Part shown: positions 1 to 64,000 of the stretch, in pieces
How positions within the stretch are numbered: position 1 is the first letter of the stretch
How the letters are laid out: each line of letters starts with the position of its first letter
Assembly: GCA_965205675.1 (NCBI GenBank)
Contig: OZ242186.1
Location: 768,001 to 832,000 of the forward strand
DNA: 64,000 nt
Reading direction: 5' to 3'
From: Nitrosopumilus sp.
GTDB lineage: Archaea; Thermoproteota; Nitrososphaeria; Nitrososphaerales; Nitrosopumilaceae
Program-made: the position numbers and the translations under genes
Notes under the pieces: model-generated
Databases searched by the model: none
What the model was told of the DNA's origin: nothing
Seen by the model: only the letters and a program-made list of their open reading frames with translations

Positions 1-499
1 TGCGGCACGTACATGTAGTTTTTGTGGAACCTTTGGTTTTAGATTCCATTTGTGCATCAAACGACGCACATGAGTGATATGATATGTAATGCGTGTTCTG
101 TAAAATATGAATTGTATCAGTTTTTTTGGAGTCATTCCATCTGAAATTTTCTTAAATGTACGCTCTATTTTTTGTAATTTTTTGTGTGAAATTAATGGCG
201 GACGACCAGAACGAGGTAGGTCCTCCAGGCCCTCTAGTCCGTATTTTTCAAATGAATCAAGCCAATTCCTTACAGAATTGTAGGTACAAAACATTTGGTT
301 GGCAGTTTCAGCAATTGTGGATTCGTTGATCTTAATTATACACATTGCATGCAGTCTTTCCTTTTTCTTACCGTACTTTTCTTTTTTGTAGGCCTGGAGT
401 AACTCGTCATTTGTGATGTCCATGAAATTATTTCTAACTACTGATCAAAAAGTATTGCTATTTGTTTTGAAAAATTGCAAAGAATTATGCTCCGAGGTA
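1..499 (-). mobile_element. IS630-family element, left end and transposase N-terminus (ORF starts at 423, runs off the window)
   Basis: Minus-strand translation MDITNDELLQAYKKEK...YNSVRNWLDSFEKYGLEGLEDLPRSGRPP...HVRRLMHKWNLKPKVP is a typical IS630 HTH region. The terminus is inferred next to a TA at about 500. Confidence 0.8.
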
Positions 500-542
500 T
501 ATCTGATATTATTTAGAAACGAAGTTCTTAAACTCATTCTCT

Positions 543-682
543 AGACGTCTTGCGTAATTATTTCTAGGCGTGAATTTTGCTGCAGGATTTTTCAAATTGG
601 TTGAGAAATTTGAATTTTCAGGTATGAATTCTGTTAAAATACAAAATTTGAGAAAAAATCTCTATAATTACGCAAGAGGTCT
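543..682. mobile_element. 140-bp MITE sharing terminal inverted repeats with the ISL2-like element at 49903-50973
   Basis: AGACGTCTTGCGTAATTA (543-560) and TAATTACGCAAGAGGTCT (665-682) form an 18-bp IR with 1 mismatch; no ORF inside. Confidence 0.85.
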
Positions 683-736
683 TCTGTATTCACCTCGTTA
701 CTTATCTACATCTAATCCAAATCAATATCACAGAGT

Positions 737-1855
737 ATGAAGATAGTACATTTTTCAGACACTCACTTAGGATATTCAGATTATGGCAGATTTGACTCCG
801 AATCTGGAATCAACAAACGAGAGAATGATGTCTATGGAGTCTTCAAGGAAATAATAGACTACATCATCGAGACAAAACCAGATCTTGTCATTCATGCAGG
901 TGATTTGTTTGACAGTATACGTCCGTCAAACAGAGCAATTTCTGTTGCACTGGAACAAATATCCAGATTATCAAAAGAACATGTTCCTACCGTTATAATA
1001 GCAGGAAACCATTCTACACCAAGACAAAAATCAACCGATACGATATTCAAAATACTACAATATTTTCCAGATGTCTATCCTGTTTTTGGAGGCAAGTATG
1101 AAAAACTAAAGATTGGAGAATGTGCTATTCATACAATTCCTCATTCTTATTCTGATGAAGACTTGCAAGAGAGTATCAAAAAACTAAAAGTAGACAAATC
1201 TTTCAAGTACAATATAATGGTCGCACATACGGCCATACGCGATGTGGATGAAGCATCATGGGGAGAGTTCAAAGAACAAACAATTCCTGCATCTTCTCTT
1301 AAAAGTGATTTTGATTACATTGCACTAGGACACTATCATAAATTTTTGAAAATTAAAGACAATGCGTATTATTGTAGTTCCCCTGAAAGGCTTAGTTTCA
1401 ACGAAGTCAAAGACAAGAAAGGTTTCGTGGAAGTAACTCTTAGTGATTTTTCAGTTAAACACATTCCTACAAATGCACGTGATATGATAGTATTTGATCC
1501 AATTGACTGTGAAAAACTTAGTGCGTCCGAAGTTCTAGATGAACTGGAAGAGATGGTTTCTGGAAAAGTAGATGGAAAAATTATCAAAGTGATCCTTGAT
1601 AAAATTCCACGTCATGTCCATTCGTCTTTAGACTTGCAAAAAATCAGGCAGATAATGTCTAACGCGTTGCATTACGAGCCGATATACAATTGGAAATTTG
1701 ATGAAAATAGTAATGTTTCATCTTCTCAAATTGGTTCCATCAATGAAGAATTTGAAAATTATTTGCAAAAGATTGAACTTGAATCTGAAGAACTAGAAGA
1801 AATCAAGACATTGGGAAATGAGTATCTTAGTAGAGTGATAGAGGAGGAAGTATAA
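737..1855 (+). CDS. mre11: Mre11/SbcD-family metallophosphoesterase nuclease
   Basis: Motifs SDTHLG, HAGDLFD, IAGNHS, VAH, ALGHYH; stop overlaps the Rad50 start. Confidence 0.93.
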   Translation: MKIVHFSDTHLGYSDYGRFDSESGINKRENDVYGVFKEIIDYIIETKPDLVIHAGDLFDSIRPSNRAISVALEQISRLSKEHVPTVIIAGNHSTPRQKSTDTIFKILQYFPDVYPVFGGKYEKLKIGECAIHTIPHSYSDEDLQESIKKLKVDKSFKYNIMVAHTAIRDVDEASWGEFKEQTIPASSLKSDFDYIALGHYHKFLKIKDNAYYCSSPERLSFNEVKDKKGFVEVTLSDFSVKHIPTNARDMIVFDPIDCEKLSASEVLDELEEMVSGKVDGKIIKVILDKIPRHVHSSLDLQKIRQIMSNALHYEPIYNWKFDENSNVSSSQIGSINEEFENYLQKIELESEELEEIKTLGNEYLSRVIEEEV

Positions 1856-4281
1856 TGTTTCTGAAAAATATTCAACTCAAAAATTACAGGAGGTATCAAG
1901 ATGCAAATATTGAATTTCCAACAGGCCTGATAGGCATAGTAGGCAGGAATGGTTCTGGAAAATCCTCTCTAATCGAGGCGGTTGGATGGTGTCTATATGG
2001 GAACAATGCGTCTAGAACAAAAAAAGACCAAATAAAGACAACTGGAATTCCAGATACTGAAAATTGCAGTGTCACACTTGAGATGATGCTTGGGTCTGAC
2101 ACTGTAAAAATCATCCGAGAGTTAAAAGGCAAAAATAATTCTGGACATGCTAGTGTCTTTGTCAATGGAAATACAAATGCAGAAGTCAGAGGAATGAATG
2201 AGGTTTCTGAGTTCATAGCAAAAAGAACCGGGATGGATCATGTTGCATTTTTTACTTCTGTTTTTGCAAAACAAAAAGAACTTGACTCTCTGTCAAATCT
2301 ACAATCCGGTGAAAGAAAGAAAACCATAATGAAACTTCTGAGAATTAACAAAATAGATGATGCGATAAGTGCAATACGAAATGATGTAAGAATTAGCAAA
2401 GACAAAATTTCATCTTTGTCAAGTAACTTAAAAGATATAGATGCTCTTGAAAAAGAATCAAGTAAAATATCTGAAGAGAAAGAAGACATATCAAAACAGA
2501 TCAAAGAACATGACAGTAAAATTAAATCATTGTTGGCAGAAGTAACGAAAAGAAAAATCGAATTTACAGTGCATGAAAAAAAATATCGGAACTATAACAA
2601 AGTAAGCAAAGAACTTGCAAAAATTATAGGGGAGAAAAAATCCAAGGTATCTGAGAAAGAAACGATAGGATCAGATCTAGAATGTGCAAACCTTTCTAAA
2701 AAAAGAATGAACCAGATTGCTCCAAAAATAAAAAAATATGAAACAGTGAAAAAAGAAAAGAATGAACTTGATTCATTATTTGGGAAATTCAAAGAAAAGG
2801 AAGGATTAGAACAACAACATGCCGCAATTTCTTCTAAGATTAGAAAGCAAGATAGTGTCAATAAAAAAATTGAAAAAAACCTTGTTAAATTAAAAGGACT
2901 TGATCAAGACCTCAAAAAACAGGATAAAGAGTTAGAAAAACAGGAAACAAGAAAAGAAAATGTCAACAAGTCGATAAGTGCAATCTCTGCTAAGATGAAG
3001 AGTAATCGGGCACGAAAATCAGAACTAGAAGAGGAATTTTCCGTGATAAATGAACTAGGGAAGGATGGAGAATGTCCTACGTGTAAACGACCTCTAAAAG
3101 ATCATCTTCCTCCCGTTTCTAAGTATTTTGACCAAGAAATATCTAAGATTTCAGATACAATCAGTATTGATTCTGGAGAAAAGAAAAAACTTGATTCAGA
3201 ACTTAAATCCGTTAAAAAGAAAATTGAAGAACTTGATGAGAATATTGGAAAACTTGAAGGCATGAAAACTGAGAGGACCTCTATGCAAACTCAGTTAAAA
3301 GAAGGCAAAAAAACAATTGCCACATTGAATCGAAATAAAACAAATTTGGCAAAGAAACTAAAGAAATTCTCTGGTTTGAAATACAATCGTAAGCATCATT
3401 TAACAATGAACAAACAATATGATGAACTATCGAAAATCAAAGACGAGTCAATGAAATTATCTGCTGATGTAAAAAGAATCCCTACATTGTCAAATAGGCA
3501 AAAACAATCTATGTCTTCCATTTCAAAACTAGAGAAAAAAGAAAGAGTAGAAGAAAAAAAATTTGATTCTATCGGATACAATGAATCAAAATATGAAAAG
3601 TCTGAAGAAAGTTTGGATCAAGCAAAAGAAGACCATGCTGAAACTAGAGAAAAATGGATTAAGCTAAAGGGTGAACTTACAAATCTGAACTTACAAATAC
3701 AACAAATCGTAAAAGACATTGAGGAAGAAAAAGAAAAACAAATCATAATTGATAAAGAAAATGAGAAAATAGATTCAAGAAGCAAACTAGAAAAAATAAT
3801 GAATAACTTTAGACTTGATCTTATTTCCAGAATAAGACCAATACTCTCACAGAGATCTTCTGAATTATTTAGAAAAATCACGAAGGGGAAATACCCTTCT
3901 ATGGAACTAAACGAAGATTACAATATACTAATTGAAGATGAAGGGAATAGTTTCACAACTGAAAGATTTTCAGGAGGTGAAGGAGACCTGGCAAATCTTT
4001 GTTTGCGTATTGCAATTTCACAAGAATTGGCAGAACGAGCAGGCGGAATGCAGGCTAATTTCATAGCACTGGATGAGATATTTGGAAGTCAAGATGAAGG
4101 AAGGAAAAACAACATACTGGAGGCACTTTCTGAGCTTTCAAACCAGTTCAAACAGATCCTAATCATTACTCATGTGGAAGACGTGAAGGAGATATTGCCA
4201 TATGTACTAACAGTAAAAGAGAATTCTGACAACACAGTAAAGATAGAAACAGAAGGAATAGCATCTGTTGCAATTACGTAG
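1855..4281 (+). CDS. rad50: Rad50/SbcC-family SMC-like ATPase
   Basis: Walker A GRNGSGKSS, coiled coils, zinc hook CPTC, signature FSGGE, Walker B FIALDE, H-loop IITH. Confidence 0.93.
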   Translation: MFLKNIQLKNYRRYQDANIEFPTGLIGIVGRNGSGKSSLIEAVGWCLYGNNASRTKKDQIKTTGIPDTENCSVTLEMMLGSDTVKIIRELKGKNNSGHASVFVNGNTNAEVRGMNEVSEFIAKRTGMDHVAFFTSVFAKQKELDSLSNLQSGERKKTIMKLLRINKIDDAISAIRNDVRISKDKISSLSSNLKDIDALEKESSKISEEKEDISKQIKEHDSKIKSLLAEVTKRKIEFTVHEKKYRNYNKVSKELAKIIGEKKSKVSEKETIGSDLECANLSKKRMNQIAPKIKKYETVKKEKNELDSLFGKFKEKEGLEQQHAAISSKIRKQDSVNKKIEKNLVKLKGLDQDLKKQDKELEKQETRKENVNKSISAISAKMKSNRARKSELEEEFSVINELGKDGECPTCKRPLKDHLPPVSKYFDQEISKISDTISIDSGEKKKLDSELKSVKKKIEELDENIGKLEGMKTERTSMQTQLKEGKKTIATLNRNKTNLAKKLKKFSGLKYNRKHHLTMNKQYDELSKIKDESMKLSADVKRIPTLSNRQKQSMSSISKLEKKERVEEKKFDSIGYNESKYEKSEESLDQAKEDHAETREKWIKLKGELTNLNLQIQQIVKDIEEEKEKQIIIDKENEKIDSRSKLEKIMNNFRLDLISRIRPILSQRSSELFRKITKGKYPSMELNEDYNILIEDEGNSFTTERFSGGEGDLANLCLRIAISQELAERAGGMQANFIALDEIFGSQDEGRKNNILEALSELSNQFKQILIITHVEDVKEILPYVLTVKENSDNTVKIETEGIASVAIT

Positions 4282-4327
4282 AATTTTCTAAAATATGGAA
4301 GAACATATGTTTTGAAATTTGTTTTCA

Positions 4328-5175
4328 TTACAAATGTCTTTTTTTCTTATCTACAATGTCGTAACCTATTTTTTTCCAATAGTGTCCAACACATTTCTTA
4401 GGTCGCTTCCTTTTTTGTAGTTTCCAGAATATGGTCCAACCGTGGTTCTTTTTCCTCGAGCAAGTTGATATCCTTTGTTGACTGGATGTTTTTCTACTAT
4501 TCCAATACAATTTCCGCCATATCCTTTTACAGCAGAAAAGCAGGGAATGTTCCCTGGACTGTCTCCCAAGTAAACCATGTATTCAAAAGGAATACGTCTA
4601 TCTTCATTTTTCATTGAATCATTAACACTAAATGGACACCGTCTAAGTTCTTTTCCGGTAATTCCTTTGTTGATTGCATAAAGGAATTTTGTTTTCTCTG
4701 TGAATGTAACTGTTGATTTTATTCCATTGATTTTTTTAGTTTTTAGATCTTCGTTAAATCTTCCTGCAAAAATATCTGTGAAATGTTTTGATAATACACT
4801 TCTTTTAATCAAATCTTCAAAGCCTGAAGAGATTATGTAAAACTCTATGTTGACACCTGCCTCAACAAAATCTTTGTTTCTATTTATAAGTGAATTTAAT
4901 TGTGGAATGAAATCTGGCACATCATCGTATGGGGCTACTTTCTTCCCTAGTTGAAGATACTAACAAAAAACTTGTTGCTGTATTTGTCCAGATTGCATCA
5001 TTTTGTATATTTCAGTCATCCATGCAATAGGAGGATCCTATCCTTGAGACACCATTTTAGTAATATTTTTCCAAAATTGTTTTACTTTGACACCATTCTG
5101 TTCTAGTAAGAAATTTGTTGTATCTGGCGCAAGTGTCTCATCACAGTCACATATTATCGCAATCGTATTCTGCAT
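4328..5175 (-). pseudogene. HAD-superfamily hydrolase, disrupted
   Basis: Starts MQNTIAIICDCDETLAPD (DxD motif) at 5175, with ISSG and YLGD motifs downstream. In-frame TAG at 5038-5040 (G*DPP), a second stop near 4960 and a probable frameshift near 4370. Confidence 0.8.
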
Positions 5176-5269
5176 TATGTAAACTCAAGAACGGGACATC
5201 ATATTAAAGGAATTTTGATGTTTTACTTTGTGTTGATATTATTATAAGATTGGATTACAAATAATCAAT

Positions 5270-6007
5270 ATGGCTTCTTTCAAGATTGCTGCAATCAAAG
5301 TCTTAAGAAAATCGAAGGAATCACTACACTATAACGAAATCACAAAACAAGCAATAGACCAAAATCTTATCGTGACATCTGGCGCAACTCCTGATGCTAC
5401 TATGAATGCACAAATTACATTAGACATCAAACACAAAAAAGACAAATCTGCTTTTATCCGAATAAAACCCGGCATATTTCAATTAAATCCAAAATATTCT
5501 CAAGAAGAGCAAAAGCAAGAAGAGAAACAAGAAATCATAGAAATTGAAGAAAAAGAAATTGAAACCAAACGTTCTCAATTCATTGGAAAAGCAGGTGAAC
5601 ATCTTGTGGTGAGCAAACTACTCTTCCAAGAGTTCAATGCAAATATTATGAGTGTTGACGATGGAATAGACATCGTTGCCACAAGGAAAGACAGACTATA
5701 CAACATTCAAGTTAAAACTGCAAACGAAAAATATGGAAAGTATGTAGCTGATATCAACATAAACTCATATCAAAAATACAACTCTTCAAACACATTTTAC
5801 ATCTTTGTTCTCAGAGGCAAGGAAGAAAATTTTTTGATTTTGCCTTATGTAGAAGTACAGAAAAGCATTGATCAAAAAAATATTCTAGTTGTTGATCATG
5901 GAAAAAGATACCGAGTCAACTTTACACTGAGGGATGGTAAGATATATCTTGGAAATCTCAAAAACGATGCAACATATTTCAAAAATAATTGGGATTTAAT
6001 TATTTGA
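5270..6007 (+). CDS. HARE-HTH (HB1/ASXL/restriction-endonuclease HTH) fused to a PD-(D/E)XK nuclease domain
   Basis: N-terminal LHYNEIT...GATPDATM...FIRIKPGIFQL; C-terminal GKAGEHLV...GIDIV...IQVKT. Confidence 0.8.
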   Translation: MASFKIAAIKVLRKSKESLHYNEITKQAIDQNLIVTSGATPDATMNAQITLDIKHKKDKSAFIRIKPGIFQLNPKYSQEEQKQEEKQEIIEIEEKEIETKRSQFIGKAGEHLVVSKLLFQEFNANIMSVDDGIDIVATRKDRLYNIQVKTANEKYGKYVADININSYQKYNSSNTFYIFVLRGKEENFLILPYVEVQKSIDQKNILVVDHGKRYRVNFTLRDGKIYLGNLKNDATYFKNNWDLII

Positions 6008-6037
6008 TTTTTACTGCCGATTCTCATTCCTATATTA

Positions 6038-6225
6038 GTTAAAGATCCTCATTACAATCCATGCAATATAATTGACCATCACAGTTGTCGTGCATTTTCT
6101 TTGGATGTTTGCATTTTGACAGAGGAGGGAGTTGTTTCTTTATTGCTTTTATCCATTCTATATCGTTATCAAGATCTTCAACAACCATTGAAACAATATT
6201 TTTCAAAAATTCATCCCCTGTATTC
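6038..6225 (-). pseudogene. Remnant of a small Cys/His-rich protein
   Basis: Minus-strand frame reads ...EDLDNDIEWIKAIKKQLPPLSKCKHPKKMHDNCDGQLYCMDCNEDL*; the 5' part is broken by stops. Confidence 0.35.
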
Positions 6226-6386
6226 CAAGGTCATTTTTGTCTAATAGAATCCTTCCTCTTCTCTTTTTTATTTTTAAGTATGAGATTATCAAGTTTGTAT
6301 GTTTTTGATATAGTCAACAATCATAGTTGAAAGTTATGATAAACAAATTGTTGGTAATGTGATAATAAATTCAAATTTACACAACA

Positions 6387-6773
6387 TCAAAGTTTTGGAT
6401 ACTCGTAAATACTAAAATCAATTCCTTCTTCTGATTCAAATCCTACGAGCCTCTTTTCACAATTAATTTCAAAAATCAAATCATCCCTATCATCCTCAAT
6501 TAATCCTAAACCTTTCACTGTTTTGGCACGGTCTATAAAATCTGGAAAAACATCACAGAATATTTTTAACATATTATCAGGTTCTTTGGTTTTTCTGCCT
6601 TCAACATCGGTATCTGAATGGAGATTGAAACAAACATCAAATGAAAGTCGTTTTCCCCCATACATCTTTTTTGAATCTCAGAGACATCGTCTATTTTTAA
6701 CAAAAATATCTTTGATCTTAGATCGCATAATCTTTTCTTCTTCAAAATTTTTTTCAAAACTTTTTTCTAACAT
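6387..6773 (-). pseudogene. RusA-like Holliday-junction resolvase remnant
   Basis: KEPDNMLKIFCD...GLIEDDRDDLIFEINCEK resembles the RusA DxDNxxK...D...DD pattern. In-frame TGA at 6678-6680 between ATG 6773 and ATG 6665. Confidence 0.5.
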
Positions 6774-6870
6774 ATTTGTCTAACTGCCTTATATTGATTG
6801 GAGTTTAATCACGAAAAGTTTACCCTCAACTTTAATATAATTAGCGATTTTTTTTGAAATCAGAAATCTA

Positions 6871-7521
6871 TTGTTAGTAATTTTTGATGTTGAAGGAGTT
6901 TTGTATGATGAAGAATATCTTCCAATTCTTGCCGAAAAACTCAACAAAGAAGATGAAATTTGGGAAATTACAAAACAAGGTATTCAAGGCAAAATAAATT
7001 GGGAAGAAGGCCTTCGAACTAGGGTTGCAGCATTAAAAGGTCTTGATGAAAAAACATGTCAGGAAGTATCTGATGGACTGCCTATAATGACTGGTGCTAA
7101 AGAAGCATGTAAAGCATTAAAAGCTGCTGGTTGGAAACTCATGGCCATTTCTGGTGGTTTTACCTTGATGATGCATAGGTTACAAAAAGAATTAGATCTT
7201 GATTATGTATATTCAAATGAATTGATATTCAAAGACGGCAAACTTGATGGTGTTACAATCAATGTTGACTCTGATAAATCAAAATCTGCAAAAATAAAGA
7301 TTGCAGAGTGGGGTGAGAAGGAAAAAAACATTGTTTGTGTTGTAGATGGTGCCAATGATGTGAAGCTGTTTGATGTTTGCGGATTAGGTATTGCTTATCG
7401 TGCTCAAGACATTGTCAAGGATTTGGCTACTACTACCTTAGAAGAAAAAGATCTTTCAAAAATCCTAGATATTATTAATAAACACTACAAATTAAAATTA
7501 CAACCTGTTCCTTTGGTGTAA
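6871..7521 (+). CDS. serB: Phosphoserine phosphatase (HAD family)
   Basis: FDVEGVL, ISGGF and DGAND motifs. Confidence 0.85.
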   Translation: MLVIFDVEGVLYDEEYLPILAEKLNKEDEIWEITKQGIQGKINWEEGLRTRVAALKGLDEKTCQEVSDGLPIMTGAKEACKALKAAGWKLMAISGGFTLMMHRLQKELDLDYVYSNELIFKDGKLDGVTINVDSDKSKSAKIKIAEWGEKEKNIVCVVDGANDVKLFDVCGLGIAYRAQDIVKDLATTTLEEKDLSKILDIINKHYKLKLQPVPLV

Positions 7522-7555
7522 ACAATTTTTTAGTCCTCTCTTTGAGATACTATGT

Positions 7556-8281
7556 TTGCAAATTATTCCAATCTTTGTTCAAAAAGAGATCGAACCATCT
7601 GACGATCTTTCTGACATTATTTTAAAGTCTGAACAATTGCGTGATGGTGACATAGTAGTAATTGCTCAAAAAATTATCTCTAAACAAGAAGGACGTTTAA
7701 TTGATTTATCTACGGTCGTTCCTTCTTTGTTAGCTGAAGGTATTGGCTCTCAATATCAAAAAGACCCACGTATCATTGAATTGATTTTATCTGAATCAAA
7801 ACGTATTGTTAGAATGACTCGTGGAATTTTAATCGTCGAAACACACCATGGATTTATTTGTGCAAATGCTGGTATAGATGAAAGTAATATTGAAGATGGT
7901 TTTGCAACTTTGTTGCCTGTTGATTCTGACGTTTCTGCCCAACGAATCCGAAATAAAATTTTAGAACAATCTAAAAAAAATATTGCAATTATTATCTCTG
8001 ATACATTTGGACGTCCTTTTAGAATGGGTCAAACTAATCATGCTATTGGAGTCTCTGGACTGAATCCTATCTTAGATTATGAGGGAACTCTTGATTCTTT
8101 TAATAAAATTTTACGCGTTACTGCTATTGCCATCGCTGATGAGATTTCATCTGCATCTGAATTAGTCATGGGAAAATCCCTGAAATGCCCAATTGCAATA
8201 ATTCGTGATTATTCTTTCAAATCCGAAGATCATACTATCTCAGAATTGATTCGTTCTCCTGATGAAGATCTTTTTAGATAA
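7556..8281 (+). CDS. cofE: Coenzyme F420-0:L-glutamate ligase
   Basis: KIISKQEG, CANAGIDESN, DTFGRPFRMG. Confidence 0.93.
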   Translation: MQIIPIFVQKEIEPSDDLSDIILKSEQLRDGDIVVIAQKIISKQEGRLIDLSTVVPSLLAEGIGSQYQKDPRIIELILSESKRIVRMTRGILIVETHHGFICANAGIDESNIEDGFATLLPVDSDVSAQRIRNKILEQSKKNIAIIISDTFGRPFRMGQTNHAIGVSGLNPILDYEGTLDSFNKILRVTAIAIADEISSASELVMGKSLKCPIAIIRDYSFKSEDHTISELIRSPDEDLFR

Positions 8282-8373
8282 TCTTTTTAAATTCTTTTTT
8301 TATTCCAATAAGACAAGATATAACTCTGTATAGATTTTAATATAACAAATCAATCTTTAGGAGTTGATTACCA

Positions 8374-8610
8374 ATGTCTGAATCTTCTGAAAAGAAATTA
8401 GATGCCACTGGATTGTTTTGTCCAGAGCCTGTATTTCGGACAAAAATTGAAATTGAAAGAATGCAAGTCGGTGACATCATCATAGTATCTGCTGATGATC
8501 CTGCTGCTGAAGACGATATTTCTAGATGGGTTACAAGAAATGGTCATGAATTACTTGATTTATCCAAAGACGGTGACACCATCACATTCAAAATTAAAAA
8601 GGTGAAATAA
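8374..8610 (+). CDS. tusA: TusA/SirA-family sulfur carrier
   Basis: LDATGLFCPEP and ADDP motifs; 78 aa. Confidence 0.9.
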   Translation: MSESSEKKLDATGLFCPEPVFRTKIEIERMQVGDIIIVSADDPAAEDDISRWVTRNGHELLDLSKDGDTITFKIKKVK

Positions 8611-8617
8611 CTAAACT

Positions 8618-9610
8618 GTGACTGTTGTTACTGATACAGATGTATTGAATCGTGTAGGTGATACTCCTCTCGTACATTTGGATTCTTTATCTGGTGAACA
8701 TGCTAATTATTTTGCAAAATTGGAAGGTCATAATCCGTTTGGCTCTGTTAAAGATAGGGCAGCATATTGGATGATTAAAGATGGTGAAGAAAAAGGAATT
8801 CTTACAAAAGGAAAAAGTATCATAATTGAACCTACTTCTGGTAACACAGGAATTGCACTGACTGGAATTGCAAATGTTTTAGGTTACAAAGTAGAGATTG
8901 TTATTCCTGAAAAAGCCAGTAATGAAACTAAAGAAATCATTAGAAATCTTGGTGCCAAAGTATTTGAAACTAGTGATGATTTGTGTCCTAAAGTTGGTGC
9001 AGGCACTGATCAAAGTATTGCACTTGCAACATCTATTGCATCTTCTAGACCTGACACATACTATTCTCCTAATCAATATGCAAACGAGGCTAATTTCAAA
9101 GGTCATTATGTTGGAACTGGTCCTGAGATATGGAAACAAACTGAAGGTAAGATTACCCATTTCTTTACTGGTGTTGGTACTGGCGGCACCATTACTGGCA
9201 TAGGTGCTTTTCTTAAAGAAAAAAACCCTCAAGTTAAAATTATCGGATGTCAACCCCAACAAAACCATTTGATTCAAGGTTGGAGAAATTTTGAAGAATC
9301 TGCAAAACCTGATTTATTTTTAAAACGTGAAAATGTGGTGGATGATTGGATTTTTGTTGATAATGATGAAGCCTTCTCTGTTGTAAAAAAAGTGTATGCA
9401 AAAGATAAACTTCTCATCAGCCCTTCGTCTGCTGCTGTTTATGCATGTATGAAAAAACATTCTATTGATGGAGATGCATGTGTAGTTGGAATCTTTGCTG
9501 ATGATGGAAGAAAATTCAAAAGTGTATATGCCACTCAAAACATAATGACTGAAGAAGAATTTGATAATTCTCTTAAAGATGCCAAGCACATGTCTCAATT
9601 AGCTTACTAG
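8618..9610 (+). CDS. cysM: PLP-dependent cysteine synthase
   Basis: NPFGSVKDR, EPTSGNTG, GVGTGGT. Confidence 0.9.
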   Translation: MTVVTDTDVLNRVGDTPLVHLDSLSGEHANYFAKLEGHNPFGSVKDRAAYWMIKDGEEKGILTKGKSIIIEPTSGNTGIALTGIANVLGYKVEIVIPEKASNETKEIIRNLGAKVFETSDDLCPKVGAGTDQSIALATSIASSRPDTYYSPNQYANEANFKGHYVGTGPEIWKQTEGKITHFFTGVGTGGTITGIGAFLKEKNPQVKIIGCQPQQNHLIQGWRNFEESAKPDLFLKRENVVDDWIFVDNDEAFSVVKKVYAKDKLLISPSSAAVYACMKKHSIDGDACVVGIFADDGRKFKSVYATQNIMTEEEFDNSLKDAKHMSQLAY

Positions 9611-10084
9611 TCATTCTAAAATTTTCTTCAAATGTTTATCATAAAATTCTCTAAATAAAGAATTCATATCCATTTCATGTTTTAAACATGAATTACTTTG
9701 TTCTGTAATTTCATTTTTGATTTTTTTACTCCACAGACTGTGTTGTTTGTCTTTAGAATCTATAATTGATGGATTTTCTTTGATTTTCTCTATTGACTCT
9801 AGTAATGATGTACTTAATTGTTGAAATCTACTAATTTGTAATAGAAATCTATTTGACTCCTCTTTGTTTACTGTTCTAATTATTGCATAAACTTGTTTGT
9901 AATATTCTAAACCTTTGTTGTTGTATTTTTTAAAATCTTCCATTCTTTTTTGCCAGTATTCTTTTGTTACTTTTCCTTCAATTTTATAACTGAATTGAAT
10001 TTCTCTTAGATCTATGCCTAATTTTGCTAATTTGTTGCTGTGTTCCTTAACTGATTCTCTCAAATCTTCAAATTCATTATTCAT
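9611..10084 (-). CDS. Hypothetical helical protein
   Basis: 157-aa ORF that tiles without overlap. Confidence 0.7.
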   Translation of the reverse strand: MNNEFEDLRESVKEHSNKLAKLGIDLREIQFSYKIEGKVTKEYWQKRMEDFKKYNNKGLEYYKQVYAIIRTVNKEESNRFLLQISRFQQLSTSLLESIEKIKENPSIIDSKDKQHSLWSKKIKNEITEQSNSCLKHEMDMNSLFREFYDKHLKKILE

Positions 10085-10104
10085 TGCTATTAGTTAGTTT
10101 TATG

Positions 10105-10329
10105 CTATCCCATAAAGAGCTTGGATTTGTTCCATTCCTCCTCTAATTTTTTTGAATATGCTAACACACATTTTTCACAAAATGAATCCCATTCTGTAAT
10201 CCCTAGTTTTTTAAAAAATCTTACTGACCATGTATAACGTGGTTCTTTTCTATACTGAAATTGCTGAATTGTGTAGATCTCTTTTTCATGAAATTTATTC
10301 AAGCATTTTTTACACTGTGCATTTTTCAT
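10105..10329 (-). CDS. Small putative zinc-binding protein
   Basis: CKKC...CEKC; directly downstream of trxB. Confidence 0.7.
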   Translation of the reverse strand: MKNAQCKKCLNKFHEKEIYTIQQFQYRKEPRYTWSVRFFKKLGITEWDSFCEKCVLAYSKKLEEEWNKSKLFMG

Positions 10330-10331
10330 TG

Positions 10332-11330
10332 TTACTTATCTGCACTTTCTGTGAGATATTTATCAACATCAATTGCAGCCATACATCCAAATCCAGCTGC
10401 TGTGACTGCTTGCCTGTAACTTCTATCATGTACGTCCCCTGCTGCAAAAATCCCTTTCATGTTGGTGTATGTTCTATTTTTTAACACTATGTATCCTTCT
10501 TCATCTAAATCAATTTGATCTTTGAATAGTTGTGTATTTGGTTCGTGTCCGATAGCTACAAACAAACCTCCTGCATCTAGTGTTGTTTCTTCATTTGTTT
10601 TTAGATTTTTTAATACAGCTTGTTGCATTTTTTGATCTCCTTTGATTTCAGTTACTGCCGAATCCCAATGAAATTTTATTTTTTCATTCTTTAATGCTCT
10701 TTCTTGCATGATTTTACTTGCACGTAGTTTATCTCGTCTATGAATTAGATGAACATTTGTAGCAAATTTAGTAAGAAACGTTGCCTCTTCGATTGCTGAA
10801 TCTCCTCCCCCTACTACGATAATTTCTTGGTTTCTAAAAAATGGCCCATCACATGTAGCACAATATGATACTCCTTTACCTCCAAACGTCTCTTCTCCTT
10901 CTAATCCTAATTTTCTAGGATTTGCACCTGTTGCGATGATCACTGCCCGCCCTTCGTATTCTTCTGATGCAGTTAGCACCTTGAATGGTTTACGTCTAAA
11001 GTCTACATCTACTACAACATCATCGACAATCGCTGTTCCCATTCTTTGAGACTGTTTTCTCATATCTATCATCAAATCTGGACCCATGATCCCATTTTCA
11101 AATCCTGGATAATTTTCAACCTCTGTGGTGTTGACTAGTTGCCCTCCTGGCAAAAGTCCTGATAAAATCAAAGTATCATAACCTGCCCTTGAACAGTAAA
11201 TCCCTGCTGTGTATCCTGAAGGTCCAGCACCAATTATGACCACGTCAAATTTTGTCTTCTTTTTATCTGGAATTTTTGGTCCTTCATCTTTCGTTTCAAG
11301 AACTGCTGCACCTGCATCTCCTGCCATCAT
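10332..11330 (-). CDS. trxB: Thioredoxin-disulfide reductase
   Basis: GAGPSG, CATCDG, GGGDSA, AAGD. Confidence 0.96.
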   Translation of the reverse strand: MMAGDAGAAVLETKDEGPKIPDKKKTKFDVVIIGAGPSGYTAGIYCSRAGYDTLILSGLLPGGQLVNTTEVENYPGFENGIMGPDLMIDMRKQSQRMGTAIVDDVVVDVDFRRKPFKVLTASEEYEGRAVIIATGANPRKLGLEGEETFGGKGVSYCATCDGPFFRNQEIIVVGGGDSAIEEATFLTKFATNVHLIHRRDKLRASKIMQERALKNEKIKFHWDSAVTEIKGDQKMQQAVLKNLKTNEETTLDAGGLFVAIGHEPNTQLFKDQIDLDEEGYIVLKNRTYTNMKGIFAAGDVHDRSYRQAVTAAGFGCMAAIDVDKYLTESADK

Positions 11331-11400
11331 GATGTTTATGGTCTTAATTTCATTAATTTAAGTGAATATCCTTTTTTGTATTTTCAAATTAAAAACAGAT

Positions 11401-12162
11401 CTATTCATTTTTAATTTGATTTATGATTTTCATGTGTTTTTGGCATATTGTTTTGTTCTCAATTTGTGAATGAAGCAAATCTTTTTGCCAATGTGCATTA
11501 AACAACCTGCAATTCCTGTCCTTGCAAAATATTTCTCCTGTCTTGTAATATACTATTGATTGTAATAGATACCCTTCGATAATTTCATTTAGACGTAGAT
11601 CGTGGTATTCTAAAAACTCTCCTTGATATTTTTCTCTTATTTCTTTGATTTTATCTTTAGAAAAACTTGTCATTAGTTCCAAATAGTATTTCTTTGGTTT
11701 TGCTGGAGCCTCTATTATTCCGGTTGTCGAAATAATTGTTGGATTTGAACTAATCAATGCTCTAGCATGATATCTAAAATCACTCTCATCAAATGTTGCA
11801 GTTATCTTATTTGTGAGAATAATATGTAATACTTTTCCGGTAATTGGTATATTTTTTATAATTATATTTTGTAGTTCAAATCCATCATATATTGTCATTA
11901 TTTCCTCTTTAGACATGTCTTTGTTTTCTTTTTCAACTTGAATCTCTTCTGTTGATGGCATGTGTTTTTTGTAACGATTTTTTAAATCAAATATCCGTGT
12001 GGATGCTATTTTTTTACACGTTTCATTATTTATTTTCTCAAAAAAATTCCCTCTCTTTTCCACTTTTATGTTAAACGTATCTATGATGAATTTTTTTATT
12101 TTTTCAATCTGTATTTCTGGTACTGTAGGCTCATCATATAGAATAATTTTTGAAATTTTCAC
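11401..12162 (-). CDS. Archaeal putative metallopeptidase-like protein (DUF6775-like)
   Basis: TFDESDFRYHAR, EAPAKP, CKDRNCRLFNAHWQ. Confidence 0.65.
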   Translation of the reverse strand: MKISKIILYDEPTVPEIQIEKIKKFIIDTFNIKVEKRGNFFEKINNETCKKIASTRIFDLKNRYKKHMPSTEEIQVEKENKDMSKEEIMTIYDGFELQNIIIKNIPITGKVLHIILTNKITATFDESDFRYHARALISSNPTIISTTGIIEAPAKPKKYYLELMTSFSKDKIKEIREKYQGEFLEYHDLRLNEIIEGYLLQSIVYYKTGEIFCKDRNCRLFNAHWQKDLLHSQIENKTICQKHMKIINQIKNE

Positions 12163-12185
12163 TAAAAATCTAATGATTTGATTGT

Positions 12186-13004
12186 TTATCTTTCTAACTC
12201 TTTGATTTTTTCAGCTGCAATTTCAGCAGCTCGTTTTCCTGAGAATAACATTGAACCAAATGTCGGTCCCATTCTTGCCAATCCGTGGGTTTCAGTAACT
12301 GACATACCTGCTGCAATTAATCCTGGATACACTTCGCCTGTTTTATGAACTACGTGTTCTTCTCCATCATTGACATACATTGGTTCCATTCCTTTCCACT
12401 TAGCTAATCCTCTATCTACTAGTCTTTTCACTGCAACAGAATCATGGCCTGATGCATCAATAATTAATTTAGCTTCAAAAGCAACTGGATCTACACATGT
12501 AATGTTACGTGGTAATGCTGAAACTGGCATCCAATTAACTACAATCCCTGCAACTCTTTCATTCTTTAGTACCAAGTCATCAAATTTTGTTAATTGAAGA
12601 AACTTTACTCCTGCATCACATGCGCCTGCAATTAATTTTGAAACTGCATGTGGTCCTGGTGTTAAGTATAATCCGTCTTGTACTTTTTTGTATGGTACGC
12701 CCAATTCATCCCATATTTTTTGAGCCGGCTCTCTAACTGTTACAGGATTCATCATGTAACCTCCTAACCAATAACCTCCTCCTAGGTAGTTGTTTTGTTC
12801 AATGACTAAAACTTTGTAACCCATGTTTGATAATTCTCTACTTGCTGTTAATCCTGCAGGACCTGCACCAATAATGATTACATCTGATTCTGCCCTGTCA
12901 ATTAAAACATCATGAAACTCATTTGCAATTGCACGTGTAATTTCAACTTCACGTACATCTGTAAAAATTTTGTCTGATTTTTCTGCAACTGTTGCTTCTT
13001 GCAT
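12186..13004 (-). CDS. thi4: THI4-family thiazole synthase
   Basis: GAGPAG, LGGGYW, CVDP, RMGPTFGSM; likely start MQEATV at 13004. Confidence 0.92.
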   Translation of the reverse strand: MQEATVAEKSDKIFTDVREVEITRAIANEFHDVLIDRAESDVIIIGAGPAGLTASRELSNMGYKVLVIEQNNYLGGGYWLGGYMMNPVTVREPAQKIWDELGVPYKKVQDGLYLTPGPHAVSKLIAGACDAGVKFLQLTKFDDLVLKNERVAGIVVNWMPVSALPRNITCVDPVAFEAKLIIDASGHDSVAVKRLVDRGLAKWKGMEPMYVNDGEEHVVHKTGEVYPGLIAAGMSVTETHGLARMGPTFGSMLFSGKRAAEIAAEKIKELER

Positions 13005-13149
13005 ATCTTGATGAACTCTGTGATTAATTAATACCTTCCCACATCTGTTTTCAATAAATTGGGTAACTAACGGTTCTGGCCATTTCACCTCTGCACGAAA
13101 GTAGGAAAATATTGCACTTTGATGAAAATATTTCTCCCAAAAACTGCAA

Positions 13150-14997
13150 ATGTCAAAAATTTATATCCAAACTAAAAGAAATTTCATTGTATTGACTACT
13201 CTTAAACAATCTGTTCCTGATTCTGTAAAACCAAAAATTAACTGGGCTAGAATTGAAGAATCTGATAATTTTGCCAAGACTGTGAAGTTATTCCGTCAAG
13301 GGAAATATGATGCAGATAGTTTTAGACGATTTAGACTTCAACATGGTGCATATGGTACTAGGATGACTGGTGATTATGCCATGGTTCGAGTCAAATTACC
13401 TGCTGGAGAGATTTATCCTGATCAAATTGAAAAAATATCTCAATTAAGTGAACAATATTCTATTGGAAGTGCTCATTTTTCCACTCGCGAAAACATTCAA
13501 CTCCATTGGGTAATTCTTGAAGATGTCTCTGAAATTTTTAAAGGTCTTGCAGAAGTTGGACTAACCTCTAGAGAAGCTTGTGGAAACTCTGTTAGAAATG
13601 TAATGTGTAGTCCATTATCTGGTGTTTGTCCTGATGAAAAATTTGATGCAACTCCATATGCTCTTGCAACTGCTAGATTTTTCTTACGAAATCCAATGGC
13701 TCAAAACTTACCTCGTAAATTTAAATTCAATTTCACATGCTGTGAAAAACATGGTATGGTGAGAATTGTCGATGTTGGATTAATTCCTCAAATCAGACAA
13801 CTTGATGGAAAACCTCAAAGAGGATTCAAAATTTTCCTTGGTGGTGGTTTGGGAAACAAATCATATGTTGGACATCAACTAGAAGAATTTACTCCTGAAG
13901 AAGATTTGCTTTACACATCAATTGCTGTAATGCGAATATTTGATAGACTTGGTGATAGAAAGAATCTTGCAAGAAACAGAATGCGTTATCTTGTTAATGA
14001 CATGGGCTGGGAAAAATTCCAAAACCTTGTTTTCAAAGAAAGAGCAATCGTTCGAGCTACTCAATCTGTCATCACGCAATTAGATGTTGATCCCACTCCT
14101 GATGAAATTAAACGCACTATTCGAATCTCTGATGAAAATGGTGGTGAGACTATTGCTGATGGATATACTAGATGGCTTAAAACAAATACTGTTAAACAGA
14201 CTCAGGATGATTATCGTTCTGTATTTCTCACTCTTGAGGCAGGTGATATTACTGCAAGTCAACTTCACACACTAGCTGATATTATTCGTAATTTCTCATC
14301 AGAGCAAAAAGCAAGAGCTGGATTTAACCAAAATATTGCCTTACGCTATGTCCACGAAGATGATCTCACCCGTTTGTATTCTAAACTTCTTGAGGCTGGA
14401 TTGGCAAAGTCTGGCGCTTTGACTATGGCTGCCCCTATTGGTTGTTCTGGAACTACTTCTTGTAATCTCGCCTTGACTAATTCTCATAGATTGGCAAAAG
14501 AGATTCAAAGAAAATTCCTTGAGTTACATCTAGATGAGGATGATGATCTCAGTGATTCTTCAATTAAAATCAGTGGTTGTCCTAATTCGTGTGGACAACA
14601 TGGTGTTGCAACTCTTGGATTCTTTGGCGGTGGTGGACGTGTTGGAAAAAACATGTATCCTAATTATCAAATGTCTCTGGGTGGACGCTCTGATGGTGAT
14701 ACTATGCTCGGACAAACACTTCTCAGAGTTCCTGCAAAACGTGTAATCCCTGTCATTCTAAAAGTAATTGAAATTTTCAAAGAAAATAAAAAGTCGGATG
14801 ATACTTTGAAATCTTGGATTCATAGAGTTGTTAATGACAATGAAGATTCTCAAATCAAATCAATCACTGATATTAAGAAAATACTTGAACCTTTAACCAT
14901 TCCTCCAACAATAGAAGAAGATTCTAACTTCTATTTGGATTATGGTAGCGATACTAGCTATCACACAAAAACTGGAAAAGGTGAATGTGCTGCTTGA
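13150..14997 (+). CDS. Ferredoxin-dependent sulfite/nitrite reductase (siroheme, 4Fe-4S)
   Basis: STRENIQ, LPRKFK, CSGTTSC...SGCPNSC, C-terminal GECAA; the true start may be TTG at 13192. Confidence 0.9.
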   Translation: MSKIYIQTKRNFIVLTTLKQSVPDSVKPKINWARIEESDNFAKTVKLFRQGKYDADSFRRFRLQHGAYGTRMTGDYAMVRVKLPAGEIYPDQIEKISQLSEQYSIGSAHFSTRENIQLHWVILEDVSEIFKGLAEVGLTSREACGNSVRNVMCSPLSGVCPDEKFDATPYALATARFFLRNPMAQNLPRKFKFNFTCCEKHGMVRIVDVGLIPQIRQLDGKPQRGFKIFLGGGLGNKSYVGHQLEEFTPEEDLLYTSIAVMRIFDRLGDRKNLARNRMRYLVNDMGWEKFQNLVFKERAIVRATQSVITQLDVDPTPDEIKRTIRISDENGGETIADGYTRWLKTNTVKQTQDDYRSVFLTLEAGDITASQLHTLADIIRNFSSEQKARAGFNQNIALRYVHEDDLTRLYSKLLEAGLAKSGALTMAAPIGCSGTTSCNLALTNSHRLAKEIQRKFLELHLDEDDDLSDSSIKISGCPNSCGQHGVATLGFFGGGGRVGKNMYPNYQMSLGGRSDGDTMLGQTLLRVPAKRVIPVILKVIEIFKENKKSDDTLKSWIHRVVNDNEDSQIKSITDIKKILEPLTIPPTIEEDSNFYLDYGSDTSYHTKTGKGECAA

Positions 14998-15788
14998 TTG
15001 ATTCTGTTAAAATAACCACGGATGTAGATTCTTTGCGTTCTGAAATACGAGATAAAAGTGTTAGAGTAATTGATGTTAGAAGAGAGGATGATTATAAACA
15101 AGATCATATTCCTTCTGCTGTAAACTTGCCTCTGGCCCATCTCTTATCTGATGATAGTCCCGAACGTGTTTTGAAACTTGTTAACTCTATGGGAATTGAT
15201 GATGAAACTTCTGTGGTAGTTTACGATGACACATTTGGTGCTTTAGCATCTAGAGTTGCTTGGACTTTGGAGTACTTGGGACATTCTCATATTACTCTAC
15301 TAGACACTACGTATAGTCATTGGAAATCTCTTGGTTTGGAAAGTGATTCTCTTACTCCTGATCTTCAAACTAAAGATCATTCTATGAAATTACAACCTGA
15401 TATTTTAGCTACTTCTGACTATCTAGAAACTGCTAAAACCCGAGATGATGTAATTTTAATCGATAATAGAGAACGTTTGAATTTTCTTGAACAACACATT
15501 CCTGGAGCAATCAATCTCCCATATCGTACTTTGGCCTCTAACGATAAAATTTTGCGCTCAAAAGAGGATATAACACGACTATTGGATAATCGTGGAGTGA
15601 CTGACAGTTCTGAAATTATTACTTATTGTGGCAGTGTGGGAACTCTTTCTGGTTTGGCATATTATGCACTAAAATCTGCTGGACTAAACGCAAAACTATA
15701 CGTTCGTTCTTTTAAAGAATGGAAAAATCTCCAAAAACCTACTGAAAAACAAGAAGATGCTAGTTATTGGGATTTATCTGCTGAATAA
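14985..15788 (+). CDS. Tandem-domain rhodanese/sulfurtransferase
   Basis: HIPSAV, HIPGAI, YCGSVG. Confidence 0.9.
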   Translation: MCCLIDSVKITTDVDSLRSEIRDKSVRVIDVRREDDYKQDHIPSAVNLPLAHLLSDDSPERVLKLVNSMGIDDETSVVVYDDTFGALASRVAWTLEYLGHSHITLLDTTYSHWKSLGLESDSLTPDLQTKDHSMKLQPDILATSDYLETAKTRDDVILIDNRERLNFLEQHIPGAINLPYRTLASNDKILRSKEDITRLLDNRGVTDSSEIITYCGSVGTLSGLAYYALKSAGLNAKLYVRSFKEWKNLQKPTEKQEDASYWDLSAE

Positions 15789-16910
15789 TTATGCGATTTC
15801 ATCTCTGAGCTTTTTTGTAACTGTTCCTTCAATGTTGTCAAATAATACCATCATCTTCTCTTTGTTGTCTATTAGATAATCTACTCCTCTATCTTGCAAT
15901 CTTATTTTCCATAATCTAATTTCTCTATGTTCATCAAAGAAATTTTCTATCATCTGTTCCCCTGATTTTGTTGGATCGATAAATTCTTCAAAAACTTCAA
16001 TGGTTTTATCTACATCTTCTCCTTCTATTGATTCTTTAACTGATTGAATTGCTTGACTGAGTCGTTTTAAATTTTTAACTGGCTTAGGCAATGTCTTTTT
16101 TGTAATTCCAAACAACCCTTTCTTTTCTTTACCTAATTTCTCTGCAACATTATCTGCAAGATCATAAATTGGTATTCTGCTTAACCCATCACGTTTTTCA
16201 TTTTGTACAATTAATCCTTTTTCTAATAATTTCCGTAAAGCTGTTTCTGCATCAATTTTATCTAAAAATGTAGTCCATACAATTGCACCTATTGTGTGGT
16301 ATCCTTGTCTAATTGATTCTAAAACTACTACCTCTTGAATTCTTTTGAATCCTTCTTCTATTCTAACATTCATGAAATCTTTATCTCTGATTGATTTTCT
16401 TGCATTCTTGACATCAATTTCTATGGAATGTTTTAGAGCCTCTAATGCTTCTGGAATTTGATTAAGTAATGACAAATAGCATGCTTGATTATACCATGCC
16501 ATCCCATATGTTGAATCTGATTCTATTGCTTTTTGAGCTGCATCTAATGCTTTGGCATAGTTTTTTTGTTCATAATGTACTAATCCTTTAAGATTCCAAG
16601 CTTCTGGATTTATAACATCAATGTCCAAAATTCTATCATATACTTTTAGAGCTTCTCCATACTCTTCTAAATGAAATCGTGCATATCCCATTTTCATTAA
16701 AGTTTCAACATTGTCTGGGTCAATTCGTAATGCTTGTTCAAAAATTTCTATGGCATCTTCTAGTTTTTCATCTGCCATTAAATTAATTCCTTTTTTAAAT
16801 AATTTTTTACGGTTGTAATCTATATCTACTAAACTTTTTTCCTGTGGTATTGTTTTTTCAATTTTTACTTCTTTTACTTTTTTTGATCTTTTCCCAAACA
16901 ATTTCTTCAC
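15789..16910 (-). CDS. TPR-repeat protein with a winged-helix-like C-terminal region
   Basis: Repeated EAWNLKG/MAWYNQA TPR pattern. Confidence 0.85.
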   Translation of the reverse strand: MKKLFGKRSKKVKEVKIEKTIPQEKSLVDIDYNRKKLFKKGINLMADEKLEDAIEIFEQALRIDPDNVETLMKMGYARFHLEEYGEALKVYDRILDIDVINPEAWNLKGLVHYEQKNYAKALDAAQKAIESDSTYGMAWYNQACYLSLLNQIPEALEALKHSIEIDVKNARKSIRDKDFMNVRIEEGFKRIQEVVVLESIRQGYHTIGAIVWTTFLDKIDAETALRKLLEKGLIVQNEKRDGLSRIPIYDLADNVAEKLGKEKKGLFGITKKTLPKPVKNLKRLSQAIQSVKESIEGEDVDKTIEVFEEFIDPTKSGEQMIENFFDEHREIRLWKIRLQDRGVDYLIDNKEKMMVLFDNIEGTVTKKLRDEIA

Positions 16911-17034
16911 AGCTCAAATAGCCGTTTTCTCTAGATAAATACCAACCTTAATTGAGCCTATTATCTGCTACATTGAAATCTGAGATAGATTTAGCGATCT
17001 AAATATAGAAATACTTGAAATATTAACAAACGAT

Positions 17035-18645
17035 GTGTCATCTCAGCCACGATTAGAGATTAAAGGACAGGCACCTTTCAAACAATCTGGTGTCTATGAA
17101 GCTCAAATTGCCATTACTGATAGTAAACCTTCTGACGCTGATATTCATACAAAACAATTTCCATCTTTATGGCATGGAAACTTTCATCTTAGAGTAAAAG
17201 ATGGATTGTTCTCTGAGACACTTGGCTCTCCTGCAAATCCTCTTCCATCATCTATTACCAATCTTGATAAAATTTGGATTGTTGTTACGGATCTATTTTC
17301 TTCATCACACACTGTTTTTGATATTCCTTTATCCAAACATGCATCACAAACTGAAATAAAATCTGAAACAAAACCTGTTACTGATACCCCAAAACCCAAA
17401 CATTCTGCAAGAACAAATGTTATAGGTGCATCTGGGCTTTCTGGTGAGAAAGGTGCAACTGGTCCAATCGGTCCACAAGGTGACAAAGGTCCAATCGGCC
17501 CACCTGGTCTGCAAGGTGTACCTGGTGTTAAGGGCCCTGATGGTCATAAGGGACCTTCTGGTGAGAAAGGTGCAACTGGTGACAAAGGTTCACAAGGTGA
17601 CAAAGGAATTTCTGGAGATAGGGGATTAACTGGTGATAAAGGAATTGCTGGTGATAAAGGTGATAAAGGTGACAAAGGAACTACTGGCCCCGTCGGTGAC
17701 AAAGGAGAAAAAGGTGCTACTGGCCCCGTCGGTGACAAAGGTGCTACTGGACTAAAAGGCCCTCTTGGTGACAAAGGAGAAAAAGGTCCAACTGGTCCTG
17801 TGGGGGAAAAAGGATCTGTTGGATTGCGAGGAGTCCCTGGAGAAAAAGGCGACAAAGGCCCACAAGGTATTGTTGGAGATAAAGGATTAACTGGTACTAC
17901 TGGTCCCCCTGGAGAAAAAGGTCCTACTGGATTATCTGGTGTACAAGGAGAAAAAGGAATTCAAGGTGGTCCTGGCCCTATTGGAGAAAAAGGTCCCATT
18001 GGTCCACAAGGTGACAAAGGTCCAATCGGTCCACCTGGCCCTCATGGAGATAAAGGATTAACTGGCCCCGTCGGTTCACAAGGTGACAAAGGTCCACTTG
18101 GTGGTCCTGGCCCTATTGGAGAAAAAGGTAATAAAGGTCCTGAGGGTCCTATTGGAGAAAAAGGCCCACAAGGCCCACAAGGTCCAGCTGGTTCTAAAGG
18201 ATTAACTGGAGTTCCTGGCCCTCAAGGAGAAAAAGGTAACAAAGGTGTAACAGGCCCTATTGGGGAAAAAGGTCAAACTGGTCCAATCGGCGTCCCTGGA
18301 GAAAAAGGCCCACAAGGCCCACAAGGCTCGCAAGGTGAACGTGGTACTACTGGTCCTCCTGGAGAAAAAGGCCCACAAGGTCCACAAGGAATTCAAGGTC
18401 CACAGGGTGAACGTGGCCAAACTGGTCCAATTGGTACTATTGGTGAACAAGGTCCCGTCGGAGGACAAGGCCCTGTCGGTCCTGCTGGTCCGAGAGGTCC
18501 ACCTGGTTCACCTGGAGAAAAAGGTCCCTCTGGAGGAATGTCTTCTGAACAAAAAGCTTTGTTCAAAGATTTGTTAGAACTACTAACTAACAAAAATGTA
18601 ATCTCCACTGAAGAACAAATTAAATTAATGAGTTATCTTTACTGA
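17035..18645 (+). CDS. Collagen-like triple-helix protein
   Basis: About 123 consecutive Gly-X-Y triplets (17425-18531), a globular N-domain and a short helical C-tail. Confidence 0.92.
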
Positions 18646-18751
18646 GCAATTATAATTTTTAATCTATTGTTTATTTTAAAAATTTGTATTTGAAATTTAT
18701 CCTTTGCTTGTTATGCTAATTTTATTTTTCTAAATATTGTATCTCAAATTT

Positions 18752-19762
18752 TGCTGTGTTTCCCAACATGACTAGTTGATCCAATTAATTTCATCACCCA
18801 AGCTTTAGATCAGAATATTCTGTATTATTCCATGAACAGAAACTGGAAAAATTACAACAAAACACTAGTTAGACGTGGAGAAATCATGTTGTCCTTTGAC
18901 GCAATGGAATCATGGAGTATGGAACTAAAAGAGATGAATCACAAAAAGGAAGGTCATCGATTTGTCTATCCTGAATCCTTCATGGAGGCACTAGGATACT
19001 GTCATCTCTATTTGCATCTTCCATTCAGACAAACAGAAGGTCTGATAAAATCACACCTCCAATCCAAAACAAAGACTCCCACATATTCTGCCATTTGGAA
19101 ACGTGTCAACAAACTTGACATCAAGATGAATCCAAAACTAGGAAAAGACATTGTCATTGCAATAGACTCAACTGGAATCAAGGTTGCAGACAGAGGTGAG
19201 TGGATGAGACAGAAATGGCAGAAGAGAAGAGGATTTCTTAAAATTCATGTGGCAGTAGATGTGAAATCTAAACAGATCACAGGGATTGATATTACAGATG
19301 ACAAGTCACATGATTCAAAACATTTCATATCGCTAGTTGAGCAATCAAAACAGTTTGGCAATGTCACTAAAACTTTGGCTGATGGTGCATATGATACAAA
19401 GGATAATTTTTCATATCTGTATTATGATAATGATATTCTACCTGCAATTAAAACAAGAAAAAACTCATCAGTTGTAACTGATTGTTATCCTCGGAGAAAG
19501 TCTGTTTTGGCACAATTGTATAACTTGGATCTATGGAAGCTCAGCGTAAGCTATGGGGATAGATGGATTGTAGAGGGAGTATTCTCTGTATTCAAAAGAA
19601 TATTTGGAGAGCATGTGACATCGCACAAGAGAGAAAACATGATTCATGAATTGAAAATGAAAGTTTGTCTGTACAATAAAATGATTGCAATGCAATAGAA
19701 TCAGAAATGATTTCAAAGCATCAAAGAGTGTTGATGGTTATTTGGGGTTGGGAAACAAAGCA
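18752..19762 (+). mobile_element. IS5-family (IS903-like) element, apparently intact
   Basis: TIRs TGCTGTGTTTCCCAAC / GTTGGGAAACAAAGCA; 8-bp TSD TCAAATTT at 18744-18751 and 19763-19770. Confidence 0.92.
18832..19698 (+). CDS. IS5-family DDE transposase
   Basis: NWKNYNKTLVRRG, IDSTG, ADGAYD, YGDRWIVE. Confidence 0.93.
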   Translation: MNRNWKNYNKTLVRRGEIMLSFDAMESWSMELKEMNHKKEGHRFVYPESFMEALGYCHLYLHLPFRQTEGLIKSHLQSKTKTPTYSAIWKRVNKLDIKMNPKLGKDIVIAIDSTGIKVADRGEWMRQKWQKRRGFLKIHVAVDVKSKQITGIDITDDKSHDSKHFISLVEQSKQFGNVTKTLADGAYDTKDNFSYLYYDNDILPAIKTRKNSSVVTDCYPRRKSVLAQLYNLDLWKLSVSYGDRWIVEGVFSVFKRIFGEHVTSHKRENMIHELKMKVCLYNKMIAMQ

Positions 19763-19896
19763 TCAAATTTTTATATTTATTGTACACTGATATTTTGTTT
19801 ATGTTTTATAATTGATTTTATAGTTAACACTGATATAATTTAGAAAAATGAAAACAATTCGTCGTCTTTATGACGATTGTTAGTTTGTTGACGGGG

Positions 19897-20217
19897 TTAT
19901 CGTCTTTTTGCTGCTTTTCTCTTTGGAGCGGCTTTTCTTTTAGTTGCTGCCTTTCTCTTTGGAGCTGCCTTTCTCTTTGGAGCGGCTTTTCTTTTAGTTG
20001 CTGCCTTTCTCTTTGGAGCTGCCTTTCTCTTTGGAGCGGCTTTTCTTTTAGTTGCTGCCTTTCTCTTTGGAGCTGCTTTTTTAGCTGCAGTTTTTCTTTT
20101 AGTTGCTGCCTTTCTCTTTGGAGCTGCCTTTCTCTTTGGAGCGGCTTTTCTTTTAGTTGCCGCCTTTCTCTTTGGAGCTGCTTTTCTCTTTGGAGCTGCT
20201 TTTCGTTTAGCTGCCAT
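19897..20217 (-). CDS. Histone-H1-like Lys/Arg/Ala-rich repeat protein
   Basis: About 17 KRKAA(P/T) units in 106 aa with ATG and stop; synonymous variation between units preserves this frame. Confidence 0.8.
   Translation of the reverse strand: MAAKRKAAPKRKAAPKRKAATKRKAAPKRKAAPKRKAATKRKTAAKKAAPKRKAATKRKAAPKRKAAPKRKAATKRKAAPKRKAAPKRKAATKRKAAPKRKAAKRR
19905..20208. repeat. 18-bp coding tandem repeat with a 54-bp higher-order period
   Basis: Units AAAAGAAAAGCCGCTCCA / AAGAGAAAGGCAGCTCCA / AAGAGAAAGGCAGCAACT (minus strand) recur in order. Confidence 0.9.
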
Positions 20218-20512
20218 TAATGAATCGGTAATTTCATTGTTTTTCAGTGGTTAAACTAAAGAAATTTACACAATTTGATTACAATTTGTCAAGTAGTTTT
20301 TTTCAAATTGTTTTTTATTTTGATCGTAATTTTTTCTACAATTGTTTATTTGATTTTTTTTGCATTCTTGAGATCAGTTATTTTTCTATGGATTGAACAT
20401 TTATCCTATTTCCATACCTGTTATTGCCATTTTTTTTCAAATTGTTTTTTATTTTCATCTCTGAATTTTAAATAAAACTTTTTTGCAAAAGAATTTGCAG
20501 ATCGATTTTGTA

Positions 20513-21622
20513 TCACATGCCACGTCTTTTGATGATTGTTAATACATCTTCATCAATCATAACGTGACTCAGTCCCACTCTCTGTCCTCCAAATTTAACA
20601 CTTTTCCCCCAAACTAAACCGTATCTGAATTCTCTTCTTAATCGTCTATGTAATTTGTTACAAATATCTTCTACTGTATCCCCTTCTCTTGCAATCAACG
20701 GTTCTTTGAAATCTGTTTCTCCGCCTTTTGGTCTCATGTAAATTCTAATGAATTTCAATTTTTCATAAATTTTATCTTTCAACACATCTATATTCAAATC
20801 AGAATTTGCAGATACTTCTATGACATTTGATTTTATTTTTGTCTTCAAATCTTTTAGAAATGCATCGTCTACTAAATCAATTTTATTTAAAATTGTTAGT
20901 GCTTTTGAATAGCTAATGTTTCCTGCAATGTGATCAGATAATTGCTCTGATGTTAGGTCTTCTCTAATTACTACTCGTGCACTTACTATTCCATATAGAT
21001 GTAAAATATCTTTAAGATGTTTCTCTGTAATTTTTGTTAGCTTTATTTGTTGTGCTATTGCAATTCCTCCCATACCTGCTTTTTCAATTGTAATGTTTGG
21101 TGGTAATTGATTTAATCTAATTCCTATGTTTCCTAATTCGTTTGTTAATACATCTTCATGGTATGGCTGAAACACATCTAGCACCAATAACACAAGATCA
21201 GCTGTTCTAGCTACTGATAGAATCCTTTTTCCTAAACCTTTACCTGTAGATGCTCCTTTGATAATTCCTGGAAGATCTAAGACTTGAATTTTTGCACCTC
21301 TGTACTCCATCATCCCTGGCACAACTGTTAATGTGGTAAACTGAAATGCCCCTATAGTTGATTTTGCACCTGTCATTTTATTGAGTAATGTGGATTTTCC
21401 TACACTTGGCAATCCTATGAATACTACTGTTGCATCTCCACTTCTTCTTACGTCAAAGCCGTCTTGTTTCATCCCTGATTTTTTTACAACATCAGCTTCT
21501 TGTTCTCTTTTGAGCTTTGCAATTTTAGCTTTTAGTAATCCTATGTGGTGCTCTGTTGCTTTGTTGATCTGAGTTCTTGCCATTTCGTCTTGAATGGCTT
21601 TGATTTTTTCAGGAATTCCCAA
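20513..21622 (-). CDS. DRG/OBG-family GTPase with TGS domain
   Basis: GLPSVGKS, FTTL, DLPG, NKID, WGKSVKF. Confidence 0.93.
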   Translation of the reverse strand: MGIPEKIKAIQDEMARTQINKATEHHIGLLKAKIAKLKREQEADVVKKSGMKQDGFDVRRSGDATVVFIGLPSVGKSTLLNKMTGAKSTIGAFQFTTLTVVPGMMEYRGAKIQVLDLPGIIKGASTGKGLGKRILSVARTADLVLLVLDVFQPYHEDVLTNELGNIGIRLNQLPPNITIEKAGMGGIAIAQQIKLTKITEKHLKDILHLYGIVSARVVIREDLTSEQLSDHIAGNISYSKALTILNKIDLVDDAFLKDLKTKIKSNVIEVSANSDLNIDVLKDKIYEKLKFIRIYMRPKGGETDFKEPLIAREGDTVEDICNKLHRRLRREFRYGLVWGKSVKFGGQRVGLSHVMIDEDVLTIIKRRGM

Positions 21623-21713
21623 GACTGATCAATCTCTTTCATATTCTTTTCAAATAAAACCGTATAACTTTACAATTAGTAGCAAATATTATTTGGTTCA
21701 TAAAACAATTCTT

Positions 21714-22409
21714 ATGAAAAAGAAAACGTTTGCAGTTGATATTGATGGTACTATCACTGAAAATGGCGTAGGCCGGATCCACCTTGACGCCCTTGAATCA
21801 TTACGTCATTTAACTAACATGGGTCACGATGTAATTTTTGTAACTGGACGTTCTTCTGTTGAAGGGTTTTTACTATCTGTTTTTGGCGGTACTACAAAAA
21901 TTGCCGTAGGTGAAAATGGTGGTTGTATCACAATGGATACTAATGATCATGTTTTGTTAGGTGATCTCAAAGAATGCAAAAATGCCTTTGAAATAATTAA
22001 AAACAATATAGACAATGTTAAAGAAAAACATGTTTTTCCTCGAATGACTGAGGTTGTTTTGGAGAGAACTTTTGATTTGAATCATGCAAGAGAATTATTG
22101 TCTGAAAAAAATATCCATGTTCAATTATCTGATAGTCAGTATGCATACCATATCAATTCTCCTGGAATAGACAAGGGTGCTGGATTTACTAAAATTATGA
22201 ATGAATTGTCTATCTCTCGTGATGATGTTATTGCCATTGGAGACAGTGCAACTGATATTCCATTATTCAAAGTTGCAAAAACAAGTGTGGCATTAGGTAA
22301 TGCTTCAGATTCTGTAAAATCTGCAGCCACTATGGTAGTTTCAGCAAAATCTGGAGATGGGGTTCTTGAGGCATTAGATAAATTAGCACCCAAGTTATCT
22401 GAGATATAG
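21714..22409 (+). CDS. Phosphoglycolate phosphatase (HAD, Cof-like)
   Basis: VDIDGTIT, TGR, ENGG, GDSATD; start reassigned to ATG 21714. Confidence 0.88.
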   Translation: MKKKTFAVDIDGTITENGVGRIHLDALESLRHLTNMGHDVIFVTGRSSVEGFLLSVFGGTTKIAVGENGGCITMDTNDHVLLGDLKECKNAFEIIKNNIDNVKEKHVFPRMTEVVLERTFDLNHARELLSEKNIHVQLSDSQYAYHINSPGIDKGAGFTKIMNELSISRDDVIAIGDSATDIPLFKVAKTSVALGNASDSVKSAATMVVSAKSGDGVLEALDKLAPKLSEI

Positions 22410-22411
22410 TA

Positions 22412-24298
22412 ATGACTTTCAAATCCATTCTTGATGAAATTGAAAATAATCTCAACAAAATAATATCTGATCTATCTGTCTCTAATGTGAAATTCTCTGT
22501 TGAACCTGCAAAACCTGGATTTGGTGATGTAAGCTCTAATATTCCATTTTTACTTGCAAAACAACTCAAAAAATCCCCGTTTGAAATTGCTAAAATGTTA
22601 TCTAAAAAATATGTTAATTCTACAAACACACTTGTTTTAAAATCTGAGGCACATCCTTCTGGGTATCTTAACTTTTTTGCAGATTGGGAGAAATTAAATC
22701 AATTAATTCTATCTGAATCTTATCTTGATACCTGTGGTGATGTTGATATTGGAAATGGTTCTACAATTGTAGTTGAACATACTAGTGTTAATCCAAACAA
22801 AGCGCTTCACATAGGACATATTAGAAATATTATCATTGGTGATACGATATCTAGAATTTTAAAAAAATCCAATTACAAAGTCAATGTCTTAAACTACATC
22901 GATGATTCTGGACTCCAGGTTGCCGATATAATAGTTGGATTCAAACATTTTGGATATGATCAAGAACCTCCTGATGGAAAAAAATTTGATCACTATTGTG
23001 GTGATGATGTTTATGTTAAGACAACTGAAAAATATGAAGCAGATTCTAGCCTTGAAGAGATTCGAAAAAATGTTCTCAAAGATCTTGAAGATGGGGATAC
23101 TGAGATTGCAAAGTTTGCTGATAAAATTACTCGACGTGTTTTGGCCGGACAGCTTGAAACTTGTTGGAATCTCGATGTAACTTATGATTGTCTAAACTTT
23201 GAATCTCAAATCATTCGTTCAGGTCTTTGGGCTAAAATCTTTGAAAAACTCAAAGATATGAAACTCATTGAATTTGAAAATGAAGGTAAGAATGCTGGTT
23301 GTTGGATAATTTCTGGTGATAATAATGAAGAAGATAAGGTCATAGTTAGAAGTAATGGGACTGCAACATATATTGCTAAAGATATTCCATATGCTGCTTG
23401 GAAACTAGGTTTACTTGAAGATCCTTTCAACTATGAAAAATATGATAAAAACCAACCTGGTTCTCGAGTTTTATGGCAAACTACTTTGAATGGATCTGAC
23501 AAAATCTCTAAAAATTTTATTGGTGAAAAAGTTATCACTATAATTGATTCAAGGCAAACTCGATTACAGAAGATAATTACTTTATTGATGGGCAAATTCA
23601 AATCAGTCCCCGATGCATATCGTCATCTTGGATACGAATCTGTCACTTTGAGTTCTGAAACTGCTAAAACTCTTGGTTTAGACACTGATGGTAAACAAGC
23701 TCAAATGTCTGGCCGAAAAGGATTGTATGTGAGTGCTGATTCTGTATATGCTTTTCTCAAAGAAAAAACACGTGAAGAAACTAAAAAAAGACATTCTGAA
23801 ATGAATGATTCTGAAATTGAAACAATTGCTCATTTGGTTTCAGTTGGAACATTGAGATATGAGATGATAAAACAAGATTTAGACAAAATCATTACTTTTG
23901 ATTTAATAAAATCCCTTAGTCTGGAAGGAGATACATCTTCATATATACAATACACTCATGCCAGAGCATCTAGAATTTTAGAAAAATCTAATCGTACTCC
24001 TACTATCGATGTTGATTTCTCATTATTGAAAGAAAAATCTGAATTGGATTTGATCAAAAATATTGGTCTTTTCAATTTACACGTTAGAGATGCTGCAAAT
24101 AATTTATCTCCCAAAGTAATTGCAAGATATTGTCATACTCTAGCTGTAACATTTAATTCGTTTTATGAAAAATCTAAGGTTTTGGATTTGGGTGATGTTG
24201 ACCTTGAAAACACTCGTCTTTGCTTGGTGAACTCTTTTAAAATTGTCTTAGAAAAAGCATTATCTCTTTTAGGAATCAAAGCTCCTGATAGAATGTAA
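22412..24298 (+). CDS. argS: Arginine--tRNA ligase
   Basis: EHTSVNPNKALHIGH, MSGRKG, YIQYTHARA, C-terminal PDRM. Confidence 0.97.
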   Translation: MTFKSILDEIENNLNKIISDLSVSNVKFSVEPAKPGFGDVSSNIPFLLAKQLKKSPFEIAKMLSKKYVNSTNTLVLKSEAHPSGYLNFFADWEKLNQLILSESYLDTCGDVDIGNGSTIVVEHTSVNPNKALHIGHIRNIIIGDTISRILKKSNYKVNVLNYIDDSGLQVADIIVGFKHFGYDQEPPDGKKFDHYCGDDVYVKTTEKYEADSSLEEIRKNVLKDLEDGDTEIAKFADKITRRVLAGQLETCWNLDVTYDCLNFESQIIRSGLWAKIFEKLKDMKLIEFENEGKNAGCWIISGDNNEEDKVIVRSNGTATYIAKDIPYAAWKLGLLEDPFNYEKYDKNQPGSRVLWQTTLNGSDKISKNFIGEKVITIIDSRQTRLQKIITLLMGKFKSVPDAYRHLGYESVTLSSETAKTLGLDTDGKQAQMSGRKGLYVSADSVYAFLKEKTREETKKRHSEMNDSEIETIAHLVSVGTLRYEMIKQDLDKIITFDLIKSLSLEGDTSSYIQYTHARASRILEKSNRTPTIDVDFSLLKEKSELDLIKNIGLFNLHVRDAANNLSPKVIARYCHTLAVTFNSFYEKSKVLDLGDVDLENTRLCLVNSFKIVLEKALSLLGIKAPDRM

Positions 24299-24314
24299 TG
24301 TTTTAGGCAAAAAA

Positions 24315-24352
24315 TAAAAATGATTCATTAAAAATGATTCATTAAAAATGAT
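24315..24352. repeat. 14-bp tandem repeat, about 2.7 copies
   Basis: TAAAAATGATTCAT TAAAAATGATTCAT TAAAAATGAT. Confidence 0.8.
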
Positions 24353-24752
24353 GACTAAATTCCTTGCCTCATTAGAATCTAAAAAAGAATTTGCATCAAG
24401 TGGTCGCATCTTTGATCTTATGATAAAAATCCATATCTCTATTATGGTGTTTTTTTTCGTATGTACCAATCATTTTAGATGTATCCTGCCACATCCCAAA
24501 AACATGTTCAATCCCTATTTTCCATGTCTCAAAGCATGTAAGAAATACTGCAGATATTCTCATGGCCTGTTCATTCCTCATCTGTTCACAAGCATCTCTC
24601 TGCATCATGTATTTTTAAATCAAGTTTAGCATATCTTGAAAATTCTACTCCAAAACTCTAGCTAGTTACACTTGTTTTGAAAATAATAATTTTGATATAT
24701 GTGTGATTATTATTTTAGTAGATCTAAAAAATAATTTGGATGATAAAAGAAA

Positions 24753-25067
24753 TTATTGAGGATTAATTTCCATTTTACCAAATTTGCCTTTGGTTAGGGA
24801 TACTTCACCTTTGAACTCATTGGTATATCCATTTGTAATGACAACGGTATCTCCTACATTAACTTCTTTGATATCGTCTCCCCACAAAGTGAGTTTCATT
24901 TGGTCCTCTTCAGCCTCGCCGCTAAAAATTACTGCATCACAGACATCTACTGTACCGCCATTTTTGAGATTGACAGTTCTAGAGTCTCCCTTGCTTTTAA
25001 CATCGGCCTTAACATTAACTCCGCTTCGCATTTTTTTTGCTTCAGAAATTGGTATGAATTCTGACAT
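24753..25067 (-). CDS. ssb: Single-OB-fold ssDNA-binding protein (SSB/RPA)
   Basis: KLTLWGD...VGDTVVITNGYTNEFKGEVSL; likely start MSEFIP at 25067. Confidence 0.88.
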   Translation of the reverse strand: MSEFIPISEAKKMRSGVNVKADVKSKGDSRTVNLKNGGTVDVCDAVIFSGEAEEDQMKLTLWGDDIKEVNVGDTVVITNGYTNEFKGEVSLTKGKFGKMEINPQ

Positions 25068-25090
25068 GTTTTTGAAATTATTCTGCATGA

Positions 25091-25101
25091 TTATAAGCTT
25101 T
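25091..25101 (-). promoter_or_regulatory. BRE/TATA promoter of ssb, probably leaderless
   Basis: Minus strand AAAGC-TTATAA about 24 nt upstream of ATG 25067. Confidence 0.55.
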
Positions 25102-25110
25102 GTTAAAAAA

Positions 25111-26097
25111 GGTTCTATCGGGTTATCGTGACCTGATCATCTATTCCAAGAATCACGAATATGATCTGGTAGTGAATCATAATCTGAGTCAAACACTTCA
25201 TCCCAGTTAATTGAAACATGGGCATAACTAATTCTAATTTTTGAGTCAATTCTCAAATTATTCAAATCAAAAAAGCTAAGGATCTTTACAATATCATTTC
25301 ATTGCAACATGAATGTAAAAATCCCCAACAACATAAGGTATGAATCATTTCTTATTGGTGTGTTACATTTGGTGGGAATGTTGTCTTTGTATGAGAAAGT
25401 ATTCAGATCGGGCAGGGACCGTATGTCTATTCAACTATTCTAACGGTGCAACTATTTATCATAAAATCTTGGATGAAAATTCCAAGCAACAATACATTTC
25501 ATTATTTTCTTTTGACTAAAGGTGCTGATGATAAATTGTTCAAGGTTTGCAGACTAACTCAAATTCCAAACAGAAGAACCATTGACAGACGATTCCAAGT
25601 TCTGCCAATTGGTGATATAATCAGTAATATGAGAAATCAGTTTATCTTCAATAAACTAGTTGATGACGTATCTGCATCAGTTGATAGTTCAATGCTAAAA
25701 GCAGCAGAGTCCGACATGGCACAAATCAGACATGAAGAATAATCGTTTACCACTTTCAGGAATTGATACTGATGCAAAATGAGGTTTTTTAAAATCAAAG
25801 GGTCAGATATTTGGGTACAAACTATACATGAGTTGTAGTACTGGCAAACTGGTTACTCCTTTATCTGCTGATGTCTCAACTGCAAATGTTCATGACGGCA
25901 AGATAGATACGCCTAATCATTGATGGAATCAAAGCATATTACAATTTCACAAAGAAACAATGGTGCATTGAAAGGTAAGACTCCAAGTGAGGAAGCCTTG
26001 ATCAAAGTTGATGGTAAGAATAGATGGAAAACCACTATTGAAAATGCCTCACTTTACAAAGAAAATTCAATCTAGGTCACGATAACCTGACAGAATC
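25111..26097 (+). mobile_element. IS6-family remnant with both ends, internally deleted
   Basis: TIRs GGTTCTATCGGGTTATCGTGACCT / AGGTCACGATAACCTGACAGAATC; 8-bp TSD TTAAAAAA (25103-25110, 26098-26105). Frameshifted transposase C-terminus (IIDGIKAYYNFTKK..ALKGKTPSEEALIKVDGKNRWKT) at about 25905-26075. Confidence 0.82.
25213..25903 (+). pseudogene. Truncated, frameshifted relative of the IS982-like element at 48857-51081, nested in the IS6 remnant
   Basis: Left TIR GAAACATGGGCATAA; ORF 25446-25742 closely matches the 48911-49855 transposase; stops and frameshifts follow. Confidence 0.87.
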
Positions 26098-26183
26098 TTA
26101 AAAAATCAGCACAAAATTATAGATCATATTTTTAATCTGCCAAAATAGTAATCGAGAAATATTGGTTTATGCATAATCTTGTT

Positions 26184-26284
26184 GCAGAGGTATCGAAGCC
26201 CGGTCAACCGAGAGGGACTCAAGATCTTCAAAATAGGAAATCCCTTCTCTTAGGAGTTCGTGGGTTCGAATCCCACCCTCTGCA
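26184..26284 (+). tRNA. tRNA-Leu(CAA) with a ~16-nt canonical intron
   Basis: Acceptor GCAGAGG/CCTCTGC-A, anticodon arm AGGGA-CTCAAG[intron]A-TCCCT, long variable arm, T-loop TTCGAAT. Confidence 0.92.
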
Positions 26285-26330
26285 CTAAATTTCTATTAAA
26301 ATGATTAGTTTTTGGTAAAAATTTTTGAAA

Positions 26331-26453
26331 TTATGCAACAAGTGTCTTTACTTTTCTCATAGAATGGTCTGAAATTTGTTTATGCATTTCAGCTAGTTGC
26401 TCATCTTTGAAAGATAGATTGCATCGAAAACACTTCCAAACCATTTCAGTCAT
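26331..26453 (-). CDS. 40-aa C2H2 zinc-finger microprotein (below the ORF-track cutoff)
   Basis: MTEMVWKCFRCNLSFKDEQLAEMHKQISDHSMRKVKTLVA: C-x2-C-x3-F-x8-H-x5-H. Confidence 0.7.
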   Translation of the reverse strand: MTEMVWKCFRCNLSFKDEQLAEMHKQISDHSMRKVKTLVA

Positions 26454-26636
26454 GTCTAGTCTAGGTATAAATTGCTTATAAGGATATTGCATGATTGATC
26501 CAATTTTTTACAATACATGATCAATGTTTTAAAAAACTTGTAATTTTTATAATTTTTTTGCTCATAATGAAATTTTTCATGCCTGAATGTAAATCCAAGG
26601 GTTTAGAAAACAAAAAAGTACTATGATTTTTGAAAG

Positions 26637-27257
26637 ATGTTTGATATTTTTGAAATTTTTGGAGAATTTTCATATCTTGGAATTTTTCTTGTACTAATTG
26701 GAATAAATTCTGCTCCGATCCTAATGCCTCCCAGTTGGATTATTCTTACATCTTTCTATCTTCTAGATCCTACACTAAACGTAGTTCTCCTTGCTATGGT
26801 GGGTGCTACTGGCGCAACTATTGGTAGGTTCCTTTTAAAAAAAATTAGTGGGTTGTTTAGAAAATTTGTATCTGAAGAACCAAAATCAAATCTTGATACT
26901 ATTGGAAATTATCTTAATGGAAAAAAATACGGTTATATGGTTGCCTCTTTTTTGTTTGGTGCAACTCCTTTACCCAGTAACATGTTGTTTATTGCATATG
27001 GATTAATGCGTGCAAAGAGTCTTGGCATCTATGTTGGATTCTGGTTTGGTAGAACTATTTCATATATCATTATGATCTATTTTGGAAATGCGGTATTGAC
27101 ACCATTTTTAGAAGTCTTTGAGGATCGTTTTACCGGTATCTTATTAATTGATGGTGTTGGTATCGCTTTGATTGTTTTGTTTGCTTCTATTAATTGGACT
27201 GTGTTGATCACTCAAAGAAAAATAAAATTCGTCAAACCAAAAATTTGGAGATTTTAA
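26637..27257 (+). CDS. DedA/VTT-like membrane protein
   Basis: Several hydrophobic helices; GATGATIGR and ATPLPS motifs. Confidence 0.75.
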   Translation: MFDIFEIFGEFSYLGIFLVLIGINSAPILMPPSWIILTSFYLLDPTLNVVLLAMVGATGATIGRFLLKKISGLFRKFVSEEPKSNLDTIGNYLNGKKYGYMVASFLFGATPLPSNMLFIAYGLMRAKSLGIYVGFWFGRTISYIIMIYFGNAVLTPFLEVFEDRFTGILLIDGVGIALIVLFASINWTVLITQRKIKFVKPKIWRF

Positions 27258-27878
27258 ATGAAAGTTCTTGATTCTATTAAAATAGATATTCAAAAATTAA
27301 TAGATAATGATCCTGCCCATGATTTTGAACATATTATGCGTGTGTATCGTAATGCTCAAAAAATGTGTAAAAACGAGAATGCAAATCCAAAACTCACTCT
27401 GAGTGCTGCATTATTGCATGATATTGTATCTTATCCTAAATCTGATAAACGTTCAAAAATGTCTTCTCTAGAAAGTGCAAAAAAATCAAAATCTATATTA
27501 AAAAAATATAATTTTTCTAATGAAGAGATTGTAATTGTTCATGATGCTATTCGCGATCATAGCTTTTCTCAAAATAAAACCCCTACAACCCTAACAGGTA
27601 AAATTCTTCAAGATGCTGATAGACTGGATGCGATTGGTGCGATAGGGATTGCAAGAGTTTTTGCAACTGGCGGTTCTTTAAAGCGCCCTTTTTACAATAT
27701 TGATGATCCTTTTTGTAAAACAAGAAAACCTGATGACAAAACTTGGACTGTTGATCATTTTTATCAAAAACTATTAAAATTAGAATCTTTGATGAACACA
27801 AAATCTGGTAAACTAGAAGCGCAAAAGAGAACTAGAGTCTTAAAAAATTATTTAAAACAACTAAAACAAGAACTTTAG
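27258..27878 (+). CDS. HD-domain phosphohydrolase
   Basis: AHDFEHIMRV, LLHD, QDADRLDAIGAIGIAR. Confidence 0.92.
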   Translation: MKVLDSIKIDIQKLIDNDPAHDFEHIMRVYRNAQKMCKNENANPKLTLSAALLHDIVSYPKSDKRSKMSSLESAKKSKSILKKYNFSNEEIVIVHDAIRDHSFSQNKTPTTLTGKILQDADRLDAIGAIGIARVFATGGSLKRPFYNIDDPFCKTRKPDDKTWTVDHFYQKLLKLESLMNTKSGKLEAQKRTRVLKNYLKQLKQEL

Positions 27879-28186
27879 CCATAATCCACATATCTATCAT
27901 AACGTGTTTCAATCTCTTTATTCTCGCCTGATTTTATTTTCTCATATTCTTCTTTTTTTCTAAATTCAATGTATTTCATAATTTCTGTAAATTCCTTATC
28001 TTTTGGATATGATTGAAAAACAGGTTCAATTAATTGCAAATATTCCAAAGTCTTTTCACGAAATTCTTCCCTAGTTGGTTTTTTGATACCTTTCATTCTA
28101 AACCATACTGCTGTCCAACTTGCACCTATTACATGTGGCAGTAAATCAAATGCACGTTGAATTTCAAAACGTTCGTCGTTTCTCAT
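27875..28186 (-). CDS. Hypothetical protein
   Basis: 103-aa ORF translationally coupled to hemB. Confidence 0.7.
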   Translation of the reverse strand: MRNDERFEIQRAFDLLPHVIGASWTAVWFRMKGIKKPTREEFREKTLEYLQLIEPVFQSYPKDKEFTEIMKYIEFRKKEEYEKIKSGENKEIETRYDRYVDYG

Positions 28187-29163
28187 GATTCTTGAAGGAA
28201 TTTTGAAGCTGATTTTGCAAAATATGTTACGATCATATCTGCTCCTGCTCTTTTAATTGAATGTAAAATCTCTAATGTGATATCTCTCTCATTTACATAA
28301 CCTAGCTGTGCAGCAGCTTTTACCAATGCATATTCGCCTGAAACACTGTATGCTGAAACTGGTATGTTGAATTTTTTCCTAGCTTCTGCAATTAAATCCA
28401 AATATGATAATGCTGGTTTTATCATAACAATGTCTACCCCTTCTTCAATATCTGTTTCAACTTCCATCATTGCTTCTCTTGCATTGGTATATGGAACTTG
28501 GTACGTTTTTCTATCTCCAAACTTTGGAGCACATTCAGCTGCATCTCTAAATGGTGAGTAAAAGTTTGAACGATGTTTTGCAGAGTGCGACATTATTGAA
28601 ACATCTGTAAATCCTGAATCATCTAATGCTTTTCGTATTGCAGCTACTTGACCATCCATCATTGCTGATGGTGATACTGTATCTACACCTGCTTTGGCTA
28701 AACTCACAGCTATTTTTGAAAGTGTGTTTAAACTAATGTCGTTATCTATTTTATCTCCTTGAATAATTCCACAATGTCCTGTAGATGTGAATTGACATAG
28801 ACAAACATCTGCCATAATTACAATTTTATCTCCAAATTTCTTTTTAATTTGTGATGCTGCTTTTTGAACAATTCCATTATCATCAAAGGCTGAACTCCCA
28901 GCTTCATCTTTTTGAGTTGGAATCCCAAAAATCATAATTGCAGGAATTCCTAATTGAATTATTTCCTCTACTTCGTCATTTACATCATTTAATGGCAATC
29001 TCTTAATTTCTGACATTGATTCTACTTTGACTCGTTGATTCAAATCTTCTTGAACAAACACAGGACAAATGAAATCCTTGGGAGATAGCGTTGTTTCTTG
29101 AACCAACTCTCTCATCTTCTCAGATATTCTCAGTCGACGAAGGCGTTTTGTTGGAAATGACAT
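28183..29163 (-). CDS. hemB: Porphobilinogen synthase
   Basis: DVCLCQFTSTGHCG, PSAMMDG, MIKPA, YSVSGEY. Confidence 0.97.
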   Translation of the reverse strand: MSFPTKRLRRLRISEKMRELVQETTLSPKDFICPVFVQEDLNQRVKVESMSEIKRLPLNDVNDEVEEIIQLGIPAIMIFGIPTQKDEAGSSAFDDNGIVQKAASQIKKKFGDKIVIMADVCLCQFTSTGHCGIIQGDKIDNDISLNTLSKIAVSLAKAGVDTVSPSAMMDGQVAAIRKALDDSGFTDVSIMSHSAKHRSNFYSPFRDAAECAPKFGDRKTYQVPYTNAREAMMEVETDIEEGVDIVMIKPALSYLDLIAEARKKFNIPVSAYSVSGEYALVKAAAQLGYVNERDITLEILHSIKRAGADMIVTYFAKSASKFLQES

Positions 29164-29193
29164 GATGAAATTCTCTTTAAGTAAAATATAATC

Positions 29194-30465
29194 CTAGTCT
29201 GATTGATTCTGTTTATTATAGTCAAATAATCTGCTTGCCAATTCTACCACATCTGGTTTTCCCTGCTCAGATGCTTTTCTGATATTGTTCATTGGAGTTG
29301 ATACTATGATTTCTACTACGGCTTTTGTCAGTTCTTCAATAATCTTAATTTTTTTCTCATCTTTTTCATCAAGCATTTGAAGTGCTTTTTGTAATTCTCT
29401 TTCTCTGAGATTCTCTATGTTCTTAAATACATCTTTTACAAGTGGCTCTGCATCTAGTCTTTTCATAGAGGCTTCTAATACAGATACTTCTTCATTAATT
29501 ATATTTTCAATGGTTTTTACCTTGTTTAACCGTGCATTCATGTTTTTTTCAACCATTTCTGCAATCTGGTCTAGATTCATTAGTTTAACACCTCCTATGG
29601 TTGCAACTTTCTCATCAACTGTTCTAGGATTTGACAAATCCAAAATCATCATTCCTTTATTTTTATTTTTCATAGCTTCTGTTATTCTCTCATTAGTGAC
29701 AAGAAAATATGGTGCAGTAGTTGCTACAAAAATAACATCATAGTTATCAAATCCTAAAAGTACTTTTTCAAATCTGATTGCATTTCCTCCCATTGTTTCA
29801 CAAAATGTTTTTGATCTTCCAATGGTTCTACTTGTAACATCAAATGCATAGCCTCGTCTTTGTAATGATTTTGCAACTAGAGTGGATACCTCTCCTGTTC
29901 CAATAAGTAATACTTTTTTTGTTTTTAATTCATCAATGTTTTCCTCTGCTAACTTTACTGCCATGGATCCCACTGAAATTCCTCCAGCTCCTATGCCACT
30001 TGAATTTCTAATTCTTGTTCCAATTCTAATGGCCTTGTCAAATAATGTGTTGAGATGTTGACCTGATGCTTTTACTTCTCTAGCTGAAGTAATGGAATTT
30101 TTTATTTGTCCTAGAATTTGCTCTTCTCCTAATACCATGGAATCTAATCCTGAAGTTAATTTCAACAAATGATGTAATGCTTCTTGATTTTCTGCAAATT
30201 CGATATTTTCATTAAATGCCTCCTCTTCAAGCCCTGTGATTTCTGCCCATGTTTTTTTAATTTTGTTTGAATCATATGTCTTAGATTTACCAAATAGTTC
30301 AATTCTGTTACAGGTCTGAATAATTACACACTCATCTAGTCCTGAATGGTTTTTGAATTGCTCATATGCATCATTCATATCCTTAATTGTAAATTGTTCC
30401 AGAATGTGAATTGGTGAATTACGAAAAGTAACACGTGCATTAATGATATTTTGATTCATTTCCAA
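29194..30465 (-). CDS. hemA: Glutamyl-tRNA reductase
   Basis: TCNRIE, GLDSMVLGEEQILGQ. Confidence 0.96.
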   Translation of the reverse strand: MEMNQNIINARVTFRNSPIHILEQFTIKDMNDAYEQFKNHSGLDECVIIQTCNRIELFGKSKTYDSNKIKKTWAEITGLEEEAFNENIEFAENQEALHHLLKLTSGLDSMVLGEEQILGQIKNSITSAREVKASGQHLNTLFDKAIRIGTRIRNSSGIGAGGISVGSMAVKLAEENIDELKTKKVLLIGTGEVSTLVAKSLQRRGYAFDVTSRTIGRSKTFCETMGGNAIRFEKVLLGFDNYDVIFVATTAPYFLVTNERITEAMKNKNKGMMILDLSNPRTVDEKVATIGGVKLMNLDQIAEMVEKNMNARLNKVKTIENIINEEVSVLEASMKRLDAEPLVKDVFKNIENLRERELQKALQMLDEKDEKKIKIIEELTKAVVEIIVSTPMNNIRKASEQGKPDVVELASRLFDYNKQNQSD

Positions 30466-31109
30466 TTCCTCAATATTGTACTAGCTCGTCTTTCAGCTTT
30501 TTTCATCTGCCCGTCTTTTATTAACTGATCAATTTTATCATCATTCATGATATTGCATAGACATTCTCTTCTTTGATCTTGTGTGGGTATAGTTTCTTTA
30601 GCTATCTTTCTTGCCATTTTTTGAATTCTAATTTGAGAAATGTCTTCTTTTGTGATTATTTTTTTGAAGAGCTTCTCAGATTTACTTTTAATTTTCTTTG
30701 ACATTGCAGGACTTTTCCCTCCAGTGAAAATTGCAATTTGAATGATATTCTCAAAATCAATTATTGCTGGATTTGAAAAATCGCTATCTTCAGGATTATC
30801 TGAACTATATACGATAATCTTTTTCTTTTTAGCAGCATTGATGATTTTTTGATTTATTTTTTCATCATTTGTTGTTGTAATGATCAAATCAGGTTTTAGT
30901 GTTGAAATAAATTTTATATTTGTAATTTTTTGTTTTTTTAATTTAATTTTTTTTGTTTTCACTAGCTTGTTAATTTGAACATTTACTGAATCACTAATTA
31001 TTATAATTTCACAATCTTGTTTTAATATTGAATTGATTCTTTTTTGTGCCTCTTTGCCTCCCCCAATGATGATTACCTTTTTACCTTTAAGATTAAGATC
31101 AACTATCAT
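30456..31109 (-). CDS. sirC: Precorrin-2 dehydrogenase/sirohydrochlorin ferrochelatase
   Basis: IIGGG, DNPEDSDF, TGGKSP. Confidence 0.88.
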   Translation of the reverse strand: MIVDLNLKGKKVIIIGGGKEAQKRINSILKQDCEIIIISDSVNVQINKLVKTKKIKLKKQKITNIKFISTLKPDLIITTTNDEKINQKIINAAKKKKIIVYSSDNPEDSDFSNPAIIDFENIIQIAIFTGGKSPAMSKKIKSKSEKLFKKIITKEDISQIRIQKMARKIAKETIPTQDQRRECLCNIMNDDKIDQLIKDGQMKKAERRASTILRNWK

Positions 31110-31179
31110 CGATCAAAGGGATCCCAGTTTCTATTTATGTATTAAAAACCAGAGCGTAAAATACCAGCTACATTTTTAA

Positions 31180-32229
31180 TTGAATAGGCAAGGTATTGAT
31201 TTATTGTCTTCTATTGATGAATCTGATAAAGAACTTTTAAATGAAATTCAATGGACTTTTCCATTAGTTACAAGACCATTTGATGCTATTGCTAAAAGAT
31301 TTGATACTACTCCTGAAAATATCAAAAAACAACTAAATCAACTAAAAGAGATTGGGATTTTACGACAACTAAGTGCAATTTTTGATACCCGAAAACTTGG
31401 TTACACAAGCTCACTTGTAGCTATGGAAATTGATTCTGATAAACTGGACCATGTTGCAAGCCAAATTAACCGTCATCCTGGTGTTAGTCATAATTATGAA
31501 CGAGATCATCAATTCAACCTTTGGTTTACATTAGCTGTTCCTCCTGGTGCTGATTTGAAATTTGAACTTGAAAAATTCAATGTTCTAAAAGGAATTAAAA
31601 AAGTAAGAATGCTTCCAACTTTACAATTATTCAAAATTGGTGTTAAACTTGACATGGTAGATGACAAGAAACATGAGATTGCACCAAGTGAAGAGAAAAA
31701 AGAAATTAAAAATATTGAGTTTATCCCAACTGAAGAAGATAAAGACTTTATTCGTGAATTGCAAAAAGATATGGAAATTATTGACGAACCTTTTGTTAAG
31801 GCTGCAAAAAATCTTGGAATGACTGAAACTGAATTATTTGAAAAAATGAAACATTATGAGGATATTGGCGTCATGCGAAGATTTGCTGCAATTTTGAGAC
31901 ATAGACAAGTTGGATTTACTGCAAATGGTATGATTGTCTGGAAAGTTCCTGAAGATCGAATTAAACAAGTTGGGGAAACATTAGGCTCATTTCCACAGGT
32001 AAGTCATTGTTATGAGAGACCTACGTATGCTGATTGGCCTTACAATGTTTTTTCTATGATACATTGCAAAACTCATGATGAGGCATATAAAGTGGCAAAA
32101 ACTATTCAAGATCAAATTAATGTCGATGAATACAATATTCTTTTTAGCTCGCGCGAATTCAAAAAAACACGTGTTGAATATTTTGTAGAAAACTCATTTA
32201 GCTTGGAAGAAACACTTTCAGTATCTTAG
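31180..32229 (+). CDS. ahbAB: Fused siroheme decarboxylase AhbA/AhbB (Lrp/AsnC-like)
   Basis: VSHNYER and VSHCYERP...WPYNVFSMIH; divergent from sirC. Confidence 0.88.
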   Translation: MNRQGIDLLSSIDESDKELLNEIQWTFPLVTRPFDAIAKRFDTTPENIKKQLNQLKEIGILRQLSAIFDTRKLGYTSSLVAMEIDSDKLDHVASQINRHPGVSHNYERDHQFNLWFTLAVPPGADLKFELEKFNVLKGIKKVRMLPTLQLFKIGVKLDMVDDKKHEIAPSEEKKEIKNIEFIPTEEDKDFIRELQKDMEIIDEPFVKAAKNLGMTETELFEKMKHYEDIGVMRRFAAILRHRQVGFTANGMIVWKVPEDRIKQVGETLGSFPQVSHCYERPTYADWPYNVFSMIHCKTHDEAYKVAKTIQDQINVDEYNILFSSREFKKTRVEYFVENSFSLEETLSVS

Positions 32230-32558
32230 ATCTCATTTTTATCGTGTCCTACAACATGAATTATACAAAAATATTGATCATTCATGTTGCAATAGTATAG
32301 CGAATCTTTGCCACATTCTTTACATGGTGGTTTTTTATCCAATTCTGATAATTTCGTATGGTATACTTTACTTCTAGATGTAATTGTAGAATCTTTGTAA
32401 ATTCTAGTTATATTTGAATAATATTCTAATTCTTCAGGATTCAATGTTTGGTTATTTCTGATTTTTTTAATCATTGATTCCCATTTTTTATATTTGCCAA
32501 TCTTGGCCTTTTTCATTCTTTCAATAACTTCTATAGTTTTTTTTGAATTTATTGACAA
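32226..32558 (-). CDS. Hypothetical protein with a C-terminal Cys/His cluster
   Basis: CKEC...C...C..H. Confidence 0.65.
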   Translation of the reverse strand: MSINSKKTIEVIERMKKAKIGKYKKWESMIKKIRNNQTLNPEELEYYSNITRIYKDSTITSRSKVYHTKLSELDKKPPCKECGKDSLYYCNMNDQYFCIIHVVGHDKNEI

Positions 32559-32567
32559 ATCCCTTTA

Positions 32568-33566
32568 CTAATTTGCTTGAGGTGTTGATTTTAATTCGTA
32601 AGGTGGCCATGTGTTATACAATTCTTCTATCTCTTTGATGTCTGATGCTGAAATATATTCTCCTTTTGTCATTTCTACATAATTTACAATCTCTTCTTCA
32701 CTTACTACTGTTGGAAACACTGATGCAAATCCTTTCTTAGACATGATAAACTTTATTGCTAATTCTGTTATGGTTAATCCATTTCTATCTGCAATTGGTC
32801 TGAGCATTTCTACTTTTTTTAATGATGCTTTAATCCATTCGCCTTTTCTAACAGATCTATGGTCTTTTTCATCTATTTTTGTTTCAGCATTTATTTTTCC
32901 CGTTAGTATTCCTGAAGCTTCTGGGACTCTAGCTAAAATCCCAACGCTTTTTTCTTCAGCTTTTTTCATTAATTCATTACCTGGGGTTTGTTCTAAAATA
33001 TTGTAAACTGTTTGAACTGCACTGACATTTGGTCTATCCATGGCCTCCATTCCTTCTTGTGTCCATCCTATTGCTGGACCCAAAGCTACTTGATATGTCT
33101 TGATAGATTCATCTGCAACGAAACTATCTAAGACAGCAAAAATTGAATTATCTCTGATGTGTTCTAATTTTGGATTATGCAAACCATACATGTCTAAATG
33201 ATCTGTCTGTAATCTCTCTAAACTATTCCTTAATGCATTTCGTGTAAAATCCTCATCAAATTTTTGTGGTAATTCACTGTGACCTATTTGTTCTACTTTT
33301 GAAAAATCATAACCATATTTTGTAGATATGACTACCTCCTTTCTCATATCTTTGAAAACTTCTCCGATGAGTTTTTCGCTTTTCCCCTTACCGTACATAT
33401 CCCCTGTTTCAAAAAAGTTAATTCCTAAATCATATGCCTTTTTGAGCATTCTTTTAGCCTCATCCTCTTCAATTTTTTTGCCCCACCAATCTAGAGCAAT
33501 TGACCAAGCACCAAACCCTAACTCTGATACTCTGATGTCTGTTTTACCCAGTTTATTATAGTTCAA
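32568..33566 (-). CDS. Aldo/keto reductase
   Basis: LGKTDIRVSELGFG, STK, SLERLQTDHLD, YNIL. Confidence 0.92.
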   Translation of the reverse strand: MNYNKLGKTDIRVSELGFGAWSIALDWWGKKIEEDEAKRMLKKAYDLGINFFETGDMYGKGKSEKLIGEVFKDMRKEVVISTKYGYDFSKVEQIGHSELPQKFDEDFTRNALRNSLERLQTDHLDMYGLHNPKLEHIRDNSIFAVLDSFVADESIKTYQVALGPAIGWTQEGMEAMDRPNVSAVQTVYNILEQTPGNELMKKAEEKSVGILARVPEASGILTGKINAETKIDEKDHRSVRKGEWIKASLKKVEMLRPIADRNGLTITELAIKFIMSKKGFASVFPTVVSEEEIVNYVEMTKGEYISASDIKEIEELYNTWPPYELKSTPQAN

Positions 33567-33649
33567 AACTTGTTTTTAAATTCAAAATTTCATCATTTAT
33601 GTTTATCCGAGATTTGCATCTCTGGTATTTGAATTAAATTCACTCGATT

Positions 33650-34324
33650 TTATCCTAAACTAGAAATCATTGGAACAATGTCTTTTTTTACACACACAAT
33701 CATTGGTATGTCGTTTTTAACATATGTTGAGACTTGGGTTTCTCTTAAATCCATGATCAAATCTTGAAAATCTCTGATATCATCTACTTCAAATGCCAGC
33801 ATGAAATCTTCATCATGAATTCCAAAAGAATATGTGGTGTTGAGTACTATTTGTGGATATTTTTTACTTACTTCTATATGCTCATCCATTATTTCTTGAC
33901 GTTTTTCTTTTGGTAGTAGATACCACTCTCTAGTTTTTGTAAATGGATAAACTATGACATGTTTTTTAGGATTGTTTCCTGTGAGAAAACCATGTGCTTT
34001 TTGTTCTTGTACATAAAGTGATGGCCTTGTACATGACAAATATGTCATTGATGGCATGATATATTTCCCAAACACTGTTTTGTAAATTTTTTCTATTACC
34101 ACTTGAATTTCTTCTACTGTTTTTGCTGCAAACCAGAATAAGAAATCTGCATCATCTCTTAATCCTAAATTTGAATATGATCTAAACATAATTTTTGAAT
34201 TGTTGATTACGTTTTCAACTTCTTTTGCAGATTCTTCTTTTGCTAAATCTGCCATCCATCTCCATTTTGGATCTACTTTGAAAAATGAGAAATTAAAGTA
34301 ATATTGTTGATTCTCTTCTGACAT
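33650..34324 (-). CDS. Chlorite dismutase/coproheme decarboxylase (ChdC/HemQ) family protein
   Basis: YPFTKTREWYLLP..R..IMDEH, YSFGIHD. Confidence 0.87.
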   Translation of the reverse strand: MSEENQQYYFNFSFFKVDPKWRWMADLAKEESAKEVENVINNSKIMFRSYSNLGLRDDADFLFWFAAKTVEEIQVVIEKIYKTVFGKYIMPSMTYLSCTRPSLYVQEQKAHGFLTGNNPKKHVIVYPFTKTREWYLLPKEKRQEIMDEHIEVSKKYPQIVLNTTYSFGIHDEDFMLAFEVDDIRDFQDLIMDLRETQVSTYVKNDIPMIVCVKKDIVPMISSLG

Positions 34325-34615
34325 GTTATTTTCAATTTCAAAACCCTATTTAAACAAAAACTAGATTTTCTATTGCAGAACTTTGATAATTTTTTCTGGC
34401 GTTATGTGGCCTGAGTTAATCTTCACTAATGATGTTGACATGTTGAAATATTTTGCAATTTTTTAATAATCTTTTTACTTATTTCTCCTTTGCTTGGTCC
34501 TGTTTTTATTCCTATATTGATTTGCTTATTTTTTATTTCAAAAAAACTTTTTGGAAAATTCTATATGAATTTTACAAATCAATATTATTTGAAAAGACAA
34601 GAAAGTTATCTTTGA

Positions 34616-35386
34616 TCAGGCTGATTGCTCTAAAGCCCATTCGTAACCTTCTGCTTCTAATTTATCTGCAAGTGTTGCATCTCCTGTTTTCAATACTTGA
34701 CCTCTTGCAAATACATGTACAAAATCTAATTTATCCAAGAACTTTAAAATTCTTGCATAGTGTGTAATGATGATAACTGTTGCATCTTTACCTGAAACCT
34801 TGCTAATTGCTTGTGCTACTGCTTGAACTGCGTCTATATCTAAACCTGAATCTGGTTCATCTAAAATTGAAATTTTTGGTTTAAGTACTGCCATTTGCAA
34901 AACTTCTGCACGTTTTTTCTCACCTCCTGAAAATCCTTCATTAAGATATCTTGAAAGAAATTCTTCTTTCAATCCTACTTTCTCTAAATTCTCTTTAAGA
35001 TATTTCTGAAATTCTCGTACTGTGATGAATACTTCTCTATCATCGCCTTCAAGTGCTTTACTTAGAGAATTATATGCGGTTCTTAAAAAGTGAGAAAATC
35101 CTACTCCAGAAACTTCGGTTGGATATTGAAATCCTAAGAATAGTCCTTTCTTTGCTCTCTCATCTGCTGTTAAATCTAAAATGCTCTCCCCATCTAACAA
35201 AATATCTCCCTTTGTAACTTCATATTTTGGATGTGCAAGTAATGTGTATGCTAGTGTGCTTTTCCCTGAACCATTTGGTCCCATAATGGCATGTACCTCT
35301 CCCGGACCTGTTTTCAAATTGACTCCTTTGAGAATCTCTTTGCCTTCTCTTGATACGTGAAGATCTCTGATTTCCAATACTGCCAT
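34616..35386 (-). CDS. sufC: Fe-S assembly ATPase SufC
   Basis: GPNGSGKST, FQYP, GFSGGEKKR, LDEPDSGLD. Confidence 0.95.
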   Translation of the reverse strand: MAVLEIRDLHVSREGKEILKGVNLKTGPGEVHAIMGPNGSGKSTLAYTLLAHPKYEVTKGDILLDGESILDLTADERAKKGLFLGFQYPTEVSGVGFSHFLRTAYNSLSKALEGDDREVFITVREFQKYLKENLEKVGLKEEFLSRYLNEGFSGGEKKRAEVLQMAVLKPKISILDEPDSGLDIDAVQAVAQAISKVSGKDATVIIITHYARILKFLDKLDFVHVFARGQVLKTGDATLADKLEAEGYEWALEQSA

Positions 35387-35482
35387 ATTGCGATTTGTTC
35401 TGGTTCTCTATATAATACCGACGAAATTTAGCTGATCCTAATCGTAGCATTTGATAATAAAATGAAAAGGGGGGGGGATTAA

Positions 35483-36436
35483 TTAGTTGGTCAGAGATGG
35501 TCTCAAAGTAATTTTGAGTTTGTAACATGTCAGAATTTCTTTACATCTGTTTCTGATGGTAACTTCTGTAACTCCTGCAATACTTGAAACGTCTCTTTGT
35601 AGAACGCTTTGCCCAAGTAAGACTGATGCTACATACAGATACGCTGCGGCAATTCCGTTTGGAGCCTTTCCGTCTGCGATATTGCTGTCTTTAGTTTTTT
35701 CAGCAATTTCTAAGGCTAGTCTTTCAACTCTTACCTCAGTATGTGTCATGTTTGCTATCTTTGAGATGTATTTGTCCATGGTTACAACTGGGGCATGTAA
35801 TTGCCCCATTTCCATTACCATGATTCTGTAGTATCTAGCTGCAAGTTTTGTTTTTGACTTAACATTTTTTGTTGAACAAATTCCTTGGCAAATTTCTTCT
35901 AATGATCTTACTACGTCACATTGTTTGCATGCCATGTAAATTGTAGATGCAGTAATGCATACTACTGATCTTCCCTTCACATCAACATGTCCATCCAAGT
36001 TTCTGTATATCATAGATGCAGTCTCTAACACATTCTTTGAAAGATTTAGACTGTCACATGCTTCACCCATTTTTGCTAAAACATTTGCCAGTCTCCTCTC
36101 TCTTGGTGTGGTGATTCTTACTCTTTGTTGCCATTTTCTGAGATTGTGCATTTTTTTTGCAACGTCGTGGTTGATTGTTTTTCCACTAAAGTCTTTTGCA
36201 CTGATTGAAATCTCAGTTGCTATTCCCAAATCATGTTGGGAATAAGTTGTTTGTCCTGTTGCCCTTGCAAGCTTCATTTTGTCTTCAAAGTTTGAGCTTA
36301 TTGTTTCTGGACCAAAATCTGCAATCTGATCATCGACTACTACGCCGCAACCAGAACAGATTATTTCACCATTCTGCATGTCATCTACTAATGTAGATTT
36401 ACATTCAGGACAGTTTTGTTTTTCTAGTATGTTCAT
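35483..36436 (-). CDS. tfb: Transcription initiation factor IIB
   Basis: Zn ribbon CPEC...CSGCG, cyclin repeats, VTEVTIRNR. Confidence 0.95.
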   Translation of the reverse strand: MNILEKQNCPECKSTLVDDMQNGEIICSGCGVVVDDQIADFGPETISSNFEDKMKLARATGQTTYSQHDLGIATEISISAKDFSGKTINHDVAKKMHNLRKWQQRVRITTPRERRLANVLAKMGEACDSLNLSKNVLETASMIYRNLDGHVDVKGRSVVCITASTIYMACKQCDVVRSLEEICQGICSTKNVKSKTKLAARYYRIMVMEMGQLHAPVVTMDKYISKIANMTHTEVRVERLALEIAEKTKDSNIADGKAPNGIAAAYLYVASVLLGQSVLQRDVSSIAGVTEVTIRNRCKEILTCYKLKITLRPSLTN

Positions 36437-36702
36437 TATTTTCTTCTCCTAAATTTTTCTGGTTTGTTTGCAGGATATTCTTGAGATGCGAAAACATTTC
36501 TGCCAATGTATTTTTTAATATTGTTTGTTAATGGCGTTGCTGATGCAAACGGTCTACTTATTGGACCTATCAGTTCGTTTATTTTTGCAATTCTAGTTCC
36601 CCTTTCGTCACAGAGTATCTGTCCTTCAACTAATTCTTTTGATAGTTGAACGATTACCCTGCCACTACCGGCTAGGTGCATTATTTCGCCTACCTCCTGC
36701 AA
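36436..36702 (-). CDS. gar1: H/ACA RNP Gar1/Naf1-family protein
   Basis: ELIGPISRPF motif; lies between SRP19 and TFB. Confidence 0.8.
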   Translation of the reverse strand: MQEVGEIMHLAGSGRVIVQLSKELVEGQILCDERGTRIAKINELIGPISRPFASATPLTNNIKKYIGRNVFASQEYPANKPEKFRRRK

Positions 36703-36776
36703 TTAGAATTATTAATCACTGTGTCCCTTTCATAGACTTCTGTCAACTTTACTTTAGCTAAGAGCTAGATTTCATT

Positions 36777-37076
36777 TTATTTTGATTGTTTTGTTCTTTT
36801 TGCTACTAACTTTTCAGAAATTTTGTTAAGAATTTTTGTCTTGGAGGATCTTTTTGGTACAACCACGTAGCCTGACCTGACAAATGGTTTTTTGGGAAAT
36901 CTAACTTTGTCGTCTGATTCTGCTATTTCTATTCCGCTGGCTTTTGTTGCATTCATTAATTCTTTTAATGAGGGGTCAAAAACACATTTTTCCAATCTTA
37001 TTCTTCTTCCTTCGGATTTTTTTAAATTTTTATTAAAATAATCCAGCCAGACTACGACATGTTCGTAATCTTTCAT
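36777..37076 (-). CDS. srp19: Signal recognition particle protein SRP19
   Basis: VVWLDYFN..LKKSEGRRI...P.L.EL. Confidence 0.88.
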   Translation of the reverse strand: MKDYEHVVVWLDYFNKNLKKSEGRRIRLEKCVFDPSLKELMNATKASGIEIAESDDKVRFPKKPFVRSGYVVVPKRSSKTKILNKISEKLVAKRTKQSK

Positions 37077-37077
37077 T

Positions 37078-37461
37078 TTATTTCTTTAGTAAAATTGCGT
37101 TAACGATTCCGTTTTGACCTGGTTTTGAAACAACTCTGCATTTGCCTTCTGCTGTTTCAAGAATTGCACCTTTTGTAATTATGCCTCGTCTTTTGTAATC
37201 ATTGTTTGTAGCATTTTCTAAAACTTTGATAATTTTTGATTTTTTTACTTTAGCTTCACCTGTTGCTAAATTAACAAAGTCAATTGATTTCAAAGCCGTT
37301 TTTCTATTATTGCCCCGAATTCTTCTTGTTACTGTAACTTGAGCTCCGTTAACTGGTTCATTTGGATATCTATCAGTTTCATACTTTCTTCTAATTCTAA
37401 GTGGAATTCTTCTTCCCCCAGTAATTTTACTTGTTGCTAAATTTTCTACTGATTTTCTCAC
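37078..37461 (-). CDS. rps8e: 30S ribosomal protein S8e
   Basis: TGGR, RGNN, IITKGAIL, SKPGQNG. Confidence 0.95.
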   Translation of the reverse strand: MRKSVENLATSKITGGRRIPLRIRRKYETDRYPNEPVNGAQVTVTRRIRGNNRKTALKSIDFVNLATGEAKVKKSKIIKVLENATNNDYKRRGIITKGAILETAEGKCRVVSKPGQNGIVNAILLKK

Positions 37462-37542
37462 GAATAGTCTTTGGATTACTCTAATTTATACAAAACGCAA
37501 AAAGTTAGCCGTGAGTCAAAAAAATCTGGTTTACTTTTGATG

Positions 37543-38100
37543 TTATTGGTGGTGAAGGATTGTCTGTCTATTTGCTGTTTTTCTTACTTTGTTGAATAGT
37601 CTTTGTTTGAGATCTTCTGCGTCTCCTTGAATGCCAAAATATTTTTGGAATTTTTCAGTTGTCGTGTAAATTTTTAATCGTCCTACATTTTGATGACTGA
37701 TGTAATCTAATTGTCTTAGTTCTTTGAGATGTGCATATACTCCAGATCCTCTTGTCTCAACAAGTTGTTTTGATGATATCGGTTGCATGTATGCAATGTA
37801 TGATAATGTCTTTAATGTTGCATTTGGAAGAACTGGTTTTGATGCATATCTTTTGACTGTTGCACTGTATTCTGGTTTTAATTGCATTACATATGAGCCA
37901 TCTGGAAGAATTACTACTTCTAATGCTTTGAATGCTATTTTTGTCTTTTTCATAATGTTGTTTAGTAATTCTTGTGTTTTTGTTCTAGATTCTGTGCCTG
38001 AAGCTCTGACAATATCTTCAATTTTTAACGGTCTTCCTGCTGAATACAATGCCGCCTCAATCCTTGCTGTTGCCTCATTTAAATTCTCAATTCTTGCCAA
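37543..38100 (-). CDS. scpB: SMC-ScpAB subunit ScpB
   Basis: IEAALY, TLSYIAYMQPIS, YTTTEKFQKYFG. Confidence 0.92.
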   Translation of the reverse strand: MARIENLNEATARIEAALYSAGRPLKIEDIVRASGTESRTKTQELLNNIMKKTKIAFKALEVVILPDGSYVMQLKPEYSATVKRYASKPVLPNATLKTLSYIAYMQPISSKQLVETRGSGVYAHLKELRQLDYISHQNVGRLKIYTTTEKFQKYFGIQGDAEDLKQRLFNKVRKTANRQTILHHQ

Positions 38101-38115
38101 TTATTCTCTCTCTTC

Positions 38116-38793
38116 TTAATTTTTTAACTCTTCTTTCATTATGATGATTTTAATGTCATCTTCAACTTGCTCCAAGTCTACTTTCTGGTCTCTTGCCAAA
38201 AATAATGCTGCAAAGAAACATCTGATTGAATCAACTTGGTCCAATTCTTTTATAATATCTTGTAGTAGTCCAAATCCTGCACTGCTAATTTTTTTCATTA
38301 TGAGGTCTTCATATTTTCCAATAATACTCTCAAGTGAGATAAAACATTCTTGAAAATCTGGTGGTGAACTTGGCTCTATGTCTATTTGTCCCCTCTGTCT
38401 TGATCGAGGGTTTGCTATTGTACTGATAAGATTCTGCAATAATCCCAACAAATCATCTAATGATACTGGATATGTTGATTCATGTCTGTATGGGATATCT
38501 ATTAATTCAATATCTACATCGGTTCTTTGATGCATTGGTTTTTTCTCCATTGCAGCTTTCTGCAAAGCAAAAATACTCTCAACTTTCATTCTATAGATTA
38601 ATGATGATGATAATGCAGCCATTCCTGCAACTTTGAGATCTTTCTTATCTGTTTTTTCAAGAATTTTTACTAATAAATTCAAAATCTGAATTAGATCAAT
38701 TTCCCAAACGTTTTTTTTAACAACTGATGCGGGACTAAACAGAATGTTTACTGGTTCCTGAGAAATACTATTGGGAGTTTGTGTCTCATTCAC
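38116..38793 (-). CDS. scpA: Kleisin ScpA
   Basis: VWEIDL, FFAALFLARDQKVDLEQ; adjacent to scpB. Confidence 0.82.
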   Translation of the reverse strand: MNETQTPNSISQEPVNILFSPASVVKKNVWEIDLIQILNLLVKILEKTDKKDLKVAGMAALSSSLIYRMKVESIFALQKAAMEKKPMHQRTDVDIELIDIPYRHESTYPVSLDDLLGLLQNLISTIANPRSRQRGQIDIEPSSPPDFQECFISLESIIGKYEDLIMKKISSAGFGLLQDIIKELDQVDSIRCFFAALFLARDQKVDLEQVEDDIKIIIMKEELKN

Positions 38794-38887
38794 ATTATTT
38801 CTCTTTGATTATTCAATAATATCTAAGGGCTCTATTTTTTTCTCACATCCAGTCAACTCTTATATTGTTAACCTGAAAAATTCAACT

Positions 38888-39940
38888 ATGAAATCTGCTA
38901 GAATCACTGGTCCTAACGAGCCCCTCACAATATCTGAAAGCGAGACCCCTAAACCTCAAGGTACTCAGGTTTTAGTTAAAGTAAATTCTGTAGGCGTCTG
39001 CCACAGTGACTTGCACTTGTGGGAAGGTGGATATGATCTCGGTGACGGCCAATTCATGAAAGTCACTGATAGAGGTGTAAAATACCCTGTAACTCCTGGA
39101 CATGAAATTGTAGGTTCTGTTGAAGATGTTGGCGATGATGTTTCTGGTATTTCGAAAGGAGATCAAGTTTTAGTTTTTCCATGGATTGGCTGTGGAGGGT
39201 GTCCTGCTTGTAAAGTTGGAAATGAAAATCTGTGTGATACCCCAAAATCCATGGGTGTTTTTCAAGATGGTGGTTATTCTGACTATGCCCTAATTCCAAA
39301 TTTTAAATATCTGGCAAAACTTGATGGTGTTGATCCCGACGCTGCCACTTCTCTTGCTTGTTCTGGACTCACTGCATACACTGCAATCAAAAAGTCAAAT
39401 CAAAACTCTCCTGAATTTATTGTAATTGTTGGAGCAGGTGGCTTGGGATTGATGGGAGTTCAAATTGCAAAAGCCATAACTAATGCTAAAATTATCTGTG
39501 TTGATTTAGATGATCAAAAATTAGAAACAGCTAAAAAAATGGGTGCTGATTATACAATAAACTCTAAAGATCCTGAAACTGCCCAAAAAATAATGACTAT
39601 TTGCAATGACAAGGGAGCTGACAGTGTTGTAGACTTTGTAAATGCGCCACTCACTGCAAAACTAGACTTTGCAATTCTCCGAAAACGTGGTAACTTGGTA
39701 CTTGTTGGTCTATTTGGAGGCTCTATCGAATTATCCCTTGTAACAATTCCACTCAAAGCTATTGTCATTCAAGGTGCGTACACTGGAAATTATAGTGATA
39801 TGATAGAATTACTTGAACTTGCCAGAACAGGTACAATCAACCCTGTAATCTCAAAAAGATATTCCTTAGATGACGCACATATTGCACTTGATGATCTTAA
39901 GGCGCGAAAAATTATTGGGCGTGCCGTAATCAATCCCTAG
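38888..39940 (+). CDS. Zinc-dependent alcohol dehydrogenase
   Basis: GVCHSD, GHE, CGGCPAC...C, GAGGLG; start reassigned to ATG 38888. Confidence 0.93.
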   Translation: MKSARITGPNEPLTISESETPKPQGTQVLVKVNSVGVCHSDLHLWEGGYDLGDGQFMKVTDRGVKYPVTPGHEIVGSVEDVGDDVSGISKGDQVLVFPWIGCGGCPACKVGNENLCDTPKSMGVFQDGGYSDYALIPNFKYLAKLDGVDPDAATSLACSGLTAYTAIKKSNQNSPEFIVIVGAGGLGLMGVQIAKAITNAKIICVDLDDQKLETAKKMGADYTINSKDPETAQKIMTICNDKGADSVVDFVNAPLTAKLDFAILRKRGNLVLVGLFGGSIELSLVTIPLKAIVIQGAYTGNYSDMIELLELARTGTINPVISKRYSLDDAHIALDDLKARKIIGRAVINP

Positions 39941-40095
39941 TTCATTTCATCACTGCAAAATTTTATAAAAAACATTGTGTACTCTTGTTAAACACAAACA
40001 AATCATAAAATATGTGCGAGTTTGCATCTTTACTCATATTCATTCAAGAATCTAATGCCTTTTTGAATTTCTTAGAATTTTTAACTTTGAGGTTT

Positions 40096-40659
40096 CTAGT
40101 CTTCTGGAATCCATCCTGATTCTAATATTTCTTGATCCTCTGTTTCTCCTACATTTGTTGCATATCTCCAAATTTTTTCTTTATCTGGAATCATTTTTTC
40201 TTTAATTTTTATCAATGCCTCGATTTCTGAATTTAAATTTTTATCGGCATTTCCATGTTCTTTACAGAATTTACATTTTTGATCTAGTGTTATTGGCTCT
40301 GATTCAATTAATGGGTATGCTGTACAAGCAAGCGGTCTTTTATTGTATATTCTACACGGGAATCCTCCATGTGGTGATTTATCCCCACTGTTTGTATCCA
40401 AAAATGGACATGTATTTCCATTTTCATCTGATCCCATTAACTGATACGCTAAAATTTTTGCAGGATGTGAATCTAATTTTTCAGAAATCCCAATCCTTGG
40501 CAAGATTTTAATTTTTATTCTATTTTTATCTGCAAGTTTTTCTATTCGTTCTTTTTCTTCTGGAAGAATTAAGACTCCTATTTTACCAAATCTTTTACTT
40601 GGATAATATTCTCTTTCAACACAGCATTGAGAGCATTCATCCACACATCTAAATTCCAT
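40096..40659 (-). CDS. YkgJ-family cysteine-cluster protein
   Basis: C..ECSQCC, CPFL, CRIYNKRPLACTAYP; start at ATG 40659. Confidence 0.85.
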   Translation of the reverse strand: MEFRCVDECSQCCVEREYYPSKRFGKIGVLILPEEKERIEKLADKNRIKIKILPRIGISEKLDSHPAKILAYQLMGSDENGNTCPFLDTNSGDKSPHGGFPCRIYNKRPLACTAYPLIESEPITLDQKCKFCKEHGNADKNLNSEIEALIKIKEKMIPDKEKIWRYATNVGETEDQEILESGWIPED

Positions 40660-40764
40660 ATCTTTTCTAATTCTATTTGATAAAAATCTCTTATGCTTAA
40701 TCGCTGCCAATTTTATTTCTATGCTGACCCTACCAGTTATATGCTCATAATGAAAACAAACAAC

Positions 40765-41076
40765 ATGGGTAAGCGTCAAGTAAAAAATGAGAGTGCATTA
40801 AAAGAAATTAGATTGCCTGAAGAGGGTGAACTCTTTGGCCGTGTTTTGAAAATGCTTGGAGGTGAAAATGTTATGATAAAATGTGATGATAACGTTACCC
40901 GTAGAGGAAGAATTAGGGGCAAACTAAAGAGACGAGTATGGATTCGAGACAATGATATTGTTATAATTGCTCCTTGGGATTTCAAAGAATCTGAACGTGG
41001 GGATATTGTTTGGAGATTCACACTTCCACAAGTTGAATGGCTTAAAGCAAATAATCACATTCCAAAAGATTTCTAA
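40765..41076 (+). CDS. eif1a: Translation initiation factor aIF-1A
   Basis: GRVLKMLG, RGKLKRRVWI, PWDF; start at ATG 40765. Confidence 0.94.
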   Translation: MGKRQVKNESALKEIRLPEEGELFGRVLKMLGGENVMIKCDDNVTRRGRIRGKLKRRVWIRDNDIVIIAPWDFKESERGDIVWRFTLPQVEWLKANNHIPKDF

Positions 41077-41146
41077 TCTTTTATCTTTGAGTTAATTTTT
41101 TGCTGATGCTTTAGTTAATATAGTGAGTTAATTGTTTGAGAATCAA

Positions 41147-41338
41147 ATGGAACAAGGCACCGTAAAATGGTTTAACCGTACTAAGGGCTTTGGTTTTATC
41201 GAAAGAGAAGGTGGAGACGATCTATTTGTTCACAAATCAGATGTTGACGGATTCATTAACGAAGGCGATAAAGTCGAGTTCGAAATTGGTGAGGGTCAAA
41301 AAGGACCAGCAGCCCAAAAAGTCAAAAAATCAGCATAG
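41147..41338 (+). CDS. csp: Cold-shock domain protein
   Basis: GTVKWFN..KGFGFI...DLFVH (RNP1/RNP2). Confidence 0.95.
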
Positions 41339-41428
41339 GCAACAAGTTTTTTAAATTTAAGATTTCATCTTTGTTTTCTTAAACTAGTCTATCTTTTTAT
41401 TATTTTTAAATTCATTTTCAAAAATTTG

Positions 41429-41555
41429 TGGTCCCGCGGGGCGGAATTGAACCACCGACAACCCGGTTTCTGTATGCCTGATATGCTGTTTTTCGATCAG
41501 CCATCTAAAGCCAACAACTACAGCCGGAAGCTCTACCAGGCTGAGCTACCACGGG
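41429..41555 (-). tRNA. tRNA-Tyr(GTA) with a ~50-nt intron and encoded CCA
   Basis: C1:G72 acceptor CCCGTGG/CCGCGGG-A-CCA; anticodon arm TCCGG-CTGTAG[intron]A-CCGGG. Confidence 0.9.
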
Positions 41556-41652
41556 ACAAAAAAACGAAGATCTCTACTATTAAAAAACTATCGTAGATGA
41601 TTTTTTCTAAATGATCTCTAAAAGATAAATAGCCTAAAAAATTGATGTCCTC

Positions 41653-42264
41653 GTGTCTCAACTAACACTGTCTTATTCTGGATATGTCTGTGCGCCTTAC
41701 TTACACAATCATGAATCCGTCGAATTAAAAGAAACTTGGATTCGTTCAAAAAATATTGAGAAATTATACTTTGTTACAGGAACCTTCTCTAGTGAAAGTA
41801 AACCGTACTTTTCTGATTCCACCAATCATTATATTTTAGCTAAATTCAAAAATAGTGAACAAATTTCAAAAGATCTCACCTTTCACAATCAAGAAAAAAC
41901 CTCTTTTGTCTTTAACATTAAAGATGATCTCTTCCAAAGAGAAGTTCAAGGAGATACGAATTTTGTCTCTGTTTACTATTTAGAATATAGTGACGATGGC
42001 GATGATCTACAAGAAATTGCAAATCTTTTACTAAAAAAAGACAAAATTGAGATAGCTGGACTAGGAAATATGAACACTGTTTGCTTGCATTCTTCAAAAT
42101 TTACATTTCCATACTCTGAAAATATTGTAGTCATTGAAGTTGCAAGTGAAAAGAGCCATCAGAGTGTAAAAAAGTATTGTGACCAAACCCGGCGAGATAT
42201 TAATCGAAAAGGAATGACAATGACTAATTTGATGAATCTTTCAATTCTTGATACACTAAAGTAG
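41653..42264 (+). CDS. Hypothetical protein
   Basis: 203-aa ORF with host-like codon usage. Confidence 0.7.
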   Translation: MSQLTLSYSGYVCAPYLHNHESVELKETWIRSKNIEKLYFVTGTFSSESKPYFSDSTNHYILAKFKNSEQISKDLTFHNQEKTSFVFNIKDDLFQREVQGDTNFVSVYYLEYSDDGDDLQEIANLLLKKDKIEIAGLGNMNTVCLHSSKFTFPYSENIVVIEVASEKSHQSVKKYCDQTRRDINRKGMTMTNLMNLSILDTLK

Positions 42265-42324
42265 AAAAGTTAAAACTTTTACTTGTGAGCCAAATATGGT
42301 GATATTTTTACTTTATAAAAAATC

Positions 42325-42850
42325 ATGAAACAACATTTACTTTTATTATTTGTACATGGCATTAAATCTAAATCTAGAAAGTAGAATATCTTAAAAATCT
42401 TGACTGCTTCAAAGATTTTTACAAATTAAAAGACTATGATCCTATTTTATCCATCCAGAGAAAAAAACTTCAAGAAATGATTGAAGATTGCACTATCAGT
42501 ACTTGGGAAAGTAACTCAATTTAGATCACAAACTAACCATTATTTCATCAGTTAAACAACAAATTTGGATAGAAAAAGCTTGAAGTAGGTGTTGCTGCTC
42601 CATCAAATGAATCATAACTATAGCGAGAAGCAGAAGTTTGTGAGTTATTTTTTAGGTGTTTCAATTTGTTTGTTCGTATTTACCTATAGGTAAGATCAAC
42701 TGATTTCTAGTTTTTTGAAATTTGGTTCACGAACTTTGTCTTTTCGCTATAATATTGTTCCTACAAGGATTACTACAAACCTTCTTTGAAATTAATGATG
42801 TGGAAATCAAATGGAAAAAACTAGACGTTTGTTTCCTGCAAAGGGTGAGA
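42325..42850 (+). pseudogene. Decayed thaumarchaeal tyrosine integrase N-terminus, interrupted by an IS end
   Basis: Frameshifted fragments FKDFYKLKDYDPILSIQRKKLQEMIED and QTFFEINDVEIKWKKL..LFPAK resemble Nitrososphaeria integrases (from recall). Confidence 0.6.
42497..42516 (+). mobile_element. Solo terminal repeat of an ISH3-like element
   Basis: CAGTACTTGGGAAAGTAACT is the reverse complement (19/20) of 48501-48520. Confidence 0.7.
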
Positions 42851-43908
42851 CACTGATCAAAATCTTCATCTTGTTCTTCTAGCACTTTAGAAAGTAAAAT
42901 AAAAAAATATGTAACTGTCTAGAGTTTTGAAGTACTTTCTTTAATATTTTTTATCTATATCTTTTCTGATCAGTGACAAATTACAATATACAATTGTCAG
43001 TATATGATGAGCTGGAATATTATCGTAACAGATGTCACTCGTTGGAGCAAGAAAACCGTCAGTTACACAGAGAAATTGCAGAACTAAAACAAACAGTGTC
43101 TACACTTGTTGCAAGAAATATCAAAGCAAAACCAAACAAGACTGAAACTGCAAAAAAGAAGAAAACATCAAGACATCCTAGAAAAAGCAGAAGCAGACGG
43201 GCACACATTGATGATGCCATTACAGTTGACCAAAAAGAGTGCAACACATGTGGCAAATCACTCTCAGAACCAACTGATTCATACACCAGAATAGTAGAAG
43301 ACATCATTCCTGCAAAAGCAGTTGTGACAAAATATACGATAGTTAGACGATACTGCACAAACTGCAAAAAACAAATCTCGGGTAACATTCACACTGCGCT
43401 ACCCAATGAGAGATTTGGGATTAGGCTCATGGTGCTAATCATATCACTGAAAACTATCGGATTATCGTATGGTAAAATATCTCATCTTTTGCAGATGCTC
43501 TTCTCACTGCACATTACAGAATCTGCAATTAATCATGCAGTATCAATAGTATCAAAAGCATTTGGGAGCAGATATGATACAATGATTGTAGAGTTAAAAG
43601 AAGATCTAAACATACATGGTGATGAGACAAGTTGGAGGGTAGATGGCCAGAACCACTGGTTGTGGGCATTTGTGAGTAAATGGACTGTAATTTACGAGAT
43701 TGACAAATCACGTTCAATGGATGTTCCCAAGAGAATTCTCAAGGGATATGATGGCAACATTACAAGTGATTCGTACCCTGCATGGAACCATGTTGGAAGC
43801 ACTCACCAGAAATGTCACATCCATTATCTCAGAGAGGTTAATGATACTGGAGTGGACCCCTGTTTTTAGTACCACTTTTTGCATAATCTTACATACAGTC
43901 TGATTCAT

Positions 43909-44730
43909 TTATGTTTTCATCTCCCATAACTCCATGAATTCATCAGGAGTAAGGTATCCTAACGCTGAATGAATCCTGGAACCATTGTAATCGATTCGTG
44001 CTTTCTCTAGAGCAACTTCGGCTTCCTGATAGTTTGCAAACTCGTACCTCCACAAGTATTCCTTCTTGAGTGTCTTGTGGAATGATTCGACATGTCCGTT
44101 TTGTTCTGGCGTGTGGTGCCAGATGAATTCGTGTCTTATTCCAAGTAGAACAACTGCTTTTCTGAAATCTCGGCTGTTGTATTGCGAACCGTTGTCAGTT
44201 CTGAGAATCAGTTTTGTGCAATCAGGCTTTGCAGTAGCTACTGCATTAATGATGCTGTCAATTGCAGTGCTCTTTGGAGCTGCCACATCAAATGAATGCC
44301 AAATCCATTTCCTGCTAAATGCATCAATCACGTTAAAGCAGTAGCACCATCTGTCAACCCCACACCAGACATATGTGATGTCTGTCTGCCACAACTGGTT
44401 TGGTGCATCAGGCTTGAATAATGTTCTGGCAGATTTGATGATGTCATTTTTGGTCTTTTTAGGCCCAATCCAGCCCAATTTGTGAAATATTCTTCTGATT
44501 TGTTTTCTGTTTACAGGCTTGTTCAGTTCCCTTGAGACTTGGGATGCCATGCGTCTGGTTCCATAAGTTGGCCTTTGTTTTCCAATCTTTTGAACTACAT
44601 CAGTTACTGCAGGATCTGTCTGAATCCTTCTTGGTGACTTTGAGTAATACCATTTGGATTTTGAGACTCCAATTAATAACAATGACTTGTTCAAACTGAT
44701 GTGTTTGTTCAGTTGATTCACTGCAGTCAT
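43909..44730 (-). CDS. IS3 OrfB (rve DDE domain)
   Basis: YGTRR, WQTDITY, TDNGSQY, NGHVESFHKTLKKE, RIHSALGYLTP. Confidence 0.94.
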   Translation of the reverse strand: MTAVNQLNKHISLNKSLLLIGVSKSKWYYSKSPRRIQTDPAVTDVVQKIGKQRPTYGTRRMASQVSRELNKPVNRKQIRRIFHKLGWIGPKKTKNDIIKSARTLFKPDAPNQLWQTDITYVWCGVDRWCYCFNVIDAFSRKWIWHSFDVAAPKSTAIDSIINAVATAKPDCTKLILRTDNGSQYNSRDFRKAVVLLGIRHEFIWHHTPEQNGHVESFHKTLKKEYLWRYEFANYQEAEVALEKARIDYNGSRIHSALGYLTPDEFMELWEMKT

Positions 44731-45017
44731 CTTTTCTGGTTCTCCAACGTTTTTTTTAAAATGTCATTGGCAATTGTGATCTCGCCGATTAGTTTTTTGA
44801 GGGAATCATTTTCCTTTTGCAGATTCTTGCAGACATCTCCGTTTGGTGTGCCATTTAATGATGCCTTGCCACCTTCTACAAATCGTTCCCTCCATTGGTA
44901 GAATGTCTGTGGATGAATATTGTACTTTCTGCACAACTCTGCAGTTGCAATGTTTGTGTTTAGTGACTCTAAAACCACTCTTGACTTTTCTGCTGATGTG
45001 AATTTGCTCTTTACCAT
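44727..45017 (-). CDS. IS3 OrfA (HTH)
   Basis: AELCRKYNIHPQTFYQW; ATGA overlap with orfB and an A-run near the 3' end. Confidence 0.92.
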   Translation of the reverse strand: MVKSKFTSAEKSRVVLESLNTNIATAELCRKYNIHPQTFYQWRERFVEGGKASLNGTPNGDVCKNLQKENDSLKKLIGEITIANDILKKTLENQKR

Positions 45018-45559
45018 GAGGGTAAGCCTCCCAAGTTATCTGAAAAGTGTATGTATGCTACCGGTCCTACTCTAGAGGGGACCAGACCAATACCATTAAT
45101 CACAAGAATCCCGGACCAGAATTTGCACCATTTGCCAAGAATCTCAAGAAAATAATTTATGACTCTCATGGTGTGGCAAAAATAAAATCAGAATCAGAAA
45201 GAATCCATGCAAAAAAGAATCTTGAAAGGAGAATTAATCACATCATATCAAAAAAATACACAGAGAAAAACTGTATCAGGTTTGTAAAAAGATTGAAACG
45301 TGAGAGAAAAATGCTTTTTACATTCCTAATTACTGGAACTGATTCACACAATAACACAGCAGAGAGGGCAATCAGACCAAATGTGATAATTCGTAAAATT
45401 ACAAACGGTCATAGAACCATTCATGGTGCTGATTCTCATAAGATACTGATGAGTATAAAGGAGACATGCAGATTACGAGGATTAAACTTTCATGATTATT
45501 CTTTAGAATATCTTGGAGATTTTACTTCAAAACTCTAGACAGTTACAATTTTTTTAGTA

Positions 45560-46433
45560 TTTAATTCATCTTAAAATCCTCCAATACATCAAAATTGATG
45601 CAAGGTAAACAAATCCCAGATAATTCTCACAGTTCTTTTCATATCTGATTGCAGTTCTATGAAAACCCCACTTGAGCCATGCAAATCTCTCTACAACAAA
45701 TCTTGTTTTGTTGTAATTTTTCAGATATGGTGTATTTGGAATTACTCCTGTATGTGATACAACAACTCATTCCATTCCATAACATCTCAAATAATTTCTG
45801 ATGTATTTTGCATCGTATCCCTTGCCTGCATATGCTGAGATAATCTGCGGCATCAAACCATCATTTAAAAAATCTGAAATGTTTTCTAACACATCAATGA
45901 ATCTTGTACTATCATGTTCATTTGCAGAAACTCATTATCATTGAAATTGGCAGACCATTTGATTCAACTGCAAATGTACTTTTGTTCCTAGAATCTTCTT
46001 AAATCCATCATATCCTATTTCATCTCCCCTTTTTTGACAGCAATAGATGAAGAATCAATTGAAATCTTTTGCAAGTTGATTTTTCCTTGTCTGTGTGCCA
46101 ATTTAATCAGATTTGACAGAATTTTTTTTCCATATTCCTTTTTGCTGCAGTTCTGAAAATCTGAGACGTGCAGTAGATTTTGAACCGTATTGTATAGGCA
46201 TGTCTGCCCATCTGCAACCCGTAGTCAAGACAAACAATATTCCGTTAATTGTGCTTCTGTCATCACATCTTGGACGTCCTGTTCTTGCCGGTTTTGGTAA
46301 ATGCTTTACAATGGTCTTCTATTGAATATCTGAAATTTCTTTATGAATCATGTAAAAGATTTGAGGGTATTATTGTTAGATCTATATTACCATCAAATGT
46401 TTACAAAATGATCTGTTTTAGGATGAGTTGCTA
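45560..46433 (-). pseudogene. IS5-family (IS427-like) element, decayed
   Basis: Fragments TGRPRCDDRSTINGILFVLTTGCRWADMP, ISIDSS, GYDG, KGYD, IRYEK with several frameshifts; degenerate TIRs; ends approximate. Confidence 0.82.
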
Positions 46434-46577
46434 ATCCATCACCTCCAACTTTGTTTATCGTTATTAACGTATGTGATGATGTTTTCATCGCATCAAATAT
46501 TATTATAAAAATGAATTATTTTTGAATAAAAATATTCTTGGTGTCAAGCTTAAATTGGGCAATTTTCTGGTTTTACT

Positions 46578-46654
46578 GGGATCGTGGTCTAGCTTGGTAT
46601 GATTCTGCGTTTGGGACGCAGAGGTCGCGAATTCAAATTTCGCCGATCCCACCA
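46578..46654 (+). tRNA. tRNA-Pro(TGG) with encoded CCA
   Basis: GGGATCG/CGATCCC-ACCA; anticodon arm CTGCG-TTTGGGA-CGCAG. Confidence 0.94.
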
Positions 46655-47209
46655 CTCAAATATAAAAAAGCTATTGTATAACACAACTAGATAATTTTTC
46701 TTACAGTTCACACTAGTGAAATATTGAATTAATCCTCATGTGATGACCTACAAATATTCCATGTTGAATCATTTAATCTAGTTATCTTGCCAAATCCCAA
46801 ACCTGTCAAACCAAATATTATAGATCAATATCTGAGTTTTGCAACAAATATCAAAAGCGCAGAGATATCAAAAAACATTTGGCAAATCCAGGACCAGTAT
46901 CGCAGAAGGTGGGAATAGAGACAGGTTATGCATGTGTTGGTAAATTCAGACCAAGGACATGCAGTGTTAATCCGACTGTCCTGTTTTTGTATTTTTTCTA
47001 TCTTTTGATTTTGTTTAACACATGGATTATTGCAAATTGTACGTTGGGAAATATTTGTTCCATCAATCACACAAATCCAATAACTATATGTGAATAAGAA
47101 AGCAAGGAAATCAGATAGCATAAAAAATGAATCTAGTTCCAAGGTTCGTAAATACTCGGCTCCAAAAAAGATTACAAACAAACAGATTAGGAAGAAACCA
47201 AAGAAAGGC

Positions 47210-48203
47210 ATGTTTGTGGGCATTGACCTGCACAAGAAGTTTCTTCAAGTAATAAATGGATGATGCAGGCAAAGTATTACAAAATGACAAAGTGGATAAC
47301 ACTCATGAATCTATCAGGAAGCATTTTGCAAAAATACCAATTTCTGCAAATATTGTAATGGAATCCTCATCAGTCTGGTATGACACGTATCGATTTCTCA
47401 CAGATACTTTGGGATACAAAAACGTCACACTCTCAAACCCATATTTGACAAAGGCAATTGCTACATCAAAAAAGAAAACAGACAAGATTGATGCCAAGAT
47501 ATTGGCAGATCTTTTACGAGGAGGATACATTGCCACATGTTATGTTCCAGACAAAAAGATTGTACAACAAAGACAGCTTGTAAGATATAGGAAAAAACTA
47601 ATCCAATGGAGAACATCTGTCAAGAATTCAGTTCATGGAATATTGTTACAGGAAGGAATCAGGATTCCAGGAGTTACATTCACTGAAACATACAACAGAA
47701 GACTCAAGGCACTAGGAGATTACAGAATAGACGGATTCTTGCAACAAATCAGCCACCTTAATTTACAGATTGCAGAGATTAATTCCAAAGTGTATGCTGC
47801 TGTAAAAGTTAATCCTGATGCAATTTTGATAAACTCGATTCCGGGAATTGGGCATTATTCTTCGCTTGTCATTGCATCAGAGATTGCAGATATTGAGAGA
47901 TTCAATGATTCTCACAAACTGTGTGCATATGCAGGAGTTGTACCATCAGTTAGAAACTCTGCAGATACAATACACCATGGCAGAATAACAAAAAGGGGAA
48001 GCATGACATTGAGATGGGTTCTAACAGAATGCATACACACTCATGCAATTCATGCCAAGGATAGTGACATTACAAAATTTTACAATCGCATTAAAAAGAA
48101 AAGAGGATCATCCAAAGCTGCAGTAGCTGGTGCATCAAAGATCCTGAGGGTGATTTATTGGATGTTAAAGGAGAGGAGAGAATTTGTACAAAATTATAGT
48201 TAG
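47210..48203 (+). pseudogene. IS110 DEDD recombinase with a frameshift near 47250
   Basis: MFVGIDLHKKFLQV lies in a different frame from MDDAGK...MESS...KTDKIDA...SIPGIG...AYAGVVPSVRNSA. Confidence 0.88.
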
Positions 48204-48393
48204 GACTGCAAGTCGCGTTGTAATTATTGAGGGACAAGGCCTCGTCTAATAACTGCGAACAATCCTAACTAGGATGAAGATAGCATTGAGAGAATAGTCT
48301 CGTATGGATACATGTCCGCATCTTTTGATTGAAACCATTCTCTAGCGAAAGCCATGCCCTGATGTATAGAAAGAGAGGAAATGTATAAAAACA
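48199..48393 (+). ncRNA. Putative bridge/seek RNA of the IS1111-type element
   Basis: Stem GTTAGGA/TCCTAAC encloses TCGC/GCGA, an internal loop and GAGG/CCTC; the loop strands match the insertion target. Boundaries approximate. Confidence 0.68.
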
Positions 48394-48910
48394 ATTCACA
48401 TGGATAATTACAATTGAGATCCTCAAGTGTATCTTTGAAATTACTATTGTTGATTTCTTTAGGAGAATAAAATCAGAATAATATTTGGAAGATGCCGGGT
48501 AATTACTTTCCCAAGTACTGGTATACGAATCAAGTAAAAATGATTGGCAATGATGAAGCCGTAACAATCATACCTGTGGGAAGCAGAGATGGTGTATTAT
48601 TACTTTCTAGCTATCTGAGCCAATCATTTTCTTTCTTACTTGGTTCTATTTTAATTTTCAAGAGGTTTCATATACGAATCAAAGGAAATTTGAAGAAAAA
48701 CAAATCATAGAAAGACAGTTCTATTTTTGTGGCTCTGGCATTCATTTTAGATAGATGAATGTCTTTACATCAGATACAATGATATCTTGGTTTGTAGAAG
48801 ATCTGCATTTCTGCTTTCTGTAGCCTGTACAGAACGATTGATATTATTACTTATTTGAGACTTGGGCATAATGATTTACAAAAATAAAATCTAATTTCAT
48901 TCTAAATTCT

Positions 48911-49855
48911 CTAACAGCAAAGCATTCTCTTTACAGTTCTTGGATTTTCTGCTCCAATTATACAGTTGTAATATACTGTCAACTGATACACCAACACACA
49001 AACCAACACAAATGATTTCACGTTGTCAAATCCTTTCACATGTACAGTTCTAATGTTGAACGTATCTTTGAATATTTCAAATAAAGGTTCAATTGAAACT
49101 TTTCTTTGTAAGTATAACTCTTGACCTTGTACAGAATTATAAAAATCTGCAAGTTTGATTCGCTCTGGTGGTGTTGATGGATATATTTTGATAGGACAAA
49201 TCAATCTCAAATGTCTCTCATCACTAAACTGATATAATGATTTATCATCATATGCTGGATCACATAAAATATTCTCAACCAGTCCTGAAAGCGGTTCAAC
49301 TATTGTATAATACATTTTACCATCAGAAACATTTGCAGTTGAGACATCAGCAGATAGTGGAACAACCAGTTTGCCAGTACTGCAACTCATATGCAGTTTG
49401 TACCCAAATACCCAACCCTTTGATTTTGAAAAACCCCATTTTGCATCTGTGTCAATTCCTGAGATTGGAATTCTATTCTTTTTCATATCTGACTTGTGCC
49501 ATACTGGACCATCTGCTTTTAGCATGGAACTATCCACTGATGCAGATATGTCATCGACTAGTTTCTCTGATACAAACAGACTTCCCATATTACTGATTAT
49601 ATCACCAATTGGCAGAACTTGGAATCTCCTGTCAATGGTTCTTCTGTTTGGAATTTGAGCTAGTCTGCAAACCTTGAGCAATTTATCATTGGTACCTCTA
49701 GTCGAAAGGAAATAATGTAATGTATTGTTGCTTGGAATTCTCATCCATGACTTTATGATGAACAGCTGTACCATCAGAATTGTAGAGTATACGTACGGTC
49801 TACCAGGTTTCAGTATCTCCTCATACAAAGACAACATTCCCACCAAATGTAACAT
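48911..49855 (-). CDS. DDE transposase (IS982/IS5-like)
   Basis: SVDSS, DTDAKWG...GYKLH, CDPAYD, YLQRKVSIEPLF. Confidence 0.9.
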   Translation of the reverse strand: MLHLVGMLSLYEEILKPGRPYVYSTILMVQLFIIKSWMRIPSNNTLHYFLSTRGTNDKLLKVCRLAQIPNRRTIDRRFQVLPIGDIISNMGSLFVSEKLVDDISASVDSSMLKADGPVWHKSDMKKNRIPISGIDTDAKWGFSKSKGWVFGYKLHMSCSTGKLVVPLSADVSTANVSDGKMYYTIVEPLSGLVENILCDPAYDDKSLYQFSDERHLRLICPIKIYPSTPPERIKLADFYNSVQGQELYLQRKVSIEPLFEIFKDTFNIRTVHVKGFDNVKSFVLVCVLVYQLTVYYNCIIGAENPRTVKRMLCC

Positions 49856-49902
49856 ACCAATAAGAAATGATTCTGATAGAATCTTGCCTAGGGATTTTCA
49901 TT

Positions 49903-50973
49903 AGACCTCTTGCGTAATTAGACATATTTTACCATATTACACAAATTCCTTCACAGCAAGATCCAAAGCTAAGAACAACTTAACACATTTCATGTTAACA
50001 TACAAGCAACTCTCAAAAAAGCCAAAATCCCTTCTCTCTTTTACTGGAGTGACTAGGCAACAGTTTGATGTGATTCTAAAGGATGTCAGAAAGAATCACC
50101 GTATAGAAGAAAAGAAGAGACTATCCAAAGCAAAGAGAAAAAGAAGTATCGGAGCTGGGCGAAAGTTTGATTTGAGTCTTGAAGACCAGCTTGTAATGTT
50201 GTTTGTTTACTATCGGATGTACCTGACATGTGAATTGACAGGATATCTGTTTGGATTAGACCAGAGCAACGTCTACAGAAACATCAGATATTTAGAGCCT
50301 GCAGTAAGAAAAACAGTTCCTATTCCTGCAAAACTATACTCTGATTCTAAAAAAATAAATGTTGTACAGCAACTCCAACTGTTCTTTCCTGAATTAATTG
50401 CAATGACTGATGGTACTGAACAACCAATCCCAAGACCCCAGAACAAAAAGAAAAGAAAGACTCACTATTCAGGCAAAAAAACACACAATAAAAAACCAAA
50501 CACCGTAAACCAGAAAGGTGAGATAATCCACAAACCCCCACATTCTTCAGGTAACATGATTATGCCATACTGAAAATCAGACATCCAGAACTGCCCGAAG
50601 ATGTGATGATATTTTATGACATTGGGTATTTGGGAGTGGAAAAAGATTTCCCAGAACAGACAAGCATTCTACCATACAAGAAAAAGAAAGGAAAAAAACT
50701 GACCATACATCAAAAGGAATGGAACAAGATACAGTCAAGAATCCGAATAAAAGTAGAACATATTATCTCTCAAATCAAAAAGTTTAGGATTAATTTTGAG
50801 ACATTTAGGAACAGATTGTGCAGGTATGATGCAATAAGTGATATCGTATGTGGAATTGTGAATTTCAAGACAAGATGGAAGCAAGAGTTTGCTGTGATTC
50901 CATAAGATTAGAAATTATTTGAAATTAAATTCAATGAAAGATAAGATTTTGTTTGTAATTACGCAAGAGGTCT
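49903..50973 (+). mobile_element. IS5-family ISL2-like element
   Basis: Perfect 18-bp TIR AGACCTCTTGCGTAATTA; inserted between the host IS left end and its transposase start. Confidence 0.88.
49992..50905 (+). pseudogene. ISL2-like transposase (HTH_Tnp_4 + DDE_Tnp_4), frameshifted
   Basis: FTGVT, GAGRK, DGTEQPIPRP, YSGKK, then DIGYLG...RIKVEH in a second frame. Confidence 0.87.
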
Positions 50974-51114
50974 ATTTGTTTTGACATTACAATGAACAAA
51001 ACATGATAAGATCCTTAGCTTTTTCTATTTGAATAATTTGAGAATTGACTCAAAAATCAGAATTAGTTATGCCCATGTCTCACTTATTTAGGAAATGATG
51101 CTCATTAATACAGA

Positions 51115-51450
51115 ATGAGGATTATTGATTTACATCAACCTGATAGGGTTAATCGAGTTCCTGATGCTGTGAATGTTTTACTTTCAAATGGAAACTTTAC
51201 TCAAAATGATTTTAAAATTTCTAGAGTTGAATTACGCCTCTATCATGAAAAAACAGATGAAAAATTAGGCCCCTTTTCTTTGATAACTTCCTTTGTTGAA
51301 ACTGACCGTGGTTCTGTTGAAATGATTTATGATGAGGGGTTTCGTGGTGAGCACTCTCTTTTGAGGGCAACTCAATTCCTAACATCAAATTTGGGGATTT
51401 CTGGCTTGATTTTACGTTCTGTGATTACTCTTCAAGAAAAATCAAAATAA
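51115..51450 (+). CDS. Hypothetical protein
   Basis: 111-aa ORF with host-like codon usage. Confidence 0.7.
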   Translation: MRIIDLHQPDRVNRVPDAVNVLLSNGNFTQNDFKISRVELRLYHEKTDEKLGPFSLITSFVETDRGSVEMIYDEGFRGEHSLLRATQFLTSNLGISGLILRSVITLQEKSK

Positions 51451-51455
51451 TTTTT

Positions 51456-52350
51456 GGTAATTGTAACCCTACTACCACCAACTAATTTTAGATAATTATT
51501 GAGAAAAATAATCAATCTAATTGAGTTATCTAAAATAATCTGTAACAAATCAATAACACTAGAATTCTTGTGTAAAGAGTTTCAAAAAAACACAATTTAT
51601 TGTACATCGTGGGATTCCAAAAATTACTATATCATCTCAAGAGAAAAACTAAGATGTAAAGATTCTAAAACAGATTACAGGCCATTTAGTAGAATATGGC
51701 TTGATATCATAAACACTGATTTTACAAAATGACTGGCTCTAGTCAAACTGTTTGATCTTGGGATTAGTACAAGACGTGCAGCTAGACAAGCAGATGTTAG
51801 TTACTGCACTAAATGCTCTTGATTGCATTAGATATGCCATACTGTATTCATCTAGCAAAATTAGACAAGAAACTAAAAGACAAAATTGAGGCTAACAAGG
51901 TGTATTTTGGAGGAAAAAGAAAGGGAAATCGTGGTAGAGGTGCAAAAAACAAGACAATAGTATTTGGCATACTGGAAAGAAATGGCACGGTCCATGTAGA
52001 GATTGTCACTAATGTCAAAGCCAAGACACTTTTGAAAAGTACGATTAGAAAAGTCAAGAAAGAAAGCATCGGGTATACAGACAAGTGGAAAGGATATGAC
52101 TCTCTAATCTTCAATGGTTACAAGCATCTCTTAATAGACCGCAACACGATGTTTGGAAAAGATGATGTGTACATTAATGAAATAGAAGGCTTTTGGAGTT
52201 TTGCAAAAGAGAAGATGGCAGAGCATCACGGTGTCAGTCCAGGAAAATTCTTGTTGTACATCAAAGAAATGGAGATACAACAACAGAGATGGTGGATACT
52301 TTCTCATTATTGATTGATTATGTCTTGGTGGTGAATAATTGACAATCTCC
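51456..52350 (+). mobile_element. IS1595-family element with a decayed transposase
   Basis: E.NKVYFGGKRKG.RGRGA.NK, YTDKWKGY, INEIEGFWS; degenerate IRs GG..ATTGT...ACCACCAA; near-TSD TAATTTTT/TATTTTTT. Confidence 0.85.
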
Positions 52351-52373
52351 TATTTTTTAAAATCCCTATAATT

Positions 52374-52871
52374 CTACCACAGCTTGCCTTGTCTTTGCAA
52401 TTCTGTTTTTGTGTTATCTGAAATTGTATTTAGAGTACTTGAATCATAATTGGCCCCTTCAAAGCTTGTATCTTCTAATATGGCCCCTTCAAAGTTTGTA
52501 TTTCTGATATTTGCTCTACTAATATTTGCCTGACTCAAATCCACACTTCGTAAATCTGTATAAAACAAATCTGCCCCTCGTAAATCTGCCCCTCGTAAAT
52601 CTGCCCCATACAACTCAGCATCCCATAGCTTTGCATTTGATAAATTTGTATTTTGCATTTCTGCCCCTCGCATTTTAACGTAAAATAATATGGCTCCGCT
52701 CATGTCTGCCTCATTAAGATTTGTGCAACTCATATTTGCATGATGAATATCTCTATTTTTCAAATTCACTCCCTGCATGTTTGAATCTGATAAATCCCGC
52801 CCAATCAATTCCTCATACTCAAAATTGATTTTTGAAAGATTTCTTTTTCTAAACACGTCTGATTGATTCAT
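52374..52871 (-). CDS. Pentapeptide-repeat protein
   Basis: A(D/N)LXX repeats, e.g. GADLRGADLRGADL. Confidence 0.9.
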   Translation of the reverse strand: MNQSDVFRKRNLSKINFEYEELIGRDLSDSNMQGVNLKNRDIHHANMSCTNLNEADMSGAILFYVKMRGAEMQNTNLSNAKLWDAELYGADLRGADLRGADLFYTDLRSVDLSQANISRANIRNTNFEGAILEDTSFEGANYDSSTLNTISDNTKTELQRQGKLW

Positions 52872-52929
52872 TTTACATTACTCTACGATCTACTACATTT
52901 GAATTTAATTTTTAATTTTGTACTGGTAC

Positions 52930-53115
52930 TTATTTGTTGTATAGTTCTAATTCTTGTAAAATTTTACCCATGGTGTGTTTCCATCGCCTCATTTCCTCGA
53001 TATCGTGAGGTCTGCTCTCATCTAATTCTTTTTTTCTTTTGATTAATTCCTGATATCTATCTTTATTTTTTTTATTCTGCACGCGTGATTTATGTCCATT
53101 CTGAATAAATTTCAA
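52930..53115 (-). CDS. Small hypothetical protein (start uncertain)
   Basis: Charged helical ORF in an intergenic slot. Confidence 0.55.
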   Translation of the reverse strand: MKFIQNGHKSRVQNKKNKDRYQELIKRKKELDESRPHDIEEMRRWKHTMGKILQELELYNK

Positions 53116-53222
53116 TAGCAGCTATCGTATTTGGCTTGAAAATCCCCTCTAACTGATGCCCTAGGGCAAATTGTACCTTTTTTGAGAATCGTATATTTAT
53201 GCCTGTTTTAACATTTCTAAAC

Positions 53223-55091
53223 ATGCGTATATTGCAACTGCATTGTGATCACATTGAATATACTCCTATAAAAAAAGAAATAAAATCTGCTGAAGATATT
53301 GAAAATCCCCAAACCCAAAGATTAGAAGAACTTGTAGTGGCATTTGTTGCAATTGAAGACGATGATGACTCGTCAGTGGCACAAAATGCAATATCTCAAA
53401 TAAAAACATCCATGGAAAAAATCAAATGCAAAAAATTATTGTTATATCCTTATGCTCATCTTAGCTCAAATCTTGCAAAACCTTCTACAGCTATGATATT
53501 GCTAAAAGAAATGGAAGATGGTGCATCTGAACTTAAAGTATCTCATTCACCATTTGGTTGGACTAAATCATATAAAATTCAAGTCAAGGGACATCCTCTC
53601 GCAGAAAGTTCTAAAGTTGTTACAAAGGATTCTGCAAGTACAAAACCTGATGAAGAAATTACCTCTGATGCTCTAAAAGACGAATCTAAAATTCGTTCAT
53701 TTTGGAAGATACTTTCCCCGGATGGAACAATGACTGCCATTGGAGATTTTGATTTCTCAAAACACAAAAAACTAGAAATTTTAGCAAAATATGAATCTGC
53801 CAAAAGTCGTAAAGTAGACCAGCCTCCTCCTCATGTCGCATTGATGAGAAAAATGGGCATCTCTGACTATGAACCTGCATCAGATTCTGGAAATATACGA
53901 TTTTATCCTAATGGACGCTTGATCAAATCCTTGATTGAGCAATATGTTACTAATCGAGTTAAAAAATATGGCGGATATGAAGTTGAAACTCCAATCATGT
54001 ATGATTCTGAACACCCTAGTATGGTTAGTTACTTTAATCGATTCCCTGCAAGACAATACAATATTGACTCTGAAGGCAAAAAGCTCTTTTTGAGATTTGC
54101 TGCATGCTTTGGCCAATTCCTTATGGCCAACCAATATCAGCTATCCTACAAGAATCTGCCCTACAAACTCTACGAGTTAACTCGCTATAGCTTTAGACGT
54201 GAACAATCTGGAGAACTAGTTGGTTTAAGAAGATTAAGAGCATTTACCATGCCTGACTGTCATGCCTTTTGTAAAGACATGCCTCAAGCAGTTGATGAGC
54301 TCAAGACTCGATTTGATCTCTCCCAAAGTGTTCTCAGAGAATTGGGAATCAATGAGACCGATTATGATATGGCAATTAGATTTACTGAGGATTTTTACAA
54401 TGAGAATAAATCATCCATTGAGGAATTAGTCAAAAAGCATGCTAGGCCTGTATTAGTTGAAATGTGGAAAGAGAAATTTTTCTATTTTGTCCTAAAATGG
54501 GAATTTAATTTTGTTGATGCGCTTGGAAAAGCTTCTGCTTTGTCAACTGATCAAATTGATGTAGAAAATGGAAATAGATATGGAATTGATTTTGTTGATG
54601 AAAACAACACAAAACAAAATCCGATAATTTTACATAATTCCCCCAGTGGTGCCATTGAAAGAATCATCTATGCTTTATTGGAAAAAGCAGCTAAAGATTC
54701 CTATGAGGGACGAAAACCCCAATTTCCTCTTTGGTTGTCTCCAACTCAGGTAAGAATTATTCCCCTAACTGAAGAATTTAACAAATTTACAGAAACTCTG
54801 ACTGATAAAATTTCAGCAAGGGATATTCGTGTTGATATTGATGATAGAAATGAAAGTGTTCGAAAAAGAATTCGTGAAGCTGAAAAAGAATGGATTCGAT
54901 ATATCCTAGTTATTGGTGAAAAAGAGGCAAACTCACAAAATCTTAGCGTTCGTGACCGACAGACAGGAAATGTGCGAGAATTATCTTTTGATGCTTTTAT
55001 TGCTGAAATCAGCAAGCAAACTAAAGGAAAACCTATCTCTGGTTTGAATTTACCAAAATATCTTTCAAAGAGACCAAACTTGATGGTGTGA
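53223..55091 (+). CDS. thrS: Threonine--tRNA ligase, archaeal type with N-terminal editing domain
   Basis: MRILQLH, YPYAHLS, PFGW, LRFAACFG, FRREQSGE, HNSPSGAIER. Confidence 0.97.
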   Translation: MRILQLHCDHIEYTPIKKEIKSAEDIENPQTQRLEELVVAFVAIEDDDDSSVAQNAISQIKTSMEKIKCKKLLLYPYAHLSSNLAKPSTAMILLKEMEDGASELKVSHSPFGWTKSYKIQVKGHPLAESSKVVTKDSASTKPDEEITSDALKDESKIRSFWKILSPDGTMTAIGDFDFSKHKKLEILAKYESAKSRKVDQPPPHVALMRKMGISDYEPASDSGNIRFYPNGRLIKSLIEQYVTNRVKKYGGYEVETPIMYDSEHPSMVSYFNRFPARQYNIDSEGKKLFLRFAACFGQFLMANQYQLSYKNLPYKLYELTRYSFRREQSGELVGLRRLRAFTMPDCHAFCKDMPQAVDELKTRFDLSQSVLRELGINETDYDMAIRFTEDFYNENKSSIEELVKKHARPVLVEMWKEKFFYFVLKWEFNFVDALGKASALSTDQIDVENGNRYGIDFVDENNTKQNPIILHNSPSGAIERIIYALLEKAAKDSYEGRKPQFPLWLSPTQVRIIPLTEEFNKFTETLTDKISARDIRVDIDDRNESVRKRIREAEKEWIRYILVIGEKEANSQNLSVRDRQTGNVRELSFDAFIAEISKQTKGKPISGLNLPKYLSKRPNLMV

Positions 55092-55094
55092 GAA

Positions 55095-55970
55095 ATGAGT
55101 TTCCTTGATTTATACATGAATAACAATCCTTTGATCACTGCCTCTGATGATGATTCAGAGCCTGTTGCAACCATATTTGGAGTTCCTTTTGATGCTACCC
55201 ATTCTTACAAGCCTGGTTGTAGATTCGGACCTGATGCTATTCGTGATTCTTTTAACAATATTGAGATTTTTCATCCTGAACTTGGCATTGATTTAGAAAC
55301 TGTCAACATTGAAGATCTGGGCAATACCCGTCACACTGTAGTTGCATCTGAGATGATTGATATGGTAAAAAAAATTATAACCGAACTCATTTCAAAACAA
55401 AGACAATTGTTCATTTTGGGTGGGGAACATTCTATCACATATGGTACGTATACTAGTTTTCCAAAAGAAACTGGATATGTTGTTTTTGATGCCCATTATG
55501 ATTTACGTGATGAATTTGCCGACATAAAGTTTAGTCATGCATCTTACTTGAGACGAATTGTTGAGGAAAGAGGTGCTGAAAATATCTTACATGTTGGGGC
55601 AAGAGCCTTTGTTAAAGAAGAGCTAGAGTTTCTTACAGAAAATAAAATTAAAACAATTACTGATAAACAAATTCGTGATGGTGAGGGGCATGGTCTTCTC
55701 AAAGATCATGTGTCTACTTTTGATACTGTTTATTCTAGTTTTGATCTTGATGTTTTAGATCCTGCTTTTGCCCCCGGTGTTGGCAATCCAGAAGCTGTGG
55801 GAATAACTTCTAGAGAGTTATTTGATATGATTAACACTTTTCAAGAAACCAAAATCACTGGAGTTGACATTGTGGAGCTGAATCCTTATCATGATAATGG
55901 TTCTACAGCCTCGTTGGCTGCAAAAATAATTTCTACTTTAATTGCAATGAATTTATCTAAAAATAACTAA
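55095..55970 (+). CDS. speB: Agmatinase
   Basis: GGEHSIT, DAHYD, DLDVLDPAFAPGVGNPE. Confidence 0.93.
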   Translation: MSFLDLYMNNNPLITASDDDSEPVATIFGVPFDATHSYKPGCRFGPDAIRDSFNNIEIFHPELGIDLETVNIEDLGNTRHTVVASEMIDMVKKIITELISKQRQLFILGGEHSITYGTYTSFPKETGYVVFDAHYDLRDEFADIKFSHASYLRRIVEERGAENILHVGARAFVKEELEFLTENKIKTITDKQIRDGEGHGLLKDHVSTFDTVYSSFDLDVLDPAFAPGVGNPEAVGITSRELFDMINTFQETKITGVDIVELNPYHDNGSTASLAAKIISTLIAMNLSKNN

Positions 55971-55974
55971 TATC

Positions 55975-57380
55975 GTAACTGTCTAGAGTTTTGAAGTACT
56001 TTCTTTAATATTTTTTATCTATATCTTTTCTGATCAGTGACAAATTACAATATACAATTGTCAGTATATGATGAGCTGGAATATTATCGTAACAGATGTC
56101 ACTCGCTGGAGCAAGAAAACCGTCAGTTACACAGAGAAATTGCAGAACTAAAACAAACAGTGTCTACACTTGTTGCAAGAAATATCAAAGCAAAACCAAA
56201 CAAGACTGAAACTGCAAAAAAGAAGAAAACATCAAGACATCCTAGAAAAAGCAGAAGCAGACGGGCACACATTGATGATGCCATTACAGTTGACCAAAAA
56301 GAGTGCAACACATGTGGCAAATCACTCTCAGAACCAACTGATTCATACACCAGAATAGTAGAAGACATCATTCCTGCAAAAGCAGTTGTGACAAAATATA
56401 CGATAGTTAGACGATACTGCACAAACTGCAAAAAACAAATCTCGGGTAACATTCACACTGTACTGTCAAATGAAAGGTTTGGAATTAGGCTCATGGTGCT
56501 AATCACATCACTAAAAACTATCGGATTATCGTATGGTAAAATATCTCATCTTTTGCAGATGCTCTTCTCACTGCACATTACAGAATCTGCAATTAATCAT
56601 GCAGTATCAATAGTATCAAAAGCATTTGGGAGCAGATATGATACAATGATTGTGGAGTTAAAAGAAGATCTAAACATACATGGTGATGAGACAAGTTGGA
56701 GGGTAGATGGCCAGAACCACTGGTTGTGGGCATTTGTGAGTAAATGGACTGTAATTTACGAGATTGACAAATCACGTTCAATGGATGTTCCCAAGAGAAT
56801 TCTCAAGGGATATGATGGCAACATTACAAGTGATTCGTACCCTGCATGGAACCATGTTGGAACAACTCACCAGAAATGTCACATCCATTATCTCAGAGAG
56901 GTTAATGATACCATTAATCACAAGAATCCCGGACCAGAATTTGCACCATTTGCCAAGAATCTCAAGAAAATAATTTATGACTCTCATGGTGTGGCAAAAA
57001 TAAAATCAGAATCAGAAAGAATCCATGCAAAAAAGAATCTTGAAAGGAGAGTTAATCACATCATATCAAAAAAATACACAGAGAAAAACTGTATCAGGTT
57101 TGTAAAAAGATTGAAACGTGAGAGAAAAATGCTTTTTACATTCCTAATTACTGGAACTGATTCACACAATAACACAGCAGAGAGGGCAATCAGACCAAAT
57201 GTGATAATTCGTAAAATTACAAACGGTCATAGAACCATTCATGGTGCTGATTCTCATAAGATACTGATGAGTATAAAGGAGACATGCAGATTACGAGGAT
57301 TAAACTTTCATGATTATTCTTTAGAATATCTTGGAGATTTTACTTCAAAACAAGAGTTTGTTGTGATTCTAGACAGTTAC
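55975..57380 (+). mobile_element. IS66-family element, copy 2
   Basis: 8-bp TSD CTAATATC (55967-55974, 57381-57388); the right TIR carries a 16-nt insertion. Confidence 0.94.
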
Positions 57381-57575
57381 CTAATATCTTCAAAATATTT
57401 TATTTCCGTATCTGTTAATCTGTTAATCTGTTCTGGCATAGTTTTCATACTTGTACTAGTGATGCTATCTGATTCTAAGGATTTTGCTTGGATTCTGGGA
57501 TCTTTGGGTTATTTTACCTTGATTTTATTCCTATTCACTTTATTAGATAGTATTTTGGGGGGTATCTCATGTTAA
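56037..57575 (+). CDS. IS66 transposase; stop codon lost, ORF reads through the element end
   Basis: Matches copy 1 up to DFTSK; the insertion at 57352-57367 shifts the TAG out of frame. Confidence 0.87.
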   Translation: MTNYNIQLSVYDELEYYRNRCHSLEQENRQLHREIAELKQTVSTLVARNIKAKPNKTETAKKKKTSRHPRKSRSRRAHIDDAITVDQKECNTCGKSLSEPTDSYTRIVEDIIPAKAVVTKYTIVRRYCTNCKKQISGNIHTVLSNERFGIRLMVLITSLKTIGLSYGKISHLLQMLFSLHITESAINHAVSIVSKAFGSRYDTMIVELKEDLNIHGDETSWRVDGQNHWLWAFVSKWTVIYEIDKSRSMDVPKRILKGYDGNITSDSYPAWNHVGTTHQKCHIHYLREVNDTINHKNPGPEFAPFAKNLKKIIYDSHGVAKIKSESERIHAKKNLERRVNHIISKKYTEKNCIRFVKRLKRERKMLFTFLITGTDSHNNTAERAIRPNVIIRKITNGHRTIHGADSHKILMSIKETCRLRGLNFHDYSLEYLGDFTSKQEFVVILDSYLISSKYFISVSVNLLICSGIVFILVLVMLSDSKDFAWILGSLGYFTLILFLFTLLDSILGGISC

Positions 57576-58141
57576 ACAAACTACGAGATACTCTAAAACC
57601 GACTTTGGAGAAAGTTGGTAAAGGATTTGCATCCACAGGACTGTCTGCAAATTTCTGGACTTTTGTTGGATTGGGATTTGCACTATCCTCTGCTGTAGTT
57701 TATGGAATGGGAGTTGAATTTGGGTTAATCCTTGGTGGCATCTTATTACTTGTTTCAGGATTCTTTGACATGGTTGATGGCCAGGTTGCAAGAGTTACTG
57801 GAAAGACTTCCAAAAAAGGCGAATATCTTGATTCAATGTTTGATAAAATTGCAGAAGTTGCAATATTTTTAGGAATCCTTGTTGGGGGGTATGCTGAATC
57901 ATATATTGTATTACTTGCAATTACACTGTCTTTGTTGGTAAGTTATGCTAGATCAAAATCTGATATTATTAACATAAAACTTCAAGGAATTGGAATTGGT
58001 GAACGAGCTGAAAGACTTTTGGTCATTGCAATTATTGGAATTGTTGGTTTTATGGATTATGCTGTTATTATTGTAGTAATTATTGCTAGTATTACTCTTA
58101 TACAAAGAATGATTTACACTGTAAAAAACATTAAAGAATAG
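57569..58141 (+). CDS. pgsA: CDP-alcohol phosphatidyltransferase (archaetidylinositol-phosphate synthase-like)
   Basis: DMVDGQVAR...GEYLDSMFD, ERAERL. Confidence 0.9.
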   Translation: MLNKLRDTLKPTLEKVGKGFASTGLSANFWTFVGLGFALSSAVVYGMGVEFGLILGGILLLVSGFFDMVDGQVARVTGKTSKKGEYLDSMFDKIAEVAIFLGILVGGYAESYIVLLAITLSLLVSYARSKSDIINIKLQGIGIGERAERLLVIAIIGIVGFMDYAVIIVVIIASITLIQRMIYTVKNIKE

Positions 58142-58143
58142 TA

Positions 58144-58431
58144 TTAACGAAGTTTTCCGCGTTTTCTTCTATTGTCAGCGGATCTGATTTTTAGAATCTT
58201 GAAATGTATTGCACATGAAATACAGTAATGTTTCAAAACTGTTGGTGATGCAATATATGCTCCTTGTGCACGTAGTTCTTTTGCTAATGTGTGTTCTACC
58301 AGATTTAATCTGGATGTGACCTTTTTTGCCTTGTCTTTTGGCACTGTTTGTCCACAGTTTGTACATTGTACAACTCCTGAGGATCCTTTTCCTCCCTTAG
58401 TACGACCTCTACTTGCACGTTTAAGTGGCAT
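58144..58431 (-). CDS. rps26e: 30S ribosomal protein S26e
   Basis: MPLKRASRGR, CTNCG..VPKDKA, YCISCAIH. Confidence 0.95.
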   Translation of the reverse strand: MPLKRASRGRTKGGKGSSGVVQCTNCGQTVPKDKAKKVTSRLNLVEHTLAKELRAQGAYIASPTVLKHYCISCAIHFKILKIRSADNRRKRGKLR

Positions 58432-58694
58432 GAACATGAGCACATTTGCTTACTTATATTCTTGTAGAATTTTCATAAAATTTTATTATTTTGTGCCTAA
58501 ATCGTCGATAAAAAACATGCATGTTTTAATCTTAGATCGACGAAATACAATTGATACATCATGCGTGGTCTCTGTCATACTTGCTTTCGTTCTGGAGTTA
58601 AAGTGGTTGTAATACATGGGGATATCATTTGTCAGGACTGCATAAACCAAGAAAATGCAAAAAACTAAATCATGACTGGGCAAACCCAAATAAA

Positions 58695-59564
58695 ATGAAG
58701 TTATCTATTTTCTCTCACTGTGCAATTGATACCATAACTGTTGGTGGAAATAATTATGAACAAATTGGAGGATCTGCGTGTTATTCTAGTATTACTGCCA
58801 AACAATTCAAATTTGATGTAGATGTGTTTACAAAGTTTGGTCCTGATTTTCCAAAACAATATCTCAATGAGCATAAAATCAACCTTGTAAATCCTGAATC
58901 ACAAAAAAATACCACAAAATTTGATATTTCTATTAATGGTTCAGACCGGACTCTGAAACTTAAAAATGAGTGTGAAGAAATTGACTATTCTCAAAGTAAT
59001 GCTGATGGTCATATTGTTAGTCCAATTTATCATGAAATATCTGATAATACTTTTAAAAAAATCAAAAATGACTCAAATTTTCTTTTTGTTGATCCTCAGG
59101 GATTCTTGAGACAAAAGGATTCTCAAAATAATATTTTTTTAAAAAATGCTGAAATTGATCTGTCAAATGTCAATGCAATCAAAGTGAATCCTGAAGAATC
59201 TAGAAAAATAGTTGATGGCACTTTTGATGAAATGATGCTTGCGTTGCAGAAGAAAGGTATCAAATATGTGCTGTTGACTGATAAAACCAATGTCTCTTTA
59301 CTAGTTAAAGATAAAATTTATTCCATAGTTTTACCGAATCAACAAATTTATGATACCACTGGCATTGGCGATATTTTTTGCTCTACATTTACTTGTACTA
59401 TGCTCAAAGAAAAAGATTTTTTGTGGGCACTTTGTTTTGCAGGAGGTGCTGCCCAAGCTGCACTAGAATCCAGAAATGTGGGACTGCAAAAAATCCCTAA
59501 AAAAGGAACAATTCAAACAAATGCCTCTTATTTTTACAATTTGGTAAAATTCAGAGATTTGTGA
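58695..59564 (+). CDS. PfkB-family carbohydrate kinase
   Basis: IGGS, VDPQG, DTTGIGDIF; start at ATG 58695. Confidence 0.87.
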   Translation: MKLSIFSHCAIDTITVGGNNYEQIGGSACYSSITAKQFKFDVDVFTKFGPDFPKQYLNEHKINLVNPESQKNTTKFDISINGSDRTLKLKNECEEIDYSQSNADGHIVSPIYHEISDNTFKKIKNDSNFLFVDPQGFLRQKDSQNNIFLKNAEIDLSNVNAIKVNPEESRKIVDGTFDEMMLALQKKGIKYVLLTDKTNVSLLVKDKIYSIVLPNQQIYDTTGIGDIFCSTFTCTMLKEKDFLWALCFAGGAAQAALESRNVGLQKIPKKGTIQTNASYFYNLVKFRDL

Positions 59565-59967
59565 TGCATTATTTTCTGTGTGCCAAATTGCCTGATTCTT
59601 TTAGGCCTATGGAGATTTGCCCAATATTTTTTTAGATTCTGATTTAACAAAGAGTTTTACAAGTATTGCAATCCTCCAACAAACTCCTATTTGTTTATGT
59701 TCAGAATTTATTATCAGTTGAAAATCTGTCTAGTTCTGATCACTAAAATTTTTGGATATATTTAGCAGAAATCTCTTGATTTTTCCTAAAAGTCGGCAAA
59801 AAATCATAATTCTTGGCAGTATGTGCATTCTGTACGAATTGATACCTTGCCAACCGCACCTCTCTTTTTATCAACTTTGCCAAAATCCACACTAATTTCT
59901 GTTGCACTGGGTTATTTTTGATTCTTTGTTAGAATATATGTCGAATTTACAGAGTAAAAAGTAAATT

Positions 59968-61278
59968 ATGATAGAAACTGAATTAGGTACTTTACGTCGA
60001 TCTCATTATTCTAATGAAATCAACTCTTCTATGGATGGGAAAACAGTCACTGTAATGGGTTGGGTCTTGACAATTAGAGGTCATGGAAATATCAGTTTTG
60101 GAACAATTAGAGACAAAAATGGTGATCTCTCAATTATTGCAAAAAAAAATGATTGTTCTGATGAAATCCGTGAGAAAATATCTTCACTTAAAGCACATTC
60201 TTCTATTGCAGTTACTGGCACTGTAAAATCTTCTGAAAAAGCACCTAGTGGATTTGAAATAATACCTCAAGAATTAAGAGTATTCTCAGAGGTTGAGAAA
60301 ATCCCGCCCTTTGAGCCTACTGTTAAAACTGTAAAAAATATTGATACCCGACTTGAGGTAAGACCTATTGATTTAAGACGTAATGTCTTACAACATATCT
60401 TCAAAACTCGAAGTTTAGTTTTAAAATCTATTAGAGACTATTTTGGAAATCAGGATTTTGTTGAAATCAACACTCCTAAAATGATTGCAACAGCTACAGA
60501 AGGTGGCGCAGCATTATTTCCAATATTTTACTATAACAAAGAAGCATTCTTAGCTCAGAGTCCGCAATTGTACAAGGAACAACTCACAATGAGTTTTGAA
60601 AAAATATTTGAGATTGCACCTATTTTTAGAGCAGAATCATCTAGAACAAATAGACATTTAGCTGAGGCAGTATCTATTGATCTAGAAGAAGCATTTGTAG
60701 ATTACAATGATGTAATGAATAGAATTGAAGAAATCATCAAAATTTCAATTCAAACTGTTCATGATTATGTAAAAGAGAACCCTTCCTCAGAATTCCCTGC
60801 TTTGATCATCCCTGAACATATTCCACGATACACTTATGATGAATTAGTTGAGAAGATGCAAAAAGCTGGAGCAAACACTGAATGGGGTGATGATTTGTAT
60901 CCTTCAAATTTGAAAAAAATCGGCTTGGATGGATTTTATTTTATTATTAATTGGCCTATGGCGCCAAAACCATTCTACGTTAAAGGTAGCAAATCCAATC
61001 CAAAAATCTCCGAATCCTTTGATTTAATGTATGGTGATCTAGAATTATCTTCAGGAAGTACTAGAATTGAAAAAAGAGATGAGTTATCTCAAAGAATGAA
61101 AAATAAAGGGCTCAAAACTGATGCTTTTGAATATCACCTGAATGCTTTTGATTACGGTGTTCCGCCTCACGCTGGATGTGGAATTGGTTTAGAGCGATTA
61201 ATTATGGTTCTTACAGGTACAGAAAACATCCGTGATACGACGTTTTATCCACGAGATGTGGATAGGTTAACTCCATAG
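59968..61278 (+). CDS. aspS: Aspartate--tRNA ligase (probably non-discriminating)
   Basis: TEGGA, LAQSPQLYK, FRAE, PPHAGCGIGLER; upstream of gatCAB. Confidence 0.96.
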   Translation: MIETELGTLRRSHYSNEINSSMDGKTVTVMGWVLTIRGHGNISFGTIRDKNGDLSIIAKKNDCSDEIREKISSLKAHSSIAVTGTVKSSEKAPSGFEIIPQELRVFSEVEKIPPFEPTVKTVKNIDTRLEVRPIDLRRNVLQHIFKTRSLVLKSIRDYFGNQDFVEINTPKMIATATEGGAALFPIFYYNKEAFLAQSPQLYKEQLTMSFEKIFEIAPIFRAESSRTNRHLAEAVSIDLEEAFVDYNDVMNRIEEIIKISIQTVHDYVKENPSSEFPALIIPEHIPRYTYDELVEKMQKAGANTEWGDDLYPSNLKKIGLDGFYFIINWPMAPKPFYVKGSKSNPKISESFDLMYGDLELSSGSTRIEKRDELSQRMKNKGLKTDAFEYHLNAFDYGVPPHAGCGIGLERLIMVLTGTENIRDTTFYPRDVDRLTP

Positions 61279-61287
61279 GTGCATTGA

Positions 61288-61557
61288 ATGGTATCTGAAG
61301 AAGAAATAGCACATGTTGCAAAATTAATGAGAATTGATGTTGATGATCATCAAGAGTATCTAGATAAAGTTCATACTATGATTAATTATTTTGATCTTTT
61401 AGATTCTGCAGGGGTCGAATCTGAAGAAATTTCAATGCCTGAAATCTCTATTTCTAATTTACGTGAAGATAAACATATTCCCTTTGATGACAAACTAATT
61501 GAGAAACTTAATCACTATAAAGGAACATACGTTCGTGCACCAAAGATGTCTTCATGA
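61288..61557 (+). CDS. gatC: Asp/Glu-tRNA amidotransferase subunit C
   Basis: HVAKL.RI, LRED, APK; gene position. Confidence 0.85.
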   Translation: MVSEEEIAHVAKLMRIDVDDHQEYLDKVHTMINYFDLLDSAGVESEEISMPEISISNLREDKHIPFDDKLIEKLNHYKGTYVRAPKMSS

Positions 61558-62999
61558 ATTTAAAAATCTCTGCCCTTGATTACATCCAAGAAGTAAAATC
61601 TGGAAATATTTCTGCTGAAGATTTTGTTGCAAGAACTATGGAACAAATTCAAAATGTTGATGACAAACTTCATGCATTTTTATCTGTAAATGATGATGCA
61701 ATCAATCAAGCTCGTAAAATTGATAAAAAAATAAAAACTGGAGATGGTGTTGGCGATTGTTTTGGCATGCCTATTTCCATTAAAGACAACATGTGCATCA
61801 AAGATTCAAAGACAACATGTGCATCAAAAATGCTTGAAAATTTTGTAGCGCCATATGATGCAACAGTAATTACAAAACTAAAACAACAAGATGCAATTTT
61901 TGTCGGTAAGGCAAACATGGATGAATTTGCAATGGGACTGACTACCGAATTTAGCGCATTTGGTCCTAGCAAAAATCCTTGGAATGTTGAATGTGTTCCG
62001 GGTGGCTCTTCTGGTGGCAGTGCAGTCTCTGTTAGTGCTTTTGAATGTGTTGCATCCCTTGGTTCTGACACTGGGGGTTCTGTAAGAAACCCTGCCAGTT
62101 TTTGTTCAACTGTAGGCTACAAACCAACATATGGTTTGATTAGTAGATATGGACTGATCTCGTATGCAAATAGCATTGAACAAATTGGCCCTCTTACTAG
62201 AACTGTAAAAGATGCTGCCTTTATGTTAAATATGATTGCAGGACTTGATTCTAATGACAACACAACTGTGGATAACCACAATGAGGATTATCTCTCAGGT
62301 ATAGATTTGGGCATAGAAGGCAAGAGAATTGGCATAATCCGGGAGATGATTGGCGATGGCATAGATTCTAAAGTTTTATCTGCAACAAAGACTGCTATTT
62401 CAAAATTAGAAGGGTTGGGGGCAATGTGCGAAGAAGTTTCCTTGGATATGGTCCGATATTCTGTTGCTGCCTACTATACAATCACTGCCACTGAAGCCGG
62501 CAGCAATCTTGCAAGATATGACAATTTGAGATATGGTTATGATTTTCCAGTTGAAGGCTATGAGTTTAATTCTTACATTGCAAAGGCTAGACGTAATTTT
62601 GGTCCAGAAGTAACAAGAAGAATGATTATTGGCGGATTTGTTCCTTCTGCAGGTCATGCAGGGAAATATTTCTTAAAGGCACTAAAAGTAAAAAGTAAAC
62701 TCACTAAAGAAATCAATGAAGCATTCACAAAATTTGATCTACTTGTAGCACCTACGGTTCCAATTTTACCTTTCAAGTTGGGTGAAAAAATTAACGATCC
62801 TATCTCTTTATTTTTAGTTGATATTAACACAGTTACTGCAAATCTTACGGGAAAACCTGCTATCTCCATTCCTTTTTCTATTTCAAATGGACTTCCTATT
62901 GGAATCCAATTAATGGCAGATTCAATGAATGACAAATTACTTTTGCAAGCAGCACATGCTTTGGAACAAACTGTTTCTTTACCGGAGATTCCATTATGA
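61554..62999 (+). CDS. gatA: Asp/Glu-tRNA amidotransferase subunit A
   Basis: KDN, MDEFAMG, PGGSSGGS, GSDTGGSVRNPA, SNLARYD. Confidence 0.96.
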   Translation: MNLKISALDYIQEVKSGNISAEDFVARTMEQIQNVDDKLHAFLSVNDDAINQARKIDKKIKTGDGVGDCFGMPISIKDNMCIKDSKTTCASKMLENFVAPYDATVITKLKQQDAIFVGKANMDEFAMGLTTEFSAFGPSKNPWNVECVPGGSSGGSAVSVSAFECVASLGSDTGGSVRNPASFCSTVGYKPTYGLISRYGLISYANSIEQIGPLTRTVKDAAFMLNMIAGLDSNDNTTVDNHNEDYLSGIDLGIEGKRIGIIREMIGDGIDSKVLSATKTAISKLEGLGAMCEEVSLDMVRYSVAAYYTITATEAGSNLARYDNLRYGYDFPVEGYEFNSYIAKARRNFGPEVTRRMIIGGFVPSAGHAGKYFLKALKVKSKLTKEINEAFTKFDLLVAPTVPILPFKLGEKINDPISLFLVDINTVTANLTGKPAISIPFSISNGLPIGIQLMADSMNDKLLLQAAHALEQTVSLPEIPL

Positions 63000-64000
63000 C
63001 TATGATAGGCTTAGAAATTCACTGTCAGCTAACTAATTTGAATAGTAAGTTATTTTGTTCATGTAAGGCAAACTATAGGAAGTTTGAGATTAATGAAAAC
63101 ATATGCCCTGTTTGTATGGGATTGCCTGGAAGCCTGCCTCGTCTAAATCAAGAAGCTGTAAAGAAAGCAACAATTATTGCCATGGCATTGAATTGTTCAA
63201 CCCCAAAACAAATTGCATTTTTTAGAAAAAATTATTTTTATCCAGACTCTCCAAAAAATTTTCAAATTACACAACTAAACATTTATGGTAATACCAGTGT
63301 TGGAGGTTCTGGCTCAATCATGGTAGGTGATAAAAAAATTAGAATTACTAGAATTCAGCTTGAAGAGGATCCTGGCAGATTAATTTACGAAGGGAGTTCT
63401 TCTAAAAACCAAATAACTTTGGTAGATTACAATCGTGCAGGCACGCCTTTAGTTGAAATTGTAACTGAGCCTGACTTTGAATCTCCTAAAGAAGTAAGGG
63501 ATTTTCTTAATATTCTGTCAGATATTCTTGCAAATCTTGGAGTTGCAGATCCTAGTCTGGAGGGGGCAATGAGAGCTGATGCCAACGTTTCAATTCAAGG
63601 TGGTAAAAAAGTTGAAATAAAAAACATTGGCTCGTTTCATGATTTAGAAAAAGCAGTTCATTTTGAAATTACAAGACAAGAAAGCTTGAATTCTCGTGAA
63701 ATAAAAATAATCCGAGAGACACGTCATTGGGATGATAGACGAAAAATTACAGTGTCTTCTCGCTCTAAAGAAGAAGAACTTGATTATCGCTATCTCTTAG
63801 AAGCTGACATACCATGGATTACAATTGATCCCCAGATTCAAAAGAAACTTGAATTAGCAATGCCTGAAAGTATTAGTTCTAAAAAAGAACGCTATACTAT
63901 AAAATATAATATTCCTCAACAAGTTGCAGATGTATTATCTTCTGATAAATATTATTCTGATCTATTTGAAGCAGCACACACTGAATCTAATGCAAAAGAA
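62996..64000 (+). CDS. gatB: Asp/Glu-tRNA amidotransferase subunit B (partial, runs off the window)
   Basis: MTMIGLEIHCQL, CPVCMGLPG, RKNYFYPD, DYNRAGTPLVEIVTEP. Confidence 0.96.
   Translation, partial: MTMIGLEIHCQLTNLNSKLFCSCKANYRKFEINENICPVCMGLPGSLPRLNQEAVKKATIIAMALNCSTPKQIAFFRKNYFYPDSPKNFQITQLNIYGNTSVGGSGSIMVGDKKIRITRIQLEEDPGRLIYEGSSSKNQITLVDYNRAGTPLVEIVTEPDFESPKEVRDFLNILSDILANLGVADPSLEGAMRADANVSIQGGKKVEIKNIGSFHDLEKAVHFEITRQESLNSREIKIIRETRHWDDRRKITVSSRSKEEELDYRYLLEADIPWITIDPQIQKKLELAMPESISSKKERYTIKYNIPQQVADVLSSDKYYSDLFEAAHTESNAKE

Follow-up and report, generated by a model that had tools for sequence, protein, structure and literature searches.

The question raised by this locus, part of a 64,000-nucleotide stretch of genome (the window), is whether a recombinase element that interrupts another transposon carries its own guide to its insertion site, and whether that guide can be read from the DNA. 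A preliminary description had proposed as much, and its sequences and coordinates were all found as given, including TCTAATAA at 48245-48252. The features are collected in Table 1.

Table 1. Features of element A and of its insertion site, in window coordinates
Feature	Position	Strand	Basis
ISH3-family transposase remnant, host of the insertion, itself broken	46781..47080, resumes 48405 to ~48500	+	Frames, NCBIfam
Left target TCCAA (47076-47080) and left core TA (47081-47082)	47076..47082	+	Matches target-loop 3' strand UCUAA-UA at 6/7 positions
Element A	47081..48404	+	10 copies, diverging flanks, uninterrupted target copy elsewhere
Left subterminal inverted repeat ATGTGAAT	47088..47095	+	Reverse complement of 48394-48401; contains GTG (47090) opening recombinase frame
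Recombinase N-terminal piece, 57 aa, ...MFVGIDLHKKFLQV, ended by frameshift	47090..47263	+	Frame, alignment to intact copies
Frameshift, 2-nt deletion relative to intact copies	47252..47254	+	Copy comparison
Main recombinase frame, 315 aa, DEDD RuvC-like and Transposase_20 domains	47256..48203	+	Pfam, alignment to ISCro4 9t56
Predicted bridge/seek RNA, ~140 nt, approximate ends	48190..48332	+	Covariance model R1 full-length match, 136 bits; four covarying helices
Target-binding module	48199..48269	+	P1 48199-48205 (GTTAGGA)/48263-48269 (TCCTAAC); P2 48213-48217/48254-48258; apical hairpin 48228-48244
Target loop 5' strand UUGUAAUUAU	48218..48227	+	Complementary to top strand of core and right target (ATAATTACAA)
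Target loop 3' strand UCUAAUAAC	48245..48253	+	Same sense as left target and core TA
Donor-binding module	48272..48317	+	Basal stem GGAUG 48272-48276/UGUCC 48313-48317; fold and end covariation
Donor loop 5' strand AAGAUAGCAU	48277..48286	+	Part of donor-binding module
Donor module apical hairpin	48287..48302	+	Part of donor-binding module
Donor loop 3' strand UAUGGAUACA	48303..48312	+	Part of donor-binding module
T-run after donor module	48323..48326	+	Sequence; T-run recurs here in most relatives
TATAAAAA box, 21 to 14 nt before right core	48384..48391	+	A+T 0.93-1.00 here in 58 distinct right ends, G+C-rich ones included
Right subterminal inverted repeat ATTCACAT	48394..48401	+	Sequence
Right core TA (48405-48406) and right target ATTACAA	48405..48413	+	Sequence, flank comparison

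Element A and its insertion site

Positions 47081-48404 hold a 1324-bp element of the IS110 family, IS1111 type (element A), the length including a single copy of the core. The genome has 10 copies with 98 to 100% identity, and their flanks diverge exactly at the boundaries. Excision of 47081-48404 in silico yields ...AAATCCAATAATTACAATTG..., which occurs uninterrupted near genome position 1159225, in a further copy of that ISH3-like remnant; the target that the preliminary description had rebuilt by removing the element thus exists as an empty site, and element, ends, and empty site are all direct observations. The empty site and both junctions have ATAA alone in common, with no terminal inverted repeats and no long target duplication, and because ATAA is present at both junctions, the position of the boundary is ambiguous by up to 4 nt. 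The subterminal inverted repeat is a perfect 8 bp, within the 7 to 17 bp expected of the IS1111 group, and its arms are inset by 7 nt on the left and by 3 nt on the right.

The interrupted frame belongs to the ISH3 family: a 108-aa piece of it matches NCBIfam NF033541 (E 4.5e-14), under the full-length cut-off because the host frame is a fragment. The surrounding region is littered with broken IS elements, and the sole match in the Rfam scan was a tRNA at 46578-46651.

The recombinase

Two copies, at genome positions 615808-617134 and 1108053-1109379, retain an intact recombinase as a 373-aa open frame, and GTG-started frames of 369 to 373 aa are found in intact relatives. An intact copy matches PF01548 (DEDD_Tnp_IS110, E 4e-25), PF02371 (Transposase_20, E 1.8e-21), and, with 228.8 bits (cut-off 140), NCBIfam NF033542, "IS110 family RNA-guided transposase." The non-coding sequence is distributed as in IS1111 elements, with 201 nt after the stop (48204-48404); ahead of the gene there are 9 nt if it starts at the GTG at 47090 and 129 nt if it starts at an ATG at 47210. 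The protein matches place the element in the IS110 family, and the layout supports the earlier assignment to the IS1111 type. The frameshift, also recognized earlier, is present in 8 of the 10 copies, and because of it the window copy can make no full-length recombinase, but two intact copies exist. The guide module and ends of the window copy are intact, and it is therefore mobilizable at most in trans, by those two copies.

The aligned residues D, E, D, and D and a C-terminal serine are taken here to be catalytic, following the IS621 literature. They align with the corresponding residues of the ISCro4 transposase (PDB 9t56), a distant relative from a bacterial element and the best solved one, over query residues 43-364, nearly full length (E 4.9e-12; query first, GIDLHK/GIDVSK, ME/ME, KTDKIDA/KTDAVDA, and NSA/ESG). 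Similarity to the IS621 protein is confined to the C-terminal domain (E 3e-9).

Among IS1111 elements, the closest comparison is with those that carry a seekRNA (ISEc11, ISPa11, and ISKpn4; Siddiquee et al. 2024, PMC11187229). Element A has in common with them a DEDD recombinase, site-specific insertion, subterminal inverted repeats, and a gene followed by a long non-coding stretch. The C-terminal motif differs: GVVPSVRNSA (G-VP----SA) retains the G, P, and S of the IS1111 motif GL-P----S/TG (PMC11187229), but has A in place of its final G. Unlike the seekRNA elements, moreover, element A has an archaeal host (Nitrosopumilaceae), and its family has a conserved, Lys/Arg-rich N-terminal extension of ~40 aa, which starts at the GTG inside the left inverted repeat.

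A predicted guide RNA with two internal loops

A hairpin at 48199-48269 overlapping the recombinase stop had been noted before; stem and stop lie where they had been placed, the TAG (48201-48203) being inside the outer stem P1, and covariation shows the fold to be conserved. In the alignment of relatives, 96.2% of cells are paired, versus 87.1% when shuffled and 32 to 46% when partners are slid, and compensatory changes are observed in 15 of 22 pairs (P1, 6 of 7; P2, 4 of 5), with four helices covarying. G.U pairs are near-invariant (34/35 at three positions), and the fold is therefore strand-specific. Folding of the single sequence did no better than shuffles (z = -0.91). The apical hairpin of the target loop was left out of the alignment-based count because the MAFFT alignment is out of register there; its compensatory changes (GAGG/CCUC, GGGG/CCCC, and GGAG/CUCC) are not an independent test, since the loop parser described below required that hairpin.

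The target and donor modules are homologous to each other, each with an internal loop. A different second stem had been described, GAGAAT...ATTCTC, holding ATGGATA. That stem was rejected as subfamily-specific, since it is not conserved in sister families B and C or in other genomes, and the fold adopted here has the basal stem GGAUG/UGUCC and a small apical hairpin in its stead. ATGGATA itself lies in the 3' strand of the second internal loop. The T-run that follows the donor module is possibly an archaeal terminator.

This arrangement of a target loop and a donor loop in the predicted molecule is the architecture of a bridge/seek RNA. The IS621 bridge RNA of the IS110 group (Durrant et al. 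2024, PMC11208160; PDB 8wt6), as far as the excerpts of that paper go, likewise has two internal loops, for target and donor, with one loop strand per DNA strand around a 2-nt core; it is located in the left end, upstream of the gene, whereas that of element A is downstream. In the IS1111 seekRNAs, according to the excerpts of PMC11187229, the segment complementary to the top strand lies 5' of that complementary to the bottom strand and the two overlap in the target, the same order and overlap as in element A. No Rfam family matches the RNA of element A, which in this differs from the seekRNA elements.

Since all of the evidence presented here is covariation of DNA sequence, it does not by itself distinguish an RNA from a DNA strand, and the guide could be single-stranded element DNA rather than a transcript. 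No RNA sequencing run was found to contain the sequence. In IS200/IS605 elements (TnpA, HUH), target choice also proceeds via base pairing with subterminal element sequence, but that pairing is DNA-DNA, with another enzyme class and another mechanism. The element A recombinase is not an HUH enzyme; it belongs to the IS110 family, whose recombinases have been reported to co-purify with RNA and to depend on it (PMC11187229 and PMC11208160). Furthermore, the fold relies on the near-invariant G.U pairs, which are weak in DNA, and the module is 80 to 210 nt from the end, not at the cleavage site. We consider a DNA guide highly improbable and, by analogy with the characterized elements, infer that the guide acts as RNA.

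Guide-target covariation

The 12-nt loop strand TTGTAATTATTG (48218-48229) agrees at every position with the reverse complement of the junction-spanning target as reconstructed, which confirms the first description, and a junction-spanning match of at least 12 nt in either sense arose at a frequency of 0.00115 in 20000 dinucleotide-preserving shuffles of 48151-48404. All 10 copies of element A have this loop, and every one adjoins TAATTA[C/T]A at its right flank; none of these same-loop copies is at an unrelated sequence.

Relatives with other loops provide a broader comparison. The loop parser accepted only sequences with both a TA core and a hairpin of the form TG-stem...stem-G, which dropped four own-genome matches and one MAG match, and six mis-parsed rows were excluded; the resulting 126 elements have 50 different guides, which form 103 combinations with their flanks. 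At the right target, the longest complementary run averages 6.04 nt, compared with 3.45 +/- 0.14 for permuted guides (reached in 0/20000 permutations), and the sense-strand control gives 3.71 versus 3.29. Runs of at least 7 nt are found in 55 of 103 own pairs but in only 75 of 5047 foreign pairs (1.5%); the remaining 48 of 103 pairs share fewer than 7 nt. Several decayed fragments have guides that fail to match their right flanks, namely D, E, F, G, and I (at genome positions 1720655, 61015, 78075, 505707, and 1516998) and L113, L119, L137, L138, L151, and L157. Matching to the left target is looser, with 3.14 of 5 anchored positions versus 1.31 +/- 0.17 (again 0/20000 permutations) and just 1 to 3 of 5 in family C.

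Complementarity of this kind could in principle be chance or a by-product of AT richness at sites chosen by the protein, as the genome has a G+C content of 33.7%, the target is AT-rich, and foreign pairs do at times reach 7 nt. However, recombinases that are 79 to 86% identical to the query (e.g., those of L081, L091, L092, and L110) bear different loops at correspondingly different sites, and together with the permutation and shuffle results this renders site choice by the protein scarcely credible. Guide-target covariation is a direct observation and, as had been anticipated, is seen for both targets.

A 3-nt core (TAA or ATA) was considered and dropped; TA is preferred because it is the sole dinucleotide common to both junctions of A, B, and most relatives, the right junction reading TT or TG in a few (the L094-L108 group and L078). 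The IS621 core is CT. The target of element A reads YNNAA-TA-ATTAYA, a short motif that ISH3 copies happen to contain, and ISH3 is only one of several hosts. Contrary to the earlier, tentative suggestion, the guide is not aimed at ISH3 as such. The element occupies two of the ISH3-like copies, and two identical sites are vacant.

Donor loop, element ends, and mobility

The donor loop covaries with the ends of the element, also by direct observation. In 31 of 34 element types an RNA 5-mer of the loop is identical to the final 5 nt of the right end, in three states (ATGGA, ATAGA, and ATGGG), and the left end covaries with the loop in four states (ACCAT/AUGGU, GTCAT/AUGAC, ATCAT/AUGAU, and GCTAT/AUAGC). 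The predicted circle junction would read ...CACATGGA-TA-ACTATATGTG..., and the TATAAAAA box is a possible outward or circle-junction promoter.

These observations fit a mechanism in which the element encodes a DEDD/serine recombinase and a predicted structured RNA of ~140 nt beginning at its stop codon. The 5' strand of the target loop would pair with the top strand over the core TA and ~7 nt of right target, and the 3' strand with the bottom strand over ~5 nt of left target and the core. In the donor loop, the 3' strand repeats the last 5 nt of the right end together with the core, and the 5' strand would pair with left-end nucleotides 3 to 7. By analogy with IS621 and ISEc11, the element would be excised as a circle, the RNA would bridge circle junction and target, and the recombinase would exchange strands at the TA core; both circle formation and recombination at TA are presumed on this analogy. 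We conclude, with a probability of roughly 0.88, that an IS1111-type element with a bridge/seek-type guide is present ten times in a Nitrosopumilus-like archaeon and that 47081-48404 is one of these copies.

It is conceivable that the family is RNA guided while the element is a fossil here, with all genome copies inactive and the pattern recording past activity. The frameshift in most copies would agree with this, as would the location in a region of broken IS elements and the nine perfect 12-mer sites, two of them in ISH3-like copies, that are unoccupied in the genome. The contigs of four runs contained neither a circle junction nor an excision joint, although contigs cannot show rare forms. 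Loose contig ends that read through the empty site were rejected as evidence of excision because they carry two substitutions of the paralogous uninterrupted ISH3 copy. Against a fossil, two copies retain the 373-aa frame, and the near identity of the 10 copies, in all of which the guide module is invariant, argues for recent spread. We regard inactivity of all copies as possible but doubtful.

Sister families and distribution

Besides element A, the genome contains two sister families, B and C. Of 100 genomes sampled from the same taxonomic family, 23 have relatives, as do Nitrosopumilus MAGs, and of 77 related loci in public genomes, 75 are filed under Nitrosopumilus, Nitrosopumilaceae, Cenarchaeum, or Nitrososphaerota, the other two coming from one "bacterium" record, a distribution that suits the label thaumarchaeal given earlier.

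Element B interrupts A- and C-type elements 8 nt inside their left ends. Partridge and Hall are said to have described in 2003 that IS4321/IS5075, of the IS1111 family, insert into the terminal repeats of Tn21-family transposons. Element A in ISH3 remnants and B in A- and C-type left ends resemble these in having a target inside another mobile element, but B strikes a sister element from its own family. B might be a hyperparasite that switches on or hijacks the recombinase of its host element: its target loop would be programmed to recognize the left end of related elements, its insertion would set its conserved outward TATA box at circle-junction distance from the GTG of A, and B-A composites would move as units. 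The right-end TATA box would then be the archaeal counterpart of the bacterial circle-junction promoter, with a leaderless recombinase mRNA made solely after excision. That these proposals hold jointly, along with the view of the family as a natural, rapidly re-programmed guide library, is speculative and on balance unlikely.

Implications

RNA-guided IS110/IS1111 recombinases are under development as genome-writing tools, and those characterized are nearly all bacterial. The known picture of the family is unchanged, as the NCBI model already names the protein an RNA-guided transposase; element A is a known kind of RNA-guided element that is here unusually easy to read. It represents an archaeal lineage with a compact predicted RNA of ~140 nt, and genome sequences directly reveal the target and donor loops of this RNA. 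At least 50 natural guide variants paired with their sites amount to a ready-made rule set for the positions that are read (~7 nt of right target, ~5 nt of left target, and the core TA). B provides an example of an element directed against a sister element's end, and the lineage explains much of the IS-driven rearrangement in these ammonia-oxidizing archaea.

A Recombinase of the IS1111 Type and Its Insertion Site

Element A is 1324 bp long (window 47081-48404) and is present in 10 copies at 98-100% identity in the 2.01-Mb genome of the window; the flanks of these copies diverge exactly at 47081 and 48404. A is inserted in the remains of the C-terminal part of an ISH3-family transposase (NCBIfam NF033541, E = 4.5e-14 for a fragment), and ATAA is common to both junctions. 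The empty site predicted in the preliminary description was borne out, as the uninterrupted sequence ...CACACAAATCCAATAATTACAATTGAGATCC... lies in a second ISH3-type remnant at genome position ~1159225. The gene adjoining this empty site contains seven tandem copies of an 11-residue repeat, KKKTTSKKSPA (locus L021 2901-3759, genome ~1159300-1160160). Other transposase genes and fragments cluster around A (window 44727-45538 and 48911-50573).

The main frame (47256-48203) encodes DEDD_Tnp_IS110 and Transposase_20 domains. Eight of the 10 copies, including that in the window, have lost 2 nt at 47252-47254, while a 373-aa open frame is kept in the other two (genome 615808-617134 and 1108053-1109379). 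This frame scored 228.8 bits (cut-off 140) against NCBIfam NF033542, "IS110 family RNA-guided transposase." Among proteins of solved structure, the best relative is 9t56, the transposase of ISCro4 (E = 4.9e-12); the alignment extends over nearly the full length and pairs up the C-terminal serine and the acidic residues of the active site. Upstream of MFVGIDLHK, a Lys/Arg-rich N-terminal extension of ~40 aa (47090-47209) is open and similar in A, in the sister family C, and in relatives, where the frames span 367-379 aa against a 343-position family model. Since the long frame starts at GTG 47090, within the left subterminal inverted repeat, the noncoding ends of A are 9 nt on the left and 201 nt on the right. 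The published hallmarks of the IS1111 group, namely subterminal repeats with a left end that is short and a right end that is long (PMC11187229; PMC11208160), are all present in A.

Features of element A, its neighborhood, and related loci (window coordinates unless a genome or locus is named)
Feature	Coordinates	Strand	Detail
HTH_Tnp_1	44727-45017	-	
IS66-family C-terminal fragment	45047-45538	+	
tRNA gene	46578-46651	+	Rfam, 58.3 bits; just upstream of ISH3 remnant
Left subterminal inverted repeat	47088-47095		8 bp, ATGTGAAT
Module 1 (target loop)	48213-48258	+	within outer stem 48199-48269
Module 2 (donor loop)	48272-48317	+	
Right subterminal inverted repeat	48394-48401		8 bp, ATTCACAT
DDE_Tnp_1 gene	48911-49855	-	314 aa
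HTH_Tnp_4 fragment	49992-50573	+	
B insertion, examples	L010 (G000, window genome:996282-1000601); L006		window-equivalent site 47088/47089
(A/C)GGTCTAAT sites	right flanks of L036, L062, L063, L033, L057, L080 (other genomes G001, G019, G044); G000 ~754910, 1109379		

A Conserved Two-Module Predicted RNA

A profile of the 3' noncoding region detected homologous regions behind the recombinase genes of relatives, and 35 distinct sequences were aligned. RNAalifold placed four helices of 22 pairs in this alignment. The preliminary description had called for a conserved fold, and the fold is indeed kept: compensatory changes occur in 15 of the 22 pairs, and 96.2% of cells are paired. Shuffling of the partners gave 87.1%, with none of 500 shuffles reaching the observed figure, and sliding them by 1-3 columns gave 32-46%. 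G.U occupies three positions in 34 of the 35 sequences, which assigns the fold to the + strand. Enclosed by these helices are two modules of like build, each running from the basal stem through a ~10-nt 5' strand, a small hairpin opened by U.G/G-C, and a ~9- to 10-nt 3' strand back to the basal stem. The long second stem proposed earlier (GAGAAT...ATTCTC) is absent outside this subfamily. No Rfam family matches the predicted RNA.

A covariance model built from the 35-sequence alignment gave hits, under strict filters, in 3 of 19 further genomes from the window's family and in 0 of 131 genomes drawn from 33 other families in the phylum. Of 100 further genomes sampled in the window's family, 23 contain the recombinase. 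A public-genome scan found 77 recombinase loci, 75 of them titled Nitrosopumilus, Nitrosopumilaceae, Cenarchaeum, or Nitrososphaerota; the other two, from one record, are titled only "bacterium."

The Target Loop Covaries with the Insertion Site

In module 1, TTGTAATTATTG (48218-48229) and the junction-spanning CAATAATTACAA are reverse complements without a mismatch, as first described. A junction-spanning match of at least 12 nt in either sense arose at a frequency of 0.00115 in 20000 dinucleotide-preserving shuffles of window 48151-48404; taken alone, the match is suggestive, not decisive.

Guide-target covariation is the stronger test, and it was positive on both sides. Loops were parsed automatically (4 own-genome hits in the first set and 1 in the second were unparsed), and 6 mis-parsed rows were left out. 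For the right target, 126 elements yielded 50 distinct 5'-strand sequences and 103 guide/flank combinations, each scored by reverse-complementing the 5' strand and taking its longest run in common with the 14 nt beginning at the right core. The mean run was 6.04 nt for own pairs, against 3.45 ± 0.14 (maximum, 4.09) when guides were permuted among flanks, with 0 of 20000 permutations reaching 6.04; the guide sense-strand control gave 3.71 versus 3.29. Runs of at least 7 nt were found in 55/103 own pairs but only 75/5047 foreign pairs. For the left target (98 elements, 32 guides, 59 combinations), the five bases preceding TA in the 3' strand agreed at 3.14 of 5 positions with those preceding the left core, compared to 1.31 ± 0.17 for permuted guides (0/20000 reached 3.14), and matching on this side is clearly looser than on the right. 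Close relatives with differing loops occupy correspondingly matching sites: the guides, given as reverse complements, and their flanks are ACAATCATAA and TACAATCATAAC at locus L091, ACATACAAAA and TACATACAAAAA at L110, and TAAATTTTAA and TAAATTTTAGTG at L081. In an IS1111 seekRNA, the top-strand complement is placed 5' of the bottom-strand complement, with overlap at the core (PMC11187229); the target loops here have the same segment order and core overlap.

Among the copies of A, the right flank is TAATTA[C/T]A in 10/10, and the left targets read TCCAA, TCTAA, ATGAA, ACTAA, and GGGAA against the guide UCUAA. The guide had been read as possibly aimed at ISH3 elements. Targeting of ISH3 is incidental only. 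The site is present in four ISH3-like copies, of which the window copy and that at genome 1664871 are occupied and the remaining two empty; altogether, the genome holds nine unoccupied perfect 12-mer sites.

Strain contigs in two runs are identical to the window up to 48219 and then carry a different guide, AGAGTTTT, the divergence setting in precisely where the target loop becomes variable. Beside elements of different subfamilies in different genomes, the motif (A/C)GGTCTAAT recurs; it may be the end of another repeated element serving as a common target.

The Donor Loop Covaries with the Element Ends

In 31 of 34 distinct element types, the terminal 5 nt of the right end, which take three states (ATGGA, ATAGA, and ATGGG), recur in the 3' strand of module 2 as the 5 nt preceding UA. 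This makes the ATGGATA noted earlier a genuine donor guide, one that sits in the loop of module 2 and not in a stem. The 5' strand pairs with left-end nt 3-7 in four covarying states, ACCAT/AUGGU, GTCAT/AUGAC, ATCAT/AUGAU, and GCTAT/AUAGC; in A itself the pair is ACTAT/AUAGC, with 4/5 positions matching. Two types match at only 3/5 and combine an A-type RNA (AUAGC) with a left end of the sister family B (ACCAT), as in B/A chimeras.

Nested Composites and a Possible Circle-Junction Promoter

The sister families B (10 copies) and C (4 copies) share the genome with A, each at ~60% protein identity to it. Each of the 10 B copies interrupts the left end of an A- or C-type element, 8 nt in (TAACTATA|TGTGAAT), and the B loops read that left end exactly (AAACUA-UA and UUUUCACA). 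Because B is placed in A left ends, A copies 6-10 are nested B-in-A composites; these five share SNPs with each other. Three A copies (genome ~203873, 1108053, and 999101) have in common the right flank TAATTACATAAAATTAGTTTGGGGGTAATAGG..., a repeated sequence, and one of them differs in its left flank; a single left flank is found in three composites whose right flanks differ. Such shared and mixed flanks suggest rearrangements between IS copies.

The genome additionally carries several decayed fragments and a B/A chimera (754384-755700, L013; also L113, L141, and L145 in a Nitrosopumilus MAG), in which the B left end and N-terminal gene part are joined to an A-like C terminus and RNA, still preceded by TAACTA, a 6-nt stub of the A left end. 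It looks as if a nested B-A composite had undergone an internal recombinational deletion. The MAG copy at the same site has a different guide, which no longer matches its flank.

Across 58 distinct right ends, a TATA-like box is conserved at 21-14 nt ahead of the right core (window 48384-48391); it reads outward, and a purine-rich stretch precedes it. Archaeal TATA boxes are centered ~26 nt before the start site. At a circle junction, or where a B right end abuts A, the start site would fall close to the left-repeat GTG, making the recombinase mRNA leaderless. It is possible that the box is the archaeal counterpart of a circle-junction promoter for such an mRNA.

A Predicted Bridge RNA in an Archaeal IS1111-Type Element

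The proposed reading of A as an RNA-guided IS1111-type recombinase is supported by the loop covariation and the fold, and the predicted anatomy is that of a bridge/seek RNA, with separate loops for target and donor. In both loops, each strand is dedicated to one strand of the DNA, around a 2-nt core that in A is TA. By analogy with the family, A would be excised to a circle, the RNA would mediate synapsis of the circle junction with YNNAA-TA-ATTAYA, and strands would be exchanged at TA; contigs of four DNA runs contain no excision or circle joints. In the literature searched, no title or abstract opening names a thaumarchaeal bridge RNA. Archaeal IS110 recombinases have already been catalogued, with a count of 662 (10.1101/2024.06.21.599552); A belongs to a known kind of element and is a new, archaeal representative of it.
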